DNA from: Candidatus Saccharimonadota bacterium
Lineage (GTDB): Bacteria; Pseudomonadota; Gammaproteobacteria; Enterobacterales; Enterobacteriaceae
Length of the DNA stretch: 32,000 nucleotides
Assembly: GCF_023585745.1 (NCBI RefSeq)
Contig: NZ_CP097762.1
Span: 510,001 to 542,000, forward strand
Reading direction: 5' to 3'
Part shown: one piece after another, positions 1 to 32,000 of the stretch
Position numbering within the stretch: position 1 is the stretch's first letter
How the letters are laid out: each line of letters opens with the position of its first letter
Notes under the pieces: generated by a model
Databases searched by the model: none
What the model was told of the DNA's origin: nothing
What the model saw: the letters and a program-made list of their open reading frames with translations, nothing else
Translations under genes and position numbers: made by a program

Positions 1-204
1 ATTAGCAATTATAATTTGTATTTCTGTTACAGAAGTTTTAGATTGAATATAATCTCTTAAATTTTTTAATAACAATATTCGCTTTTGATTGTCACGAATT
101 TTTTTTTCATTATCTATAATTTCTCGTTGTAATTTATTCTTACGCCTAAATATACGCACAAACTCTAATACGTTACCAAACGACTGATTAACTTCATTGT
201 TCAT
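1..204 (-). CDS. yeeX: UPF0265/DUF496 family protein YeeX, N-terminal 68 codons; the gene continues beyond the window start
   Basis: Not in the ORF track because it runs off the window. Reverse-strand translation from the ATG at 204..202 gives [68 protein letters not shown], open to position 1. This closely matches my recollection of E. coli YeeX (..[38 protein letters not shown]..). In E. coli that gene lies on the same strand near the his operon. Confidence 0.8.
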
Positions 205-1721
205 ATAAAACAACCTTTTATACTATAAATAATTACCGATTATAAATCCTGACGCATATCAATAATTATAAAATTTGCTAAAATTATCAACATTTACTAA
301 ATAACAAAAATTTTTTAAAATTAACCACCTATACAACAAACTAGTAAAATTACACAATAATACTATTATATATAATCCAAAAAAATCTTATATAAAATAA
401 ACACCATACATATATTATATAATATATGTATAAGATCTATACTAAAACACAAACAATCGAAAAATATTATATTATATAATATAAATTAAAATCCAATTAA
501 CATATCGATACAATCAACACAATACACTACTACTAAACTAGGAGCATTCAATATCTTACCAAAATAAGAAATAATATTCTTTAATATTTAACACAAATAA
601 ATATAAATTTTTTAATTCTATATAAAACTATAGTAATATAAATCTTACTTAATATAAAATATTAAAAGACGATATTTAAAATTTAAATATATTTAAACCA
701 AAATAAATAGCGCATTATACATTTATATTATGAAATATATAAGACAATATGAATATATTAAATACTACAAAACTCATATAAATGAACAGAAAAATTTTTG
801 TACAAAATATGTATATAATTTATTTTAATTTTTAATATAAACTAAAAAGCTAATTTTACTATTACATAACGCAATCTATATAAACATATCACAACATTAA
901 ATATATGATTATTTTCTATAAATTACTTGAGGTTTCTTATTAAATATTAAATTACACACAAATCTATTAAACAATTTTATCTATATGAATAGATAACAGT
1001 ATATATAAATTATACTATAATATAGTATATACTAATTGATAATCTATTTAAAATCATCATTGTACTGCTACATACTCCAATAACATTAAAATATCTTTAA
1101 TAACATGGAAAAATTATGTATTTAAATTCTATAAATAATAATACTAATACATATGCTAAATATCAAAAATAAAAAAATTAATATTCATTAATAACACCAT
1201 AATTTAATCTAAAATCTTCAGTAATAACACTACCGTAATATTTATATTATAATAATATTTTCATCTCATATAAATATAATTATAAATATATATAAATAAC
1301 TATAAAAATTAAAATCTATAATTTCAAATATTTACTACACTAAAATTTATATTTATAACATACCGAAAAACTTCACCAACACATTAATAAATTATTATTT
1401 ACATATAAAAAATAATATTTAAACATATATTTAATTTAATTAATTTATTAATTATATACATATAATATAAAGTAACTTTATAAAATTTAACCCTATACAA
1501 ATTTAATTATATTCGATAAAATATTGAACGGAAGGATGATGTTAACAAAGAAATTATGCTGTACATATTAATTTTACTATCATAATTCTAATTAATCTTC
1601 CAAATAAATTAACAATAAACACATTAAATACTTATTTATTAAAATTAAAAAAATATTTTTATTGTTAAAATTTATTGAAATACTAGATACATATAAATTT
1701 ATTATATAAGGCAACAATATT
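205..1721. other. Long A/T-rich non-coding spacer (about 1.5 kb) between yeeX and hisG; probable eroded gene remnant(s)
   Basis: The six-frame track has no ORF of 60 aa or more on either strand here. Stop codons are dense in all frames and G is very rare on the + strand. I found no tRNA-like or structured GC-rich element. Confidence 0.6.
406..431. repeat. 26-bp perfect palindrome (atacatatattatataatatatgtat) in the yeeX-hisG spacer
   Basis: All 13 pairs checked around the centre 418|419. Its 16-nt core tatattatataatata (411..426) recurs exactly at 468..483, inside a second 18-bp palindrome (467..484). Confidence 0.85.
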
Positions 1722-2621
1722 ATGTTGGACAAATCAAGATTAAGAATAGCAATTCAAAAATCAGGAAGATTAAGTAAAGAATCACAACAACTTCTTGAGC
1801 AATGTGGAATTAAAATTAATTTACAGCAGCAACGCCTACTCGCTTTTGCAGAAAATATAGCCATAGATATTATGCGAGTAAGAGATGATGATATACCTGG
1901 TTTAGTAATGGATGGAATAGTAGATTTAGGTATCATAGGAGAAAACGTATTAAAAGAAGCCCTACTGGCAAGAAAATCACAAGGAGATAATCCTTATTAT
2001 ATTATGTTACGCAGATTAGATTTTGGAGACTGTAGACTATCTATGGCGCTGCCTATAGATGAACCATGGGACGGGCCAAAATGTCTACAAGGGAAAAGAA
2101 TTGCTACATCATACCCCCATTTACTAAAACAATATTTAGATAAATTAAATATTAATTTTAAATCTTGTTTACTAAATGGTTCCGTAGAAGTCGCTCCGAG
2201 AGCTGGATTAGCAGATGCAATATGTGATCTTGTATCAACAGGTGCTACGTTAGAAGCTAACGGATTGTATGAAGTAGAAGTAATTTATAGATCCAAAGCA
2301 TGCCTAATTCAAAGAACTGGAAAATTATCCAATGTTAAACAATCTTTAATAAATACAGTAATGCTTCGAATTCAAGGGGTCATTCAAGCAAGAGGGTCAA
2401 AATACATCATGCTACATGCACCTACCGAACAATTAGAGGAAATTATTAGTTTACTACCTGGGGCAGAAAGTCCAACAGTATTACCATTGGCGGGTAATCA
2501 ACATCGTGTAGCTATATATATGGTAAGTAATGAAACATTATTTTGGGAAACTATGGAAAATTTAAAGAATCTTGGTGCTAGTTCTATTTTAGTGTTACCA
2601 ATAGAAAAAATGATGGAATGA
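1722..2621 (+). CDS. hisG: ATP phosphoribosyltransferase (long form), histidine biosynthesis step 1
   Basis: 299 aa, the same length as E. coli HisG and collinear with it (..RLRIA.QKSGRLS..; [21 protein letters not shown]; [33 protein letters not shown]; [11 protein letters not shown] at the C-terminus). First gene of a canonical his operon. Confidence 0.97.
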
Positions 2622-2627
2622 TAAATT

Positions 2628-3959
2628 ATGAATTCTTATGAAGAATTTACATCTATTGATTGGAACAAGTGTTCTTTTTCTGAAAAAAAGATGCTATTAA
2701 CTCGACCAATCTGTAATAAACCAAACAACATAACGCAAAAGGTTGCCAATATACTGCATGAAGTAAATAAAAATGGAGATGATGCTCTACATAAATTTAA
2801 TTTAATTTTTGACAAAATAAAATTAAAACAACTAAAAATTTCATATGAATCTATTGTAAAATCAGGTTACAATATATCCGATGAGATAAAACAAGCTATA
2901 AACACTGCAATATCCCATATCACTCTCTTTCACAAAACACAACATTATTCTGATATAAAACTGGAAATTATACCCGGCGTCAATTGCCAACAAATCACAC
3001 GCCCATTAAATATTGTGGGGCTATATGTTCCGGGAGGTACCGCTCCATTAATTTCAACGGTAATGATGTTAGGAATTCCAGCAAATATTGCTCAATGCAA
3101 ACGTATTATTCTATGTTCACCGCCTATAATACCTGAAGTACTTATATATACAGCAAAGCTCTGCGGAATTACAGAAATTTACCAAATTGGAGGTAGTCAA
3201 GCTATTGCAGCTATGGGTTTTGGAACCAAATCTATTCCGAAAGTCGATAAGATATTTGGTCCAGGTAACATATGGGTTACAGAAGCAAAACGACAAATTA
3301 ACAGCATGCCTAACGGAGCAGAAATCGATATGTTGGCTGGACCTTCCGAAGTATTAATTATTGCAGATGATACAGCTAATCCTATTTTTATAGCAGCAGA
3401 TCTTTTATCACAAGCAGAACACGGCATTGATTCACACGTAATACTTGCAACCCCTTGTATAAAAATTGCAGAACATACAAAAAAAGAATTGTATGAACAA
3501 TTACAAATTTTACCCAGAAATCATATTATTAAACACTCATTAAAAAATAGCCGAATCATTATTACTAATGATTTAATGGAATGCTTTTCAATAAGTAACA
3601 CATATGCTCCGGAGCATTTAATATTACAAATTCAACACGCAGAAAATTATTTACAACATATTGTTAACGCGGGATCAATATTTCTGGGTCACTGGTCACC
3701 AGAAACTGCTGGAGATTATATAAGTGGAACTAATCATGTATTGCCTACATATGGACACGCTACTACCAAATCAGGTTTAGGAGTTATAGATTTCCAAAAA
3801 AGAATCTTGGTACAACAACTTACACAAAAAGGACTCTTAAAATTATCATCAACAATTAAAATATTGACACAAATTGAACAATTACAAGCACATTTATATG
3901 CAGTAACACATCGTACCAATTACATTAAGGAAAACAATGAAGATTCAATCTCTGGCTAG
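2628..3959 (+). CDS. hisD: Histidinol dehydrogenase
   Basis: 443 aa. Carries HisD motifs (VPGGTAPL.ST..M, SQAEHG, YAPEHL, GDY.SGTNHVLPT) and sits immediately after hisG. Confidence 0.97.
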   Translation: MNSYEEFTSIDWNKCSFSEKKMLLTRPICNKPNNITQKVANILHEVNKNGDDALHKFNLIFDKIKLKQLKISYESIVKSGYNISDEIKQAINTAISHITLFHKTQHYSDIKLEIIPGVNCQQITRPLNIVGLYVPGGTAPLISTVMMLGIPANIAQCKRIILCSPPIIPEVLIYTAKLCGITEIYQIGGSQAIAAMGFGTKSIPKVDKIFGPGNIWVTEAKRQINSMPNGAEIDMLAGPSEVLIIADDTANPIFIAADLLSQAEHGIDSHVILATPCIKIAEHTKKELYEQLQILPRNHIIKHSLKNSRIIITNDLMECFSISNTYAPEHLILQIQHAENYLQHIVNAGSIFLGHWSPETAGDYISGTNHVLPTYGHATTKSGLGVIDFQKRILVQQLTQKGLLKLSSTIKILTQIEQLQAHLYAVTHRTNYIKENNEDSISG

Positions 3960-5004
3960 ACATGATATTTTATGTCTAAAACCTTATCAATCTGCCAGGA
4001 AATTAGCTCGATCATCAGCAGGACACTTATGGTTAAACGCTAATGAATTTCCTATTGCTCCTAATTATTACTCACTGAATCAAGAAAAAATCCATAGATA
4101 TCCTATGTGTCAACCACAAGAAATCATTCATAAATATGCTTGTTATGCTGGAATACAATCCAAACAAATTTTAGTATCCAGAGGAGCTGATGAAAGTATT
4201 GAATTATTAATGAAAGTATTTTGTAATCCCACAAAAGATACTATTATATTTTGTCCACCAACATATGGTATGTATAAAACTACCGCTGACATTTTAGGAA
4301 TTAAGTATAAAATTATACCGAAGAAAAAACACTGGCAAATTGATTTAGCACACATTAAATCACAATTAAATAATGTTAAATTAATTTATATTTGTAATCC
4401 AAATAATCCTACAGGTAATTTAATACATTTAAATAGTTTAAAAAAATTACTAAAAATTACTAAAAATAAAGCACTATTAATTATAGACGAAGCATACATT
4501 GACTTTTGTATCAACTCCAGCCTAGCAAGCTGGTTATCAGCATATTCGAATCTAGTAATTTTAAGAACACTATCTAAAGCATTTGCTTTAGCAGGATTAC
4601 GATGTGGTTTTACTTTGGCCAATCCAGAAATTATTAACTTGTTAAAAAAAGTAATTGCTCCTTATCCTATATCTACTCCAGTAATTGATATAGTTACTCA
4701 AGCTTTAACTCCAGAAAGTATAAAATATACACATGAACGAATTAACACAATTAACAAAAACCGAAATATTTTAATTGCAGCATTAAAACAATGTACTTGT
4801 GTTCAAAAAGTATTTATTAGTTATGCAAATTATGTATTAGTAAAATTTAATCCAAAATATAAAGTTTTTAAAAAATTACTGAAAAAAGGAATAATATTAA
4901 GAGATCAAAGTTATCAACCAGGTCTCAATAATTGCGTCCGAATTACTGTGGGTACATATAATGAATGTCACTATCTAATTTCTATTTTAAAAAAAATTAT
5001 ATAA
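3937..5004 (+). CDS. hisC: Histidinol-phosphate aminotransferase
   Basis: 355 aa, collinear with E. coli HisC (LKPYQSARKL, WLNANE.P, VSRGADE.IELL, CPPTYGMY, NPNNPTGN, the PLP-lysine context LRTLSKAFALAGLRCGF, and RITVGT). AAGGA Shine-Dalgarno at 3927..3931. Overlaps the hisD 3' end by 23 nt. Confidence 0.95.
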   Translation: MKIQSLARHDILCLKPYQSARKLARSSAGHLWLNANEFPIAPNYYSLNQEKIHRYPMCQPQEIIHKYACYAGIQSKQILVSRGADESIELLMKVFCNPTKDTIIFCPPTYGMYKTTADILGIKYKIIPKKKHWQIDLAHIKSQLNNVKLIYICNPNNPTGNLIHLNSLKKLLKITKNKALLIIDEAYIDFCINSSLASWLSAYSNLVILRTLSKAFALAGLRCGFTLANPEIINLLKKVIAPYPISTPVIDIVTQALTPESIKYTHERINTINKNRNILIAALKQCTCVQKVFISYANYVLVKFNPKYKVFKKLLKKGIILRDQSYQPGLNNCVRITVGTYNECHYLISILKKII

Positions 5005-5047
5005 CTAACTCCAAACTTATATAAATGAATAACTATCAGGAATACTC

Positions 5048-6127
5048 ATGTGCCATAAAATTTTATTTATAGATAGAGATGGAACATTAATCCATGAACC
5101 TAAAGACAATTTTCAAATCGATTCAGTAGAAAAACTTTCATTAGAACCATATGTTATTCCAGCGCTTATAACACTACGAGATATAGGTTTTAAATTTATT
5201 ATAGTAACCAATCAAAACGGATTAGGTAGTGATAAATTTCCGCAAAAAAAATTCGAAACACCACACAAATTAATGATAGATATCTTTCAATCACAGGGAA
5301 TTACATTTCATCAAGTATTAATTTGCTCTCATTTTCCTGAAGAAAAATGCAATTGTCGTAAACCAAAAACTGGGCTAATAGATCATTGGCTAAACAACAC
5401 ACAATTAAACAAATTTAATAGTTATGTTATAGGAGATCGAGATACTGATATAATTTTAGCGAATAACATGGGAATTTCAGGAATACAATACCATAGAACT
5501 AACTTTGGATGGGAAAAAATTACAAAATACTTGCTCAAACATTATCGCTCATCCTACGTATACCGAGCTACTACAGAGACTAATATAAAAATTAAGATAT
5601 GGCTCGATAAAAATGATAAGAATGATAAAAATCATATTAGCACTGGAATAAATTTTTTTAATCATATGTTACATCAAATCGCAATTCATTCAGGAATATC
5701 TATGAATATCATAGCTCAAGGCGATACCAATATAGATGATCATCATACTATAGAAGATACTGCATTAGTATTAGGAGAAGCCCTAAAAAAAGCATTAAAT
5801 AAAAAACGTGGCATCAAAAGATTTGGGTTTACTTTACCTATGGATGATAGTATTGCACAATGTGTCTTAGATATATCTGGACGATCATATTTTTACTATA
5901 AAGCTCATTATAATTTTCAAAAAATAGGAGATCTCAGCACTGAAATGATAGAACATTTTTTTAGATCCTTAACAACAACAATGGGCTGTACTTTACACTT
6001 AAACGTAAGTGGAACTAATGATCACCATAAAGCAGAAAGTTTATTTAAATCTTTCGGAAAATCATTAGGCCAAGCTATTTCGATCGAACATAACAGTATC
6101 CCTAGCTCTAAAGGAGCGCTATTATGA
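5048..6127 (+). CDS. hisB: Bifunctional histidinol-phosphatase / imidazoleglycerol-phosphate dehydratase
   Basis: 359 aa. N-terminal HAD phosphatase motifs (FIDRDGTLI, VTNQ.G, C.CRKPK.G, GDR.TD). C-terminal IGPD motifs (FF.HML.QIA.H, DDHHT.ED, GDLSTEMIEHFF.S, NDHHK.ES.FK.FG). AGGA SD upstream. The stop overlaps the hisH start as ATGA (6124..6127). Confidence 0.97.
   Translation: MCHKILFIDRDGTLIHEPKDNFQIDSVEKLSLEPYVIPALITLRDIGFKFIIVTNQNGLGSDKFPQKKFETPHKLMIDIFQSQGITFHQVLICSHFPEEKCNCRKPKTGLIDHWLNNTQLNKFNSYVIGDRDTDIILANNMGISGIQYHRTNFGWEKITKYLLKHYRSSYVYRATTETNIKIKIWLDKNDKNDKNHISTGINFFNHMLHQIAIHSGISMNIIAQGDTNIDDHHTIEDTALVLGEALKKALNKKRGIKRFGFTLPMDDSIAQCVLDISGRSYFYYKAHYNFQKIGDLSTEMIEHFFRSLTTTMGCTLHLNVSGTNDHHKAESLFKSFGKSLGQAISIEHNSIPSSKGALL
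5606..5632 (+). repeat. In-frame 9-nt tandem repeat x3 (gataaaaat / gataagaat / gataaaaat) encoding DKN-DKN-DKN in the hisB inter-domain linker
   Basis: Read directly from the sequence. It is in frame with hisB (5606-5048 is divisible by 3). It lies where E. coli HisB has a short non-repetitive linker between the phosphatase and dehydratase domains. Confidence 0.85.
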
Positions 6128-6716
6128 ATATAATAATTATAAATACCAAATGCGCAAATTTATTTTCTGTACATAATGTTCTGTATAAATTAGGATATAA
6201 TGCAGTAATCAGTGATGAAGCCGATATCATATCTAAAGCAGATAAGTTACTTTTACCAGGAGTCGGCACAGTTACAGCAGCAATGCAACAATTAAAAAAA
6301 AAAATTTAGTAAAATTAATACAACAATCTACTCAACCAATATTAGGTATTTGTTTAGGTATGCAACTCTTGGGGATCAACAGTGAAGAAAATAATCATAT
6401 TAACACTTTAAAAATTATTGATATACCTATTAAACATATAAAATCTGGTAATCTACCTCTCCCACATATGGGATGGAATACTATTTCCATACCAAAAAAA
6501 AAACATCCCCTATTTTACGATATAAATAAAAATGATTATTTTTATTTCGCACATAGCTATTATATAGATATATGTCATGTAACAATTTCTCAAACATGGT
6601 ATGGTCACTACTTTAGTGCAGTGATAGAATATAAAAATTTTTTTGGCGTACAGTTTCATCCAGAAAAATCCAGTACACCCGGAGAAAAACTAATAAAAAA
6701 TTTTATGGAGATGTGA
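6124..6716 (+). pseudogene. hisH: Imidazole glycerol phosphate synthase glutaminase subunit HisH, interrupted by a frameshift in an A11 tract; possibly rescued by slippage
   Basis: The track shows two pieces: 6124..6309 (MNIIIINTKCANL..LLPGVGTVTAAMQQLKKK) and 6360..6716 (..PLPHMGWN..FYFAHSY..GVQFHPEKS). Reading the second frame upstream from 6303 gives NLVKLIQQSTQPILGICLGMQLLG, which contains the catalytic Cys codon at 6351..6353. The frame change falls within the A run 6294..6304. A12, or a -1 slip, restores a 197-aa protein collinear with E. coli HisH. Confidence 0.9.
6294..6304 (+). repeat. Uninterrupted poly(A)11 homopolymer at the hisH frameshift site (a slippery A_AAA_AAA context)
   Basis: Counted directly: 7 A at 6294..6300 plus 4 A at 6301..6304, flanked by tt on both sides. 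Confidence 0.95.
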
Positions 6717-6719
6717 TCT

Positions 6720-7460
6720 ATGATAATTCCCGCATTAGACATTATAAACGGTGAAATAGTTAGATTGTATCAAGGTACTTATAGCAAAATTACTAAGTAT
6801 GGTAACCCATTATCATTCCTCAAACAATATATACAACAAGGCGCAAAAATTATACATTTAGTAGATTTAAACGGAGCTAAAGACCCAAAAACACGACAAA
6901 TTTCTTTATTTACTAAATTAATACAAACAATCTCCCCTGCGCTAAAAATACAAGTTGGTGGAGGAATACGTAGCGCAAAAGATATAGAGACTCTTTTAAA
7001 ATCCGGAGCAACACGCATTGTATTAGGTTCTATGTCAGTAACGCAACCTAAAATAGTAAAAAAATGGTTTGAATACTTTGATCCAAATAATTTAGTTCTA
7101 GCAATAGACATACACTGTTATTCTATAAAACATTGCAAAGTATTTATTTATGGTTGGCAAAAAGAAACAAACTTAGAATTTAACCAAATTATGGAAGAGT
7201 ATTATTCTTCAGGTATAAAACACGTGTTATGCACAGATATCGCTAAAGATGGAACTTTACTGGGTAGTAACATATCATTGTATAAATCAATATGTAATTC
7301 TTGGCCAAAAATATCTTTTCAATCCTCCGGAGGAATTAATACTTTAGAAGAAATAAAAACATTACGTAATTCTGGAGTTAAACACATTATTATTGGTCGT
7401 GCATTTTTAGAAAAAAAATTTACTATTTCTGAGGCCATATCATGTTGGCAAAAAGAATAA
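6720..7460 (+). CDS. hisA: ProFAR isomerase (1-(5-phosphoribosyl)-5-[(5-phosphoribosylamino)methylideneamino]imidazole-4-carboxamide isomerase)
   Basis: 246 aa. Begins MIIPALD..G..VRL.QG, followed by (beta/alpha)8 phosphate-binding motifs (VGGGIRS, SSGGI). GGAGA SD upstream. Positioned between hisH and hisF. Confidence 0.95.
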
Positions 7461-8221
7461 TTCCGTGTCTTGATGTAATAGATAATAAAGTAATCAAAGG
7501 TATACAATTCAAAAAACATACAATTATAGGAGATATTGTAGATTTAGCTAATCGTTACGCACAAGAAGGAGCTGATGAACTAGTATTTTATGATATAACT
7601 GCATCACCTCATAAAAAAATAGTAGATAAAAAATGGATTACTCGGGTTGCTAAAGTGATAAACATACCATTTTGTGTTGCAGGAGGTATTACGACTTTAG
7701 AACAAGCCAAACAAATTTTGGAATCTGGAGCAGATAAAATTTCAATTAATTCTCCTGCTTTAATTAATCCAGCTCTTATTAAAGAGCTATCCGAAAATTT
7801 AGGTAAACAATGCGTAGTAATTAGTATAGATATCTGGAAAAATACACAAAAAGATGATTCTTATCAAATCCAATATTATACTGGTGATAGTACTCAAACA
7901 TGCACAACAACATGGGAAATATTGGATTGGATTAAAACAATCCAAGAATATGGAGCCGGAGAAATAGTATTAAATATGATGAACCAAGATGGAATGAAAA
8001 TCGGATATAATTTAGAACTATTAAAATATATTAGACAATATTGTAAAGTGCCACTAATTGCTTCCGGTGGCGCTGGTACTGCTCAACATTTTTTAGAAGC
8101 TTTTCGCGATGCTAATGTAGATGGAGCGCTAGCTGCTTCAGTATTTCACAAAAAAATTATTAATATTAACAAATTAAAATATTTTTTAACACAAAAAGGT
8201 ATACAAATTAGATTATGCTGA
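7442..8221 (+). CDS. hisF: Imidazole glycerol phosphate synthase cyclase subunit
   Basis: 259 aa. The N-terminus [12 protein letters not shown] is identical to E. coli HisF. Also [58 protein letters not shown] and [17 protein letters not shown] at 7431..7434. Overlaps hisA by 19 nt. Confidence 0.97.
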
Positions 8222-8901
8222 TTAACACGCAACTTCATCAAAACAAAATTAATTGGACGAAAACAAATAATAATAAACTTATACCTGCAATAATACAACA
8301 CGCCACATCGGGTGAAGTATTAATGCTAGGTTATATGAATGAAGCCTCAATAATACAAACAGAAAAAACAAGGAAAGTAACATTTTTTTCAAGAAGTAAA
8401 AATAGATTGTGGACTAAAGGCGAACAATCTGGAAATATATTACAATTAATTGATTGGTATTTAGATTGTGATAATGACTCATTATTAATTCTTGCATTAC
8501 CACATGGTCCAACATGTCATTTCCATACTAATAGCTGTTTTCATCCTGCCATAACAACCTTTAGCTTTCTCTATCAATTAGAACACTTTCTATCCTTAAA
8601 AAAAAATATATCCCACCAATTGGGTAATACACAATCATCTTATACAGCTAAATTATACTCTCAAGGCATAAAACGTATTGCACAAAAAGTCGGAGAAGAA
8701 GGCATAGAAACTGCTTTAGCAGCAGTTACACACAATAATAATAAAACAGAAATTATCAACGAAGCAGCAGACTTAATATATCATCTATTAGTATTACTAC
8801 AACATACATCATTAACATTTAGCGTTGTACTACAAGAATTACAAAAAAGACATTATAATAATCAAAAAAAATCTACAACCCATAAATCTCATGATAAATA
8901 G
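8215..8901 (+). CDS. hisI: Bifunctional phosphoribosyl-AMP cyclohydrolase / phosphoribosyl-ATP pyrophosphatase
   Basis: 228 aa. Motifs: [77 protein letters not shown]. Has a short K/N/H-rich C-terminal extension relative to E. coli. Overlaps hisF by 7 nt. Confidence 0.95.
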
Positions 8902-9163
8902 AAACAATAAATTACACTGATTAAATAGTTTACTTAAATAATTTAACTAACAAAATGAATTGCGGTAATAATATCACTCTAAAAATTTACTTACACATCG
9001 CCCATAATATATTTCATCCTACATATACTCAACACTTTTATATAATCACTTTATGATAATAAAATTAAAAAATTTTAATTTTATGTATGCAGTCTTATGC
9101 AATTAAAATATAAACCTAATTATATTAAAAATAATAATTTTTATATCAACTGTAATTATATTA

Positions 9164-10576
9164 CTATTTTAACCAACACGTATGGAAAACGCCGGGTCTA
9201 TCAGACCGAGCATAAGTATGTGCCCCAAAACAATCTCTTTGAGCTTGAATAAGATTTGCAGGTAACACTTTACTACGATAACTATCATAATATGATATGA
9301 CCGCAGACAATGCAGGCATAGCAATACCATTTTTTATTCCAAATATTACGATTTCCCTTAACATATTTTGATAATTATTAATAATAGTTGTACAATACGG
9401 CGCTAACATCAGATTATTAATATCTGGATTCTGAGAATATATATCAATAATCCTTTGTAAAAATTTCGATCTAATAATACATCCAGCTCGAAAAATTTTA
9501 GCAATTTTTTTAAAATTTAAATTCCAATTATATTTATTAGAAGCAATAGCTAATTGATGAAAAGCTTGTGCATATAAAATAATTTTTCCTAAATATAATG
9601 CTTTCCGAGCTTTTTCAATATACAATAACCGAAGTTCGGGAGAAATTTTTTGTTTCTCAGGTCCTGACAATATATTAGATGCTGTTAATCTTTGCTCCTT
9701 TAACATAGAAACATAACGAGAAAATACTGACTCTGCAATTATATTAGATGCAACCTGTAAATTACAAGCATCTTGCACCATCCAAGATCCTGTGCCTTTA
9801 CTATCTGCAATATCTAGTACATAATCTACGATATTACAATTATCCATATCTTTTTTTAAAAATATACGACTAGTTATTTCTAATAAATAACTGTTTAATT
9901 CTCCTTGATTCCAATGATGAAATATTTCTCCTAAGTTATCATAAGTTACATGAAATACATTTTTCAATAAAAAATATATTTCAGAAATTATTTGCATTTC
10001 TCCATATTCTATACCATTATGTACCATTTTTACATAATGTCCAGCACCATTCGGTCCCAAATATGTTACGCACGGTTCATTATCAATGCACGCAGCAATA
10101 TTTGTTAAAACTTTCTGCACTTTCTTATACGCATGAAATTCCCCTCCAGGCATCAAAGATGGTCCATATAACGCACCACTTTCACCTCCAGAAATCCCGA
10201 GACCCATAAAATCTATTCCTTTTTTTAATAATGCAAGACTACGACGCATAGTATCTTTATAAAAAGAATTGCCTCCATCAATTAATACATCTCCTGGGCT
10301 TATATATGCAGATAATTCTTTAATAACATTATCAACATATATGCCTGAAGTAATCATTATAAATATAATACGGGGCTTAACCAAAGATAATACAAAATCT
10401 TCTATAGAATAAGATGGCAGTATATTTTTATTACAATTATTAGCAATTATTTTATCAGTTCTACTTTTCGATCGATTGTAAATAGCAACATAGTATTCTT
10501 TACTTGCAATATTTAGAGCTAAATTACTACCCATCACGCCCATTCCAATAACACCAATGTTTGGTTGTTCTGACAT
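9164..10576 (-). CDS. gnd: 6-phosphogluconate dehydrogenase, decarboxylating
   Basis: 470 aa, collinear with E. coli Gnd (IGVIGMGVMGSNLALNI, GISGGE.GAL.GPS.MPGG, GAGHYVKMVHNGIEYG.MQ, NKGTG-like DSKGTGSW, IFRAGCIIR, LPANLIQAQRD.FGAHTY). Strong SD (AGGAGAG) just upstream of the ATG at 10576. Confidence 0.97.
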   Translation of the reverse strand: MSEQPNIGVIGMGVMGSNLALNIASKEYYVAIYNRSKSRTDKIIANNCNKNILPSYSIEDFVLSLVKPRIIFIMITSGIYVDNVIKELSAYISPGDVLIDGGNSFYKDTMRRSLALLKKGIDFMGLGISGGESGALYGPSLMPGGEFHAYKKVQKVLTNIAACIDNEPCVTYLGPNGAGHYVKMVHNGIEYGEMQIISEIYFLLKNVFHVTYDNLGEIFHHWNQGELNSYLLEITSRIFLKKDMDNCNIVDYVLDIADSKGTGSWMVQDACNLQVASNIIAESVFSRYVSMLKEQRLTASNILSGPEKQKISPELRLLYIEKARKALYLGKIILYAQAFHQLAIASNKYNWNLNFKKIAKIFRAGCIIRSKFLQRIIDIYSQNPDINNLMLAPYCTTIINNYQNMLREIVIFGIKNGIAMPALSAVISYYDSYRSKVLPANLIQAQRDCFGAHTYARSDRPGVFHTCWLK

Positions 10577-10964
10577 TTTCTCTCCTATTAAACTATATAA
10601 AATATTTTATATGTATGAAAATACATAATCTATAATATTAATTCAAAATTCGCGCCGCATTACACATTAATATATCTATGATAACAATCAGTTAAATAAT
10701 ATTATGTTAAAATATAAAACTTTTAATAGAAATATCACGATATACACAGCATGTGTAATACAAAATATATACTTTTTTTACAAAAAAAAAATCAAAATAC
10801 AATATAATATGTATTAAAACATACTAACAATAAACTCACTCATTGTACATTTATATAATATACACATTTATTTTACTAAATCCATATAGAAAATTAAAAA
10901 TATACTTTATGATATAATTTAAATATGATTAAATTAAAATTTAATAAATTCTTAAATCATTATC

Positions 10965-12614
10965 ATGACTACTAAAAAAATATTAGTTACTTGCGCTTTA
11001 CCTTATGCTAATGGTTCATTGCATATTGGACATATATTAGAGCATATTCAAGCAGATATTTGGGTTCGTTATCAGCGCATGCAAGGACATCAAGTATATT
11101 TTATTTGTGCAGACGATGCTCATGGTACAGCTATTATGTTAAAAGCCCAAAAACTTAACATAAATCCTGAAAAAATGATTACACAGATACAATTAGAACA
11201 TGAAAGAGATTGTTACGCCTTTAGCATTAGCTATGATAATTATCACTCTACTCATAGTAAAGAAACACATGAATTATTAAACATGATCTATTTTCGATTA
11301 AAAAAAATGGGATTTATTAAGTGTAAATCTGTCTCTCAACTGTATGATTCCGAAAAACAAATGTTTTTGCCTGATCGTTTTGTAAAAGGAACATGCCCAA
11401 AATGTACAGCATCAAAACAATATGGAGATAACTGCGAAATATGTGGTACCATATATACTCCATTAGATTTGATACATCCAAAATCAGTGCTATCCAACAC
11501 AACTCCTATAGTAAAACAATCCAAACACCTATTTTTTGATTTACCAATATTTACAAATATGTTAAAAACATGGATACATTCTAGCGCTTTACAAAAAGAA
11601 GTAATCAACAAAATTGAAGAATGGTTTAAATTAGGATTAAAACAATGGAATATTTCTAGAGATGCTCCATACTTTGGCTTTAAGATACCTAACACTACAG
11701 ACAAATATTTTTATGTTTGGATGGATGCGCCTATAGGATACATGGGTACTTTTAAAAATTTATGTAATAAAAATAATAATATATCTTTTCAGGATTTTTG
11801 GCATCCAGACTCTACAACAGAACTGTATCAGTTTATTGGAAAAGATATTATTTACTTCCATTGTTTATTTTGGCCTGCAATTTTACAAGGTAGTAACTTT
11901 AGAAAACCAACAAATATCATTGTGCATGGACATGTAACTATAAACGGAGCTAAAATATCAAAATCTAAAGGAACAGTAATTCATATACAAACCTACTTGT
12001 CGCATTTACACTCAGATTATCTAAGATACTACTATGCTACAAAACTCTCATCTCGTATTAATGATATAGATTTAAATTTAACTGATTTTACTAACAAAGT
12101 AAATGCAGATATTATCAATAAAATATTAAACTTAGCTTCCAGAAACGCTAAATTTATATCTCAATATAATAATGGACAATTATCAAATAAATTAGAAAAT
12201 CCAGGATTATATGAAAAATTTGCTAATTCTAGACATATGATAGAAGAATTATTTAATAAACGTGATTTTAATGCTGCAATAAAAAAAATTATGAAATTAG
12301 CAGATGAAGCTAATCAATATATTGATAAACTCGCTCCTTGGCACATTGCAAACAAAAACAATCAAAAAGATAAAATCTTATCTATTTATTCTATGGGTAT
12401 TCAACTATTTCGTATTTTAATGATTTATCTGAAACCTGTATTACCCAAATTAGCTAAATATAGTGAAAATTTTCTTAATACTGATTTAACATGGGATAGC
12501 ATTATGACACCTTTATTAAATCATCGTATTAACCAATTTAATACTGTCTTTTATCGAATTAACTCGAAACAAATTTCATGTATTAAAAATGAATCAAAAT
12601 TAAATAATGACTAG
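10965..12614 (+). CDS. metG: Methionine--tRNA ligase, short form lacking the C-terminal tRNA-binding/dimerisation domain
   Basis: 549 aa. [19 protein letters not shown] (HIGH motif), zinc knuckle [31 protein letters not shown] (KMSKS motif), and anticodon-binding region to ..[10 protein letters not shown]. The protein ends about where E. coli MetRS (about 677 aa) begins its C-terminal appended domain. Confidence 0.97.
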
Positions 12615-13125
12615 TAATAAAAATTTACTCATTATAAATAATGTATTATATATAATAAACTTCAATTCCCGTGTTAATAACGTGACATAAACTATGTAGT
12701 AATATCATAATTATAGTTATAATGTAACAATACGCAAAATTACAACAATAATAACACTTTAAAAATCTTTTTCTAATAATCTAGAATCTGATTCTGCAAA
12801 TTAATTTTTATATGTATTTAAAACAATACGATCTATAACACTATTTAATTGCTTTAATATTATAAATATTATAATACTTATTATATAAATAAACCAAAAT
12901 ATATATTTTATATAAAATACACCTATACTATTTCATTTACTGTGTAAAAACATACATCATACAAAACATATAACTTATATATTATATAAACATAGTAGAC
13001 ATATTTTATTTATATGACTAATAATAACATTAACGATAATTCTATACTTTCTATAGATCTCAATGCATAAGTTAAAGATATTGAATATAAATATTATATG
13101 TATAAACGATAATATTATATAACTT

Positions 13126-13147
13126 CATGATGTTTTAACACATCATG
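13126..13147 (-). terminator. Candidate hairpin just downstream of the folE stop (8-bp stem CATGATGT / ACATCATG, 6-nt loop)
   Basis: Perfect inverted repeat 13126..13133 / 13140..13147, 5 nt beyond the folE stop codon (13152..13154) on the - strand. It is followed by A/T-rich sequence but not a clean U run, so support is weak. Confidence 0.3.
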
Positions 13148-13151
13148 TATA

Positions 13152-13817
13152 TTACTTATTGTAATGTACAACTAAATACAAAAATTCTTTACGAGTATTC
13201 ATACTGTCTTTAAACAATCCTCCTAATTCAGTAGTAGTAACGGTGCTATTAGAATCGTGTATCCCTCTAGCTTTTACACAATAATGCATTGCATCAATAA
13301 ATATTGCTATACTATCCGTATTTAACAATACCTTTAGGGCTAAAAAAATTTGTTTAGTTAATCGTTCTTGTAACTGTGGTCTTTTAGAAAAAAATTGCAC
13401 TATCCTGTTAATTTTTGATAAACCAATTATGTTATTCTTAGGAATATAAGAAATAGTTATTGTTCCATCAAAAATAATAAAATGATGTTCACAAATACTA
13501 GTAAAATTAATACCCCGCACTGTGATCATATCATGAACTTTCATGACATTTTTAATAATGTTAATTTTAGGAAAATTAGAATAATTTAATCCTGAAAAAA
13601 TTTCATCGACATACATTGTAGATACACGTTTTGGAGTATTTAATAAACTATCACTTTGTAAATCTAATTTCAGAAGATGTACTATTGACCTCATGTGACT
13701 CTCAATAAGATGTTTACGTACACTATAACTAATATTTAAACAAATTATCGGATTTTCTAAACCTTTTTCTAACAACGCATTACGTACTAATAATGCCTCT
13801 TGCGTCAAGATAGACAT
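13152..13817 (-). CDS. folE: GTP cyclohydrolase I (FolE type 1)
   Basis: 221 aa versus 222 in E. coli. Motifs: TP.R....[54 protein letters not shown]...T..LGGLFK. Confidence 0.97.
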
Positions 13818-13845
13818 GATCTATTCCTGAAAAACTTAGTGTCTT

Positions 13846-13867
13846 ATATAATATAATTATATTATAT
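13846..13867. repeat. 22-bp perfect A/T palindrome (atataatataattatattatat) 29-50 nt upstream of the folE start, in the folE/rplY divergent spacer
   Basis: Verified base by base around the centre 13856|13857. It carries TATAAT on both strands. Confidence 0.85.
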
Positions 13868-14507
13868 TGAAAAATTATAGGAAACTGAGTGTTATATTAT
13901 TTTATTAATATAAATACATTAACTAATTAATAATAAATTTTACATTGCTCTATTAAATAATATAAAAAGTTCATTTACTATATACAACATAATAAATAAT
14001 ATTTTTTATAAAAAAACTATATTAAGCACAACTTATGCTCTATATAACAAAATTAATACAAATTTTGTATGCCTCTACATACATTAGAAACACAACAAAA
14101 GAGAAGACTCTTATTACTTGTATTTTTCGTGCCCACATGACACACCATATTTTTAATAAAAACTATTTAAATAATTGTATATTAATTATGTTAAATACAA
14201 TATTTCAGTATCATTATAAATTTACAAAATATTTTAAACATTAAGCATATGTATATTAAATTTAATTTCTTTATTTAAAAATACACATAATATTATATAC
14301 ACAAATATACAAATTAAAACCAAGAAATATTATCAAATAATAATATTTACAAACCAAATATTTATAGATATATTATTTAATAAAATTCAATATAATGAAT
14401 AACTAAAATGCGTTTAAACATCAATTATATTAATAATTAATATATCTAAATAATAGATTATTATTAATATTCAACAATTAAAATAAATAAAATCATGGTA
14501 TTAAATA

Positions 14508-14804
14508 ATGTTAACAATTAATGCAATTTCTAGAATTGATATCAAAAAAAGTGCAACCAGAAAATTACGTACACAACACAAATGTCCTGGTGTTATATAC
14601 AGTAAAAAAAATAAAGAAAATTCATCATGTATTTCGCTAAATCAAAATGATTTATTACGACCAGATATTGCTAATATATTACGTAAAAATAATATCCTGC
14701 AATTATCGATTAATAATAAAGCATCTATTACAGTAAGAATTCAAGATATTCAATATCATCCTTTTAAATTAAAAATAATTCATATTGACTTTACTATAAT
14801 CTAA
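14508..14804 (+). CDS. rplY: 50S ribosomal protein L25
   Basis: 98 aa. M.TINA..R....K.A.RKLR...K.P.VIY.. and C-terminal ..QD.Q.HPFK.K..HIDF match E. coli L25 (94 aa). It precedes tRNA-Pro(GGG) as rplY precedes proL in E. coli. Confidence 0.9.
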   Translation: MLTINAISRIDIKKSATRKLRTQHKCPGVIYSKKNKENSSCISLNQNDLLRPDIANILRKNNILQLSINNKASITVRIQDIQYHPFKLKIIHIDFTII

Positions 14805-15052
14805 TATTATATAATTATATTTTCATACATAAATTTTAAAAACAAACTTCTATATGAATATTGTTGCTATTAACATAAATAAACATACATCTTGTATGAT
14901 GATACAATTTTTATGAAAAAATAAAATTTTTCAATTCTATTAAATTAATTTAAATATTAAAATGAGCAATATTGTCTAGTTTTTTAATATTTTATTTCTT
15001 TTGAAATATAGAATATTAAAAATTTCTACTCTAAACTATAATAAATATACTA

Positions 15053-15126
15053 CGGCATGTAGCGCAGTTTGGTAGCGCACCGTCATGGGGTGTCGGAGGT
15101 CGGAGGTTCAAATCCTCTCATGCCGA
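15053..15126 (+). tRNA. proL: tRNA-Pro, anticodon GGG (15087..15089); 74 nt, 3' CCA not encoded
   Basis: Hand-folded cloverleaf. Acceptor CGGCATG/CATGCCG: 7 perfect pairs. D stem GCGC/GCGC. Anticodon stem CCGTC/GTCGG with one U-U. Loop AT-GGG-GT with G37. T stem GGAGG/CCTCT. T loop TTCAAAT. Discriminator A at 15126, followed by aaaaatttttt. Nearly identical to my recollection of E. coli proL. Confidence 0.92.
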
Positions 15127-15189
15127 AAAATTTTTTAAAAATCTACAAAACTACACAACAGTATGCATTAAAATACATAAATAATGTTA

Positions 15190-16260
15190 TTAATATTTAT
15201 GACGCTCTAATGCTAAATCTATTAATTTTGTAATCAATTCCCGAACACTTAAACCAGTAGCTTCCCATAGTTTAGGATACATACTATTCTGAGTAAATCC
15301 AGGTACAGTATTGATCTCATTAATAAAAATCTTATTTTCAGGAGTTAAAAACATATCTACCCGAGCCATTCCAGTGCAATGGAACAACCTGACAGCACAT
15401 AAAACAACTTCTGTTATAACACCTTTTATTATATTATCAACAGCAGCAGGTATTTTAATTTGAACAACATTATCTAAATACTTATGACAATAAGTATAAG
15501 TATCTCCTTCTGGTAATATAATTTCACCAAATACACTAATTTCTAAGTTATCATTACCCAATACCGCACATTCTAATTCTCTTCCATAAATCGCTTGCTC
15601 TACTAATATTTTATTACTAAAAGAAAAAGCATAAAGTACTGCTTGATGAAAACTTTTATCACTAAAAACTTTTTGCACTCCTATCGAAGAACCTTGATTC
15701 GCAGGCTTTACAAATAATGGTAAACCAAACAAATTTACAAGATCTGCAAAATTTATATCATCTTGATGATTACTATAAAACGTTCTAAACGGGGCAACTA
15801 ATAAACCAGAATCACGCAATAAACATTTAGTTATATTTTTATCCATACACACAGAAGAGGCTAAAATATCAGATCCAACATAAGGTACATTCATTATACG
15901 TAATAAACCCTGTAAAGCTCCATCTTCTCCTGGGCTTCCATGTACCACAGGAAAAAAAACATCACATTCTACTGATAAATAATTAATATTATTGCAACTC
16001 AATGCCAATTTATGCAATTTTTTTTGCAAAACAATTGAAACACATGTGTCATCTTGTTGACACTCTAATAAATCCTCAAAATTTATATCTCTTAAATACC
16101 AACACCCTTTCTTGTCTATTAATAATATCACTACTTTAAATATATTAATATCAATAGATTGAGCAATATAAATTGCTGATCTTAAAGATATTTCATATTC
16201 AAAAGAAAAACCACCGCAAATAATACCAACACATAACTTCTTTTTTTTTAAAATATGCAT
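15190..16260 (-). CDS. ddlA: D-alanine--D-alanine ligase, DdlA type
   Basis: 356 aa (E. coli DdlA 364 aa, DdlB 306 aa). Motifs: VGIICGG.S.E.E.SL.SA, FPVVHGSPGEDGALQGLLRIMNVPYVGSDILASSVCMDK, LPLFVKPANQGSSIGV.KV, GRELECAVLGN, GMARVDMFLTPEN..FINEINT.PGFT..SMYPKLWEA.GL, LI..LI.LALERH. The sequence is clearly closer to DdlA than to DdlB. Confidence 0.93.
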   Translation of the reverse strand: MHILKKKKLCVGIICGGFSFEYEISLRSAIYIAQSIDINIFKVVILLIDKKGCWYLRDINFEDLLECQQDDTCVSIVLQKKLHKLALSCNNINYLSVECDVFFPVVHGSPGEDGALQGLLRIMNVPYVGSDILASSVCMDKNITKCLLRDSGLLVAPFRTFYSNHQDDINFADLVNLFGLPLFVKPANQGSSIGVQKVFSDKSFHQAVLYAFSFSNKILVEQAIYGRELECAVLGNDNLEISVFGEIILPEGDTYTYCHKYLDNVVQIKIPAAVDNIIKGVITEVVLCAVRLFHCTGMARVDMFLTPENKIFINEINTVPGFTQNSMYPKLWEATGLSVRELITKLIDLALERHKY

Positions 16261-16320
16261 TTTAATAACATATATTTATCTAATGTGTTATAAAATACGA
16301 ATTTAATATAAAACAGGCAA

Positions 16321-16343
16321 AGACCAAATATCATAGTTGGTCT
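16321..16343 (-). terminator. Candidate intrinsic terminator of the porin gene (stem AGACCAA / TTGGTCT, 9-nt loop)
   Basis: Perfect 7-bp inverted repeat in one of the few G/C-containing patches of the spacer, 85 nt downstream of the porin stop. On the - strand it is followed by TTGCCTGTTTTATATT. It separates the porin gene from ddlA. Confidence 0.35.
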
Positions 16344-16427
16344 GTACCCGTGTTATATACAACATACACAAAATTTTTTAGTGCAATTATTATGTATTTT
16401 ATATTATTCTATAATAATATAGAAGAA

Positions 16428-17549
16428 CTAAAACACATATGCTATACCTAAAGCAATAACATTATCAGTACTAATGTTTGCTGCACGAGAAAAATCACTT
16501 CTACTTAATAAATTAAGCCTATAATCTATAGTGGTACAAACATTTTTATTAAAAACAAATCCAGTTCCAAACGTAATGCTTCTTTTTAAGAACTCACCAT
16601 ATCCGCTATTATCCATATCACTAGATTTAGAATGAACATAAGATATAGAAGGACGTAATCCAAAACCAAATTGGTATTGTGCTACTAACTCAACATTTTT
16701 CGCTTTATTAGCAAAACCACAAACACTGTCTGGGTTTAAAACATCAGAAAAATTGCCAAATGGAGTCATATTAAAAGTCTCACCATAAGTAGCTGCAACA
16801 TACATACCCTTTCTATCATATTTGACTCCTAAATTATATGCTTCAATATTATCACTATATCTGTTGTTAGAATCTAAACTGATCTGAGACGCAAGACGTT
16901 TACTGTTATTATAAGCTACAGCTATAGACAATCCATTATCCAATGAATAAGATGCTGATACTCCATATCCCTCTCCATTAGCAGTTTTTACAGTACGACC
17001 AGTGTAATGATTAACATTATTCTTGCCTTGATACTGCAAAGCAACATCTAACCCATTAACATAACCAAAAAGATTTTTATTACGATATGTTACTACATTG
17101 GAACTACGACCAGATAAAAAATTATCTGAAATAGATATATCACCGCCAAATCCTGGCACTACATCGGTCCAAGCTCCTACATCATATAATACCCCATAAT
17201 TTCTGCCGTAATCAATGCTTCCAAAATTCCCAAAATGTATTCCTGCATAACCAAGCAATATTCTATTACTATTACTCATATTAGTTCTTTCCACACCTCG
17301 CAAAGCAATTTCATGCTCCCAAACACCAAACCCAATAATGCTGTCGTTCACATATGTTTTACCAGAAAATCCATATCGTACAAATGAATTATCTCCGTCT
17401 TTCACGCAATCTTTAGAAAAATAATGCCCTCCCACAATAGTACCAAACATACTTAATGTATTTCCATCTTTTTCATAAATCTCAGCAGCTCCGGCTGTAC
17501 TTGCCATAACTATAGTAGCAATCAGGCTAGTAAGACACCGTAATTTCAT
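16428..17549 (-). CDS. ompF: General diffusion porin of the enterobacterial OmpF/OmpC/PhoE family
   Basis: 373 aa. Signal peptide MKLRCLTSLIATIVMASTAGA|AEIY. Motifs: AEIY.KDGN, GSIDYGRNYGVLYDV..WTD, L3 loop PGFGGD...SDNF, VTYRN.N.FG.V.GL..ALQYQGKN, YGETFN.TP, GFANKA.N.ELVAQYQFGFGLRPSISY, C-terminal ..IALGIAYVF. The sequence looks slightly more OmpF-like, but the map position corresponds to E. coli ompC, so paralogue assignment is uncertain. Confidence 0.88.
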   Translation of the reverse strand: MKLRCLTSLIATIVMASTAGAAEIYEKDGNTLSMFGTIVGGHYFSKDCVKDGDNSFVRYGFSGKTYVNDSIIGFGVWEHEIALRGVERTNMSNSNRILLGYAGIHFGNFGSIDYGRNYGVLYDVGAWTDVVPGFGGDISISDNFLSGRSSNVVTYRNKNLFGYVNGLDVALQYQGKNNVNHYTGRTVKTANGEGYGVSASYSLDNGLSIAVAYNNSKRLASQISLDSNNRYSDNIEAYNLGVKYDRKGMYVAATYGETFNMTPFGNFSDVLNPDSVCGFANKAKNVELVAQYQFGFGLRPSISYVHSKSSDMDNSGYGEFLKRSITFGTGFVFNKNVCTTIDYRLNLLSRSDFSRAANISTDNVIALGIAYVF

Positions 17550-18132
17550 ATTAATACCTCAATCTATATAGTAAAAATAATATTATTAAAATTTAACATT
17601 TAAATACTGAAATAAATGTAAAATCTCATTTTTATTAAAAATATACAATTCTGATACTTATCATACATAAACCATTATTAAATAATAATATATGACCTTA
17701 TTACACCATTAAACTTTTAACACACTAACTATCTATATTAAATATATATATACATTAAAAATACACACATGCATATATATTAATATAATTTTTTTAAATC
17801 CCTTACCGACAATAATAAAAATCCGTTATATAAGTACTGTCTCCACCAATTTATATTGCTATATATTGTAGCATATATAATGTTTTGGATTCATAATATG
17901 AATAATGAATCTTTTTAAAATAAGATACCTATATAATATAATTACAATATAAATTGCACTCCATAATCACATTGCATAAACACATATAATATAATTTTCC
18001 ACGATTAATTTATTATTAATACCTATAATATTATATATATAACCTGAAAACTATTTCAATATATGCAAGATAATATCAGTTGAATTTCTAAAAAATATCA
18101 ATTTTTATAAAATTAAAAAATTATAGTTTGTA

Positions 18133-18151
18133 TTTTCAGTATAACTGAAAA
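18133..18151 (-). terminator. Candidate weak hairpin downstream of gyrA (TTTTCAGT ata ACTGAAAA)
   Basis: Perfect 8-bp inverted repeat with a 3-nt loop, 7 nt after the gyrA stop (18158..18160). The stem is A/T-rich with only two G:C pairs, and A/T-rich sequence follows. Low specificity in this composition. Confidence 0.25.
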
Positions 18152-18157
18152 CTTAAT

Positions 18158-20710
18158 TTATACAAAACCATTTTCACTTTCTACAGACTCAACAACGCGC
18201 TGTAACCCAACTACATGTTCATTATAATCAGTGCGAATTAACATCACCCCTTGGGTATTGCGACGAATAATATTAACTTCTGACACGCGTGTACGCACTA
18301 ATCTACCTAAATCAGTAATCATCACTATTTGATCTGATTGATTAACTTGCACTGCACCTATTACATTACCATTTCTTTCAGTAACCTTAATAGAAATTAC
18401 ACCCTGAGTAGCACGTGATTTAATTGGATATTCTGCTTGTTTAGTACGTTTTCCAAAACCATTCTGTGTTACAGTCAGAATAGAACTCTTATTTTTTGGT
18501 ATAATTAAAGATACTACACGATCACCCTTCAATAAATGGATACCCCTTACTCCAATGGCTGAACGACGCATACTACGAACTTCTGTTTCTTTAAACCGCA
18601 CAACTTTTCCATATGCAGTAAACAACATAACTTCATCTGAACCACTTGTAATATCTGCTCCAATTAATTCATCGCCATCATTAAGATTTAAAGCAATAAT
18701 TCCAACATTCCTCGGACGACTAAAATCAACCAACGGAGTTTTCTTCACTATTCCACTACTAGTCGCCATAAATACCTGATAACCTATAGTATAATGCTGA
18801 ATTGGTAATATTGCAGTAATTCTTTCATTTACATCTAAAGGTAATAAATTAATAATTGGCTTCCCTCTAGAGCCCCGACTCGCTTCAGGTAATCTATAAA
18901 CTTTCATCCAATATATACGCCCATAATTAGAAAATAATAACACAGTATCATGAGTATTAGCTATTAATAAACTGGTAACAAAATCCTCTTCTTTAATACG
19001 TGTTGCTAATTTTCCCTTTCCTCCTCTTTTTTGAGCTTCATAATCTTGTAATGGTTGATATTTAACATAACCCTGATAAGATAAAGTGACCACTACATCC
19101 TTTTGATTAATTAAATTTTCTATTTCAATACTTTCAATATTATTTCTAATTTCAGTCAAACGAACACTATTATACTCTTTTTTTATAAATAATAATTCAG
19201 CTTTAATTATATCCATAAGCCGATTTGGATTCTTTAAAATGTTAAGTAAATCTTCTATCTTTTCCAGCAAATTATTATATTCTTTCAATAATTTTTCATT
19301 TTCTAGTGTAGTCAATTTTTGTAATTTTAAATCTAAAATAGCTTGAATTTGATTTTGAGTAAAATAATATTGATTATTATGAATAGTATTACTAAATTCT
19401 ATCCATTCAGAACAAATAACATTAAAAGAAGTGGATCTCCTCATATTTAAGACATCACCCAATCTCCAAGATTCAGATTTCAAAATAGAACTTGCTGCCA
19501 TAAAATTATCAGATTTACGAACTAATTCAATAACAGAATCAATATTAAATAAAGCAACCGTTAACCCTTCCAAAATATGAACACGAGCACGAGCCTTTTT
19601 TAATTCAAACATAACGCGTCGTGTTATTACAGAGCGACGATGAGATACAAAAGCAGATAAAACATCTTTTAAAGACATTACTTTTGGTTGACCTTGATAT
19701 AAAGCTACCATATTAATACCAAAAGAAATTTGTAATGACGTTAAAGAATATAAATTATTTAATACTACTTCACTAATAGCATCACGTTTAATTTCAATAA
19801 CTATACGCATGCCATCTTTATCAGATTCATCACGTAAATTGTGTATACCGTCAAGACGTTTTGCCTTTATTAATTCAACAATCTTCTCTAATAAACGAGA
19901 CTTATTTACTTGATAAGGGATCTCATATATCACAATAGATTCTCGGCTGCTTTTTACATCAGTCTCAATTTCTGCACGCGCGCGAATATAAATTTTACCA
20001 CGACCAATACTATATGCATCTTTCAGTCCGCTACTATCATTGATAATAGCAGCAGTAGGAAAATCTGGACCAGGAATATATTTCATTAACTCTTCAATTG
20101 AAATGTCTTGATTATCTATAAAAGCCAAACATCCATTAATTACTTCAGATAAATTATGAGGAGGAATATTAGTGGCCATACCTACAGCAATTCCAGACGC
20201 ACCATTAATCAGAAGATTCGGAATTCTAGCTGGCAATACTACTGGAACCTGTTCAGTTCCGTCGTAATTTAACTCGTAATCAACAGTATTTTGATCTAAA
20301 TCTAATAACAATTCATTTGCTATTTTCGACATACGTATTTCAGTATAACGCATAGCAGCTGCTGGATCTCCATCCACTGACCCAAAGTTTCCTTGACCAT
20401 CTATTAATACATAACGCATTAAAAATGGCTGAGCCATACGTACAATAGTTTCGTATACAGCCGCATCTCCATGCGGATGATATTTACCAATAACATCACC
20501 TACAACCCTAGCAGATTTTTTGTAATTTTTATTCCAATAATTATTCAAAATCTTCATAGCAAATAAAACACGACGATGCACAGGTTTTAATCCATCTCGT
20601 ACATCTGGTAATGCACGCCCAATAATAACCGACATAGCATAATCTAAATAAGAGCGTTTTAGTTCTTCCTCTACATCAATTGATATGATTTCTTTAGCAA
20701 AATCACTCAT
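18158..20710 (-). CDS. gyrA: DNA gyrase subunit A
   Basis: Collinear with E. coli GyrA from [42 protein letters not shown] through the catalytic AAMRYTE and the C-terminal beta-pinwheel (QRGGKGK GyrA box). I place the start at the ATG 20710..20708, which aligns with E. coli MSD and has a GAGGA SD 9 nt upstream. This gives 850 aa. The track's 20743 start adds 11 non-homologous residues. Confidence 0.96.
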
Positions 20711-20737
20711 ATACTTATATCCTCTAGTTCTATTATA

Positions 20738-20764
20738 TTTCAAATATATGTCATATATTTGAAA
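20738..20764. repeat. 27-bp palindrome (13-bp perfect arms, 1-nt centre: tttcaaatatatg t catatatttgaaa) 28-54 nt upstream of the gyrA start codon
   Basis: All 13 pairs checked around centre 20751. It includes two G:C pairs per arm. It lies in the gyrA/ubiG divergent spacer. Confidence 0.9.
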
Positions 20765-20978
20765 CTATTTATTTAGTCATAATTCAATCAGATGAACAAT
20801 TCGATCTTATCTAATTCTATGGATATCTATATAAAGAATATATAAAATATTTTATATCATATTTATATATTCAATAATTATCAATAGTTTATATACCTTG
20901 ATAAATATCAAAACAATTGATTTTTTTAAATTTAAAGTATACTTATATGAAAATACGATATTTACGAAATTTACAAAA

Positions 20979-21683
20979 ATGCAAAAAAATATAAATTATA
21001 AAGAAATTAAAAAATTTGACAAAACTGCATCTCAATGGTGGAATATCTCTGGTCCGTTTAAAACATTACATCAAATAAATTCAACACGATTCCATTATAT
21101 TGCTAAATGCAGTAATGGATTATTTGGTAAAAAAATATTAGATGTAGGATGCGGAGGGGGAATTTTAACAGAAAAACTCGCAAAATCAGGCGCAAAGGTT
21201 ACTGGATTAGATATAAGCGCTACCACCTTAGAAATAGCAAAAACGCATGCTTTACATCAAGAATTAAATATCTTGTACTTACAAGAAACAATAGAAGATC
21301 ATTCATCACACAATGTCAATACTTATGATGTAGTAACATGCATGGAAGTATTAGAACATGTACCAAACCCTCAATCAATTATCAATGCTTGTGCTAAAAT
21401 CATTAAAAAAGGTGGTTCTGTATTTTTCTCTACACTAAATCGCACTATTAAATCATGGTTGCTAGTTATAATAATCTCTGAGTATTTATTAAACTTACTA
21501 CCAAAGGGCACTCATAATTTCAATAAATTCATTACTCCCGCTGAATTACTAACATGGATAGATGCAACAACATTAGAAGAACAAAACATCATAGGTTTAT
21601 ACTATAACCCTTTAACTAAAAAATGTATACTAACGAGAAACATTAATACAAATTATATACTACACACTCAACGTAAAAAATAA
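20979..21683 (+). CDS. ubiG: Bifunctional 3-demethylubiquinone-9 3-O-methyltransferase / 2-polyprenyl-6-hydroxyphenol methylase
   Basis: Motifs: E..KF...AS.WW...G.FK.LH.IN..R..YI, SAM motif GKKILDVGCGGGIL.E, YDVVTCME.LEHVP.PQS.I.AC, GG.VFFSTLNR..KSWL, PKGTH...KFI.PAELL.W, and C-terminal NY.LHTQ.K. I prefer the ATG at 20979 (MQKNINYKEIKKF.., 234 aa versus E. coli 240 aa). The track ORF begins at an upstream TTG (20898) that adds 27 low-complexity residues. Confidence 0.92.
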   Translation: MQKNINYKEIKKFDKTASQWWNISGPFKTLHQINSTRFHYIAKCSNGLFGKKILDVGCGGGILTEKLAKSGAKVTGLDISATTLEIAKTHALHQELNILYLQETIEDHSSHNVNTYDVVTCMEVLEHVPNPQSIINACAKIIKKGGSVFFSTLNRTIKSWLLVIIISEYLLNLLPKGTHNFNKFITPAELLTWIDATTLEEQNIIGLYYNPLTKKCILTRNINTNYILHTQRKK

Positions 21684-22133
21684 ATACCTTTATACAAAAC
21701 AAAAACGTTTCATAAAAATCTATTTATTACAATAATGAATAAATTATATTATAATTATCTTTAAATAAATTTAAACATCTGTTGTTGTTATTACACTAAT
21801 TATAGATATTGTTTATTGACTATAATGATATATAAACTGTACTATGCTCGGTTATATTCAACAACATAAATAAAATACATCAAATTATGTTATGTAATTA
21901 CAACTTTCAAAATAAATCAAATGTGATTTTGTTACAAAAACATATATTTTGCGTTTAAACATATATAAAACAATATCTTATAAAAGATAAGATAATTCTG
22001 TTTATTAAATTAAAAATAAAGAAAATGTCATGATCATTTTATTTATAAATTAAATATTTTATGCGATAACTTATTCATTATAAAATTATAATAACTAATA
22101 TTATTATTACATTATAAACAGGTATAAAACCAT

Positions 22134-24431
22134 ATGCACCAAACTTTACTAGTTACTAAACGTAATGGACAACAAGAACCTATTAATCTTGAAAAGATTC
22201 ATAAAGTTATAAACTGGGCTGCACAAGGCCTCGAAAAAATTTCTGTTTCACAAGTAGAATTACGTTCTCATATACAATTTTATAATGGAATAAAAACTGC
22301 TGATATTCAAGAAACTATTATAAAAGCAGCAGCAGATTTAATTTCTGAGGAAGAACCAGATTATCAATACTTAGCAGCACGGTTAGCAGTATTTCATTTA
22401 CGTAAAAAAGCTTACGGTGAATTTGAACCTCCAAAACTTTATGATCATGTGTTACGATTAGTGAAAATTGGTAAATATGACAAAAAACTACTAGATGATT
22501 ATAATGAAAAGGAATTTATACAAATGAACACATTTATCGATCATTGGAGAGACATGAATTTTTCTTACGCCGCTATAAAACAATTAGAAGGAAAATATTT
22601 AGTACAAAATAGAATAACTGGAGAAATTTACGAAAGTGCTCAATTCCTATATATTCTAACCGCAGCATGTCTATTCTCTAAATACCCAAAAAAAACTAGA
22701 ATGAATTATGTTAAACAATTTTATGACGCAATTTCAACTTTTAAGATATCTTTAGCAACACCTATCATGTCGGGAGTACGTACACCAACAAGACAATTCA
22801 GTTCCTGTGTTCTAATAGAGTGCGATGATAATCTTGATTCTATCAATGCAACATCTAGTGCCATTGTCAAATACGTTGCGCAACGCGCTGGAATTGGTAT
22901 TAATGCCGGAAGAATAAGAGCTTTAGGAAGTCCCATACGTAATGGAGAAGCATTTCATACTGGCTGTATTCCATTTTATAAACATTTTCAAACGGCGGTA
23001 AAATCATGCTCTCAAGGGGGAGTACGCGGCGGAGCTGCTACACTATTTTACCCAATTTGGCATTTAGAAATAGAAAATTTACTCGTATTAAAAAATAACC
23101 GAGGCATTGAATCTAACAGAATACGCCATTTAGATTATGGCGTACAAATTAATAAATTAATGTACCAACGCCTTATTACAGGAAAATACATTACATTATT
23201 TAGTCCATCTGATGTACCTGGGTTATATGAATCTTTTTTTTCTAACCAAATTGAATTTGAACGATTATATAATATTTATGAAAAAAACCATGAAATTAGA
23301 CATAAAAAAATTAAAGCAATAGACCTGTTTTCTTTAATGATGCAAGAACGTGCTTCTACCGGCAGAATTTATATTCAACATACCGACCACTGTAATACAC
23401 ACAGTCCATTTAATAGTATCACTACTCCAATTAAACAATCTAATTTGTGTTTAGAAATCACCTTACCTACTAAACCTTTAAATAACATTAACGATCAAAA
23501 TGGTGAAATCGCTTTATGTACATTGTCTGCTTTTAATCTAGGAAATATTGAAAATCTCAATGATTTATCTGAATTATCCAACTTATTAGTACGCGCTCTT
23601 GATGCGCTATTAGATTACCAAGATTATCCTGTACCAGCGGCACAACGCAGCGCAATACAAAGACGCTCTCTAGGCATTGGAGTAATAAATTATGCATATT
23701 ATCTGGCTAAAAATGGAGTACGTTACTCAGACGGTAGCGCTAATATATTAACACATCGTACTTTTGAAGCTATACAATACTATTTACTAACAGCATCTAA
23801 TAATTTAGCTAAAGAAAAAGGCCCATGCGCATGGTTTCATGATACTTTATATGCAAAAGGTATATTACCTATTGATACATATAAAAAAGATCTTAATGAT
23901 TTTATTAACGAACCACTACGCTACAATTGGGAAGATTTACGCGCTAACATTAAACAGTATGGCCTAAGAAATTCTACATTATCTGCATTGATGCCATCAG
24001 AAACTTCATCGCAAATCTCTAATGCCACAAATGGAATAGAGCCTCCAAGAGGATTCATCAGCATAAAAGCATCAAAAGATGGCATTTTAAAACAAGTAGT
24101 TCCAGACTTTGGTAAACTAAAGTCTGCTTATGAACTACTGTGGCAAATACCAAACAATCGTGGTTATCTGCAATTAGTAGGAATCATGCAAAAATTTATT
24201 GATCAATCTATTTCAACTAACATTAATTATGACCCATCTCGTTTTTTTAAATCACAAGTTCCTATGAGACAATTGCTTGCAGACTTACTATACGCTTATA
24301 AAATTGGTATAAAAACTTTATATTATCATAATACTCGTGATGGAACTCAAGAACAACAACAAAAAATATTGCCACAACAACAATTCTCCAATCAATCGAA
24401 CATTTGTGCCAGCGATGCTTGTATAATATGA
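22134..24431 (+). CDS. nrdA: Class Ia ribonucleoside-diphosphate reductase, alpha subunit
   Basis: 765 aa, very strongly collinear with E. coli NrdA. ATP-cone LLVTKRNG..E.INL.KIH.V..WA. Active-site regions PIMSGVRTPTRQFSSCVLIE, SNLCLEI, ALMPSETSSQISNATNGIEPPRG. C-terminal redox pair C-x4-C (CASDAC). Confidence 0.98.
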   Translation: MHQTLLVTKRNGQQEPINLEKIHKVINWAAQGLEKISVSQVELRSHIQFYNGIKTADIQETIIKAAADLISEEEPDYQYLAARLAVFHLRKKAYGEFEPPKLYDHVLRLVKIGKYDKKLLDDYNEKEFIQMNTFIDHWRDMNFSYAAIKQLEGKYLVQNRITGEIYESAQFLYILTAACLFSKYPKKTRMNYVKQFYDAISTFKISLATPIMSGVRTPTRQFSSCVLIECDDNLDSINATSSAIVKYVAQRAGIGINAGRIRALGSPIRNGEAFHTGCIPFYKHFQTAVKSCSQGGVRGGAATLFYPIWHLEIENLLVLKNNRGIESNRIRHLDYGVQINKLMYQRLITGKYITLFSPSDVPGLYESFFSNQIEFERLYNIYEKNHEIRHKKIKAIDLFSLMMQERASTGRIYIQHTDHCNTHSPFNSITTPIKQSNLCLEITLPTKPLNNINDQNGEIALCTLSAFNLGNIENLNDLSELSNLLVRALDALLDYQDYPVPAAQRSAIQRRSLGIGVINYAYYLAKNGVRYSDGSANILTHRTFEAIQYYLLTASNNLAKEKGPCAWFHDTLYAKGILPIDTYKKDLNDFINEPLRYNWEDLRANIKQYGLRNSTLSALMPSETSSQISNATNGIEPPRGFISIKASKDGILKQVVPDFGKLKSAYELLWQIPNNRGYLQLVGIMQKFIDQSISTNINYDPSRFFKSQVPMRQLLADLLYAYKIGIKTLYYHNTRDGTQEQQQKILPQQQFSNQSNICASDACII

Positions 24432-24503
24432 AACTATATGATGATATATTACTTAAAATAAGTACTTGCGCGCAATGTATTTAATTTATAAAAAGGAATA
24501 CAT

Positions 24504-25634
24504 ATGATTTATACTACTTTTTCTCAAAACAAAAACAATCAGCTTCTTGAACCAATGTTTTTAGGCCAATCAGTAAATATTGCGCGGTTTGATCAACAAA
24601 AATATATTATTTTTGAAAAATTAATAGAAAAACAACTCTCTTTCTTTTGGAGACCAGAAGAAATAGATATTTCTAAAGATCGAATAGACTATCAATCACT
24701 ACCAGAACATGAAAAACATATATTCATCAGTAATTTAAAATATCAAACATTATTAGATTCAATACAAGGACGTAGCCCTAATATAGCCTTACTCCCATTA
24801 ATTTCTATACCAGAACTAGAAACTTGGGTAGAAACATGGTCATTTTTCGAAACTATTCATTCTCGTTCTTATACACATATAATTCGTAATATTGTTGCTA
24901 ACCCCTCTTTAATATTTGATGATATCATCACAAATAAAGAAATTTTAAAAAGAGCGCAAGATATATCTGCGTACTATGATAATTTAATTGAATACACTAA
25001 CTACTATCACACAGTAGGATCTGGTACACATAAAATTAATAACAAATTCATTAAAATCAATTTATCTGATCTTAAAAAGAAATTATATTTATGTTTAATT
25101 AGTGTAAACGTTTTAGAAGCAATTCGTTTTTACGTAAGCTTTGCCTGTTCTTTTGCATTTGCCGAACGTGAATTAATGGAAGGAAATGCTAAAATCATAC
25201 GACTTATAGCACGTGATGAATATTTACATTTGACTGCTACCCAACATATGCTTAATTTAATACATGCAGGAAAAGACGATCCAGAAATGACTGAAATTAG
25301 CAAAACATGCAAAGAAGAAAGCTATAAGATATTTTTGATGGCTGCAGAACAAGAAAAAGATTGGGCGAAATACTTATTTAAAAATGGTTCTATGATCGGT
25401 TTAAACAGAGAAATATTGTGCCAATATATCGAATATATCACTAATATGCGTATGCAAGCGATTGGTTTAAATATGCCTTTTAACACTAGATCTAATGTTA
25501 TTCCTTGGATTAATTCTTGGCTATCCTCAGATAACGTACAAGTAGCTCCCCAAGAAGTAGAATCAAGTTCCTATTTAGTTGGACAAATTGATACTAAAAT
25601 GAACGATAATGAATTTGACAATTTTCAATTGTAA
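24504..25634 (+). CDS. nrdB: Class Ia ribonucleoside-diphosphate reductase, beta subunit (di-iron/tyrosyl radical)
   Basis: 376 aa, the same length as E. coli NrdB. Long identical runs: [118 protein letters not shown], and C-terminal SSYLVGQID......NFQL. AAGGAA SD upstream. Confidence 0.98.
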
Positions 25635-25902
25635 AATAATATTTTCTGATAAACAGCGCTCTTTAAACATAAAATTTACACATAATAGTCCACATTATTC
25701 TACTTTATTAGAAGCATTAGAATGGAATAACATACCAACAAACTATCAATGTAAATCAGGTTACTGCGGAGTTTGTCGTATTTTCCTAATACACGGACAA
25801 ATAAAATATAAACAAGAACCTTTAGGTTATATTAGCCCTAAAGAAATTCTAAGTTGCTGTTGTATACCTGTAAATAACCTAATTATAAAATTAAAAGCAT
25901 AA
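25609..25902 (+). CDS. yfaE: 2Fe-2S ferredoxin YfaE (maintenance of the NrdB diferric-tyrosyl cofactor)
   Basis: 97 aa. LLEALE......[12 protein letters not shown] and EIL.CCC supply the four Cys ligands in the E. coli YfaE pattern. Located directly after nrdB as in E. coli. The ATG at 25609 lies 26 nt inside nrdB and gives about 11 extra N-terminal residues versus E. coli, so the exact start is uncertain (TTG at 25615 is an alternative). Confidence 0.82.
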
Positions 25903-26024
25903 AATAATAAAATTATCAATCCATTCTTCTATATATTTAACACTATAGTTAATTACTCTAATGCACACTAATTAACACAATATATCTAACAACTCAACTA
26001 ACTAACAAATACATATAAATTGTT

Positions 26025-27530
26025 CTAAAAATATATTAAATGTATTAAATTAATAATTGGTTGCGGATAAAACCCAAAAAACAGTATACATACAGTTATA
26101 ATGATCACTGCTATACCTACTACGCTAGTTATCCAATTTTTTTGAGACAATACAGAAATATTGCAATTATTATTAATAAACATACTTTTTACAGGCGCTA
26201 AGTATAGGTTTATTATTATTCTTAAATAATAAAATATACCAATAACACTATTTATAGCTACAAAAACAGTAAACCACCATAATTTACTGTATATTCCAGA
26301 CATAAATATGTAAAATTTACCAATGAAACCTAATGTCATAGGAAAACCAGATAAAGATAACATTGTTATTGTCAATAATATTGACAATATAGGATTTTTC
26401 CAAAAAAGACCACGATAAACACATAAATCATATACACTATTTTTAGTAAAATTACTTTTATAAATAACAGAAAATATGGAAATAATACCGAAAACCCCTG
26501 TAATAGATAACACGTAACTAATCAAATATATTCCAAGAGCTTCTGCAGTAATTAAATCAAATTTAAATTTCATTGCCGAAATAATTCCAATCATCATGTA
26601 ACCTATCTGAGCAATAACAGAATAAGCAAGAAATCTCTTGATATTGCATTGCCCAATAGACATCAAATTCCCAAATAATACAGAACAACATGCTGATCCA
26701 GATAAAAATACATATAATATATTTTGATATTGATCAGGAAAAATCATAAATAAACGAATTAAAATTGATAAAATAGCTATTTTGACACTAGTAGTTAAAT
26801 ACAATGCGACAGAAGACGATGACCCCTGATATATATCAGGGACCCAAAAATGAAATGGTACCAATGATAACTTAAATCCAAATCCAACCATCAACATACT
26901 TAATCCTATTAAATATATAGGTTGATATGCAATAAAATATTGCGAGTGTACAATATTACTAATACCTAAAAAAGATAAACAATTAGAAACAGTATATATT
27001 AAAGCTATCCCAAACAACATAAACGACGTAGATATCCCAGATAAAATTATATATTTAATACTTGCTTCTAAAGAAAATTTTTTAAAATAAGAATAACCAA
27101 TTAATCCAAATAAAGGCAAAGAAATTAATTCAATCCCCAAAAATAAAATAACTAAATGATTTGCAGAAATTAATAAAATTCCACCAATATTTGAAATTAA
27201 TAATAATAACAAAAACTCATCACGAACATTTGGATGATTTAATAAATAATTATAAGACAATATAACACTAACTATACTAGATAGTAATATCAATATCCCA
27301 TAAAATATAGTTGTATTATCTACATATATTAATTCTAAAACATTCCTAGTATTTTGGTGCCAAATTAACCAAAAAGATACAACAGATAAACTTAGACCAA
27401 AAATTGTCAAAAATGTATGAAACAACAAATTTCTCTTGTATATTGAAATAAATAACATGATAACAATAGTAGTTATTCCAACAACCATTACAGGTAACAG
27501 CACTATACCTGTTTCTAACATCATAATCAT
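26025..27530 (-). CDS. nuoN: NADH-quinone oxidoreductase subunit N
   Basis: 501 aa polytopic membrane protein. Motifs: [52 protein letters not shown]...[31 protein letters not shown], and C-terminal YPQP.I. The N-terminus aligns residue for residue with E. coli NuoN. Confidence 0.95.
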
Positions 27531-27564
27531 GACGAAATATAACCTAATTGGGAATAAATAATCT

Positions 27565-29097
27565 CTATTTTTTCAACCAAATATTAAGATATTTCATAGA
27601 TTCATGTGAAATATCTAAAATATATTTTGGAAAAAATCCAATAAAAAAAATGCTTATTAATAAAAAAATAGCAATCAATTTTTCTCTAAATTCCATATGT
27701 TTTAAACCGATAAAACTCACATCTCTAGGATTAGAGATATAAAAAATCCCATAAAATATACGTTGCATTAAAAGTAAAGAATATATAGATGAAAATACTA
27801 TCCCAAAACAAACTATTATTGTAATAATAGGACTTACCCGAAAATTACTACACAAAACAGTAACTTCCCCAACAAAATTCCCAGTCCCTGGTAATCCTAA
27901 TGTTGCTAAAATAAAACATAAAAAAAATGCTGGAAAACAACTCATTTTATTCCATAATCCTCCCATAAAACGCATATCTCTAGTGTGTAGACGCTCATAT
28001 AATTGTCCGCATAATATAAACATTCCAGATGCAGATAAACTATAGGAAACCATCAGTATTACTGATCCCTGATAAGACATCTCCAGACCACTATAAATAG
28101 CAATTAGTAAAAACCCCATATGAGATATACTAGAATATGCAATTAAACGCTTAATATCAGTTTGCGCACAAGCCATATAAGCTCCATAAAAAATATTTAA
28201 CACACCTAAAAACATAGCAATCGGAGTAAAAGACTGTGAAGCATATGGAAATAATGGTAACACAAATCTAAATAAGCCATACGCTGATATTTTTAATAAC
28301 ATTCCTACTAAATCTACGGATCCAGCGGTTGGTGCATAACAATGCATATCCGGCAACCAACCATGAAATGGAACTATGGGCATTTTTACTGCAAAAGCTA
28401 AAAAAAAACCCAACATTAATAAATACTCTACATTTCTCGGCAAAACTATGTGCAATAAGTCTTGATAATTAAAAGACCAAATACCATTCATTCTATAATT
28501 TATAGAAGCAAGTGTAATAATAGAAATTAACATTAATAATCCACTACACTGAGCATAAATAAAAAATTTAACAGCAGTATTAATACGCACATTACTATCT
28601 ATATCATTATGTCCCCATAACGATACTAAAAAATACATTGGAATTATTATCATTTCCCAGAAAAAAAAGAATAAAAACATATCAACTGATAAAAATACAC
28701 CAATTACTCCTCCTATTATCCACAATAAATTACAATAAAATAAACCCTGATCATGTTTAATTTCATTCCAAGAACATAAAACAGCCATGCATCCTATAAA
28801 TCCAGATAACATAATCATCAACGCAGAAAGCCCATCTAATGCTATATGCAAACTAATACCAAACCTTGGTATCCACGGATAAGAATATTCTAATTTCCAT
28901 TTCGGAAAATTCGTGTATATATTGGTAACACTAGATGCATCATCCCAATGCAATCGCCATAGAAATATAATAAATAATAATATTATACCTGAGCTAAACA
29001 AAGCTATCCAACGCGGTAGCCAACAGGCGACGCGCTCTGTTCGCCAACATAAAACACTACAAATAAAAGGAATAAGTATTAAGATAATTAAAAACAT
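27565..29097 (-). CDS. nuoM: NADH-quinone oxidoreductase subunit M
   Basis: 510 aa versus 509 in E. coli. Motifs: LILIPFI...[38 protein letters not shown]...[94 protein letters not shown]. Confidence 0.96.
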
Positions 29098-29144
29098 TAT
29101 GATTTATTCATCTCTTTAAATATGTCAATTACTATGTAATATAT

Positions 29145-31043
29145 TTATAAAAACACAAATATAGTAACAATTAATATTGTTATTGCTCCTATATTCATAG
29201 ATACTATATAACAACTTATTTTTCCATTACTAATTAATACCAAAATATTTTTTAACCAACACAAAAACCATACCATAGTTTTTGTTACCATATCTAATGG
29301 ATCACAATCAGACAATTTCTTTACTATAAATAAATATGGTTTTACAAAAGTAAATTTGTATAACCAATCAAATCCCCAACCATAATAACATAACAAAATT
29401 ATATGTCGTTTTATTAAACATAAAATATTACTATTAATTACCTTGCGCGACCCAACAAATTTTTGGGGAATAGAATTCTTCCAAAATACTGATGCTACCC
29501 AAATAGAAAAAATACTTAACACTCCAAATATCAATCCATAAAATATTTTAATATAACTAAAATACTCATTTATTCTGATATTTATAGCATCTATTGATAT
29601 AGGTAATGTGATCCAACTACTAATAAATGTAGAAAATATTAATAATATAATTAAAGGAAAACTATGAGTTATTTTATTCTTACATACACATAAATGATTT
29701 TTTTTTAACCCATGAAAAATTACAAAAATCATACGAAATGTGTATATTGGAGTTAAGATAGCTCCTAATAATCCGGAAAAAAAGAAAAAATAGTTATTAC
29801 TGAATAAAGTTTCTAACATAATCATTTCTTTTGAATAAAAACCAGAAGTAATTATAGGAGCACCAGATAAAGATAAACCACCCACTAAAAAACAAATATA
29901 TATTAACAATACCGATTTATATGAAACTCCCATCTTAAAAATATTTTGTTCATTACGACAAATATAAATCAATGACCCCGCCGCTAAAAATAACAAAGCT
30001 TTAAAAAAGGCATGAGTCATTAAATGTAGCATTGCTGCATACCAATGCCCACCTCCTAATGCCAGAAACATATATCCTATTTGACTTACAGTAGAATACG
30101 CTAAAATTTTTTTAATATTACTTTGTAATAATGCTGAAAAACCAAATAACACTATTGTTAATGATCCAATTAAACCGATTAAATATAATATTTTCGGAGT
30201 TACCAAAAAAAAATTGCTCATACGAATTATTAAATATACCCCAGCAGTTACCATAGTAGCTGAATGAATTAATGCTGAAACCGGTGTTGGCCCAACCATT
30301 GCGCTTATTAACCAATTCTGTAAAGGCAATTGTGCCGATTTACCAAGAGCTCCAATCAATAACATAAAAGATATCCACGCTGTTAAATTTCCAAAATTAT
30401 CATGTGATACATACTTTAATTCTAAACCTATTAATTCACTAAAATTTAAAGTGTGATATTGATGATAAATCATGAATAAAGCACATAGCATGCATATATC
30501 TGAAAAACGTGTAATAATAAATGCTTTTAAAGCAGCTATGCCATTAATTTTATTTAAATGATAAAACCCAATTAACAGATAACTACATAGTCCTACAACT
30601 TCCCAACCAAAATACATTAATAATAAATTCTCTGATAATACTAAAAGCACCATATTTGCTATGAATAAATTAGTATATGCAAAAAATCGAGCATACCCCT
30701 CGCTACCACTCATATACCACGCTGAATACACATGAATAATTAACCCAATACCAATAATTATTGATAACATTATTAATGATAATCCATCTAATCTTAACGA
30801 TATCGGAATACATACAAAATCCATAGGAATCCAATTCCACATGTTTTTGATAAAAACAAAATTTAAATCATCATAAAAACTATGATACGTATCAAATATT
30901 ATATAAATAGTAACAAAACTTGATAGCCCTATAGATCCGACCCCAACTGCTGCAGAAATATTCTCTGACCATTTCCCCTGAGAAATAGCCAAAACAACAA
31001 ATCCCAACAACGGAAACAATATAGTTAATTCAAGAAAATTCAT
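29145..31043 (-). CDS. nuoL: NADH-quinone oxidoreductase subunit L
   Basis: Collinear with E. coli NuoL from [28 protein letters not shown]. Also [117 protein letters not shown] place the start at the ATG 31043..31041 (632 aa), which overlaps the nuoK stop as ATGA. The track's 31082 start adds 13 non-homologous residues. Confidence 0.95.
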
Positions 31044-31342
31044 CCACGCATCTCTCCAATATTGTCGGTATGTAATGTACAATAACGACGATATAATTGA
31101 AGTAATAAAGCTAAAGCAATGGCAGATTCAGAAGCAGCTAAAGTAATTATTAAAATATACATAATCTGACCGTCTGTTTGATTTGTATATGCTCCAACTA
31201 TTACAAAAGCTAAAGCAGCAGAATTAATCATAATTTCTAGGGACAATAAGACAAATAACAAGTCACGCCTTATTATTACTCCTATTAAACCTAAAAAAAA
31301 TAAAATTACAGATAAACTTAAACCATGCGATAAAGGAATCAT
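31040..31342 (-). CDS. nuoK: NADH-quinone oxidoreductase subunit K
   Basis: 100 aa, the same length as E. coli NuoK. MIPL.HGL.L..ILF.LGL.G..IRR.LLF.L..LEIMIN..ALAFV..G.Y..QTDGQ.MYIL.I.LAA.E..I.LALLLQL.RR......D...EMRG. Confidence 0.96.
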
Positions 31343-31896
31343 ATCCTATTTTCTTTTGACTTACTAGATACACTATAATTATTAGATAACTTATGTTCTT
31401 GTGCTAAATAAAAAACCGAGATTAAAGCACCTAATAATAAAAAAGATGCCAATTCTACTATAAATATATAAGGACCAAATAATGCTATACCTACTTGTTT
31501 AATGCCCACTGCTTGATTTTGTATACTTATAAAAGAATTTGGAATTTTAAAACATACATATAGTACAATTGCGCATAAAATACTATTTAAAATAATTATA
31601 CCACAGCACCAACTAAGTTTTATAAAATTATTTTTACCTGTATTTTTTATGCTAAATATAATGTTATTAGTATTAAGCATCATGACAGAAAATATAAACA
31701 AAATCATAATAGCTCCAGCATATATAATTACTTCTACAGCGCCAGCGATAGGTGCTCCTACAATAAAAAAAATACAGGATATTGCTAAAAAAGACATTAT
31801 CAAAAATAATAATGCATATACTGGATGACGATTGAGTATGACACATATTGTAGAAATTATTGCTAAAATCCCAAAAAAATAAAATAAAACTACCAT
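31339..31896 (-). CDS. nuoJ: NADH-quinone oxidoreductase subunit J
   Basis: 185 aa versus 184 in E. coli. Motifs: NPV.ALL.LI.S.LAIS..FF..GA..AGA.E.I.YAGAIM.LF.F.VMMLN, GI.LFGPY....ELAS.LLL. AGGTG SD upstream of the ATG at 31896. The stop overlaps the nuoK start by 4 nt. Confidence 0.95.
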
Positions 31897-31925
31897 TTTA
31901 TATTCACCTACACAATTTTATAAAA

Positions 31926-32000
31926 CTAAGGTAATATATTTTTGACATTTATAGGAACTGATTCATTATGTGCGCTACCTTTCTGTTTGCCTATATATGC
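31926..32000 (-). CDS. nuoI: NADH-quinone oxidoreductase subunit I, C-terminal 24 codons plus stop; the gene continues beyond the window end
   Basis: Not in the ORF track. Reverse translation of 32000..31929 gives AYIGKQKGSAHNESVPINVKNILP, followed by TAG (31928..31926). The tail PINVKNILP* resembles the E. coli NuoI C-terminus (..KPIDVKSLLP*), and the position upstream of nuoJ is as expected. Confidence 0.75.
   Translation of the reverse strand, partial: AYIGKQKGSAHNESVPINVKNILP

Follow-up and report, generated by a model that had tools for sequence, protein, structure and literature searches.

A shared poly(A) frameshift in hisH of the ant symbiont Candidatus Blochmannia ocreatus, probably rescued by transcriptional slippage

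The stretch of DNA analysed here (hereafter the window, 32,000 nucleotides, G+C about 28%) contains a histidine operon at 1722..8901 in which every gene except hisH is intact. All genes of the operon lie on the forward strand, in the order hisG (1722..2621), hisD (2628..3959), hisC (3937..5004), hisB (5048..6127), the frameshifted hisH (6124..6716), hisA (6720..7460), hisF (7442..8221) and hisIE (8215..8901). The products of hisG, hisD, hisC, hisB, hisA, hisF and hisIE all gave full-length profile matches, each above its own cut-off. The HisB and HisA sequences of the window are identical to URJ24959.1 and URJ24960.1 of Candidatus Blochmannia (Blochmanniella) ocreatus, and because these two accessions are consecutive, hisH has no protein record in the B. 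ocreatus genome. A hisH protein is likewise absent from the NCBI annotation of several relatives' genomes; the omission of a protein record is NCBI's usual treatment of a frameshifted gene. Blochmannia is a symbiont of carpenter ants.

The hisH gene is divided between two reading frames. The 5' segment, in frame 0 (6124..6309, forward strand), begins MNIII at an ATG (6124) that overlaps the hisB stop codon as ATGA (6124..6127), extends for 61 codons (..AAMQQLKKKI) and terminates at a premature TAG at 6307..6309. The 3' segment (6303..6716, forward strand) is in the -1 frame and comprises 137 codons (NLVKLIQQ..FMEM) followed by a stop codon at 6714..6716; its translation contains no internal stop. 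The two segments meet in an uninterrupted run of 11 adenines (A11, 6294..6304, forward strand), which is the only site where the frame of hisH can switch and the longest homopolymer within the 32-kb window. The frame 0 stop lies two codons past this tract. The -1 frame is closed on the 5' side of the tract and open from 6303, where it reads NLVKLIQQSTQPILGICLGMQ..GVQFHPEKS..FMEM. The tract is one base shorter than an in-frame A12, or than the in-frame arrangement TTG plus A11 of B. floridanus. At the DNA level the repaired frame is not one uninterrupted reading frame, since it includes a -1 switch inside A11. No further stops or frame-breaking indels were found in hisH, the only other length change being an in-frame AAA insertion at 6494..6503.

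The position of the lesion bears on the catalytic residues. The codon for the catalytic cysteine, Cys77 (6351..6353, forward strand), belongs to a GICLGMQ motif and precedes the ATG at 6360 (Met80) with which the second mechanically called open reading frame of hisH starts. Residues encoded by 6303..6359, upstream of this internal ATG, include NLVK and LIQQSTQPILGICLGMQ.., and LIQQSTQPILGICLGMQLLGINSEENNHINTLK is an example of a peptide encoded there. The other two members of the glutaminase triad, His179 (6657..6659) and Glu181 (6663..6665), are encoded on the same strand within an FHPE motif (6657..6665), so that the triad is retained. Insertion of a single A into the A11 tract yields a protein of 197 amino acids that scored 206.8 bits against NCBIfam TIGR01855 (cut-off 105.4), with residues 3-197 aligned to profile positions 1-198. 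It also aligned across the junction with the HisH of Vibrio cholerae (PDB 4gud, E = 1.2e-57), and the junction itself was gapless. As judged from these alignments, the repaired product would be a full-length HisH and a TIGR01855 member with the Cys-His-Glu triad. Its closest match was ADA82635.1, deposited as 'HisH subunit [Candidatus Blochmannia ocreatus]', also 197 amino acids long and 98% identical (four substitutions), a continuous protein that reads ..QQLKKKNLVK.. through the junction.

These results bear out the structural claims of the original prediction, which had been made from the letters of the window alone. It had placed the frameshift inside the A11 tract, and a single -1 lesion was found there; it had placed the catalytic Cys codon upstream of the second open reading frame's ATG, as it is; and the 197-residue HisH that it expected from one added A matches TIGR01855 from end to end. 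Its statement that either A12 or A9 restores the frame also holds. Its further claim, that hisH has no other stops or indels and that its seven his neighbours are intact, was confirmed by the profile matches and by the DNA of relatives.

The tract and the open frame beyond it were compared with chance expectations. Under a first-order Markov model at the composition of the window, 0.93 runs of A11 or longer are expected per 32 kb. The tract was accordingly dropped as a statistically unusual feature, about one such run being expected in a window of this size. The calculated probability that 137 codons stay open by chance, given the base composition of the window, is about 1e-5 per lineage. The non-random element of the locus is this 137-codon open frame, which encodes the remainder of HisH, rather than the tract.

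DNA spanning hisB, hisH and hisA was retrieved from other Blochmannia by way of their HisA homologues. The A11 tract was found at gene positions 171-181 of hisH in CP046534.1, B. chromaiodes CP003903.1, CP097764.1, CP097763.1 and CP097757.1, and at the same positions in an independent Logan assembly of SRR19335426. In all six of these sequences the -1 switch is as in B. ocreatus, with a TAG or TAA two codons past the tract, and the conserved hisH frame is fully open on its 3' side. Thus the tract is identical in six of the six genomes of this group compared at the DNA level (the window and the five named above). Matching hisH fragments of 61 and 117 amino acids, belonging to the same protein clusters, were present in further Logan and JGI assemblies. 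The original prediction had proposed a comparison of tract length and frame in sister strains as a check, and the outcome was favourable to it: the same A11 and the same switch recur, with no further degradation in six lineages.

This recurrence bears on whether the A11 of the B. ocreatus assembly is a homopolymer miscall and the true state A12, an assembly error having been one of the alternatives raised at the outset. Homopolymer length errors are common, A12 is real in one related genome (CP097760.1), and the earlier B. ocreatus entry ADA82635.1 is a continuous protein of 197 amino acids with ..QQLKKKNLVK... The same A11, however, is present in five other genomes, whose accessions point to several separate submissions, as well as in the independent Logan assembly, and the very accession batch that holds the window's genome (CP0977xx) resolves A12 in CP097760.1. 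GenBank translations from the same laboratory are, moreover, frame-corrected. The GenBank HisH of B. chromaiodes has 196 amino acids over a CDS span of 590 nucleotides even though its DNA carries A11, which indicates that the depositors translated across the frameshift deliberately; ADA82635.1 is therefore no proof of A12. Such deliberate translation accords with the stated policy of Blochmannia genome papers, which treat genes with single indels in poly(A) or other homopolymers as intact, slippage being the reason given. A miscall is considered very improbable.

Outgroup sequences were used to place the lesion. In B. floridanus hisH is in frame, with TTG followed by A11 (LKKKNL), and in an outgroup Logan contig it is in frame with A9-G-AAA (LKKKKL). 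Because the outgroups are in frame, the lesion is the loss of one base from a 12-base G/A-A11 stretch. A 2025 paper (Figure S5) puts the hisH deletion at gene position 171, in agreement with a one-base loss. In a neighbour-joining tree of HisH plus HisA (100 bootstraps), B. ocreatus branched off first within the A11 group, with 97/100 bootstraps for the group and 100/100 for the inner six. Inside the group a single genome proved to be in frame, CP097760.1, which carries A12 and is sister to B. chromaiodes (100/100); nested as it is, its A12 would be a secondary reversion. The topology points to a single old origin of the A11 lesion and one reversion.

A second in-frame allele may exist in B. 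pennsylvanicus, where UOY04301.1 (195 amino acids) reads ..QLKKNL.., apparently an in-frame A9. Natural hisH alleles with two, three or four lysines at the tract site exist, and for this reason transcripts of either A12 or A9 length would both be expected to give active enzyme. That tract length flips between lineages (A11, A12 and, apparently, A9) indicates replication slippage at the site, and frame could in principle be restored in the DNA itself, a subpopulation of A12 or A9 genome copies supplying HisH. Against such a rescue, A11 is the state in all consensus assemblies but one, and in the 2008 study of an ant symbiont the heterogeneity of the tract reportedly lay in transcripts rather than in DNA. 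As the principal source of HisH it is highly improbable, and heterogeneity among genome copies may be a minor contributor.

Selection on hisH was estimated by the Nei-Gojobori method from the repaired gene, with the six A11 genomes compared in all 15 pairwise combinations. Values of dN/dS ranged from 0.11 to 0.25 and were similar for the 56 codons on the 5' side and the 135 codons on the 3' side of the tract. In the same pairs, hisA ranged over 0.17-0.38, hisF over 0.06-0.20 and the C-terminal 300 codons of hisB over 0.12-0.21. Measured from B. ocreatus to the other five genomes, synonymous divergence was about 0.8-1.0. A hisH dead since the common ancestor should by now have gathered other lesions and a dN/dS close to 1, which it has not. 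Neither mark of a decaying pseudogene, several lesions or dN/dS near 1, was found in the six lineages, which share one lesion and have dN/dS of 0.11-0.25. hisH is under purifying selection and is not a decaying pseudogene. Insofar as the clade includes in-frame alleles (the A12 of CP097760.1 and the apparent A9 of UOY04301.1), the purifying signal could come in part from in-frame periods.

A dead hisH has nevertheless been proposed. The 2025 paper reads hisH as a pseudogene in Blochmanniella BSEQ, BVIC, BCHR and BMOD, citing HisF activity that depends on ammonia; on this view HisF alone would make imidazole glycerol phosphate from free, urease-supplied ammonia and the downstream frame would be a remnant. 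HisF is intact in the window, and the missing NCBI hisH protein in the genomes of B. ocreatus and several relatives agrees with this reading. It is opposed by the 135 downstream codons, which have dN/dS of 0.11-0.25, like their intact neighbours, at synonymous divergence of up to about 1. None of the six lineages has acquired a second lesion, the catalytic triad is kept, and an open frame of 137 codons would persist by chance with a probability of about 1e-5 per lineage. Loss of hisH function is highly unlikely on these grounds. The bypass of HisH by HisF with free ammonia had also been listed as an alternative in the original prediction, and it conflicts with the same dN/dS values; the argument made there against long-standing pseudogenisation is supported by the shared A11 of the six genomes together with these values.

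Retention of the tract itself was also considered. The hisH A11 is invariant in the six genomes, and the other three his-gene tracts of A8 or longer in the window are broken or shorter in relatives. With conserved Lys and Leu codons at other sites as the yardstick, retention of the hisH tract has a background probability of about 0.09. Tract conservation was therefore dropped as strong evidence by itself and is suggestive at most.

With a probability of roughly 75%, the hisH of B. ocreatus carries a real, inherited A11 deletion and its protein is rescued mainly by RNA polymerase slippage. The lesion would predate the split of B. ocreatus from B. pennsylvanicus, B. chromaiodes and related lineages and would have been kept since then under purifying selection. 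RNA polymerase transcribing the 11 A:T pairs would slip, adding one A or dropping two, and the resulting A12 and A9 messages would encode ..QQLKKKNLVK.. and ..QQLKKNLVK.., respectively, reading on through the catalytic Cys, His and Glu. Full-length HisH would then come from a minority of messages, and slippage or sliding of ribosomes along the A run may contribute as well. Correction mainly at the level of transcription is what we infer from what has been published for the orthologue. A review (Atkins et al. 2016) cites Tamas et al. 2008 for 12-50% frame-corrected transcripts of a frameshifted histidine biosynthetic gene in an ant endosymbiont. Bacterial RNA polymerase is already prone to slippage at runs of nine A or T.

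The ant-symbiont gene tested in 2008, for which the review's wording is 'a histidine biosynthetic gene', is taken here to be hisH of B. pennsylvanicus. GenBank holds a series of HisH entries, ADA82609..ADA82635, from B. pennsylvanicus, chromaiodes, americanus, castaneus, sayi, nearcticus, schaefferi and ocreatus, and the HisH of B. pennsylvanicus shares a 90% cluster with that of B. chromaiodes, whose DNA carries A11. The series dates from about 2010 and covers ten or so Blochmannia species. The series and the shared cluster fit with the gene of Tamas et al. being B. pennsylvanicus hisH, and they also fit with the follow-up of Wernegreen et al. 2010 on 'ancient frameshifts in homopolymeric sequences'.

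Restoration of the frame chiefly at translation was weighed against transcriptional slippage. Here tRNA-Lys would slip by -1 on A_AAA_AAA, or the ribosome would slide, and the transcripts would remain A11. Perfect slippery heptamers, A_AAA_AAA, are in frame 0 within 6294..6303, a frame 0 stop comes two codons beyond the tract, and strings of repeated AAA codons make E. coli ribosomes pause and slide (Koutmou et al. 2015). In that same study, however, sliding mostly ended in premature termination rather than in productive reframing. A downstream stimulatory RNA structure was sought in the 96 nucleotides at 6305..6400 and was not found: the segment folds at -6.7 kcal/mol, weaker than the mean of its shuffles (-10.8 kcal/mol; z = +1.56), and its stability was matched or exceeded by 195 of the 200 shuffles. 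Reading of the sequence by eye revealed no Shine-Dalgarno-like element on the 5' side of the tract. The 12-50% of corrected transcripts that, according to the review (Atkins et al. 2016), were observed directly for the orthologue would moreover suffice without recoding. Translational rescue as the chief route is unlikely.

A programmed -1 ribosomal frameshift of the dnaX type was rejected for lack of the downstream structure. E. coli dnaX (A_AAA_AAG) and B. ocreatus hisH both have a Lys-codon slippery heptamer, but the dnaX event depends on two stimulators, a Shine-Dalgarno-like element on the upstream side and a stem-loop downstream, and hisH has neither. The route documented for the orthologue is unprogrammed slippage during transcription. 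The dnaX-like slip of the original prediction thus stands as to its heptamer, A_AAA_AAA, and fails as to its stimulators (z = +1.56 for the fold and no Shine-Dalgarno-like element). Its broader proposal, that hisH is a candidate for slippage rescue, is supported as an interpretation and has its precedent in the hisH of the same genus, which had, however, already been published.

The B. ocreatus locus has several counterparts. The nearest is the hisH of B. pennsylvanicus and B. chromaiodes (Tamas 2008 PNAS; Wernegreen, Kauppinen & Degnan 2010 MBE), which is the same gene in the same genus with A11 at 171-181 and a -1 switch. In B. chromaiodes the frame 0 stop is at the same codon as in B. ocreatus, TAA instead of TAG, and the signature of selection is alike. 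B. ocreatus differs from both in being the deepest sampled branch and in carrying a second, in-frame A10 tract with an extra Lys codon. The locus also has the features of the class described in Tamas 2008, namely a single indel in a homopolymer of nine or more in an otherwise intact gene, and a frameshift common to diverged lineages with purifying selection on HisH.

More distant counterparts are found in other bacteria. Poly(A)-frameshifted cell-wall genes of Buchnera aphidicola (for example murF) likewise combine a single poly(A) indel, a conserved gene and an AT-rich reduced genome, and a fraction of their transcripts is frame-corrected; these are other genes, in another symbiont, than hisH. 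Protein production from the Buchnera genes is said to have been shown by immunostaining. In Thermus thermophilus dnaX and in the transposases of IS elements, transcriptional slippage on A9 or T9 gives mRNAs of variable length, only some classes of which encode the full product. Those systems are programmed for two useful products, whereas in B. ocreatus hisH only the corrected product is expected to be functional.

The case is accordingly a rediscovery of the published Blochmannia hisH frameshift, in a species that had itself already been sampled. What is added is that no sampled carrier branches more deeply than B. ocreatus, that an A12 reversion is nested in the clade, which apparently also has an A9 allele, and that an AAA insertion gave B. 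ocreatus a second tract of A10. Mechanistically nothing is new, and the gene serves as a textbook example of one that looks broken in the DNA and is probably kept working by polymerase infidelity. It also calls for caution in the reconstruction of symbiont metabolism, given the automatic pseudogene calls in B. ocreatus and several of its sisters and the 2025 interpretation of hisH as lost. If hisH is rescued, the ability of B. ocreatus to provision histidine is probably intact.

The second tract (A10, 6494..6503, forward strand) is in frame, encodes IPKKKH and has one extra AAA relative to five relatives, in which the run is A6 to A8. It is a predicted further slippage-prone site of hisH, and it should lower the yield of correct message in B. 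ocreatus still more. A further reading is that A11 is not just tolerated but selectively preferred over A12 as a built-in throttle that holds HisH at a fraction of HisF in a urease-positive, ammonia-rich symbiont, which we regard as quite doubtful. In its favour, A11 has been kept while synonymous divergence reached about 1, even though A12 revertants arise. The title of the 2010 follow-up already carries the idea that selection maintains such frameshifts, and the throttle is therefore new only in part. On the same reading, B. ocreatus would have tightened the throttle with its second A10 tract.

A 2025 paper (PMC12779916, J Evol Biol 2025) places hisH among the inactivated pseudogenes of BSEQ, BVIC, BCHR, and BMOD. 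Rescue by RNA polymerase slippage on the A11 tract, which would yield frame-corrected transcripts, is absent from that paper, in which neither "slippage" nor "Tamas" occurs. Purifying selection on hisH was found at the B. chromaiodes his locus (L082, CP003903.1) and at the other A11 loci examined. In-frame alleles of hisH were also found within the frameshift clade, the group of Blochmannia genomes that carry A11 in this gene (protein handles P0259 and P0268). The hisH of CP097760.1, a genome sister to B. chromaiodes, carries an in-frame A12 (positions 1671..1682 of its his locus, L089), and a B. pennsylvanicus genome encodes a 195-residue HisH (UOY04301.1) that reads ..LKKNL.., and thus has an apparent in-frame A9. 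An ORF from Logan, likewise placed within the clade, also has hisH in frame. Based upon these A12, apparent A9, and Logan alleles, the length of the hisH tract flips at the DNA level.

A second poly(A) tract of hisH, an A10 at window 6494..6503, is in frame and encodes IPKKKH. Relative to five relatives, in which the tract at this position is A6 to A8, B. ocreatus has one additional AAA, and for this reason its HisH is 197 rather than 196 amino acids long. The A10 tract is an additional slippage-prone site, and a lower yield of correct message is expected from it.

Upstream of hisG, an AT-rich spacer of unusual length (window 214..1721, about 1.5 kb, 19% G+C) extends to a minus-strand gene that apparently starts near 213. 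This spacer, which contains no ORF of at least 40 amino acids, is possibly a wholly eroded gene or the remnant of a his leader region.

The 1.2 kb interval between folE and tRNA-Pro(GGG) (window 13818..15052) contains rplY, of the L25 family (14508..14804), and a 69-residue ORF (14035..14244) without a match in Pfam. For the 549-residue product of metG (window 10965..12614), the match to the MetRS profile, which has 676 positions, is confined to positions 3-544, and the C-terminal domain is missing.
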